From the IMG/VR virus record IMGVR_UViG_2778260947_000001, positions 1 to 28,771 of that record: a stretch of DNA of 28,771 nt. One strand, given 5' to 3'. The notes below the pieces were generated by a model. That model was not told where the DNA came from, made no database searches, and worked only from the letters and a program-made list of their open reading frames with translations. Made by a program: the position numbers and the translations under genes. This DNA comes from a virus. Of this stretch, positions 1 to 28,771 are shown piece by piece (positions within the stretch are counted from its first letter, which is position 1; every line of letters starts with the position of its first letter).

Positions 1-339
1 ATGCACATCCATTCCGACGAATCCGACGAGGTAGACGCTGAACGTCGATACAATCGCGTCCTCTCGGCGATCTACCAGCAGACCAGTCCGATGCAGCGGC
101 CGGGCGTCACACTCGAAACGGTCTGCCTCACGCTCGTGGCGCACGGGTCGTTCGAACGCACAGGGGTCAAAGCGTCACTTCAGGCAGCCCTCGACAACGA
201 CGACGCGATCGCGTACAAGGACGAAGACGGGCAGCTGCGATTCGCACTGCTCACCGACGATAGCGTCGACCGACTCGTAGCTGAGTATCCTGAGGTCGCC
301 GACCACGACACTATCCGAGAGTACCGGGAGGATCCATGA
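1..339 (+). CDS. Hypothetical protein (possibly 5'-incomplete; possible winged-helix)
   Basis: 112 aa acidic ORF; its stop overlaps the next ATG (ATGA at 336-339). Confidence 0.6.
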   Translation: MHIHSDESDEVDAERRYNRVLSAIYQQTSPMQRPGVTLETVCLTLVAHGSFERTGVKASLQAALDNDDAIAYKDEDGQLRFALLTDDSVDRLVAEYPEVADHDTIREYREDP

Positions 340-632
340 CGCACGTCTGGGGCGTCGCCGACGAGACGATCCTCGAGGCCGTCCACGAAGCCCTCGATAA
401 TGACGATTGCCTCGCCTTTGGCGGGGGAGTCCGTCCCAAACACGTCGCGATGCACTGCGAACTCCAGCCCGGTTCGCTGCGGGACCGGCTGCTGACGCTC
501 AGCACTGATGGGCATCTAATCCGGGTCTGGGGTGTCGATGCCGATCAACCGGGCTACCCCGCACGGCGCGGCTATCTGCCAGCAGGGCATCCTGCCGCAA
601 CTGCCCCGTATTCGCTTCCGGTCGACCAGTGA
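336..632 (+). CDS. Hypothetical protein, possible HTH/winged-helix DNA-binding protein
   Basis: 98 aa. Helix-turn-helix-like segment VRPKHVAMHCELQPGSLRDRLLTLSTDGHL; coupled to the upstream gene. Confidence 0.6.
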   Translation: MTHVWGVADETILEAVHEALDNDDCLAFGGGVRPKHVAMHCELQPGSLRDRLLTLSTDGHLIRVWGVDADQPGYPARRGYLPAGHPAATAPYSLPVDQ

Positions 633-743
633 CCTCAGACCGTGGGGTCGGCATGGTGACGCGCTGCTGGGGGTGTCCTCTGGCAGGGTTGCGTACGCCC
701 CACGGGAGGATATCACTGGCCGTTTCACGACAACAGAGTTGCG

Positions 744-770
744 TTTATACTGCATAATTACAGATATACT
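744..770 (+). promoter_or_regulatory. AT-rich putative archaeal promoter region
   Basis: TTTATA at 744-749 followed by CATAATTA and GATATAC, inside the 633-853 gap in otherwise GC-rich DNA. Strand and start site are not determined. Confidence 0.3.
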
Positions 771-853
771 GATAGCGAATCGTACCGGTCTCGGGGTGAC
801 ACATTGGATGACCTCCGACGCCGACCCAAGTAGTCCTGCGACTCTTCTAATTC

Positions 854-1375
854 ATGTCCCAATCAATTGACACAGCGACAGCCACGGCAGCACCACTCCC
901 ACGGAACCCAGCCCGGTCTGGGGCACACGCACTGCGCTGGTTTGAAACGATGATCTGGCACGATCACGCCGTCTGCAGCGAGTGCTTCGCTCGCCTCAAG
1001 CGGTCGGATATCGCCGAACGCGATCACTGGGGCAACCAAGATACGATGTCGTGGCGGACTGAGTCGGCCGTTCTCGGGGAAGACCACATCGAGCCGCCGG
1101 CGTCGGTCGCCAACTGCGCCCCCATGCCCGAGAGCAAGACGACCTGCGCCGAGTGTGGCTCTGTCCGGGGCCTGCGTCAGTCTGATACACTGTCGAAGGA
1201 TGCGGCCATTGATCGTGTTCCCGCGCTCGCCGCTCGTCTGCAAGAGGCTGGCTATCACGTCCAAACCGATCACATTTACCGGGCAGTCGCGCACCTGAAG
1301 AGCCAACGGGGACAGTACGCCGAGAACGACAAGCGGATCTTCGCCGTCGCCGCAGCGCTGGGAGTCCAGCGATGA
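854..1375 (+). CDS. CxxC zinc-binding hypothetical protein
   Basis: 173 aa with CSEC and CAEC motifs; ATGA overlap with the next gene. Confidence 0.75.
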   Translation: MSQSIDTATATAAPLPRNPARSGAHALRWFETMIWHDHAVCSECFARLKRSDIAERDHWGNQDTMSWRTESAVLGEDHIEPPASVANCAPMPESKTTCAECGSVRGLRQSDTLSKDAAIDRVPALAARLQEAGYHVQTDHIYRAVAHLKSQRGQYAENDKRIFAVAAALGVQR

Positions 1376-1581
1376 GTGTTCTGCCATCGACGCCGGACCG
1401 CGTCGCTGTCGAGACGCTGCAAGGCGACATTCGTTCTGGGCCCGTCGTTGACGAGCTCGTCGAGGCCGACGTTCACGACATCCAGCGTGTGTTCCGCGTC
1501 AACCTCGGTGGGACGATCATCCGTGTCCCAGAGGACGACGCCGGCATCCCCGATGACGCGGTGACTGCCACGCGGCAGTAG
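1372..1581 (+). CDS. Hypothetical protein
   Basis: 69 aa acidic ORF starting at an ATGA overlap. Confidence 0.65.
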   Translation: MSVLPSTPDRVAVETLQGDIRSGPVVDELVEADVHDIQRVFRVNLGGTIIRVPEDDAGIPDDAVTATRQ

Positions 1582-1645
1582 ACGAGGGGATGCATCGTTC
1601 GTCAACCGGCCGGCATCCAGCTCGGGTGTCACAGCCGGCCGCCCT

Positions 1646-1714
1646 GCCCGGTACTGGTGCGCTCGTCCCACATACCCACTCCACGAGCGCGGGGTTCGAC
1701 TCCCTAACCGGGCC
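1646..1714 (+). ncRNA. tRNA-like element (acceptor stem plus T-arm, no D-stem, enlarged central hairpin)
   Basis: GCCCGGT (1646-1652) pairs with ACCGGGC (1707-1713). GGGG-TTCGACT-CCCT T-arm at 1691-1705. Perfect 8-bp stem GCGCTCGT/ACGAGCGC (1659-1666/1683-1690) closing a 16-nt loop. Lies in an intergenic gap. Confidence 0.5.
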
Positions 1715-1747
1715 TACGATGAGTCGCAGTTGCACAGGAGGCGCGTG

Positions 1748-1981
1748 ATGGTCTCACTTTCATTCCTCGTCGAGAACGCCTCAACGGCAGTTCTGGTGAT
1801 CCTGTATCTTTTTTACGAGATTCACCACGGCCGGCTCGAGCGCGTTGCCGACAAGGTCGATGAGGTCATCATCGCCGTCATCGCTCTTGCCCAAGAGAAC
1901 GACGACATCGACGAGGACGAGGTTGCGGACCGACTGAATGGCTCGTCGCCGGACGATCTCCGACTTGAGGACGACTCATGA
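1748..1981 (+). CDS. Small membrane protein (one N-terminal TM helix, acidic tail)
   Basis: AGGAGG SD at 1736-1741 supports the ATG at 1748. Hydrophobic segment TAVLVILYLFY; 77 aa. Confidence 0.75.
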   Translation: MVSLSFLVENASTAVLVILYLFYEIHHGRLERVADKVDEVIIAVIALAQENDDIDEDEVADRLNGSSPDDLRLEDDS

Positions 1982-2163
1982 ACGACATCCAACTGCTCTT
2001 ACTCGGCGTGGCACTCGGCGCGATTCCCAGTTCGGAACTCGGCCGTATCGCTGTTGCCACGCTCGCGAAGAGACTCGGGCTGAAACCACGCGAGATTCGG
2101 CGATTCAACGCAGCGACTGAAGACGGTGCTGGCGGCGAGACGCCAGAGAGTGATAAGCAATGA
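1978..2163 (+). CDS. Small putative membrane protein
   Basis: 61 aa with hydrophobic N-terminus IQLLLLGVALGAI; ATGA overlaps on both sides. Confidence 0.7.
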   Translation: MNDIQLLLLGVALGAIPSSELGRIAVATLAKRLGLKPREIRRFNAATEDGAGGETPESDKQ

Positions 2164-2378
2164 GTCGCACCAACATTCCGGTCTCCGACGCTGTCTACGA
2201 CCGGCTTGCCGACCACAAGGCTGAGGGCGAGACGTGGGACGACGTCCTCGAGCAGGCCGCCGACGCGCTGGACGAGGAACCGGGCAGCGAGCAAACTGCG
2301 TGCATCACCCCAGAACAGGTTGCTGAGATTGCTCGCGAAACGGCGGCTGAAGTCGAGAATCGCATGACACGACGGTGA
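2160..2378 (+). CDS. Ribbon-helix-helix (CopG/antitoxin-like) DNA-binding protein
   Basis: N-terminus TNIPVSDAVYDRLADHKAEGETWDDVL matches the haloarchaeal RHH pattern TIxVSxxxxxRLxxxKxxGESxDDVL. Confidence 0.7.
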   Translation: MSRTNIPVSDAVYDRLADHKAEGETWDDVLEQAADALDEEPGSEQTACITPEQVAEIARETAAEVENRMTRR

Positions 2379-2393
2379 GGGCAACTTGCACGC

Positions 2394-2597
2394 ATGACCT
2401 ACGTCTACGACTGCGACGGCTGGTGTGACGACGATATCCACGACGAACGACCAGCGTTGACCGGTGAGTTCAACGAGGAGTTCTACAAGAGTACTGCCAT
2501 CGGCGGCCGACTCTCTGAGCAGGGCTATGATCTCGGCGATCTGGTCACACTCTGTGGGCCCTGCGTCGAGCGCCTGTTGATCGAAGCCGACGTCTGA
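2394..2597 (+). CDS. Small CxxC zinc-binding protein
   Basis: 67 aa with CDGWC and CGPC motifs. Confidence 0.7.
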   Translation: MTYVYDCDGWCDDDIHDERPALTGEFNEEFYKSTAIGGRLSEQGYDLGDLVTLCGPCVERLLIEADV

Positions 2598-2599
2598 CC

Positions 2600-2884
2600 A
2601 TGCCCGACGACAACCCTCGTGACCGACACCGCGACCGCGTCTGGAGCGAGCGGGCTGGCGACCAGTGCCCTCGCTGCGGCGCGTCGTTCGATCAGGCTGG
2701 CGGCGCCGACGTCCATCATCGTGATGGTAACGAGCGCAACGGCGAGCCGGAAAACCTCCGGAAGCGGTGTCCGACGTGCCACTTCGCCGGCGAGCACGAC
2801 CGGCCGGACGACGCGCCCAACTCACAGCAGCCGCCGGGCCCGTCGCGGTCGAGTCCCAGCAGCCCGCGGACATCTCCCCGCTGA
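2600..2884 (+). CDS. HNH endonuclease (packaging-associated position)
   Basis: CPRC...DVHHRDGNERNGEPENLRKRCPTCH is an HNH/zinc motif; the gene is directly upstream of the terminase genes. Confidence 0.85.
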   Translation: MPDDNPRDRHRDRVWSERAGDQCPRCGASFDQAGGADVHHRDGNERNGEPENLRKRCPTCHFAGEHDRPDDAPNSQQPPGPSRSSPSSPRTSPR

Positions 2885-2920
2885 CTCACTACTGACACCC
2901 AACAACTCTTCGAGCCACCA

Positions 2921-3517
2921 ATGACTGATGACGACTACGAGATCTCCGAGGAACCGCCTCGCGATGAGCAGGGCCATCCGATCCATCCTGAGCGAGGCCA
3001 CCGGATCTGCGGGGCCACGAAGTCGGACAAGACGACACCGACTGACCACGGCCGCGAACGCGACGACGTCGACTACTGTCTCCTCGCTGCGGGCTGGGGC
3101 GAGAATCGCGATGTCGGCCCCTGCAGCAAGCACCCCGTCACTGGCGAGCAGTGGGGCGAGTCCAACCCGAACTACGACACTGGCAGCTACTCGGAGTTCC
3201 AGCGCCTCCAGCGCGAGTCGCTGACCGAGCGCGAGCAGGAGATGCTCGACGCGCTCGACTTGGATGAGCATGCCGACGATTTCGCGAAGGACGTCGTCAA
3301 GGAGGCTTACCTGAAGTACCACCGCACTGGTGACGATCGCTTCCTCCGTGAGGCTCGTCAGTGGGCCAAGGAGTTCGGCGTGATCGCGTCGCCGGCGGAC
3401 GAGATCGAGGTCCAGGCCGACGTCAACCAGACGACCGAGCACCAGCTGGGCGACGACGAACGCGAGCTCGCACTCGAGACGATTCGCGAACTCCAGGAGC
3501 GTGATGCCGGTGAGTAG
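2921..3517 (+). CDS. terS: Probable terminase small subunit
   Basis: 198 aa, immediately upstream of and overlapping terL. CGA..C..C-x-x-H..N..GSYS pattern resembles HGGxSTG-type TerS; helical acidic C-terminus. Confidence 0.65.
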   Translation: MTDDDYEISEEPPRDEQGHPIHPERGHRICGATKSDKTTPTDHGRERDDVDYCLLAAGWGENRDVGPCSKHPVTGEQWGESNPNYDTGSYSEFQRLQRESLTEREQEMLDALDLDEHADDFAKDVVKEAYLKYHRTGDDRFLREARQWAKEFGVIASPADEIEVQADVNQTTEHQLGDDERELALETIRELQERDAGE

Positions 3518-5135
3518 TCCTGTCGATGCCGGCGCTATCGCCGACGTCGCGACCGGCCAGGCACTCGACGCGAAACGCCAGACGCTCAACCCGTTCGAGG
3601 GCCCGGCAACGTGGGTTGACTTCGCGAACGAGCTGACGCGGAACTACATGGCCGGCGAGATGGACGACGACCCGTACCATCTCCTCGACGAGCACCACGG
3701 CCACTGGCTCGAGAAGTTCGACGCCGGCGACCGCGTCCTGCTGTGCCATCGCGACGGGCTCAAGACAACCATCACGCTGGCGTACCTCATCGCCTGTCTC
3801 GAGTACAAGCCTGGCTTCCGGGCGATCTGGGCGATGAACAACGAGACATCGGTGACGAAGAAGGCCGACACGGAGTTCTGGAAGATGGTCAACCGGAACC
3901 CGTGGCTGACCAGCCTGAACGCGCCGCCGAAGAAGGACAACATCCAGACGAAGATCTTCGAGAACGGATCGACGCTGACTGCTGGGTGGCTGTTCGGCGG
4001 GATCGAGGGCGACCGCGCGCACCTCCTGGTACTCGACGACATCATCAAGGAGAAGGGTGACGGCTCGACCGACGACGTCCTCGACTGGGTCGAAGCTGTC
4101 AGCGTCCCGATGGTGAAGGACAACGGCCGCACGGTCGTGATCGGGACGCGGAAGCAGACCGACGACATCTACCAGAACTTCCGCCTTCGCGATGGCTACG
4201 ACGTCGATGAGTTCCCGGCGATCCTGGACTACTGGGATCAGCAGTTCAGCGCTGATGACGACTGGCAGGCCCGGCGGCCCGACGACGACCTTTACACCGA
4301 GGTCGAGGACCCGTGGAACGAGGGCGAGACGCTTCAGGTGCTCTGGCCAGAGGCGCGGGGGCCCGAGTGGCTGGCCGATAAGCGCTCGAAGATGGCCGAC
4401 CACCGCTTCTGGCGGGAGTACTCGCTCGTCATCATGGGCTCGTCGGGCGACCTCATCGACGCAAAGGACGTCCGGCTCCCCGCCGAGGACGGTGGCTGCT
4501 CGATCACCGACCGCGACCCGCCGCCGAAGTACCGCGCCGGGCCTGGCGAGGTCGTCATCCTGAGCCACGACCCCGCGAACTCTCCGACCGGCGACGACGC
4601 CGCGTTCACGGTGTGGCTCCTCCAGCGCGATGGTCGACGTCGCCTCCTGGACTGCCACGCCGAGGCGGGGATGAGCCCGAGCGACGTCAAGACCACGCTC
4701 GTCGAGTACGACCGACGCTACGATCCGGCGATCGTGGTCGTTGAGAACAACGGGATGCAGAGCTACGTCGCCGAGGACGCCATCGAGTTCGACGCCCAGC
4801 TGGGTGCGAAAGTGACCGGCATCCCGACGACCGGCGCGAAACACTCCTGGGACAACGGTATCCCGCGGCTACGGATCCTCGTCGAGAACGGTCGCATCCT
4901 GTTCCACCGAGGCCACCGGCCGACCGAGGACTTCATCACCGCGATGCAGAGCCTCGAGCGCCGGGACGGCAAGCTGCACGGCCACACGCCGGACTACATT
5001 GCAGCCTGGTATATGGCGGAAAAGGGCCTCCGGAAGCTCGAGGATATGGGCATCACCGAGATCGACGACATGCCCGATGCCGACGAGGATGAGGAGGACG
5101 ACGAAAGCACGGATAGCGGCCTCTACGGAGCCTGA
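3504..5135 (+). CDS. terL: Terminase large subunit
   Basis: Walker A-like CHRDGLKTT, Walker B HLLVLDD, coupling motif VVIGTR, and a C-terminal RNase H-like nuclease (SHDPA, VVENNG, PDYIAA). Precedes the portal gene. Confidence 0.93.
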   Translation: MPVSSPVDAGAIADVATGQALDAKRQTLNPFEGPATWVDFANELTRNYMAGEMDDDPYHLLDEHHGHWLEKFDAGDRVLLCHRDGLKTTITLAYLIACLEYKPGFRAIWAMNNETSVTKKADTEFWKMVNRNPWLTSLNAPPKKDNIQTKIFENGSTLTAGWLFGGIEGDRAHLLVLDDIIKEKGDGSTDDVLDWVEAVSVPMVKDNGRTVVIGTRKQTDDIYQNFRLRDGYDVDEFPAILDYWDQQFSADDDWQARRPDDDLYTEVEDPWNEGETLQVLWPEARGPEWLADKRSKMADHRFWREYSLVIMGSSGDLIDAKDVRLPAEDGGCSITDRDPPPKYRAGPGEVVILSHDPANSPTGDDAAFTVWLLQRDGRRRLLDCHAEAGMSPSDVKTTLVEYDRRYDPAIVVVENNGMQSYVAEDAIEFDAQLGAKVTGIPTTGAKHSWDNGIPRLRILVENGRILFHRGHRPTEDFITAMQSLERRDGKLHGHTPDYIAAWYMAEKGLRKLEDMGITEIDDMPDADEDEEDDESTDSGLYGA

Positions 5136-5140
5136 TCGAC

Positions 5141-5269
5141 ATGGTCACACGAAAGGACGACACCGAGGATGACGAGGAATCGCGTGATAAGTACGGCATC
5201 GTCGGCGGGAAAGACGCCGTCGACGACATCCGGAGCACTCTCGAAGAGGACGAGGACGACGATGAGTGA
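5141..5269 (+). CDS. Small acidic hypothetical protein (42 aa, absent from ORF track)
   Basis: ATG at 5141, MVTRKDDTEDDEESRDKYGIVGGKDAVDDIRSTLEEDEDDDE*. Its stop overlaps the ATG at 5262 and it fills the gap after terL. Confidence 0.6.
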   Translation: MVTRKDDTEDDEESRDKYGIVGGKDAVDDIRSTLEEDEDDDE

Positions 5270-5497
5270 CGTCGACTACGAGGAGGCGTGGAGCGAGTAC
5301 GAGACTGCACTCGAGTCGCTGGCCGACGAGATCGAGGCCGACACGCCGTCAGCCGGCAACGGGTCGCTCAACGGCCGGGACTGGTGTGAGGAGAACGATG
5401 TCCCCGAGGTGATGTTCGCCCACGCCGTCGAGCAGGAGTTCGAGCGGTTCGACTACGGCGTCTCGCCGATGCACCCCTGGAGGACGACGATGAGTGA
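5252..5497 (+). repeat. Exact 18-bp direct repeat GAGGACGACGATGAGTGA (5252-5269 and 5480-5497)
   Basis: Read directly from the sequence; the copies are 228 bp apart and each contains an SD-like motif plus ATG/TGA. Confidence 0.9.
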
Positions 5498-5675
5498 GAC
5501 TGACCCGCCGAAGATCTGGATCGACCACTACGACCTCAACCTCGGCGTCCGCGGCGGGTCGCAGGACACCCTCGAAGAGGTCAAAAAGGTCTTTGACGAG
5601 GAACTGGAGAAGGCGGCCGAGCGTGACCCGAAGCTCGATGAAGAAGACCTGACAGAATCGAGGGACTTCCAATGA
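5262..5675 (+). CDS. Acidic hypothetical protein, possibly two fused genes (second start at 5490)
   Basis: Start reassigned to ATG 5262 on the basis of the GAGGA SD and overlap. In-frame internal ATG at 5490 is preceded by GGAGGA. Confidence 0.65.
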   Translation: MSDVDYEEAWSEYETALESLADEIEADTPSAGNGSLNGRDWCEENDVPEVMFAHAVEQEFERFDYGVSPMHPWRTTMSETDPPKIWIDHYDLNLGVRGGSQDTLEEVKKVFDEELEKAAERDPKLDEEDLTESRDFQ

Positions 5676-7228
5676 GTAGCGACACTGACTCCGGTGTCTA
5701 CTCCGAGATCACGAAGTCGGTCGCGGAGAAGTCAGCCGAGACCCAGCAGCTCCAGGAGGAACACGTCGGCCAGACCCGCGGCGGTGCTCGCCGGCCACCG
5801 TTCAACCCGGTGAAGATGGCGGAGCTCCTCGAGCACAACGAGACGCACGCAAAGTGCGTTCACGCGAAGGCTCGATACGTCGCCGGCTTCGGTATCAACA
5901 TCGTTCCACACCCAGAGGCTGAGGATCCAGACCCGGACGGTGAGCAGTACGAGCGGGTTCACGACTTCTGGTTCGGTGACGACTCCAACTGGCAGGTCGG
6001 GCCGATGGAGAGCGAGCGGGCGACCGCGACCGACGTCCTCCAAACGGCCTGGACAGACTACGAGGCGATCGGCTGGCTCGCGATCGAGATCCTCACCCAG
6101 ACCGACGGCACGCCCATCGGCCTGGCGTACGTTCCCGCCCACACCGTTTGGAAGCGAAAGGAGGATCGTGGGTTCGTCCAGTTGCTCAATGACAAGACGC
6201 AGTACTTCGGTGTCGCTGGTGACCGCTACCGAACTGACGAGAACGACAGCCCCGACCCCATCTTCGTCGACGGCAACTCGGGGAACACGGGTTCGTCCGT
6301 ATCGTCTCCCGCCAACGAGATCATCTGGAAGCGGAACCACTCCCCGCTCTACCCCCACTACGGAGCGCCCGACGTCGTCCCTGCTGTCCGTGCGATCCGC
6401 GGTGACGAGGCAGCCAAGGACTACAACATCGACTTTTTCGAGCACGACGGCGTCCCGCGCCTGGCGATCATCGTCAAGGGGGCGGAACTCACCGAGAAGG
6501 GCCGCGAGGAGATGCGGACCCTCATCGAGGATAACAACGAGAACAGTCACCGGACGGCGTTCATCGAGACGGAGAAGATCGTTCAAGGCGACGACTACCT
6601 GAACCTCGCCGACGGGGCCGACGCAGATGACGTCGAGATCCGGATCGAGCCGTTGACCGTCGGGATGGATGAGGAGGCCTCGTTCCTCGAGTTCCGCGAC
6701 CGGAACGAGCACGACATCCTCAAGGTTCACGACGTCCCGCCGGTGGTCGCCGGCGTCGTTGAGTCCGGCGCGTTCTCCACCGACTCGGAGGAACAGCGGA
6801 AGGAGTTCGCCGAGGAGACGATCAAACCCAAGCAGCACGACTTCGCGGATCTCCTCTACGAACTCGTCCACAAGCAGGGCCTCGACGCGCCCGACTGGAC
6901 CATCCGGTTCGAGCTGGCGAAGCCCGACACCAAGCTCCAGGATCTCGAGATCGCCAAGCAACGGATCCAGGCGGCGCAGGGCCTCATCACCGTGAACGAA
7001 CTCCGCGAGGAACTCGGGTTCGAGCCGTTCCCGGACGACCACGTCTACGGTGGCCAGACGCTTGTCGTCGAGGTGACTGGAGGCGCTGGCGCAGGCGGTG
7101 GGATGGGCGGCATCAGCCAGCAGATCGAGGACCTCGTCGAGCAGCGAACGGACGAACTTCTCGACGAGTACCAGACCGATATCGACGCCGGGCAGCGGAT
7201 CGAAACCGGTGCTCAGGCCGACAACTGA
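5672..7228 (+). CDS. Portal protein (PBSX/HK97-like family)
   Basis: 518 aa after terL. Motifs LYPHYGAPD, YNIDFFEHDGVP and ILKVHDVPP; C-terminal ITVNELREELGFEP. Confidence 0.92.
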   Translation: MSSDTDSGVYSEITKSVAEKSAETQQLQEEHVGQTRGGARRPPFNPVKMAELLEHNETHAKCVHAKARYVAGFGINIVPHPEAEDPDPDGEQYERVHDFWFGDDSNWQVGPMESERATATDVLQTAWTDYEAIGWLAIEILTQTDGTPIGLAYVPAHTVWKRKEDRGFVQLLNDKTQYFGVAGDRYRTDENDSPDPIFVDGNSGNTGSSVSSPANEIIWKRNHSPLYPHYGAPDVVPAVRAIRGDEAAKDYNIDFFEHDGVPRLAIIVKGAELTEKGREEMRTLIEDNNENSHRTAFIETEKIVQGDDYLNLADGADADDVEIRIEPLTVGMDEEASFLEFRDRNEHDILKVHDVPPVVAGVVESGAFSTDSEEQRKEFAEETIKPKQHDFADLLYELVHKQGLDAPDWTIRFELAKPDTKLQDLEIAKQRIQAAQGLITVNELREELGFEPFPDDHVYGGQTLVVEVTGGAGAGGGMGGISQQIEDLVEQRTDELLDEYQTDIDAGQRIETGAQADN

Positions 7229-7231
7229 CCG

Positions 7232-8173
7232 ATGGTTGACGCGACTCATTCGGCATCCGGCTCGGGGCTGGCCGAGCGCCGGCGGCACGTCCGCCACCTC
7301 GATAAGCAGGACTTCTCTCCTGAACAGGAGGAGGCGTTCAACCAGTTCCTCGACGACTACGTCGACGCCCTGACGCCCATCGAGGAGGACCTCGACGAGT
7401 GGCTGCGGAACGCGAGCGAAGAGGATCTTGAGTCGCTGGAGTCCATCCAAAACGACCTGCGGCAACTCATCGAGGAGGGCGGCTACGTCGACGACTTCGA
7501 AGAGGTGTTCCAGGAGGGCGGCGAGCGAGCGACACAAGCCGGCCGCCGGCTCGCCAGTCGGCGGTACAACCTCGGTCTCGATCCGTTTGACGTCGTCCCC
7601 GACCGGGCACTGGAGGTCATCGACGACTGGGTAGACGAGGCCGCGGGAAGCACGCTGGAGACGATCGACGAGAACGCCTCAAGGTGGCTCCGGGGGGCTC
7701 ACGAAGACGGCCTCTCCATCCCAGAGATCCAGGAGCATATCAACGACGAACTGTACGACTCCCGACTCGAGGGATATGTCGCCGAGCGCGCCGCACGGAC
7801 GGGCACGAACTCGACGTCAAATCTGGGCGTCCACTCCAGCTTTCAGGAATCGGATATGGTCGTCGGTGAGGAGTGGATCGCGATCGGGGACCGACGAACG
7901 CGGGATGATCACAACCAGGCCAACGGCCAGATCGTCGCTGTCGCCACACCGTTCATCGTCGGCGGTGAGAAGCTCGACTACCCGGGCGATCCGTCGGGAT
8001 CCCTGCAGCAGATCGTCAACTGCCGGTGTACGATGGTGCCGGTGTTCGAGGACGACCTCAGCGATGATGAGCTCGAGGCGATCGAGGGTGGCGGGCGGAT
8101 CCGAAAGGCGTCCGTCGACGAGACAGTCAAGCTCGCTGCCGATGGAACTGTCGAGCCACTCGCTGCTGGATAG
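7232..8173 (+). CDS. SPP1 gp7 / Mu gpF-like head morphogenesis protein
   Basis: C-terminal EEWIAIGDRRTRDDH...PGDPSG...VNCRCT signature; follows the portal gene. Confidence 0.9.
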   Translation: MVDATHSASGSGLAERRRHVRHLDKQDFSPEQEEAFNQFLDDYVDALTPIEEDLDEWLRNASEEDLESLESIQNDLRQLIEEGGYVDDFEEVFQEGGERATQAGRRLASRRYNLGLDPFDVVPDRALEVIDDWVDEAAGSTLETIDENASRWLRGAHEDGLSIPEIQEHINDELYDSRLEGYVAERAARTGTNSTSNLGVHSSFQESDMVVGEEWIAIGDRRTRDDHNQANGQIVAVATPFIVGGEKLDYPGDPSGSLQQIVNCRCTMVPVFEDDLSDDELEAIEGGGRIRKASVDETVKLAADGTVEPLAAG

Positions 8174-8239
8174 AAGATAACCAACCGATGACGCTCCCCG
8201 CGCCGAGGTCCAGAGCGGGCCGGAGGACACCTCAGAATC

Positions 8240-8566
8240 ATGCCACGAACCCAAGACGCAACAATCGAGGAGGAACAGGACATATCAGCAGAGGGCGTCA
8301 TCGCGGAGGCGGACCTCAAGGGCGACGTACTGGTGTCACTCAACATCGAAGGCACGGCTGCGGCGTCGTACGCGCTTGACGTGAGTGCGACGGGTGAGGA
8401 TGGCGATTGGTTCGAAGGCGAGGAGACGTACGACCAGGCAAACCTCGACGACGCAACCGACATCCGAGACAGCTTCCGGTTCGGCCATCGCTACCTCCGC
8501 ATCCGCGTTACCGGGACTGCTACGGCCGGTGAGACGGCCGACGTCACGATCTCGGAAGCGCGATAG
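8240..8566 (+). CDS. Hypothetical beta-rich protein, possible minor virion/decoration protein
   Basis: 108 aa with alternating beta-strand patterns (RYLRIRVT); located in the head module. Confidence 0.7.
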   Translation: MPRTQDATIEEEQDISAEGVIAEADLKGDVLVSLNIEGTAAASYALDVSATGEDGDWFEGEETYDQANLDDATDIRDSFRFGHRYLRIRVTGTATAGETADVTISEAR

Positions 8567-8645
8567 CCCGGCCAACTACCGATGACCCCATGCCCCCGCC
8601 GGGGCCACTGGGCGAGATCCATACCGGCGTTCTCACAGGACACCA

Positions 8646-10436
8646 ATGAGTACACAGGAGAAGCGTCACTTCACCAAGCACGTCGCCATCAAGGCGATCG
8701 ACGAGGAGGAGCAGACCGCCACCGGGATCGTCTTGACGCCCTACGAGCTGGACCATCAACTCGACTTCGTCTACCCGGACGGAGTCGGGGCGATGTACAA
8801 CCCTGATCCAGACGATGGCGTCCTCCACGCTCGGTTCCCCGACGATGCGGCGGAGCTCGAGTTCAACGAGGTCCTCGCCGAGGATCAGGAGATCGACGGC
8901 GTGCAGTTCGAAGCCGGCGACTGGGTCGTACGGCGCAAGTATCACGATGACGAACTGTGGTCGTTCGTCGGCGAGGTCCTTCACGGGTTCTCCATCGGTG
9001 GCGACGTCACCGAGGCCGACGAGTTCGACTCGATCGACGATCTCCCGGACGAGGTCGAGATCCCGGACAGCGTCGACCCGGACTCGGTTCCGGACAAGTA
9101 CTGGCCGCCGGCGGGGATCCGTAACGGGGCCACGACGGAGATCTCCGACGTCGACATCCCGGCGGTGACGTCGGCGGTCTACGCCACAAAGTCGGCCGGC
9201 GGCTCCCTCGAGAAGAACCTCTACGAGAACGCCGATGATCGCGAGGACTTCGTCGAGACGATGTCGAATCGCGGTGCTCCCGAAGACACCGCGGGCGAAC
9301 TCTGGGACTACCTGGAGCAGCTGGAGAAGACGGCTCCCGACGGCGCCGTCGCGAAGTTCTTCGCTGACGCCGAGAAGGCGGAGGAGATCATCGACCAAGA
9401 GAGTCAGCAACCAGACATGGAAGACAGCAACCCACCCGACGACGAGCCCGACGACGCCACGAAGTGGCGGCGGTTCAAGTCGTGGCTGAAAGGGTCGGAC
9501 TCCGATGTCGCCGATGCCGATGACGGCGTAAGTCCCGCGGACGGGCAGTCCGAGGTCTCGGCGGGGACGTTCTCGAAGGCGATCGACGTCGCCCGGGACG
9601 TCTCGAAGGAGGGCCGCACCCTCAACGCCCAGAACCGCGAGGCGTTGATGGCAGCCCACGACGCGATCGAGGCGGCGCTCGAGTCGGAACTCGACTTCGA
9701 GGGGAACCGATTTACAGACGACGACAAGACGGACTTCGACATCGCTCAGTTCGGCGGCTCCAGCGAGGGCGGCGACGATGGCGATGGCACTGAGAAGTCT
9801 CGACCGACCGAGAAGCTCACCGAAGAGCAGGGCGAGCTCGTCCTCGGCGCACTCCAGCGATTCGTGGACAACCAGGGCGAAGCGCCCTTCTCCGACTTCC
9901 GGTCCTGGGTCTGGTCGACAGACATCCTCGACGACGATACGGCGTTCGCGGCCGACGAGGCCGCACACCAGTACCGCGAGTGGGTCCGCGAGCAGCGCGA
10001 TCAGACTCCGGTCACCGAGGACTTCCTCGACTGGGTCCAGAGCGAGAGCGACACCGACACCGAGATCACCATGAGCAAGGATACCGACAACGACACGGAG
10101 AGCGAGGACGAGAAGAGCCTCGCCGAACAGAACGCAGAGGCGATCGACGAACTGACGGACACCGTCAAGGACCTCACCGACGAGATCTCCGACGGCGGAG
10201 AAGGCGACTCGGAGAAGTCCGCCGGCGGCGACGGCGGCGAAGAGGAGGGTGAGGCAGACGAGAAGTCCCAGGCTGAGAAGAACGCCGAAGCGATCAACGA
10301 ACTCGCCCAGTCGGTCAAGAGCCTGGCGGAGGCATCTGGCCACAGCCAGCAGCTGGACTACGACGGCGAGACCGAGAAGGACGCCGACGGCGAGCCCGAC
10401 GAGGGCGAAGTCAAGAAGGCGTTCCTCGGTCTGTAA
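8646..10436 (+). CDS. Prohead protease (XkdF-like) fused to an acidic scaffold region
   Basis: N-terminal KAIDEEEQTATGIVL..P...D and GDWV...GFSIGG resemble XkdF-type proteases. Acidic C-terminus carries two coiled-coil repeats (EKSLAEQNAEAIDEL / EKSQAEKNAEAINEL). Directly precedes the MCP gene. Confidence 0.8.
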   Translation: MSTQEKRHFTKHVAIKAIDEEEQTATGIVLTPYELDHQLDFVYPDGVGAMYNPDPDDGVLHARFPDDAAELEFNEVLAEDQEIDGVQFEAGDWVVRRKYHDDELWSFVGEVLHGFSIGGDVTEADEFDSIDDLPDEVEIPDSVDPDSVPDKYWPPAGIRNGATTEISDVDIPAVTSAVYATKSAGGSLEKNLYENADDREDFVETMSNRGAPEDTAGELWDYLEQLEKTAPDGAVAKFFADAEKAEEIIDQESQQPDMEDSNPPDDEPDDATKWRRFKSWLKGSDSDVADADDGVSPADGQSEVSAGTFSKAIDVARDVSKEGRTLNAQNREALMAAHDAIEAALESELDFEGNRFTDDDKTDFDIAQFGGSSEGGDDGDGTEKSRPTEKLTEEQGELVLGALQRFVDNQGEAPFSDFRSWVWSTDILDDDTAFAADEAAHQYREWVREQRDQTPVTEDFLDWVQSESDTDTEITMSKDTDNDTESEDEKSLAEQNAEAIDELTDTVKDLTDEISDGGEGDSEKSAGGDGGEEEGEADEKSQAEKNAEAINELAQSVKSLAEASGHSQQLDYDGETEKDADGEPDEGEVKKAFLGL

Positions 10437-10476
10437 GGCGAGTCAACTGCACACCCATTAGCAATCTGAGATTTCC

Positions 10477-11439
10477 ATGGCATCCAGAACCATCGACAAC
10501 GACCTGAGTAGCATCACTGAGAAGAACGCACTGACCGTCTCGGATCTCGATGCGGGCGGCACGCTTCCCGATCCGCTCTGGGACGAGTTCTGGACGGACC
10601 TGACCGAGGAGACGCCGCTCCTCGACGCCGTCCGGACGGAGACCGTCGGTGCGAAGAAGACGCGCATCCCGCGCCTGAACATCGGCGAGCGCCACCGCCG
10701 ACCGCAGTCCGAAGGGCAGTGGAACCAGAACGAGGTCGACATCTCCACTGGCCACATCGAGATCAACACCGAGAAGGGGACCGTCGCGTGGGACCTCCCG
10801 ACCGAGGTCGTGCGCGAAAACCCCGAGGGCGAGGCACTCGCGGACACGATCCTCAACCTGATGACCGACGCCTGGTCGGCCGACGTCGAGGACCTCGGCG
10901 CGAACGGCGACGAGTCGGTCGCAGACAACTTCGAGAGTCAGAACAACGGCTGGATCACCCTGGCGCAGGGCGAGGCCACGACCATCGATGCTGCTGGCAA
11001 CATCCTCGACAACGACATGGTCGTCAGCACGATCGCGGGCCTCGACTCCAAGTACCGGTCGCGGATGAACCCGGCGCTCATCGTCTCCCAGGACCAGCTC
11101 CTCAGCTACCACTACACGCTGACGGATCGCGACACGCCTCTCGGGGACAACGTCCTGATGGGCGAGGCGGACGTCAACCCGTTCAACTTCCCCATCATCG
11201 GCAGTGGCCTCTGGCCCGATGGCTACGCGATGTTCACCGACCCGCAGAACCTCATCTACGCGCTGTACCGCGAGCTCGAGATCGACGTCCTCACCGAGTC
11301 CGACAAGGTGAGCGAGCGCGATCTCTACGCCCGGTACTTCATGCGCGGCGACGACGACTTCCAGATCGAGAACACCGACGCGGCCGTTCTCGTCGAGAAC
11401 ATGGGAGACCCGCTCGCGAACATCAACTTCACGGCCTAA
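10477..11439 (+). CDS. Major capsid protein (HK97 fold)
   Basis: 320 aa, position after protease/scaffold. N-terminus MASRTIDNDLSSITEKNALTVSDLDAGGTLPDPLWDEFW closely resembles the phiCh1 capsid protein as I recall it. Confidence 0.92.
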   Translation: MASRTIDNDLSSITEKNALTVSDLDAGGTLPDPLWDEFWTDLTEETPLLDAVRTETVGAKKTRIPRLNIGERHRRPQSEGQWNQNEVDISTGHIEINTEKGTVAWDLPTEVVRENPEGEALADTILNLMTDAWSADVEDLGANGDESVADNFESQNNGWITLAQGEATTIDAAGNILDNDMVVSTIAGLDSKYRSRMNPALIVSQDQLLSYHYTLTDRDTPLGDNVLMGEADVNPFNFPIIGSGLWPDGYAMFTDPQNLIYALYRELEIDVLTESDKVSERDLYARYFMRGDDDFQIENTDAAVLVENMGDPLANINFTA

Positions 11440-11448
11440 CGGTGATGG

Positions 11449-11904
11449 ATGATGTCTGAACGCACCATCCGTCATCGAGAAGATGGCCCGCGGAGGTTCA
11501 CCCGACTCGGCGTCGATATCGACACCGAGCCAGGCGATGAGGTCACCGTCGACGGCGACGTGGCCACGGACCTCGTCGAGGGCCAGGAGTACTTCGAGTA
11601 CGTCGACGGGTCTGGTACCGCTGGCGACAGCGGGGCCGAGGACTCGAGCGATGACGGCTCGACCGAGTCGGAGTCGACATCCGACGGGGAGCCAGACGCT
11701 GACGACGGCGGCAGCAGCGGCAACGACGGGTACGAGTTCGCCGGCGAGGACGCGTGGTTCGACGACCACGACGACTACCAAGCGCGCATCGAGCGCGTGG
11801 AGTCTGGCGACGTTGACGACCACCTCGACACGATCGCCAACATCGAAACGAGCGATCAGGTGAAGGACGCGATCGGCGTCCGACGCGCCGAGATCGAGGG
11901 GTAA
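11449..11904 (+). CDS. Hypothetical virion-associated protein with an acidic low-complexity linker
   Basis: 151 aa; two small domains joined by an S/D/G/E linker; follows the MCP gene. Confidence 0.75.
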   Translation: MMSERTIRHREDGPRRFTRLGVDIDTEPGDEVTVDGDVATDLVEGQEYFEYVDGSGTAGDSGAEDSSDDGSTESESTSDGEPDADDGGSSGNDGYEFAGEDAWFDDHDDYQARIERVESGDVDDHLDTIANIETSDQVKDAIGVRRAEIEG

Positions 11905-11910
11905 ACTCCC

Positions 11911-12513
11911 ATGCCGCTCCAGCCTGACGAGGTCACCTCCGAACTCCCGTTCGATGCCGACGCGTTCGGCATGACCGAGGCGGACTTCAACAGCGAGCTG
12001 GAGTCGTACATCGCGACAGCCGCAGAGCGCGTCGAAGACTGGCTCGCCGTCTCGCTCGAACCGAAGACGGCGACGGAAACGCTCTCCCGACCGTCGCATG
12101 TCGATGACCACGACCTGCCACTACCCAGACGGCCGGTCCAGCAGGTCGCCTCAGTGTCGATCGACACCGACCGAGTGAGTGGCGGCGACGTCGAGCCGGA
12201 CGACTACTGGGTCGAGGAGACGCACCTGGAGCTGAAGCCCGACGCGAACCGCGACGCCTGGCCAACGGATCGGCGGTCGGTCACCGTCGAGTGGACGCAC
12301 GGTCTCGAGGAGATCCCCGAGGGCGTGAAGAAGGCGATCATCCGGCTGGTTCGGGCTCGACTCCGGGCGATCACGGCGGACGGCATCTCGTCCGACACGA
12401 TCATGGGGGACTCGATCTCCTACGAGCCGGAGGAGAAGGTCGTCCGTCGCGCCCGAGGCGACGCTACTGGCTACGAGGCGCCATCCTACTACGGGGGTGC
12501 AGCCTCGGTATGA
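11911..12513 (+). CDS. Head-tail connector/adaptor (gp6-like)
   Basis: Helical N-terminus (LESYIATAAERVEDWL), beta-rich insert, then VEWTHG..IPEGVKKAIIRLV; position after the MCP. Confidence 0.8.
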   Translation: MPLQPDEVTSELPFDADAFGMTEADFNSELESYIATAAERVEDWLAVSLEPKTATETLSRPSHVDDHDLPLPRRPVQQVASVSIDTDRVSGGDVEPDDYWVEETHLELKPDANRDAWPTDRRSVTVEWTHGLEEIPEGVKKAIIRLVRARLRAITADGISSDTIMGDSISYEPEEKVVRRARGDATGYEAPSYYGGAASV

Positions 12514-12887
12514 GCTTCCCGTCCGCACCGGCGAAGGCTCGCCAGCGGCTCCAGATGCACGGCTCCGACATCACCATCCAACACTACAAGATCGAGGATG
12601 GTGGCTCCCGCGGCAGTCGACCGGTCGAGTCCGAACAGCAAACCGTCAAGGCGTACGTCCAGGACAAGTCGGCGTCGACGAACCTGCACGAGCTGCTCGG
12701 TCGCGAACTCTCGATCGACGTCCGGTTCCGCGTCCTCGAAGCGGCGATGCACGATGACCTCCGCGACGGTGGTCACGATGGCGCGTCACGAGTGACCTAC
12801 CGCGAGCGGACGTACGTCGTCGAGCACGTCGAGGATGAGGGCGATGGAACGCTGACGCTTCACTGCTCAACCTGGGAATCAGACTAA
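12510..12887 (+). CDS. Probable head closure/stopper protein
   Basis: Start reassigned to ATG 12510 (ATGA overlap); 125 aa, beta-rich, ending RTYVVEHV...TLTLHC. Confidence 0.65.
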   Translation: MSFPSAPAKARQRLQMHGSDITIQHYKIEDGGSRGSRPVESEQQTVKAYVQDKSASTNLHELLGRELSIDVRFRVLEAAMHDDLRDGGHDGASRVTYRERTYVVEHVEDEGDGTLTLHCSTWESD

Positions 12888-12888
12888 G

Positions 12889-13170
12889 ATGATCGACAAC
12901 TACGACGACCGCAACCGCGAGAAGACGCTCGACGCGGTCAGCGACTTCTCCGCCGAGCAGCTCAAGGCGTTCATCGAGTTCGAGAAGGCGCACAAGAACC
13001 GGAAGACGGTGGTCGAGCCACTCGAAAGAGAGCTGATGACGGTGACGTCGGCCGGCCGCAACTACGTCGCTGGGCTCTGGTTCGACTCCGTCGACGAAGA
13101 GAAGATCGTGCGCGAGTCGCGCCGCATCGAGCAGGCGATCGACGCCGGCGATCTCGAGGTGGTCGGCTGA
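12889..13170 (+). CDS. Hypothetical protein in the neck module
   Basis: 93 aa containing the EKAHKNRKTVV motif typical of small haloviral virion proteins; operon-coupled. Confidence 0.7.
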   Translation: MIDNYDDRNREKTLDAVSDFSAEQLKAFIEFEKAHKNRKTVVEPLERELMTVTSAGRNYVAGLWFDSVDEEKIVRESRRIEQAIDAGDLEVVG

Positions 13171-13604
13171 TGGTCGAGGACAAAAACAACCTCCCCGAGG
13201 CGAAGGAGGCGCTCGATGAGGGGCTGGCCGACGGGATCGAGAAGCTCCACCGGCTCTGCCTGCGACGGTTGATCAGGAATATGAGCAACGGGAAAGACGC
13301 GCTCGGAAACTCCTGGGAGCCGTTGAAGGAGTCGACGATCCAGGCCAAAGGCTCGGATACACCACTGATCGACAGCTCTCGACTCCTCACGAACATCAAC
13401 GTTGCGTCGGAGATGAACCGGAAGACCAAGACCTCGATCATCGGGACGAATCTGGACTACGCCAAGCATCACGAGTACGGTGCCCCAGAAGCCGGGATCC
13501 CCCGGCGACCGATCTTCGGTCCCGTAGCTCGCTTGGCGGGCAAGAAGGCACCCGAGGTACTCGGCGAAGAGATCGGGCTGAAACTCGACGAGGCGGAGGT
13601 CTGA
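13170..13604 (+). CDS. Virion morphogenesis / tail completion protein (Mu gpG / HK97 gp10-like)
   Basis: WEPLKEST..K...PLIDS..L...GTNLDYAKHHEYGAPEAGIPRRPIF signature. Confidence 0.85.
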   Translation: MVEDKNNLPEAKEALDEGLADGIEKLHRLCLRRLIRNMSNGKDALGNSWEPLKESTIQAKGSDTPLIDSSRLLTNINVASEMNRKTKTSIIGTNLDYAKHHEYGAPEAGIPRRPIFGPVARLAGKKAPEVLGEEIGLKLDEAEV

Positions 13605-13610
13605 TCGGCG

Positions 13611-14207
13611 ATGCTGACAACTGCCGAGGAGGATCGGCTTGAGGCCAGCTTCCCGCTCAAGGGACTCACTGTCGATTACGAGGGCGGGTCGTACACGTAC
13701 GACCTCACACCATTCTGGAGTGGCGGTGACGATGCGGGCGATGATGCGACCGCCGACCCAGACTACCCGGCGCTCGTGTTCGGGTGGGATGCCCAGTCCG
13801 AGCCTGCTCCCGAACGCCAGCCCGTCGACAACGTCGCGTCGATCGACAATCCCACCGACGTTCCAGAGTACCGCGAGACAGAGACCGCCGAGGTCTACGA
13901 CGAGCTGTCGGTGACCGTCGCAGTCGAGGCAGCTCACGACGCCAACGGCGTGCCGCCACAGGTTCGAGGCAGTCAACTTGCCCGGCACCTGTGGCGGTTC
14001 ACCGAGCATGACCTCGACCTGAACAGCGTCGGTCCAGATGGCGAGCGTCCGATGCGCGTCGACGTCCAGAGCGGGCCGACGCCGAGTCGCGTCAAGCTGA
14101 CATACCGCCTGGAGTGGGCACTCCGGCTTCACCACTCGGAGACCAAGGAGACCGTCTACGATACGGTTGAGAGCGTCGGCGTCGAGGCTGAACAGACACG
14201 AGACTAA
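13611..14207 (+). CDS. Probable tail terminator protein
   Basis: 198 aa; called mainly from position directly before the sheath gene. Confidence 0.6.
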   Translation: MLTTAEEDRLEASFPLKGLTVDYEGGSYTYDLTPFWSGGDDAGDDATADPDYPALVFGWDAQSEPAPERQPVDNVASIDNPTDVPEYRETETAEVYDELSVTVAVEAAHDANGVPPQVRGSQLARHLWRFTEHDLDLNSVGPDGERPMRVDVQSGPTPSRVKLTYRLEWALRLHHSETKETVYDTVESVGVEAEQTRD

Positions 14208-14227
14208 CACCCAACGAACGAACACAC

Positions 14228-15526
14228 ATGACGACAGTTTCACCGGTCGAAATCGACGTTTCGGCAGAGACCGCTGCACTTCCCCAGGAGACCTTCACCG
14301 ATGTCGCGGTGATCGGGACGGCCGCGAATGCACCGCCCGATGCCGCCTTCGGCGAGGTCAACCGCTACGGAAGCGCAGCCGAGGTAGCAAACGACTACGG
14401 CGACGGATCAGATGTCCATGTCGCCTCCCAGGCCGTCGCCGAAAACGGCGCGGACTTCTGGTACGTCCTCGTCCTCGAGCAGACCGAGGTCGTCGACGAG
14501 AACGTCGACGATGGCAACACCGTCGCGAACACGCCGATCCACGGCAAGGTCGGCGTCTCCGCAGACGCGCGGGATGTCGTCTACACGGCTGACGATCCCG
14601 TCGCAGCGCCGGCGGAGGGTGAGGTCGCGGTCAACACCGCGACCGGCGAGATCTCCACCGGCGACGGAACCGCGGCCACGTTGACGTACTCCCACGTCGA
14701 CTGGAGCGGGCTGGTAGAGCTCGAGTATCACGGCGTCAACCGCGCCCATCTCGCGGACACGCGAGCCGGCCGTGAAGACATCGGGGACTACGACGAGTTC
14801 GTCGCCTGGGCCGCATCTGCCCGCGTCGGCGTCCCGCTCCCGATCGAGGACCCGCGGCAGTACGAGAGCGACGAAGAGGCGATGGCCGTTGCTCACGACG
14901 TCGCCGGCTACGTCCCCGGCGGTCATGTCCTCGGGATCACCGCAAAGGCCAGCGGCGACGTCGGAGCCCACCAGCTGGGCAAGATGGCCGTGAACGATCC
15001 CTGGCGGGACTTCCACATGGACGGCGAGGGGTACCCCTTCGCGATCGACGGCATCAGGGGCAGCCTCATCGGGAACCCTGGCGTAAACGACACGTTCGTC
15101 GGCGGTGACGCCGACGGCAACGGGCCGACCAACGTGGTCGTCTCGATCGAGGGGACGAACACGCTCTGGCGAAGCGTCTCGACGGCTGGCGCTTCGAGCG
15201 ATTATCAGTTCTTCGACGTGAAGATGACCGAGGACTTCGCGATCTCGGTCATCCAGAACGCGCTGATCAGCCGGCAGCTGAACCGGGATCAGATCCCGTT
15301 CACTGAGGATGGCCAGTCCATGATCGAGGACGCCATCATCGGTGGGCTCAACCAGTACGTCGGCGGACCTGACGATCCCTTCGCCGAGGCTGACATCACG
15401 GTCCCAGCGCCCGAGGATGTCCCCGAGGACGACCGGGCCAACCGCCAGTGGACCGGCATCCAGCTCGACTACCGACTGACCGGCAGCGCCCAGACGTTCG
15501 GCGTCCAGATGACGCTTAGCGTTTGA
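14228..15526 (+). CDS. Contractile tail sheath protein
   Basis: 432 aa; sheath-type C-terminus (QIPFTEDGQSMIEDAI...EDDRANRQWTGIQLDYRLTG). Confidence 0.9.
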   Translation: MTTVSPVEIDVSAETAALPQETFTDVAVIGTAANAPPDAAFGEVNRYGSAAEVANDYGDGSDVHVASQAVAENGADFWYVLVLEQTEVVDENVDDGNTVANTPIHGKVGVSADARDVVYTADDPVAAPAEGEVAVNTATGEISTGDGTAATLTYSHVDWSGLVELEYHGVNRAHLADTRAGREDIGDYDEFVAWAASARVGVPLPIEDPRQYESDEEAMAVAHDVAGYVPGGHVLGITAKASGDVGAHQLGKMAVNDPWRDFHMDGEGYPFAIDGIRGSLIGNPGVNDTFVGGDADGNGPTNVVVSIEGTNTLWRSVSTAGASSDYQFFDVKMTEDFAISVIQNALISRQLNRDQIPFTEDGQSMIEDAIIGGLNQYVGGPDDPFAEADITVPAPEDVPEDDRANRQWTGIQLDYRLTGSAQTFGVQMTLSV

Positions 15527-15574
15527 GCGTTCCAGCCCCATCCTGACAACTAACCAACCACGAGGTACACAAAA

Positions 15575-15970
15575 ATGTCACAATACGACAAGAGCGAAGT
15601 CACGATTCTCGTCGACGGCGTGCGGGTCGAGCAGCTGAAGAACTTCGACCCGCCGGAGGAGTCCTACGAACGCGAGTTCAACGCTACGGTCGGCGATGAC
15701 GACGACGTCCTGCTCGCAGACAGCGACCCCGAACTCGAAGGAGAGATCGAGGTCTCCCCGACGTCGGGCACGATCCCAACACTCAACAGCCTGACCGAGT
15801 CCGGGAACGAAACCACGATCACGGTGCGGTTCCCGTCGGCCGACGCTCGGGACAGCGAGACGTACGTCCGGGTCGTCTTCACGAACAAGGCGTACGCGAA
15901 CAGCTTCGACGACGACAACACGTCCCCGCCGAACCGGACGTACACCTTCATCGCCAACGACACCCAGTAA
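15575..15970 (+). CDS. Tail tube protein
   Basis: 131 aa, beta-rich, directly after the sheath gene; ends NRTYTFIA. Confidence 0.85.
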   Translation: MSQYDKSEVTILVDGVRVEQLKNFDPPEESYEREFNATVGDDDDVLLADSDPELEGEIEVSPTSGTIPTLNSLTESGNETTITVRFPSADARDSETYVRVVFTNKAYANSFDDDNTSPPNRTYTFIANDTQ

Positions 15971-15973
15971 CCC

Positions 15974-16375
15974 ATGAGCGATGAAATCGACATCCAAGAG
16001 CTTGAGGAACAGGACTGGGACGTCAGCGACGACGACCCCCGCGAAGAGATCGAGTACGAGTTTCTGAACGGAAACACGAAGCGGTTCCTCGTCCAGGACC
16101 CTGACACGAACAACCTGCTCGACATCGTCGCGGTCGAGCCGGGGGAGGACGGGGATATCGCGGAGAACCTCTACGAGATCGTCAGCGCCGCGGTGGTCGC
16201 CCCCGAGATAACGCTGGAGCGGTGGCAGGAGGTGCGCCCCGCAGACCGGATCGGCCTTGCCGACGAGGTGGCTGAGGTCATCGGTCTAAACAAGCTGCTG
16301 GGGTTTACCGACGCTGGGCTCGAAGCCCAGCTGGACGACTCACAGTTAGAATCGCTCGAGAGTGGGGCCTCCTGA
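15974..16375 (+). CDS. Tail assembly chaperone (gpG-like)
   Basis: 133 aa acidic protein between tube and tape measure genes. Confidence 0.8.
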   Translation: MSDEIDIQELEEQDWDVSDDDPREEIEYEFLNGNTKRFLVQDPDTNNLLDIVAVEPGEDGDIAENLYEIVSAAVVAPEITLERWQEVRPADRIGLADEVAEVIGLNKLLGFTDAGLEAQLDDSQLESLESGAS

Positions 16376-16524
16376 TCGAAGAGGTCGACGCCTGGCCCTG
16401 GGAGAAGAAGCTGTTCTACGGCATCTGTCTCGCAGAATCCAACCCGGATCAGAGCGACGCCCGCGAGTTCGACATCGACGACTTCGCCGACATGGACGGA
16501 GTTCCGGACAAGTACCGCCCATAG
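16300..16524 (+). CDS. -1 frame extension of the tail chaperone (gpT-like part of a gpGT fusion)
   Basis: Frame open from 16276 to TAG 16522-16524 with no early ATG/GTG. Encodes ...RIAREWGLLIEEVDAWPWEKKLFYGICLAE...KYRP with host-like codon usage. Confidence 0.7.
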   Translation, partial: GVYRRWARSPAGRLTVRIAREWGLLIEEVDAWPWEKKLFYGICLAESNPDQSDAREFDIDDFADMDGVPDKYRP

Positions 16525-16555
16525 CAAGATCACTTCCACCATGGTTGGCTCGGTG

Positions 16556-16561
16556 TTTTAA
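16556..16561 (+). promoter_or_regulatory. Putative TATA box for the HNH gene
   Basis: TTTTAA about 30 nt upstream of ATG 16591, consistent with a near-leaderless haloarchaeal transcript. Confidence 0.4.
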
Positions 16562-16590
16562 CCTAGGAAACGTGACTGTTGGATAACGCG

Positions 16591-17427
16591 ATGCGATCCG
16601 AAGGAGATCACAAGTGTCCGGAATGTGGTGAGGTATTCGGGAACCACCAATCCATGAGTAGTCATCATGCTGCTCTCCACGGCGGACCGCCATTCACGAG
16701 TGAATGTAGTGCAAAATACTGCAATGTGGAGTACTCAACCCCTCCTTCCCAGGATCAAAAGAATATCAAATACTGTTCACAAGAGTGTCGAGTATCTGGA
16801 CCATGGCGAGACGAACAGATGATGGAATTACTCTATATATTGAGAGACATGTCCGCTTCTGAGATCGGAGACTATCTTGGTTGCTCAGGGCAGACGGTTT
16901 GGCGATGGCTGAAAAAGCACGGTATCGAGACTCGAGGGGTGAATGAGGCGAAGTACACGCGTCTCAGCTCAAAGGATTGGTTGGTGGAAACTTACGTCGA
17001 GAAAAATATGACCTCTGGAGAGATAGCAGAGTGGATTGGATGCCCAAGCAGTCTCGTGTGGGAGTGGTGCCAAAAGCATGGCATCGACTGCGAGGAGAAC
17101 GGATCTTGGCCACGTGGCGAAGATCACCACCTGTACAAGGATGGTGATAACAACTACGGTAAAGGTTGGGATGTGGAGAAAAAAGAACGAGTCAGAGAAA
17201 GAGATGGTCGTGAATGCCAGCACTGTGGCCGTGATGAACAAGAGCACATCAAGCTCTTCGGGACGAAACACGTCGTCCACCACATAGACCCAGCCAGATC
17301 CGTCGCCGATCCTGAAGAGCGAAACGCGATGAAAAACTTGGTTACACTCTGCCGAGGCGACTGTCATCAAAGCTGGGAGAAAATGGCCCCACTCCGACCC
17401 GACACTACCACATTTACTACCACCTAA
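16591..17427 (+). CDS. Free-standing HNH homing-type endonuclease with C2H2 zinc finger and HTH repeats
   Basis: CPECGEVF...SHHAALH (C2H2), CSQEC, two ASEIGDYLGCS/SGEIAEWIGCP HTH repeats, and C-terminal CQHC...VVHHIDP...NLVTLCRGDCH. GC is lower than in the flanks. Confidence 0.88.
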   Translation: MRSEGDHKCPECGEVFGNHQSMSSHHAALHGGPPFTSECSAKYCNVEYSTPPSQDQKNIKYCSQECRVSGPWRDEQMMELLYILRDMSASEIGDYLGCSGQTVWRWLKKHGIETRGVNEAKYTRLSSKDWLVETYVEKNMTSGEIAEWIGCPSSLVWEWCQKHGIDCEENGSWPRGEDHHLYKDGDNNYGKGWDVEKKERVRERDGRECQHCGRDEQEHIKLFGTKHVVHHIDPARSVADPEERNAMKNLVTLCRGDCHQSWEKMAPLRPDTTTFTTT

Positions 17428-17460
17428 GTCTGACTCAGTAGCACTGATATTCGGCGAGGA

Positions 17461-17634
17461 TCACTCAATAGGGCGCTCGAAAATAAGTGATACAGTCGTC
17501 CCACCTGAATCGATTCTATCGACCAGCTGCCATCCTTCTTTGGCTTGTTGATTGAGTTGTTTTCCGACACTTTCGGCAGACGGTAGAGACTCGATGTCAA
17601 CAACGCGGTACTCGTATCGACGATCCTGTGGCAT
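17461..17634 (-). CDS. DUF4177-like small protein
   Basis: MPQDRRYEYRVVD...QLNQQAKEGWQLV matches the DUF4177 pattern YEYKVV...LN..G.EGWELV; start reassigned to ATG 17634. Confidence 0.8.
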   Translation of the reverse strand: MPQDRRYEYRVVDIESLPSAESVGKQLNQQAKEGWQLVDRIDSGGTTVSLIFERPIE

Positions 17635-17659
17635 AGCCCACAGTTGACCGCAATACAAA

Positions 17660-17665
17660 ATAAAA
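17660..17665 (-). promoter_or_regulatory. Putative TATA box for the leaderless DUF4177-like transcript
   Basis: TTTTAT on the minus strand 26-31 nt upstream of the ATG, in an AT-rich gap. Confidence 0.5.
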
Positions 17666-17681
17666 CATACTGACAAAAACG

Positions 17682-20471
17682 ATGTTAGGAGGAGGTGGAC
17701 ACCGGACGATCGCGACAGTCCTCACCGCTCGCGACGATGCGACAAGTAAACTTAACCGCGTTGAGCGCGCCGGCGACGACGTCGCTGAATCGGCGTCCGA
17801 GGCAGAGCAACGTATCGAAGGACTGAGTACTGCGTTCGCTGCAACTGGCACAGCGACCGCAGTACTTGGGGGGTCGGTCGCTCTACTCACGCAGCGGTTC
17901 AGTCGGTTAGGAAAAACGTTCCAGACGATTCAGACGACATCCGGCGCGACTGCTGAAGAGATGCAACAGATCCGGGGTGCAGCGAAAGACATCAGCTCAA
18001 CGCTCCCAGTCACGCTTTCTGAATCCGCTCAGGCGATGAGATCACTTTCGTTCGCTGGGCTCAGCGCATCGGAGTCGATCTCTGCAATTCGAGAGACAAG
18101 TGAGCTTGCTGTCGCGGCACAGATGCAGACCTCCCAAGCCGCTGATATCGTGGCTCAGTCGATGAACGCGTTCAACCTCGAGGCTGAGCAGGCTGACGCC
18201 ATCGTCGGCTCGCTCGGGAGCACATTTAGTAACTCGACGACGCGGGTTCGAGAACTAGCACAGGCACTCACCGAAGTTCAGTCAACGGCCGCCTCTGCCG
18301 GTCTTTCCGTCGCCGGTACGGTCGGTGCTTTGGGGACGCTGGCCGACAACGGTATCCAAGCCTCGAAGGCAGGAACGTCTCTGAACGCAGTACTCTCCCG
18401 TTTGGCTGGGAACAGCAGTCAGACACAGAAAGCCCTCGAAGAGTTGGGGCTCTCGACGAGCGACTTCACGAACGAGGCCGGCGAGCTTCAAGACATCACA
18501 ACCATCGTCGGAACGTTGTCCGAACGAATGGAAGATGCGTCTCAGGCTGAACAGATCCGGCTCGCCCAACAAATCGGTGGGCGTGAGGGTGCTCGGGCGC
18601 TACTCCCACTCATACGACAGACTGACAAACTGGAACAGAAGGTTCGTGACAACCTTCGTGCGGAAATCCAGGGTGCGATTGGCGATCTCGCGGAGATGGG
18701 TGATGAGGAACTCGAGACGACGTCACAAGCCCTTGGAATGGAAGTATCTGGGGAAACGAGTACGCAGGAGCTGGTATCAAATCTCCAGGCCTTGGACAGC
18801 CAGGGCGAATCGACTGAAGAGATTGTTTCCCGGCTTCAGGTCGGGTTGGGGCTCACTGGTCAGGCTGCTGAAGAACTCGCGACAGAAATCACTGAGACAA
18901 ACAAATCTGCCGAGGAGATCGCCGACGCAATCGGCGGTGTGATGACGGCGGCGGAACTTGCCGAGGATCAGACAAAAACGCTCTCTGGTCAGATTGAGCA
19001 ACTCCGATCGTCGTTTCAGGTACTCGGGTACGAAATGTACCAAGGTACCAAACCAGCAGTATCAGCAGTAGTTGGGGGGTTACAAAGCCTGGCAACGCCA
19101 CTCAGTCAGAATACCGCAGTTGCGCGGGCACTTGGCGTCGGATTGATTGGGTTGACAGGAGCTGCCGCCGTTGCGACCGGCGCCCTTGGAGCTCTTATCG
19201 TCAACCTAAAAATCGCACAATTACAGACAAGTGTATTAACTCAACAGACAGCCACGTATAATGCACTAACCCGGGCATCTACTGCAGCCACGCTGGCGAA
19301 GAACAAAGCCCTCTGGCTCGCAACAGCGTCGACGGGGCAACTTGCTGCAGCTACGAGGGCGAAGACAGCTGCAATGTGGACGTCGATCACTGGCTTGTAT
19401 TCCTCAGCGACGGCCGCTCTTGCTGACGCGAGTGCGAAAGGTGTTGCTACAGCAGCGACAGGAGCTCTCGCAACCGGATTCGTAACGCTACAGGCCGCGA
19501 TGGGGCCTATCGGCTGGCTTTTGTTGGGTATCGCCGGTGCCGCAGTTGCTTTGGCCGCGATCTGGAAAGGAGATCTATTCGGTGCTGGTGAAGAAGCAGG
19601 CAACCTACTGGGGTGGTTCGGAGATAAAGCTGGTACGGCTTGGAATGTTACCAAGCAACTGACAGGAATATTATTCGAGCTCGCACGGATCGGCGCGACG
19701 ATCGCGGGACTCTCACTCATCGCACCGTTCGCCGCGGTGCTGAAGCTCCCGGACCTCATCTCCAGCGTCGGGCCGAAGGTCAAGAAGGCGGCAATGAGCC
19801 TCCCGGGGAAGATCGCGGATGGACTCGCGAGTCTCGGTCCCGCGAAGTACGCACTGCCCGTACTGGGGCCGTTGCTGCTCGCGAAGGACATGATCACAGA
19901 TCCGAGCAAGTGGCTCGACGCCGGGAAGCAGATCCCGGGGATGATCGCGAACGGCATCAAGAGCGCCGCATCGAAGCCCGTCGACGCGGTCACCAACGTG
20001 GCGTCGGGGATCCGCGACCGGCTCCCGTTCTCCCCGGCTGAGAAGGGACCGCTCCAGTCGCTCGGAGAAACCGGGCCGGGACTGATCCAGACGATCGCCG
20101 GCGGCGTCGAGTCGGAGGCACCGACGCTCGTCTCATCGATCAGCAACGTGCTGGGGCAGACCCCGCTGGGACAGGCGGCCGGAGCCGCGGGCGGCCTTCT
20201 CGGGAAGACACCGCTCGGGCAGGCCGCCGGCGCGGCCGCTGACGCGATCGGTGGCTCCGGTGAAGGCGGTGATTCTGGTGGTCCGGGCGGTGGGTCGGGA
20301 GAGGGGATGCCGCGGCTCGAGATCACGATCAACCAAGACATCGACGTCGACGGCGGTGACGCAACCGAGGCAGACGTCGCCACGGCCGCGAGTGATGGCG
20401 CATCGGAGGCGATCAGCGGTGACGCGCTCGACGCGTTCTTCCAGCAGCTCGCTCGGGAGGTGAACAACTAA
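17682..20471 (+). CDS. Tail tape measure protein
   Basis: 929 aa, Ala/Gly/Ser-rich helical protein with a TP901-like core (FQTIQTTSGATAEEMQQIR...; GIQASKAGTSLNAVL), hydrophobic middle and a standard TMP position. Confidence 0.93.
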   Translation: MLGGGGHRTIATVLTARDDATSKLNRVERAGDDVAESASEAEQRIEGLSTAFAATGTATAVLGGSVALLTQRFSRLGKTFQTIQTTSGATAEEMQQIRGAAKDISSTLPVTLSESAQAMRSLSFAGLSASESISAIRETSELAVAAQMQTSQAADIVAQSMNAFNLEAEQADAIVGSLGSTFSNSTTRVRELAQALTEVQSTAASAGLSVAGTVGALGTLADNGIQASKAGTSLNAVLSRLAGNSSQTQKALEELGLSTSDFTNEAGELQDITTIVGTLSERMEDASQAEQIRLAQQIGGREGARALLPLIRQTDKLEQKVRDNLRAEIQGAIGDLAEMGDEELETTSQALGMEVSGETSTQELVSNLQALDSQGESTEEIVSRLQVGLGLTGQAAEELATEITETNKSAEEIADAIGGVMTAAELAEDQTKTLSGQIEQLRSSFQVLGYEMYQGTKPAVSAVVGGLQSLATPLSQNTAVARALGVGLIGLTGAAAVATGALGALIVNLKIAQLQTSVLTQQTATYNALTRASTAATLAKNKALWLATASTGQLAAATRAKTAAMWTSITGLYSSATAALADASAKGVATAATGALATGFVTLQAAMGPIGWLLLGIAGAAVALAAIWKGDLFGAGEEAGNLLGWFGDKAGTAWNVTKQLTGILFELARIGATIAGLSLIAPFAAVLKLPDLISSVGPKVKKAAMSLPGKIADGLASLGPAKYALPVLGPLLLAKDMITDPSKWLDAGKQIPGMIANGIKSAASKPVDAVTNVASGIRDRLPFSPAEKGPLQSLGETGPGLIQTIAGGVESEAPTLVSSISNVLGQTPLGQAAGAAGGLLGKTPLGQAAGAAADAIGGSGEGGDSGGPGGGSGEGMPRLEITINQDIDVDGGDATEADVATAASDGASEAISGDALDAFFQQLAREVNN

Positions 20472-20473
20472 CC

Positions 20474-20995
20474 ATGTCAGACGTCGTGACGATCGGCGAT
20501 ATAGTGCTCTCGGGCGTGACGAGTATCGACGACTCGGGAGCTTGGAACGCGCCGGAGAAACGCACAGAACAGGGCTTCCAGTACAGCACCTACGTCCGGC
20601 AGGAACCAGTCGAGGTCTCCCTCGAGGCGTGGGTTCCCGTCGACGAGTATCGCTCCCTGCAGTCGCTACGGGAGAGCGGGGAGCCGTTCCCGGCGTCGGT
20701 CGGTCAGATCTCTATCTCGAGAGCGAAGCTGGAGTCGCTGAACACAAAGAACGAGGCGAAGCGCGACTCCCACTACCAGGTCTCGATCACGATCAAACAG
20801 ATCACAGAAGCGGAGATCGAGACAACGGAGATCTCGATCGAGACCGAGTCCGGAGCGATGGGGAGCTCGGCAGCAGACACGGAGCCGTCCCTGGGCCAAC
20901 CGGAAGACAACGATGGCGGCCAGGTAGAAGACGAATCCGGCGGCATCGTGGATTCGCTGTCTGGCTTTCGTGAGTCTCTCTCGGGGGTGCTCTAA
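20474..20995 (+). CDS. Baseplate/tail-tube initiator (Dit-like)
   Basis: 173 aa directly after the TMP gene; APEKRTEQG...VRQEPVEVSLEAWV pattern. Confidence 0.65.
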   Translation: MSDVVTIGDIVLSGVTSIDDSGAWNAPEKRTEQGFQYSTYVRQEPVEVSLEAWVPVDEYRSLQSLRESGEPFPASVGQISISRAKLESLNTKNEAKRDSHYQVSITIKQITEAEIETTEISIETESGAMGSSAADTEPSLGQPEDNDGGQVEDESGGIVDSLSGFRESLSGVL

Positions 20996-21336
20996 TGGAG
21001 GAAATCCCGATCCCCGCCCGTCGCGCCCGGGACAAGCGCCCGATCCATCTTGAGTTCATCCCGCAGTCGTTCCCCGGGCAGCGGTTCGCGCTCCGGATGG
21101 ACTGGAACGCCGTCCAGGAGGAGTGGACGGTCGAGATAGAGCACCTCCGGCGCGAGTTCACCATCACGAAGAGCATCGCGACGCCCTACCGGCCGTACTC
21201 CTACCTACCGTATCTGGTGTTCATCTTCGCTGATCCATCGGGTGAGGAGACGGCTGTGACACCGTCGAACCTCGGAGAAGAGATGAAGTTCTGGGTACTC
21301 CCCGGGCCGTCCGGCCGCCAACCAGAGGAGGACTGA
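20995..21336 (+). CDS. Small baseplate protein (plug-like)
   Basis: 113 aa; FALRMDWNAVQEEWTVEI pattern resembles small myophage baseplate plug proteins. Confidence 0.65.
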   Translation: MEEIPIPARRARDKRPIHLEFIPQSFPGQRFALRMDWNAVQEEWTVEIEHLRREFTITKSIATPYRPYSYLPYLVFIFADPSGEETAVTPSNLGEEMKFWVLPGPSGRQPEED

Positions 21337-21339
21337 CCG

Positions 21340-22188
21340 ATGACCGTCTGGCAACAGCACCGGAGTGTCGACGCCGGGGAGGTCTCGCTCGACGGCCTCG
21401 ACCTGGACATTCGCGTCAACAAACCGAAGGACGATCCGCTCGAGTTCGAGGTGACGACGTGGAACCTGACGTCGGATACCTGGGGCCGTATCGAAGATGG
21501 CGACCTCTGCCGAATCGAACTCGGCTGGGCGGACGGCAACATCGAAACGGTGTGCCTCGGGAAGATCGACACGAGAAAACGTTCGGCGGGGACGTCGGAT
21601 ATCGAGTACACGCTTGGCGGCGTCGACGAGACCGAGGCCGCGACGAAGGTCAGCCCCGACAGCTCCTGGTCGCAGAAGACGTGGGTCGATAAGCGTCCCG
21701 ACCAGATCGTCGAGGCGCTCGCAAGCGAGATCGGGCTCTCGGCGCAGACGGAGTCCGCCGGCGACCCGATCAAAGGGTCGTGGTCGGTCACGCCAGACAA
21801 AACGGTGACCGGCTGGCTGGATGACCTCGTCCAAATCGCCGCGGAGAACACGGGCGTCGAGTGGGAGTGGTTCGCGGTTCGCGGCCAGATCTTCTTTCTC
21901 CCACGCTCGGAGGAGGCCCAGGAGGCTCCCCAGCTGAGTTACGAAGGGATGTTGGTCTCGATCGGCGAGAAGTCGGACACGAACGACGACGTCGAGGGGC
22001 AGCTCGAGTTCGAAGCGATGTGCGAGCCTCGCATCTCGAAAGGGGCTGCTGTCTACGTCGAGACGGAAGACTACAGCGGGCCGTACCGCGTGAGCGACTA
22101 CGAGTTCCGCTCCTCAACGCAGTCCGGCGACCATCTCGTCCGTGGGACGCTGACGCCGGTCGAGGCGGACTATTCTATCGAGAGCTGA
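21340..22188 (+). CDS. Baseplate hub protein
   Basis: 282 aa; NLTSDT..RI, IELGWADG and FEAMCEPRISKGAAVYV patterns; precedes the spike gene. Confidence 0.75.
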   Translation: MTVWQQHRSVDAGEVSLDGLDLDIRVNKPKDDPLEFEVTTWNLTSDTWGRIEDGDLCRIELGWADGNIETVCLGKIDTRKRSAGTSDIEYTLGGVDETEAATKVSPDSSWSQKTWVDKRPDQIVEALASEIGLSAQTESAGDPIKGSWSVTPDKTVTGWLDDLVQIAAENTGVEWEWFAVRGQIFFLPRSEEAQEAPQLSYEGMLVSIGEKSDTNDDVEGQLEFEAMCEPRISKGAAVYVETEDYSGPYRVSDYEFRSSTQSGDHLVRGTLTPVEADYSIES

Positions 22189-22190
22189 TC

Positions 22191-22337
22191 ATGAACGCCT
22201 GGGATCAATCGACGAGACCGTGTCCGAGTACCGACTGCGACGGGACGGCCGTCGCGAAGACCAACCAGTGGGGGGAGATCACCCACTACGAGTGCCGCGA
22301 GTGTGCTCAGGAAATCGATGCGGGAGATGGCCGATGA
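22191..22337 (+). CDS. Small CxxC zinc-ribbon protein (48 aa)
   Basis: ATG at 22191; CPSTDC and CREC motifs; ATGA overlap with the spike gene. Confidence 0.65.
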   Translation: MNAWDQSTRPCPSTDCDGTAVAKTNQWGEITHYECRECAQEIDAGDGR

Positions 22338-22879
22338 CGGGGAACGTCGATACGTTCAAGCAGGCCGTCCGCTCGGAGATCCGGGGCATCTACACCATCA
22401 CCTTCGTCCGCATCGAGGAGATCGACGAGGAGACGCGCCGGGCGGTCGTCTCACTGAAGAGCGACTCGGACATCCTCATCGACAACGTCCCCGTCGCGTC
22501 GCCGTTTGCACGCGACGGCGCCGGGATGATCACGCCGGTCGAGAGCGGTGACGAGGGCCTGGTGATGCACGCCCAAGAGCCCCTCGCGAAGCAGATCCAG
22601 CAGCGCGGCGAACAACCTTCCGAGAGTGACCGGCGGTTCCAGCTCGAGGACGCCGTGCTGCTGCCGTTGCTCTGGCTCGACGAGGACACCATCCCGGAAC
22701 ACGGGGCGAACGAGTTCGTGGTCGATCTCGGCGAGGGTGCGCCAACGATGCGACTGAACGGGGAAACTGGTGGCTTCCAGCTCGTCGACGGGAGCGGTCA
22801 CGGGATCGTCTCCGACGGCGAGGGGAACTTCACTTGGCACGCTCAGTCGGTCGACGTCAAGGAGGGGCCGATCAACTGA
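22334..22879 (+). CDS. Baseplate central spike, OB-fold (gpV/Gp138-like)
   Basis: Start reassigned to ATG 22334; IDNVPV...PVESGDEGLV motif; 181 aa. Confidence 0.75.
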   Translation: MTGNVDTFKQAVRSEIRGIYTITFVRIEEIDEETRRAVVSLKSDSDILIDNVPVASPFARDGAGMITPVESGDEGLVMHAQEPLAKQIQQRGEQPSESDRRFQLEDAVLLPLLWLDEDTIPEHGANEFVVDLGEGAPTMRLNGETGGFQLVDGSGHGIVSDGEGNFTWHAQSVDVKEGPIN

Positions 22880-23037
22880 TGTCTCCCGACCGCTACATCG
22901 ACATCGGGTTTGGGTTTTTCCAGGGCGGCTTCGTTATCGCAGTCCTGACCGGCGCGAGCCGCCTCGCCATCAGCCTTCTCGCCCTCGCCACGGTAATCGG
23001 CGTCATCGGAATCCGTCGAGGAGGGTCTGGTTCATGA
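22879..23037 (+). CDS. Small membrane protein (52 aa)
   Basis: Almost entirely hydrophobic with two likely TM segments and a C-terminal RR; overlaps both neighbours. Confidence 0.6.
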   Translation: MSPDRYIDIGFGFFQGGFVIAVLTGASRLAISLLALATVIGVIGIRRGGSGS

Positions 23038-23399
23038 CCGTCCCTGCAGTAATCGGCGCTCCGACCGAGGCCAACGGCCACCCGTCGGCGTGTTCCGAGC
23101 CGGCGACGGGAAGCGTCGAGTCGACAGATGACGCACCACTCTCGATCGAGGGTGCCGATGTCGCGACGCACGCGGCCGCGGTGATGCACTTCCCGTCGCA
23201 CGGCCACGCAACGGATCCGATGGGGAACTGCATCGACTACCAAACCCACGACCTGACGCCCGACCAGGACCACCTCCTGACGGTCAACGGAGAGCCGGTG
23301 ATGTGCGTCGACGACTCGACGACAGATCCTGGGTCTGGCGGGACGGCAACGATCACCGACCACGGTGGGAACGAGATACTGACGGTGACCGAATCGTGA
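23034..23399 (+). CDS. PAAR-like spike tip protein
   Basis: Start at ATG 23034; 121 aa, His/Cys-rich; LTVNGEPV..VDD..TDPGSGG resembles PAAR repeats. Confidence 0.65.
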   Translation: MTVPAVIGAPTEANGHPSACSEPATGSVESTDDAPLSIEGADVATHAAAVMHFPSHGHATDPMGNCIDYQTHDLTPDQDHLLTVNGEPVMCVDDSTTDPGSGGTATITDHGGNEILTVTES

Positions 23400-23406
23400 T
23401 AGACCG

Positions 23407-23769
23407 ATGAAATACAATCGTACACTCGCGCTCGAGGAGGACGGCAGCTACCGCGTCGAGAACGGAGAGCTCGTCTGGATCGACGGCGCGGCAGCTGTCG
23501 AACAGGAACTGAAGACGACGCTCGCGACCGTCCGCGGTGAGGATCCGTTCGACGAGGACCACGGTCTCCGTGTGTTCGAGGCGGCTGGCTCGGCACCGCC
23601 GATCCTCGAGCGAGAGATCCGGGATGCGCTCCTGGAGGACGATCGCGTCGAGGCGGTTGATGAGATCGTGATCACGGATCCGGACGCAAACCGTCGGGTT
23701 GACGTCGCGATTTCGGTGACGCTCGTTGACGGCACGGGACTCGACTTCGAGACGGAGGTCACAGTCTAA
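23407..23769 (+). CDS. Baseplate wedge protein (gp25/gpW-like)
   Basis: 120 aa; AVEQELKTTL...GEDPFDEDHG...IRDALLEDDRV signature. Confidence 0.85.
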   Translation: MKYNRTLALEEDGSYRVENGELVWIDGAAAVEQELKTTLATVRGEDPFDEDHGLRVFEAAGSAPPILEREIRDALLEDDRVEAVDEIVITDPDANRRVDVAISVTLVDGTGLDFETEVTV

Positions 23770-23772
23770 ACC

Positions 23773-25473
23773 ATGAGCAACAACTACGGTATCCAGGACG
23801 ACGGCTCGTTCCGTCGCAAGCACATCGACGATATCCGAGGGGACCAGAAGCAGCACTTTAAAAACGAGGTTGGAGAAGACATCGAACTCCGCCAGGCGTC
23901 TCCCCAGATGCAGGCGCTCGACATGAACGCCCTCGAGCTGGCGCGGCTGTGGGAGGTCGCCGAGTCGATTTACTACGCCTCCTACTACGAGGACAGTTTC
24001 GGGGAGCAACTCGATAAGCAGCTCGCGCTGGCGGGCTTCTCACGGATCCCGGCACGGAGTGCGACCGGCGAGGTCGTGTTTTTGAGAGACTCGCCAGCAC
24101 CGGAGGACATCACCATCCCCTCGGGGACTATGGTGACGACGCAGCGAACGGAAACGAAACCACGGATCCCGTTCGAGACGACTGAAGGAGTCGTCCTCAG
24201 CGCGGGGAACTCCGAAGCCACCGCGCCGATCGAGGCGCTCAAACCCTGGCAGACAGAGCTCGATGAGGAGTGGCTCGGTGCCGAGACGAACGTCGCAGCG
24301 CACACGATCGAGCGCTTCGAAGACCTGGTCGCCGACGTCGACGACGTCACGAACCCCAATCCCACGGGCGACGAGTCGCTCGGCTATGTCGAGGGGAGGG
24401 ATCGCGAGACTGATGCTGAGTTCAAACTGCGGTATCAGAACAGCCTCGCTGATGGCGGGGCAGCGACGCTCCGCGCCGTCCGGTCGGGCGTGTTCAACGC
24501 TGACGACGAGATCAAGTCCGTCGGTGTCGACGAGGTCCGCGACCCGGACCAGGGGTACGGCGTCCAGGTGACGGTGCTGGCACCCGACGTTTCCGACGAA
24601 GTCGTCGCCCAGGCGATCGTTGACTCACGGGCTGGCGGCCTCGAATCGTTCGGCTCTGAGTCTGGCATCGGGACGCTCGAGGACGGGACAGAGAAGACAG
24701 AGTCCTTCAACCGAGCCGATGAGGTGACGATCCTGCTCGTCGCCGATCTGACGACGTCCGATACGTTCCCGTCGGATGGCTCGACTCAGATCACTGACCG
24801 GATCATCCGTTACATCGGTGGCACGGCGTCGGATAACATCGGCTACCCCGGCCTCGAAATCGGTGAGGACGTCATCTACGACCAGCTGTTCCGGCGCGTG
24901 ATGGAAACCCAGGGGACAGTCATGGCCGACCTCTGGATCGGAACCGACGATCCCGACACGGCCCAGACGACCGATGCCGACGATGCCACTGTGTCGGATT
25001 CGTCGGCCCGTGGTGTTCGATTCGAGGCCACGGCGGATGCCGATGACGTGCTGGTCGAGGCCCGGCTGTCAGCCAACGTCGCAGATGCAACCCAAGCACG
25101 ACTGCTCGACAGTAACGGAAACGTTCTGACCAGTACGGACATCTCCGATGTCGCTGCCGGTGAGTGGTTCCGGTTCGACGGCGTCCTCTCGTGGACCTCC
25201 GGTGAGGCGTTCGACATCGCTGTCGACGCTGAGGGGGCCAGCTACACGATCGGGCAGGACGCTGACCCGACGTATCCGTACGATGGAGCGGCCGCTGGCG
25301 TCGACATCACCCAACGGTACCGGGGGGATCTGGATCCAGATGGGTCCCCTCAGGCCACGCGCCCGAACGTCGACGGTGTCCGGCTCAACCAGGTCGGTGA
25401 GAGTAACATTTCAATCACAGACACCCAGGCCGCGATGACCGGGATATCGGAGGTAACGGTCAATGTTGAATGA
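23773..25473 (+). CDS. Baseplate J-like protein with a C-terminal domain insertion
   Basis: LDKQLALAGFSR..ARSATGEVVF, GRDRETDAEFKLR and GGAATLRAV are baseplate J motifs; 566 aa. Confidence 0.9.
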   Translation: MSNNYGIQDDGSFRRKHIDDIRGDQKQHFKNEVGEDIELRQASPQMQALDMNALELARLWEVAESIYYASYYEDSFGEQLDKQLALAGFSRIPARSATGEVVFLRDSPAPEDITIPSGTMVTTQRTETKPRIPFETTEGVVLSAGNSEATAPIEALKPWQTELDEEWLGAETNVAAHTIERFEDLVADVDDVTNPNPTGDESLGYVEGRDRETDAEFKLRYQNSLADGGAATLRAVRSGVFNADDEIKSVGVDEVRDPDQGYGVQVTVLAPDVSDEVVAQAIVDSRAGGLESFGSESGIGTLEDGTEKTESFNRADEVTILLVADLTTSDTFPSDGSTQITDRIIRYIGGTASDNIGYPGLEIGEDVIYDQLFRRVMETQGTVMADLWIGTDDPDTAQTTDADDATVSDSSARGVRFEATADADDVLVEARLSANVADATQARLLDSNGNVLTSTDISDVAAGEWFRFDGVLSWTSGEAFDIAVDAEGASYTIGQDADPTYPYDGAAAGVDITQRYRGDLDPDGSPQATRPNVDGVRLNQVGESNISITDTQAAMTGISEVTVNVE

Positions 25474-26074
25474 GCAACCCGCCCGTGAGCGCCTGGAAGC
25501 GTCGCTGAAGACGCCGTATCCTGCAGACGGTGAGATCTGGTCCGCCCTCATCACCGCGTTCGCCAACGAGTACGACGAACTCGAACAGGTGTTCGCGGAC
25601 ATCCTGGCGGCGAAGTTCGTGACCTCAGCAACCGGCGAGCAGCTCGACCGGCTGGCGACGATCTTCGACCTCGAGCGCCGGACAGACGAACCCGACTCGG
25701 TGTTCAGGATTCGCGCCCAGACGGCGCTGCGGTCACAGCTCTCCAGCGGGACGATCGACGAGATCCGCGAGACGATTGCGGTGCTCTTGGACGCAGAGAT
25801 CGACGACGTCGTCGTAGACGAACCAACCGATATCGAGCCAGCGCGGGTTGACATCGGCGTCTGGGAAGAGCAGTTGAACGATCGTAACTTGACGACGGAT
25901 GAGTTCTTCCAGGAGGCTGAACCGCTCACCGCAGCCGGCGTCGACGTCCAGGGCTACGCCCGCGGGACGTTCGAGTACGCGGCTGCTGGTGATGATCCGA
26001 CGGACGCCGATCGCGGATACGGGACGCTCACTGACGATAGTGTCGGCGGGACGTACGGCTCGCTGCTGAAGTGA
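25463..26074 (+). CDS. Baseplate wedge / fibre attachment protein (gpI-like)
   Basis: GGAGGT SD 8 nt upstream; ATGEQLDRLATIFDLER...EPDSVFRIR motif. Confidence 0.8.
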   Translation: MLNEQPARERLEASLKTPYPADGEIWSALITAFANEYDELEQVFADILAAKFVTSATGEQLDRLATIFDLERRTDEPDSVFRIRAQTALRSQLSSGTIDEIRETIAVLLDAEIDDVVVDEPTDIEPARVDIGVWEEQLNDRNLTTDEFFQEAEPLTAAGVDVQGYARGTFEYAAAGDDPTDADRGYGTLTDDSVGGTYGSLLK

Positions 26075-26091
26075 CACCAGATTACTGAGAC

Positions 26092-27669
26092 ATGGATAGA
26101 CAATCACGCATTTGGGGAGACAGTGGTACAGAACCCGCTGCCGGCGAGGAGACGTACGCCGGCGGTGAGAAACCCATCGCCGAGCACGACAACTGGGCGA
26201 TGTGGGCAATCACGAAGGATATCGATACGCTCGCGTCGATCGTTGGGACGCTCGAAGGCGTCTCGTCGGTAACGGAGCTCCGATACGAGACGCTCGCCGA
26301 CCGACCGGCGGCTGGGACGCCCGGGCGCGTCTCGTTCGCATACGACGAGCAGATCGTCGCCGTCGACGACGGGAACCAGTGGATCGACCTGGGCGTCAAG
26401 TCCCACGATGATCTCGCCGACATCGCAAGCGACGATCATCACGCGCGGTACACCGACGCCGAGGCCCAGAGCGCTGTCGTAGGATCCGTCGATGCGGCAT
26501 CTCTCACTGGCTCCTCTGGATCCAGTGGGCAGGTCCTCGAAACCGACGGGGATGCCCTCTCGTGGAGCGACATCAGCACGCGGACCGACGAAGAGATCGA
26601 GGACGTCGTCGCCTCGCTCGTACAGGCAGGCGATAAACTCTCGTGGACGTACGATGGCCAGAACGGAACGCTGACCGTCGACACGAGTGCGCTCAACGAC
26701 GAAGAAGTCGAAGATAAGGTCTCCACACTCGTCAACGCCGGCACCGGTGTAAGCGTCACCTACGACGACCAGAACGGCGCGCTGACGGTCGAAGTGCCGG
26801 AAGGCGCGATTAGTAGCACCGAACTGAACTTTGACCCCGCGACCAGCGGCGGTGTCGATGCGGTCGATACGGCACTGTCCGACCACAAGGGAGACGAGAC
26901 GAATCCCCACAACGTCAACGACGATCAGACCGGGGCTGCAGATGCACGAACCGACCTTCGGTTCGCGCTGTACCCCGAGGAAGTCGATGCGTCGACGCGA
27001 GACACCTACTACCAGAACTTCTCGAAGTTCGCGAACTCCGCAGCGATGACCAGCATCGCCGCCTCGTCGGTCGTGATGGACGAGGTCAGCGAGTCCAACA
27101 CGGCGATGGACGCGGCCAGCGCATCCGATACCGCGATGGACGCGGTGTCGACGTCCCCCACGGCGATGGACGCGGTGTCGACGTCTATCATGGCCCGAAC
27201 TGCAATACTTCACTCATCGCACGTTCGAGGCAGCGTCTGGACGGAGACAATTGGTGCTGAGAAGCTCTGGGAAGCAGGAGAACCGACACCACCGGCGTCA
27301 TATCTCGGCGGAGAGGACATCGATGCCGAGATGATCCAGGACCGGAGCGAAAGTGCGTACCAACTCCGCGTCGAGCTCTACAATTCGACCAGTGGTGGTC
27401 TGTACACCTACGACCTCGCGATCGACTGGGACGAGGCGTCGACGCTCAGGATCTACACGGCTGCGGATAACATAAGTGCGAGCGGATATATGACGGTTCA
27501 AATCGGCGGAAGTGAAGTCTTTAGCACCAACTCTAACCACGGATGGACCGAAAGATCGATCGACGCCTCAGGCTACAGCGGTGAGCAGGATCTGCAAATG
27601 GGGTTCTGGCTCGATTCAGCGACTGGAATAACTCGAACAACCGAATTCGCGGAAATTCAGCTGGAGTGA
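26092..27669 (+). CDS. Tail fibre protein with MDAV repeats and a variable C-terminal tip
   Basis: 525 aa. Contains HHARYTDAEA, a 37-aa tandem duplication (DEEIEDVVASLV...LTV / DEEVEDKVSTLV...LTV), four 10-aa xMDxVSxSxT repeats and a C-terminal beta-rich domain. Confidence 0.88.
   Translation: MDRQSRIWGDSGTEPAAGEETYAGGEKPIAEHDNWAMWAITKDIDTLASIVGTLEGVSSVTELRYETLADRPAAGTPGRVSFAYDEQIVAVDDGNQWIDLGVKSHDDLADIASDDHHARYTDAEAQSAVVGSVDAASLTGSSGSSGQVLETDGDALSWSDISTRTDEEIEDVVASLVQAGDKLSWTYDGQNGTLTVDTSALNDEEVEDKVSTLVNAGTGVSVTYDDQNGALTVEVPEGAISSTELNFDPATSGGVDAVDTALSDHKGDETNPHNVNDDQTGAADARTDLRFALYPEEVDASTRDTYYQNFSKFANSAAMTSIAASSVVMDEVSESNTAMDAASASDTAMDAVSTSPTAMDAVSTSIMARTAILHSSHVRGSVWTETIGAEKLWEAGEPTPPASYLGGEDIDAEMIQDRSESAYQLRVELYNSTSGGLYTYDLAIDWDEASTLRIYTAADNISASGYMTVQIGGSEVFSTNSNHGWTERSIDASGYSGEQDLQMGFWLDSATGITRTTEFAEIQLE
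27073..27192 (+). repeat. Four tandem 30-bp (10 aa) repeats in the fibre gene
   Basis: VMDEVSESNT/AMDAASASDT/AMDAVSTSPT/AMDAVSTSIM; GCGATGGACGCGGTGTCGACGTC is identical at 27133-27155 and 27163-27185. Confidence 0.92.
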
Positions 27670-27672
27670 CTC

Positions 27673-27954
27673 ATGATCAGTGCAATCTTCAAATCCGACA
27701 GCAGCGGTACCGACCGAATGGTTGGCTACGCTCGAGGCGAGTATTCAAGCAGCGACAGCCAGGAGAAGATCGTAGAAACGACCGAAGACGACCTGGCCGA
27801 GGTCTTCGACGCGACATCAGTCGACACTCTCGACGGCATCGACGAGTCGATCAGTGCCGCGGTCGATGGCCCCCTCACGTACCATGACTTTCTCGTGCTT
27901 GATGACGGGGAGATATCCTTCGACGCCGAGTATGTTCGCGAGAATCAAGAGTGA
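27673..27954 (+). CDS. Hypothetical protein, possible tail fibre assembly chaperone
   Basis: 93 aa acidic ORF directly after the fibre gene; function inferred from position only. Confidence 0.6.
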   Translation: MISAIFKSDSSGTDRMVGYARGEYSSSDSQEKIVETTEDDLAEVFDATSVDTLDGIDESISAAVDGPLTYHDFLVLDDGEISFDAEYVRENQE

Positions 27955-28340
27955 TCTCATCGAGGTCGAGAGTGATCTCCCAGTATTTGGTTCCGGTGTT
28001 GCTGTTCCCCGGAGAATTGAATGTCAGTGAGCTATGCGTGCTCCCTGGTGTATCTCCGGTGTCCTCGTACAGCTCGGCGTTCGAGCCCAACCACTCGTGT
28101 GGTGGCGACGGGAACCCTGTAGACCACATCTTTTCCGTCGGCATCTGTGACTCCCAGATCTCGTCGACGACGTACGCACTCGCGAGAAGAGTGGTCCGCG
28201 CGAGGATGGGTGCCGACACCGTGTCCATCGCGACCTGCGTACTCACGACCTTATCGAGCGCGATATCTTCCGAGGCGATCACCGCATCCATCGCGACGTC
28301 GGATGCGCTGACCGTATCCACGATGACCTGGGAGACATCT
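27955..28340 (-). pseudogene. Inverted, start-less and 3'-truncated alternative tail fibre tip cassette
   Basis: Minus frame MDTVSAPILARTTLLASAYVVDEIWESQMPTEKMWSTGFPSPPHEWLG aligns with fibre MDAVSTSIMARTAILHSSHVRGSVWTETIGAEKLWEAGEPTPPASYLG and is preceded by MDAV-type repeats. Confidence 0.85.
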
Positions 28341-28384
28341 CTTTTCGAGAGGTAGAGGCGCTGAAACAACAGTTCGAGAAATCC

Positions 28385-28771
28385 ATGTACGAGTACAAAG
28401 CTCACTGCGTGAACGTCATCGACGGCGACACGATCGACGTGGTCGTCGATCTCGGGTTCCATATCCAGCGGGAGATCCGGCTCCGACTGCAGGGTGTGGA
28501 CACCCACGAGACGTACGGCGTCAGTCACGATTCCGAGGAGTATCGCCGCGGGGAGCGCGAAACAGCGTACGTCCAGGACTGGCTCCCCAGCATCGATGGA
28601 GAGACGGCCGACGGCGCAGGGGGGGAGTGGCCGATCACCGTCCGCACCGAGAAGAAGGGGAAGTACGGTCGCTACCTCGCAGAGGTCGAGCGCCGACACG
28701 ACGGCGCCGTGTTGAACGAGGGCCTCCGCGAGACGTTCGACGGCGTCGACACGACGGAGGGGGAGAGCTGA
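28385..28771 (+). CDS. Thermonuclease (staphylococcal nuclease-like) family protein
   Basis: VIDGDT, RLRLQGVDTHE and KYGRYLA carry the SNase catalytic Asp/Arg/Asp/Glu/Arg positions; no signal peptide seen. Confidence 0.88.
   Translation: MYEYKAHCVNVIDGDTIDVVVDLGFHIQREIRLRLQGVDTHETYGVSHDSEEYRRGERETAYVQDWLPSIDGETADGAGGEWPITVRTEKKGKYGRYLAEVERRHDGAVLNEGLRETFDGVDTTEGES

Follow-up and report, generated by a model that had tools for sequence, protein, structure and literature searches.

A covarying tRNA-like RNA without a D arm ahead of the packaging module in a phiH/phiCh1-like provirus: a candidate viral t-element

The DNA analysed here (the window) is a 28.8-kb stretch, taken whole, from an IMG/VR provirus record of a phiH/phiCh1-like virus of salt-loving archaea. 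Its likely genes all lie on the + strand, and its large terminase (TerL, encoded at 3501-5135) shares 84% identity with the enzyme of Halobacterium virus phiH1 and 80% with that of Natrialba virus phiCh1. The biggest non-coding gap within the first 16 kb covers 166 nt (1582-1747). On its 5' side lies a 69-aa ORF without a family (1372-1581), the TAG stop codon of which (1579-1581) stands 8 nt 5' of the conserved element described below; homologues of this ORF (87-97% identity) are also located 5' of the element in four related loci (L026, L060, L072, and L073). On its 3' side, a 77-aa ORF with a hydrophobic N-terminus (1748-1981) opens a block running toward the packaging genes, containing an HNH gene (2600-2884), a putative small terminase subunit gene (2921-3517; named by position, its sole family match being of unknown function), TerL, and the portal gene (5672-7228). 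A second apparent gap of 375 nt (12514-12888) probably represents a gene with lower GC3, and it folds no better than its shuffles (z -1.05).

The element itself occupies positions 1590-1714 on the + strand (~125 bases), directly before the packaging genes. It is separated from the ATG at 1748 by a 33-nt spacer (1715-1747) that carries GGAGG at 1737-1741. No AT-rich promoter box was seen either in the ~190 nt upstream of the element or in the 33-nt spacer, and the element is thus probably embedded in a read-through transcript, i.e., co-transcribed with its neighbours. No T-run was seen 3' of the element.

An earlier note on this DNA had described a tRNA-like RNA with an additional upstream hairpin in this gap. 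On re-reading the sequence, the stems, linker, T loop, upstream hairpin, and 33-nt gap were each found where they had been placed. The element begins with a 5' stretch (1590-1606; AUGCAUCG...GUCAACCGG) that is single-stranded in the consensus fold; the stretch TCAACCGG is invariant in the first eight aligned sequences (alignment A1) and nearly invariant in wider sets (A3, A4). Hairpin P1 follows (1607-1641), with 8 bp (1607-1614/1634-1641) and a loop containing the conserved motif CCAGCUCG at 1617-1624. After a 4-nt spacer, the 5' strand of an acceptor-like stem (GCCCGGT, 1646-1652) forms seven perfect pairs with ACCGGGC at 1707-1713, the 3' segment (1707-1714) being completed by a discriminator-like C1714, without CCA; C1714 is the predicted tRNase Z cut site. 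The 7-bp acceptor stem of the earlier note is thus perfect in the window; among relatives, however, the seventh pair (1652/1707) is mismatched in most, and the stem that is kept has 6 bp.

Between the acceptor-like strands, the D arm is absent. In its place stands a 6-nt linker (1653-1658; ACTGGT, i.e., ACUGGU in RNA), in which G1656 is G18-like (G or A among relatives) and G1657 is G19-like (invariant), with the consensus N-NNYRG-N. Next comes hairpin P3 (1659-1690), with 8 bp (1659-1666/1683-1690) and a 16-nt C/A-rich loop (CCCACATACCCACTCC). The T arm (1691-1705) is built from a GGGG/CCCT (CCCU) stem (1691-1694/1702-1705), of which the outermost pair in the window (1691/1705) is G.U, and the loop TTCGACT (1695-1701; U54 U55 C56 G57 A58 C59 U60); its family consensus is GGGG / UKCRACU / CCCC. 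The family plan ends with two variable nucleotides, then the 3' acceptor strand and, as discriminator, C or A. Six acceptor pairs, two variable layers, and four T-stem pairs make 12 layers; the acceptor/T stack of tRNA likewise has 12, as 7+5. P3 is the least constant part, with a 5-bp core kept across relatives and loops of 3-17 nt. Its long form (8 bp, 16-17-nt C/A-rich loop) occurs in five distinct sequences, the window included, among which the loop sequence itself is kept; elsewhere P3 has 5-6 bp and 3-5-nt loops, so that this hairpin is no equivalent of an anticodon arm. The short form, seen for example in L031 and L032, measures 52 nt.

Shape alone is no proof that the element exceeds chance, as a descriptor of the acceptor-like stem plus T arm finds 0.45 matches per Markov-2 random sequence of window size. 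The full 167 nt of the gap region also folds no more stably than its shuffles (z +0.46). The 69-nt domain 1646-1714, taken alone, folds exactly as the proposed three-way junction, and none of 200 shuffles is as stable (z -2.84). What carries the element beyond chance is its recurrence, since 27 homologues of it carry compensatory changes. These homologues (22 distinct sequences) come from genomes of the Haloarcula family, IMG/VR contigs, metagenomes, and one Haloarcula plasmid. They were gathered by (i) blastn in loci fetched by their terminases, (ii) DNA-level searching of the 232 genomes from the family to which Haloarcula sp. NS06 belongs, (iii) two covariance models, (iv) pattern scans of IMG/VR and metagenomes, and (v) a plasmid collection. 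Three further candidates (L071 and L025/L027) were discarded as chance matches to the search patterns. A covariance model run on 151 genomes drawn from across the order gave no copies other than the two already known, in genomes G001 and G023; the element was not found within 5-8 kb upstream of terS/TerL in phiH1 and phiCh1; blastn of positions 1300-2000 against a phage collection gave no match; and the exact T-arm pattern of the window was not found in IMG/VR.

In the model-fitted alignment, 98.6% of cells across the four helices hold standard pairs, and 14 of 23 pairs have changed on both sides. None of 500 shuffles comes up to these values, and partners slid out of register are paired in 39-51% of cells. 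Compensatory changes occur in three of the four helices. In P1, 6 of 8 pairs are altered on both sides (e.g., C-G to U-A in 10 rows), with 96% of cells paired. The acceptor-like stem is paired in 100% of cells, with changes on both sides at 4 of its 6 pairs (GC/AU/GU; CG/UA/GC/UG). In P3, the same is true of 4 of the 5 core pairs. The T stem is invariant in the 22 rows, bar the G.U of the window. All four helices are retained in the divergent copy L018, the sequence of which is almost entirely different. The same four helices were independently predicted by RNAalifold from a plain MAFFT alignment of eight sequences. At least 14 cells are G.U or U.G and would be A.C mismatches on the opposite strand; thus, the structure belongs to + strand RNA. 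We regard the structured RNA as real with next to no doubt, and the earlier note's proposal of a tRNA-like RNA without a D stem on the + strand is borne out by its conservation in the family.

In tRNA, the D loop and T loop meet at the elbow through G19-C56 and G18-psi55, with R57 stacked between G18 and G19. In the element, C56 and the second linker G (G1657) are invariant, and the linker purine (G1656 in the window) goes with T-loop position 55 in 22 of 22 rows, G accompanying U55 in 8 and A accompanying G55 in 14. Position 57 obeys the same split, except in L018. The T loop reads UKCRACU in every row, and the G at position 55 in 14 rows sets these apart from the host element discussed below; G is not known to occur at this position in tRNAs. 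A maximum-likelihood tree from which these columns were left out needs four joint switches of the linker purine and position 55 (3-4 in bootstraps), though the tree is poorly resolved and well-supported branches force only one such switch. Whole-domain recombination could also mimic a joint change. The sequence pattern nonetheless suggests a tRNA-like elbow contact of the linker GG with the T loop, and it shows that this GG, which the earlier note had likened to that of a D loop, matters. The element would offer a small, naturally occurring test of the minimum of tRNA from which an elbow can be built: a 6-nt linker stands in for the entire D arm and changes in step with the T loop.

All copies found are intergenic, and each virus carries one in the DNA examined; the element is therefore not a dispersed punctuation system. 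Where TerL is present in the locus, the element usually lies 1.1-1.9 kb upstream of it, even where TerL is just 51-61% identical to that of the window, and the position is kept despite differing terminase types. Where an upstream ORF is readable, it stops 3-57 nt short of the start that the model gives the element. The next ORF begins 31-34 nt 3' of the element in the clade of the window and 13-63 nt 3' in other homologues with readable flanks, and at least three families with no relation to one another are represented among these next ORFs. In the 3' flanks read, the discriminator is not followed by CCA, and G stands at +1 in 21 of 22 rows. Homology to several relatives stops directly after the 3' acceptor strand, which indicates that the element moves together with the block upstream of it and marks the border of a module. 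The family could serve as a marker of that boundary in these proviruses, and it fills an unannotated gap in public records. One example is an 88%-identical copy at 9976-10109 of NZ_CP010534.1 (L172:6001-6134), within an unannotated 221-nt gap. This record, the circular 41.9-kb 'plasmid unnamed5' of Haloarcula sp. CBA1115, has portal, terminase-like, and protease genes and looks like an episomal provirus. Separately, in a more distant relative (TerL 61% identical), an ordinary tRNA-Phe (GAA) gene precedes TerL by ~2.1 kb (L014:2809-2883).

A precedent for such an RNA exists in haloarchaea. For Haloferax, two articles (PMC4326828, PMC3296008; citing Hoelzle et al. 2008, 2012) state that tRNase Z cuts a tRNA-like t-element preceding 5S rRNA, and t-elements are described there more generally as substrates of RNase P and tRNase Z. 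We located the 5S rRNA of Haloarcula sp. NS06 and, upstream of it, a t-element with a 41-nt plan (L082:1459-1499). Its acceptor-like stem has 6 layers, its linker (ACUGGUACUC) is 10 nt long, and its T arm consists of a 6-bp stem and a UUCGAUU loop. The 5S rRNA begins one base after the t-element discriminator G. When the viral covariance model R2 was run on rRNA loci, the host t-element came out on top, at weak scores of 17 bits (E 0.011) in L082 and 12.7 bits (E 0.067) in L083. The two elements share the 12-layer acceptor-like/T stack, the 7-nt loop UUCGAYU, a linker opening with ACUGG, the absence of a D arm, and a location (probable for the viral element) inside a longer transcript with the next functional RNA just downstream. 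They differ in that the window element has P3 (5-8 bp, loop 3-17 nt) after its ACUGGU linker, for which the 41-nt host plan holds no counterpart; a 4-bp T stem plus two variable layers in place of the 6-bp host T stem; and the conserved upstream hairpin P1. It is also viral and precedes an mRNA rather than 5S rRNA, and cleavage at the viral element is a prediction. By its sequence, the element reads as the host t-element design with the U-ACUGG-U opening, into the linker of which P3 has been inserted and upstream of which P1 has been added.

The unelaborated host plan also occurs in related viruses, where 41-nt mini t-elements lie in the gap after the portal gene (L007:8494-8534, equivalent to L006:5370-5410; L022:8439-8479; and, on the - strand, L074:6819-6859). 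Each combines a 6-bp acceptor stem with a linker of 10 nt (opening with ACUGG or ACAGG), a T stem of 6 bp, and a UUCGACU loop; the acceptor stems covary fully, and the T stem covaries in one case. Like the window element, they belong to the same virus group and are intergenic on the coding strand, with the T loop UUCGACU, an ACUGG/ACAGG linker, and a covarying acceptor stem. In contrast, they have neither P3 nor P1, they follow the portal gene, and they share sequence with the window element in the T arm only. In L007 and L022, a conserved GCCGGG...CCCGGC hairpin comes after the mini t-element. After the portal gene of the CBA1115 plasmid, no mini t-element was found.

We favour, at a probability of about 55%, the reading of the 3' domain of the element as a viral t-element at which RNase P and tRNase Z cut, where the upstream block meets the packaging module; every cleavage step and its consequences are what we infer from this analysis. 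Positions 1590-1714 would form the structured part of a + strand polycistronic transcript, in which the 3' domain (1646-1714) would mimic the acceptor/T-arm half of a tRNA, elbow-like contact included, with one extra hairpin. Host RNase P would cut at 1645/1646, leaving an upstream message that ends in hairpin P1, which may protect its 3' end. Host tRNase Z would cut after C1714, such that the downstream message would start 33 nt before the ATG at 1748, and a tRNA-like RNA of ~69 nt would be released. The upstream gene block would in this way be separated from the accessory and packaging block. If RNase P and tRNase Z do cut here, temperate tailed haloarchaeal viruses would use the tRNA-processing machinery to split long transcripts.

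The points counted for a t-element are the conserved structure, its + strand orientation, its non-coding nature, the 12-layer geometry, the likeness to the host 5S t-element (which lends weight to the earlier note's suggestion of such an element), the 41-nt copies of the host plan in related viruses, the joint switching of the linker purine and T-loop position 55, the lack of CCA with G at +1, the intergenic position, and the probable co-transcription. Splitting of transcripts by tRNA enzymes is known in mitochondria, for MALAT1, and for host 5S rRNA, with no published report found for an archaeal virus. In plant mitochondrial t-elements (PMC1920247), as in MALAT1/mascRNA, a tRNA-like fold within a long transcript sets the upstream 3' and downstream 5' ends via RNase P and RNase Z, with a stabilising structure on the upstream end. 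These systems differ from the window element in being unrelated in sequence and host; against the mascRNA/menRNA family (RF01684), the element scores 14 bits, under the threshold of 42.5. Several features count against the t-element reading. First, P1, the invariant TCAACCGG stretch, and the kept 16-17-nt loop are not needed by a plain cutting signal and thus speak against a t-element alone. Second, the G55 of 14 of the 22 sequences counts against this reading as such. So do the single copy per virus and the small number of switches, one of them forced by well-supported branches, behind the elbow covariation. The features beyond a cutting signal (conserved P1 loop, TCAACCGG, and long P3 loop) would be accounted for by a trans-acting small RNA or a cis-acting switch, either of which could coexist with cleavage.

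It is possible, though unlikely in our estimation, that the released RNA is itself the product, i.e., a stable tRNA-like small RNA acting in trans, alone or with P1, for which cutting is maturation only. Such an RNA might bind a protein, of the host or of the virus, that reads the elbow or acceptor of tRNA, or it might pair with a target through the C/A-rich loop. Such a role would lead one to expect conservation of sequence and not just of pairing, which is seen at three places, namely the P1 loop with its motif CCAGCUCG, the stretch TCAACCGG, and the P3 loop of the five distinct relatives; the elbow-like covariation suggests a precise three-dimensional fold. Against this, the P3 loop, at 3-5 nt in most relatives, cannot be essential, no target complementary to the P3 loop was found within the window, and no promoter of its own was seen.

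Distinctly less probable is a control point coupled to processing, set where the upstream and packaging blocks of temperate myohaloviruses meet. Cleavage by the tRNA enzymes of the host would here rid the late message of an inhibitory 5' flank and, at the same time, release a stable elbow-bearing mini-tRNA. The latter would act in trans, via the variable hairpin or the C/A-rich loop, on a factor of host or virus that reads tRNA shape.

We hold it improbable that the element is a cis-acting RNA switch for the downstream genes, the start region of the next gene being masked or freed by alternative pairings, whether or not the RNA is cut. The P1 loop (AGCUCG, 1617-1624) can pair with the 3' strand of P3 (1684-1689), with some matched changes in L031 and L073; over the alignment, however, this alternative helix is paired in 82.5% of cells versus 78% in shuffles. 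Pairing between the 5' flank (1581-1603) and the region of the next start (1739-1772) beats at least 95% of shuffles in 6 of the 22 sequences, but it is no better than shuffles in the other 16, including the window (12% of shuffles equal it). The downstream genes themselves also differ among relatives.

We give hardly any credence to the readings of the element as an integration site (attP) derived from a tRNA or as a tRNA gene in decay, of the kind described for the tRNA-like genes of the HF1/HF2 group. Haloviruses of that group do carry partial tRNA-like attP sequences (PMC8707807, PMC7230728), which resemble the window element in being tRNA-like yet poorly scored by gene finders, and the stop of homology at the 3' acceptor strand in some relatives would suit an attachment site. 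However, those sequences match the 3' parts of host tRNAs and adjoin the integrase, whereas the window element has no host tRNA match, and the integrase gene lies 33-35 kb off in G001 and G023. The element is moreover intact and internal in integrated proviruses (as in Haloarcula sp. NS06, at about 323.4 kb on chromosome 1, and in G023), and five host genomes hold no second or partial copy of it. Host matches across the 232 genomes are stretches of 19-36 nt in ~20 genomes, where ARAGORN reports no tRNA; these are probably chance hits in coding DNA. As for the decayed tRNA that the earlier note had offered as an option, decay would not yield compensatory change in three of four helices, among them P1 and P3, which are foreign to tRNA; it conflicts with selection on structure across 22 distinct sequences.

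Just as little weight falls on a DNA-level site (pac, cos, origin, or inverted-repeat operator) or a small ORF. The element does lie upstream of packaging genes and contains inverted repeats, but its G.U pairs function only in + strand RNA, and the repeat arms stand anywhere from 3 to 17 nt apart. For pac specifically, the terminal base of the ChaoS9 pac site lies at nt 46, with base 1 set to match phiH1/phiCh1, and not at the element (PMC6471424). Gene callers could annotate an ORF of 52 codons over the element (1590-1748), the TGA of which overlaps the next ATG (TGATG). This overlap with the next start is what speaks for a small gene; against it, indels of 2, 10, and 17 nt between close relatives break the frame, and the ATG is missing in some of them, for which reason the stretch is not coding.

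The remaining candidates can be dealt with briefly: a tRNA gene and the tRNA-like domain of a tmRNA are rejected, since ARAGORN calls neither on the element, Rfam returns no family at its gathering score (the best, tRNA-Sec of the tRNA clan, reaching 17.5 bits versus a threshold of 47), and P3 loops range over 3-17 nt, and a decoy for anticodon nucleases, another option of the earlier note, is unlikely given the shrinkage of P3 to 5-6 bp with 3-5-nt loops in relatives. Both programs, with Rfam at gathering scores, also return nothing across the window and four homologous loci.

Host and plant mitochondrial t-elements and the tRNA-like attP genes of haloviruses are known; the element described here is a distinct, larger one with a family of its own. 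No published description of such processing elements in haloviruses was found in the literature searched, in agreement with the earlier note, which knew of none in phiCh1-like viruses. Within this virus group, the ChaoS9 paper states that only ChaoS9, among the three viruses, carries a tRNA gene (PMC6471424), and the word 'tRNA' does not occur in the phiH1 genome paper. Of note, phiH1 contains a cloverleaf tRNA-like sequence of a separate kind (L084:5044-5118, i.e., MK002701.1 55043-55117), with a second copy at L002:869-948; alignment of the element with the phiH1 tRNA-like region gave no real homology. These sequences are 75-80 nt long with an 8-nt anticodon loop, and ARAGORN calls them 'tRNA-???' with the anticodon gcac. 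The phiH1 copy lies inside the hypothetical CDS PhiH1_455 and ends 26 nt before PhiH1_460, and compensatory changes distinguish the two copies in the anticodon and T stems.

Follow-up and report, generated by a model that had tools for sequence, protein, structure and literature searches.

The window considered here (the entire stretch of DNA that was analyzed, 28,771 nt, IMGVR_UViG_2778260947_000001) is the structural arm of a phiH1-like myohalovirus; its parent record is a provirus rated 49% complete, and the record ends 431 bp past the right-hand repeat cluster described below. A tail-fibre locus lies at the end of this arm, after the baseplate genes, and is followed by a YncB-like endonuclease, just as the endonuclease PhiH1_190 comes after the invertible module of phiH1 (PMC6210493; MK002701). 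Its flanks are marked on the left by the baseplate J protein (23773..25473, plus strand; Pfam PF04865, E 5.8e-14; 68% identity to phiH1 Bpj) and on the right by the YncB-like (staphylococcal-nuclease-type) endonuclease (28385..28771, plus strand; 76% identity to PhiH1_190, E 9e-68; phrog_452 endonuclease, E 9.5e-32), whose stop codon forms the last bases of the record. Nucleotide identity to phiH1 is 79% in the baseplate-to-fibre region, and collinear matches run at 82-87% over 26584-27146 and at 80% over 28270-28749. The similarity breaks inside both repeat clusters, that is, exactly at the borders of the annotated invertible segment of phiH1; by this homology, an invertible segment would start near 27103 and end near 28349. 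(Some technical notes: the endonuclease, queried against genome contigs, returned distant bacterial matches only; Pfam gave no match for the fibre, the small gene, the silent tip or the endonuclease; the promoter and terminator scans used bacterial-type models and are uninformative for this locus. Halobacterium salinarum plasmid pKBTZ03_443 has the baseplate region in common with the window, and its fibre genes are different.)

The expressed tail-fibre gene (26092..27669, plus strand; 525 aa), identified as an open reading frame and by homology, is made up of a constant part, a repeat cluster and a tip, here called tip A (27199..27669, plus strand). It matches phrog_18723 and the tail-fibre family phrog_7809, and in tblastn it matches the phiH1 fibre (72% over aa 164-383) and, more weakly, those of phiCh1 and ChaoS9; the whole fibre as a query against viral contigs found nothing. 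The last ~118 residues of tip A are predicted to fold as a nine-strand beta-sandwich (AF2 pLDDT 80-93 over residues 52-169). Foldseek matches the model to CBMs at E about 3e-4 with target TM up to 0.55, so that the predicted sandwich appears to resemble carbohydrate-binding modules; a C-terminal domain of sugar-binding type has been reported for the phiCh1 fibre (PMC4284463), and the one predicted here would be a further point of likeness. An earlier note on this DNA had remarked that codon usage becomes less GC3-rich after the repeats, and so it does: GC3 stands at 0.76 for the constant part, rises to 0.91 across the repeats and drops to 0.62 for the expressed tip (the 93-aa gene that follows has 0.70).

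The repeats flank the region that was probably once invertible. The left cluster (27068..27198, plus strand) consists of four in-frame 30-bp AMDAV units (VVMDEVSES / TAMDAASAS / TAMDAVSTS / TAMDAVSTS), with direct 30-bp repeats detected at 27072-27175; the right cluster (28193..28340, minus strand) holds about 3-4 units, one of them 33 nt long, is more degenerate than the left and is coupled to no start codon. Both borders, in other words, carry in-frame direct repeats of ~30 bp that are mutually inverted, as the borders of such modules do, though in reduced form. The inverted matches between them extend over 41 nt at 83% (27107-27147 / 28280-28320), 38 nt at 76% (27163-27200 / 28194-28231) and 19 nt at 95% (27132-27150 / 28214-28232); a recount of 27117-27147 against the reverse complement of 28280-28310 returned exactly the 27/31 identities previously counted. 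Inverted pairs as long as 27 nt, 81% identical, turn up by chance at other places in the same 4.8 kb, so that the inverted DNA match by itself constitutes modest evidence. Exact cores common to both clusters include CAGCGCATCCGA (12 nt) and GCGATGGA. The first of these is the longest exact inverted match, to be compared with 29-84 nt in the three int1-bearing viruses (53 nt in phiH1); the best inverted 30-mer is 26/30 here as against 29-30/30 in phiH1, phiCh1 and ChaoS9, and the recognizable units number 4 + 3, where the reference viruses have 8-22 per cluster (22 + 8 in phiH1). Homologous recombination was considered as a switching mechanism and is implausible because the longest exact inverted match is only 12 nt.

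Directly after tip A comes its small partner gene (27673..27954, plus strand; 93 aa; phrog_20505, E 1.4e-26), the sole open reading frame between the two cassettes, as the earlier note had said. What that note overlooked is that this is no stray gene: judged by its sequence, it is a conserved part of the module. Its product is a full-length homologue of PhiH1_170/180, PhiCh1_160/170 and ChaoS9_165/175, aligning end-to-end with the six small proteins of the three viruses at 41-51% identity with 18 invariant columns. The ~93-aa gene that accompanies every tip represents a conserved family; its fold is predicted with confidence, and no solved structure matches it clearly (best Foldseek E against the PDB, 0.3; in a wide VIA search, best Z 2.7 for a cyanophage Pam3 fibre and 2.5 for the Mu fibre-chaperone complex, both far below meaningful values). 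A profile of the small proteins recovered phiCh1 and ChaoS9 only; the small-protein query against metagenome contigs, and a search with an exact 24-mer from the 3' end of the gene, found nothing.

In phiH1, phiCh1 and ChaoS9 the order of genes is fibre, ~93-aa gene, int1 (675 bp), a second ~93-aa gene (inverted) and a second tip (inverted) (PMC6210493; PMC6471424). The phiH1 invertible segment spans nt 24,227-27,767 and comprises PhiH1_165, _170, int1 (PhiH1_175), _180 and _185 (PMC6210493; MK002701). The affiliation of this locus with the phiCh1/phiH1/ChaoS9 group, which had been proposed at the outset, is borne out: fibre, small gene and endonuclease each have a phiH1 homologue in syntenic position, the flanks correspond, the second tip likewise lacks a start codon of its own, and the endonuclease lies directly to the right. 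With phiCh1 the locus shares homologous tips (36-38% identity), small genes (49-51%) and 30-bp in-frame repeats, which in phiCh1 are the crossover sites. The differences are as plain: int1 and the second small gene are lacking, the second tip is ~75-80 residues short at its C-terminus, and the segment measures about 1.25 kb rather than the 3.54 kb of phiH1. Phase variation of phiCh1 at ORF34-int1(ORF35)-ORF36 is described, by Rossler et al. 2004 and Klein et al. 2012 as cited in PMC4284463, PMC6471424 and PMC8651126, as an experimentally shown inversion in which both fibre genes are complete; a complete fibre pair, an int1 and a demonstrated inversion are all features that set phiCh1 apart from the present locus.

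The silent tip, tip B (27956..28192, minus strand), is an open and coding-like stretch of 79 codons (GC3 0.72). The earlier note had called it a homologous but divergent fibre tip, a claim that a formal protein alignment upholds: tip A and tip B match in BLASTP at E 2e-22 with 37% identity over 131 aa, and both match phrog_18723 (E 1.3e-33 for tip A, 1.9e-16 for tip B). Going beyond the DNA match, this protein comparison is the decisive test of the cassette. The alignment also brings out a truncation that had been overlooked. Tip B ends at a conserved "DL.." column, and the final ~75-80 residues, the best-conserved stretch, which seven other tips possess, are missing from it; along the 452 positions of the phrog_18723 profile it covers 264-372 and tip A covers 255-450, and the missing part corresponds to six of the nine beta-strands in the AF2 model of tip A. 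The silent tip is, accordingly, not complete enough to replace the expressed one. Its closest relative is the ChaoS9 silent copy (42% identity); a near-identical expressed tip B was sought among longer proteins, and the six matches reached just 32-42% identity.

Where tip B stops, the small gene, running in the opposite sense, ends as well. At the inferred deletion junction (27947..27958) the last homologous codons of tip B (E-I-T-L, minus strand) share bases with the small-gene stop codon: from that stop (27954) to the place where tip B has its final codon (27956), no DNA is left unassigned. The minus-strand frame of tip B runs for 128 codons without a stop, and its read-through tail (27878..27955, minus strand; 26 codons, antisense to the small gene) has no tip homology. 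With a GC3 of 0.23 and a basic composition (7 K+R versus 3 D+E) in an otherwise acidic proteome, this tail is non-coding antisense noise. Tip B itself is still open and coding-like; hence either it decayed recently or some constraint acts on it.

Could the junction at 27955-27958 be an artefact of assembly, an intact int1 module having been collapsed? We regard this as very unlikely, while noting that the junction rests on one assembly, since no independent bridging contig was recovered. Four sequencing runs (Logan contigs, each with at most 0.20 of the sampled words) yielded no inversion joint and no contig bridging 27955-27958. A 175-nt contig from one of them (run X2) corresponds to 27783-27957 apart from one difference, its end falling precisely at the junction; and L021-L023, three related contigs of IMG/VR, are all broken within the repeat cluster, a region that evidently assembles badly. 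Against this, the junction lies outside the repeats, and the sole common sequence nearby is a 9-nt direct repeat, AGTGATCTC (27950-27958 and 27971-27979), far below assembler k-mer sizes; moreover, a collapse would not normally drop the unique int1 and yet keep the flanks in frame-consistent order. The end of the X2 contig may be due to chance because coverage is ~3x and patchy everywhere. Exact pieces from runs X1 and X2 are similarly patchy, and the four runs together support neither switching nor its absence.

The earlier note had also remarked on the lack of a recombinase between the cassettes, and this extends to the entire record, rated 49% complete: neither the tyrosine recombinase domain PF00589 (sought in six frames), to be expected of Int1, nor the serine recombinase domain PF00239, and with it a serine invertase of the Gin/Cin/Min type (Mu G, P1 C, p15B), is found in the 28.8 kb, and phiH1/phiCh1 Int1 has no tblastn match in the window. 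More was lost than an enzyme: the small gene occurs in a single copy (27673-27954), and tblastn finds neither a second small gene nor the C-terminus of the second tip anywhere in the window. The absence of the recombinase is explained if one deletion also took the second small gene and the end of tip B.

We consider it very probable that the locus is a once-invertible module of the Int1 type of myohaloviruses (Myohalovirus/Vertoviridae), locked by a deletion of ~1.24 kb. In the ancestor, the fibre with tip A would have been followed by a small gene and int1 and then, both inverted, by a second small gene and tip B, all between in-frame 30-bp repeat clusters; Int1 would have flipped the segment at the repeats, so that the fibre exchanged its receptor-binding end. 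Some 1.24 kb (in phiH1 coordinates) would then have been lost by illegitimate deletion, and with it int1, the partner gene of tip B and the last ~75-80 codons of tip B, which joined what was left of this tip to the stop codon of the one small gene still in place. The present virus would be left with one fibre (constant part and tip A) and one small partner protein, the inverted remnant surviving as a silent pseudogene fragment. Deletion, as opposed to never having had the missing parts, and the loss of switching are both inferred, and the polarity is argued from parsimony only. Of the alternatives offered earlier, "phase-locked and decayed" is the one favoured by the absence of int1 and the second small gene, the truncation of tip B and the short, divergent repeats; the headline claim of a working invertible system that dispenses with a recombinase is unsupported. 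With the flipping enzyme and the spare tip end deleted, this is most likely a locked relic, and not a new kind of switch.

Evidence that the segment inverted in the past comes, at the level of sequence, from uncultured relatives in which a diagnostic repeat unit has the flipped arrangement. This distinctive 21-aa double unit, IASEDIALDKVVSTQ, occurs in the window only in the silent cluster; in four metagenome relatives it belongs to the expressed fibre. A flipped join constructed from the window aligns with one of these relatives (P0002) gaplessly, at 78/91 identity, whereas the present arrangement requires a 21-aa gap, and for all four metagenomic fibres the flipped join is a better match than the existing join.

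These relatives also bear on the question of polarity. One might suppose that the arrangement is primitive or arose independently, as a tip partly duplicated in inverted orientation and never accompanied by int1, and that the phiH1-type module evolved from something like it. In one relative, L009, fibre, small gene and endonuclease occur with neither int1 nor a silent tip; non-invertible states therefore do occur in the group. The supposition is nevertheless most improbable: both flanks are 80-87% identical in nucleotide sequence to phiH1 right up to the annotated borders of its segment; the silent tip, at only 37% identity to tip A, is no recent duplicate; tip B ends in mid-domain, abutting the stop codon of another gene; and its repeat unit occurs in the expressed orientation in relatives.

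It is also conceivable that the segment still inverts in trans, driven by an Int2 or Int1 copy in the unsequenced right arm, by a co-resident phiH-like virus or by a host Xer. The fibre would then have two states, the second short and truncated, a phase that is "off" or altered in adsorption. Both sides retain inverted repeat units that belong to the right family and share the exact cores noted above, the frame of the tip B remnant is intact, and relatives resemble the flipped state. In phiH1, phiCh1 and ChaoS9, int2 resides in the half of the genome that is absent from this record (PMC6210493), and because the record covers about half of the genome, switching in trans retains some slight probability. 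We nonetheless think it unlikely. There is no recombinase in the 28.8 kb, the repeats are fewer and more divergent than in every int1-bearing relative, and the small gene cognate to tip B is gone. The flipped product would, by the structural model, lack six of the receptor-binding sandwich's nine strands and terminate in the 26-codon nonsense tail. Int2, for its part, is not known to act on the fibre repeats and has been tied to a different inversion (PMC6210493). A variant of this proposal is that the truncated cassette is alive, either because a recombinase acting in trans flips the 1.25-kb segment or because the remnant serves as a donor of repeats and tip for recombination with superinfecting relatives. 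That too is quite unlikely; if true, a cassette flipped in trans would toggle between full and tip-less fibres, making it an adsorption ON/OFF switch and not a host-range switch.

The G segment of phage Mu and the C segment of P1 are inverted by serine invertases, Gin and Cin, that are encoded outside the segment, and carry S-U and S'-U' pairs of fibre and chaperone. A constant fibre part, alternative tips and small partner genes within the flipped segment would be common to those systems and to the locked module, and a recombinase placed outside the segment is what the in-trans option of the first reading would resemble. The analogy has its bounds: the proteins are unrelated, and the window has no serine recombinase and only one complete pair of tip and partner.

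ChaoS9 provides another natural case of an inactivated silent tip: its silent fibre copy is interrupted by ISH12 and has been called "probably a pseudogene" (PMC6471424). Yet ChaoS9 keeps int1, both small genes and 84-nt perfect inverted repeats, its copy having been hit by a transposon and not by a deletion. The main value of the present analysis lies in a correction: what appeared to be a fibre switch without a recombinase is the well-described Int1 module of phiCh1 and phiH1 after loss of the recombinase. The module can be arranged in a series of decay, from intact (phiH1, phiCh1) through transposon-hit (ChaoS9) and deletion-locked (this window) to devoid of a silent cassette (L009), and this suggests that host-range switches of this type are readily lost in proviruses.

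The window, a whole IMG/VR record labelled 'provirus' (28,771 bp, rated 49% complete), covers a haloarchaeal myovirus's structural arm: genes that run in one direction specify terminase, portal, protease/capsid, sheath-like, tape-measure and baseplate J proteins. Among sequenced relatives, Halobacterium virus phiH1 is the nearest, with 79% nucleotide identity over 56% of 22000-28771. G+C content falls to 0.53-0.59 at 16001-20000, which covers the start of the tape-measure gene (17682-20471), compared with ~0.63-0.66 elsewhere. At the right end lie the fibre gene (525 aa; 26092-27669, plus strand), a small ORF (93 aa; 27673-27954, plus strand), on the minus strand an open frame with homology to the fibre tip (from about 28340 down to 27956) and an endonuclease gene (128 aa; 28385-28771, plus strand) whose stop codon closes on the final base of the record.

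In phiH1, phiCh1 and ChaoS9 the annotated order is fibre, ~93-aa gene and int1 (675 bp), followed on the opposite strand by another ~93-aa gene and a second tip; in phiH1 a YncB-like endonuclease comes directly after the module. Inversion at repeat clusters by Int1 exchanges the fibre 3' end (PMC6210493, PMC6471424, PMC4284463, PMC8651126). Nucleotide identity of the window to phiH1 is 82-87% at 26584-27146 and 80% at 28270-28749 (the endonuclease is 76% identical to PhiH1_190), and the similarity ends within both repeat clusters, that is, at the borders of phiH1's annotated invertible segment. The clusters consist of four in-frame 30-bp units in the fibre gene (..AMDAV..S.; 27068-27198) and their inverted recurrence at 28193-28340. 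The earlier note's inverted pair (27 of 31 positions identical) is exact; the best pairs between clusters are 41 nt at 83%, 38 nt at 76% and 19 nt at 95%. Because inverted pairs as long as 27 nt at 81% also arise by chance in other parts of this GC-rich DNA, it is protein comparison that decides homology of the tips: the formal alignment of the expressed tip (tip A) with the silent minus-strand tip (tip B) yields 37% identity over 131 residues (E 2e-22), and both match phrog_18723. The homologous but divergent cassette of the earlier note thus stands, and so does its shift of codon style after the repeats (GC3 is 0.76 for the constant part, 0.91 for the repeats and 0.62 for the tip).

What is missing? 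The segment is ~1.25 kb long, versus 3.54 kb in phiH1, on account of a ~1.24-kb missing stretch (phiH1 coordinates) and much shorter repeat clusters. With Int1, small protein and tips as queries, tblastn over the whole window detects no int1, no second tip C-terminus and a single copy of the small gene; six-frame profile searches of the window detect no tyrosine or serine recombinase. Both searches agree with the earlier statement that only the 93-aa gene, and no recombinase, separates the cassettes. The last homologous codons of tip B (minus strand, ...W-E-I-T-L-D-L-D-E-I-T-L) meet the small gene's stop codon at 27947-27958, with no space left for any other element. In an eight-tip alignment, tip B stops at a conserved column, without the best-conserved final ~75-80 residues (tip B spans 264-372 and tip A 255-450 of 452 profile positions). 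In the AF2 model, tip A is a nine-strand β-sandwich (pLDDT 80-93). Its matches to carbohydrate-binding modules are weak to moderate and agree with the report of a galactose-binding domain in phiCh1 fibres (PMC4284463); judged by this model, tip B keeps strands one to three only. Beyond tip B its frame runs on for 26 codons (GC3 0.23, basic), which are antisense to the small gene and non-coding. (The 9-nt sequence AGTGATCTC occurs as a direct repeat, 27950-27958 and 27971-27979, at and just inside the inferred deletion junction, so that the minus strand encodes E-I-T-L twice; the repeat may be left over from the rearrangement, or be chance.)

A recombinase acting in trans might still flip the segment: the record ends 431 bp beyond the right cluster, without the arm that carries int2 in relatives. 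The product would be a fibre lacking most of its receptor-binding domain, and we consider such switching unlikely. Misassembly of the junction is more doubtful still. Public runs, which offer only fragments in low-depth Logan contigs, contain 0 inversion joints and 0 contigs across the junction; a 175-nt contig from a brine metagenome (run X2; ~3x patchy cover) matches 27783-27957 apart from a single difference, and its end falls precisely on the junction; this may be chance, or it may mark the point where an undeleted variant branches off within that population.

All six small proteins of phiH1, phiCh1 and ChaoS9 align with the 93-aa ORF over its entire length (41-51% identity, 18 invariant columns); the ORF is therefore a regular component of the module rather than an unrelated gene. 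By sequence these proteins (phrog_20505) fall into two types: that of the window shares 'IF..RM.G' with PhiH1_170 and ChaoS9_175, and the others have 'LIFTPDDSGT.RA.GYATV'. A confident α/β fold is predicted (pLDDT 89.7 in two of five models), which no solved structure matches convincingly. From its strict pairing with each tip, and by comparison with Mu U/U', the protein may serve as a distal partner or as an assembly factor specific to its tip.

The repeats themselves are few (4 and about 3 units per cluster, versus 8-22 in the three int1-bearing viruses) and divergent: the longest exact inverted match is 12 nt and the best 30-mer 26/30, compared with 29 nt and 29/30 in phiCh1, 53 nt and 30/30 in phiH1, and 84 nt and 30/30 in ChaoS9. 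Such sequences are consistent with a locus no longer homogenised by reciprocal recombination; at these lengths, homologous recombination is also an unlikely switch. In three related IMG/VR contigs (L021 6940-7191, L022 8204-8366, L023 4933-5048), the counterpart of 26934-27185, which takes in the repeats and the ~130 nt just before them, is 88-93% identical in nucleotides to the window, and the fibre N-terminal parts only ~50% in protein, a pattern that resembles a mosaic boundary. Each of these contigs stops inside the repeat cluster, as expected if repeats or inversion break assemblies.

Was the segment ever inverted? A 21-aa double unit (IASEDIALDKVVSTQ; IASEDIALD(K/R)VV(S/N)TQ) is found in the window in the silent cluster only (28220-28279, minus strand), is absent from phiH1, phiCh1 and ChaoS9, and belongs to the expressed fibre in four proteins from metagenomes (P0002, P0004, P0005, P0006), in three of which it directly follows a constant block nearly identical to the window's. 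A scripted flipped join of the window's own halves aligns with P0002 gap-free (78/91 identical); the present arrangement requires a 21-residue gap. These alignments suggest, short of proof, that the window and these metagenome relatives differ by inversion at an AMDAV unit. In view of the phiH1-like flanks and the mid-domain truncation of tip B, a primitive locus that was never invertible is very improbable.

Switch loss is not unusual: ChaoS9-like proviruses without the invertible region have been described (PMC6471424), and IMG/VR contig L009 (8841-10378) has fibre, small gene and endonuclease without int1 or silent tip. (The L009 fibre frame shifts between repeats and tip, with ORFs at 8841-9374 and 8920-9636: a broken gene or an assembly error.) The 44-kb Halobacterium salinarum plasmid pKBTZ03_443 (NZ_CP146628.1), probably another phiH-like provirus, shares the baseplate region at 72% nucleotide identity; its fibre genes are different and are followed by two tyrosine recombinase genes.

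Between the options left by the earlier note, the missing parts and degenerate repeats favor a phase-locked, decayed locus and speak against a new recombinase-free mechanism: the locus belongs, in degenerate form, to a known system. Most probably the virus descends from an ancestor with a functional Int1 switch. A single illegitimate deletion would then have taken out int1, tip B's partner gene and the 3' third of tip B itself. The inverted remnant would be a pseudogene fragment so far free of stop codons, and the virus would now make a single fibre type, tip A with its partner protein.
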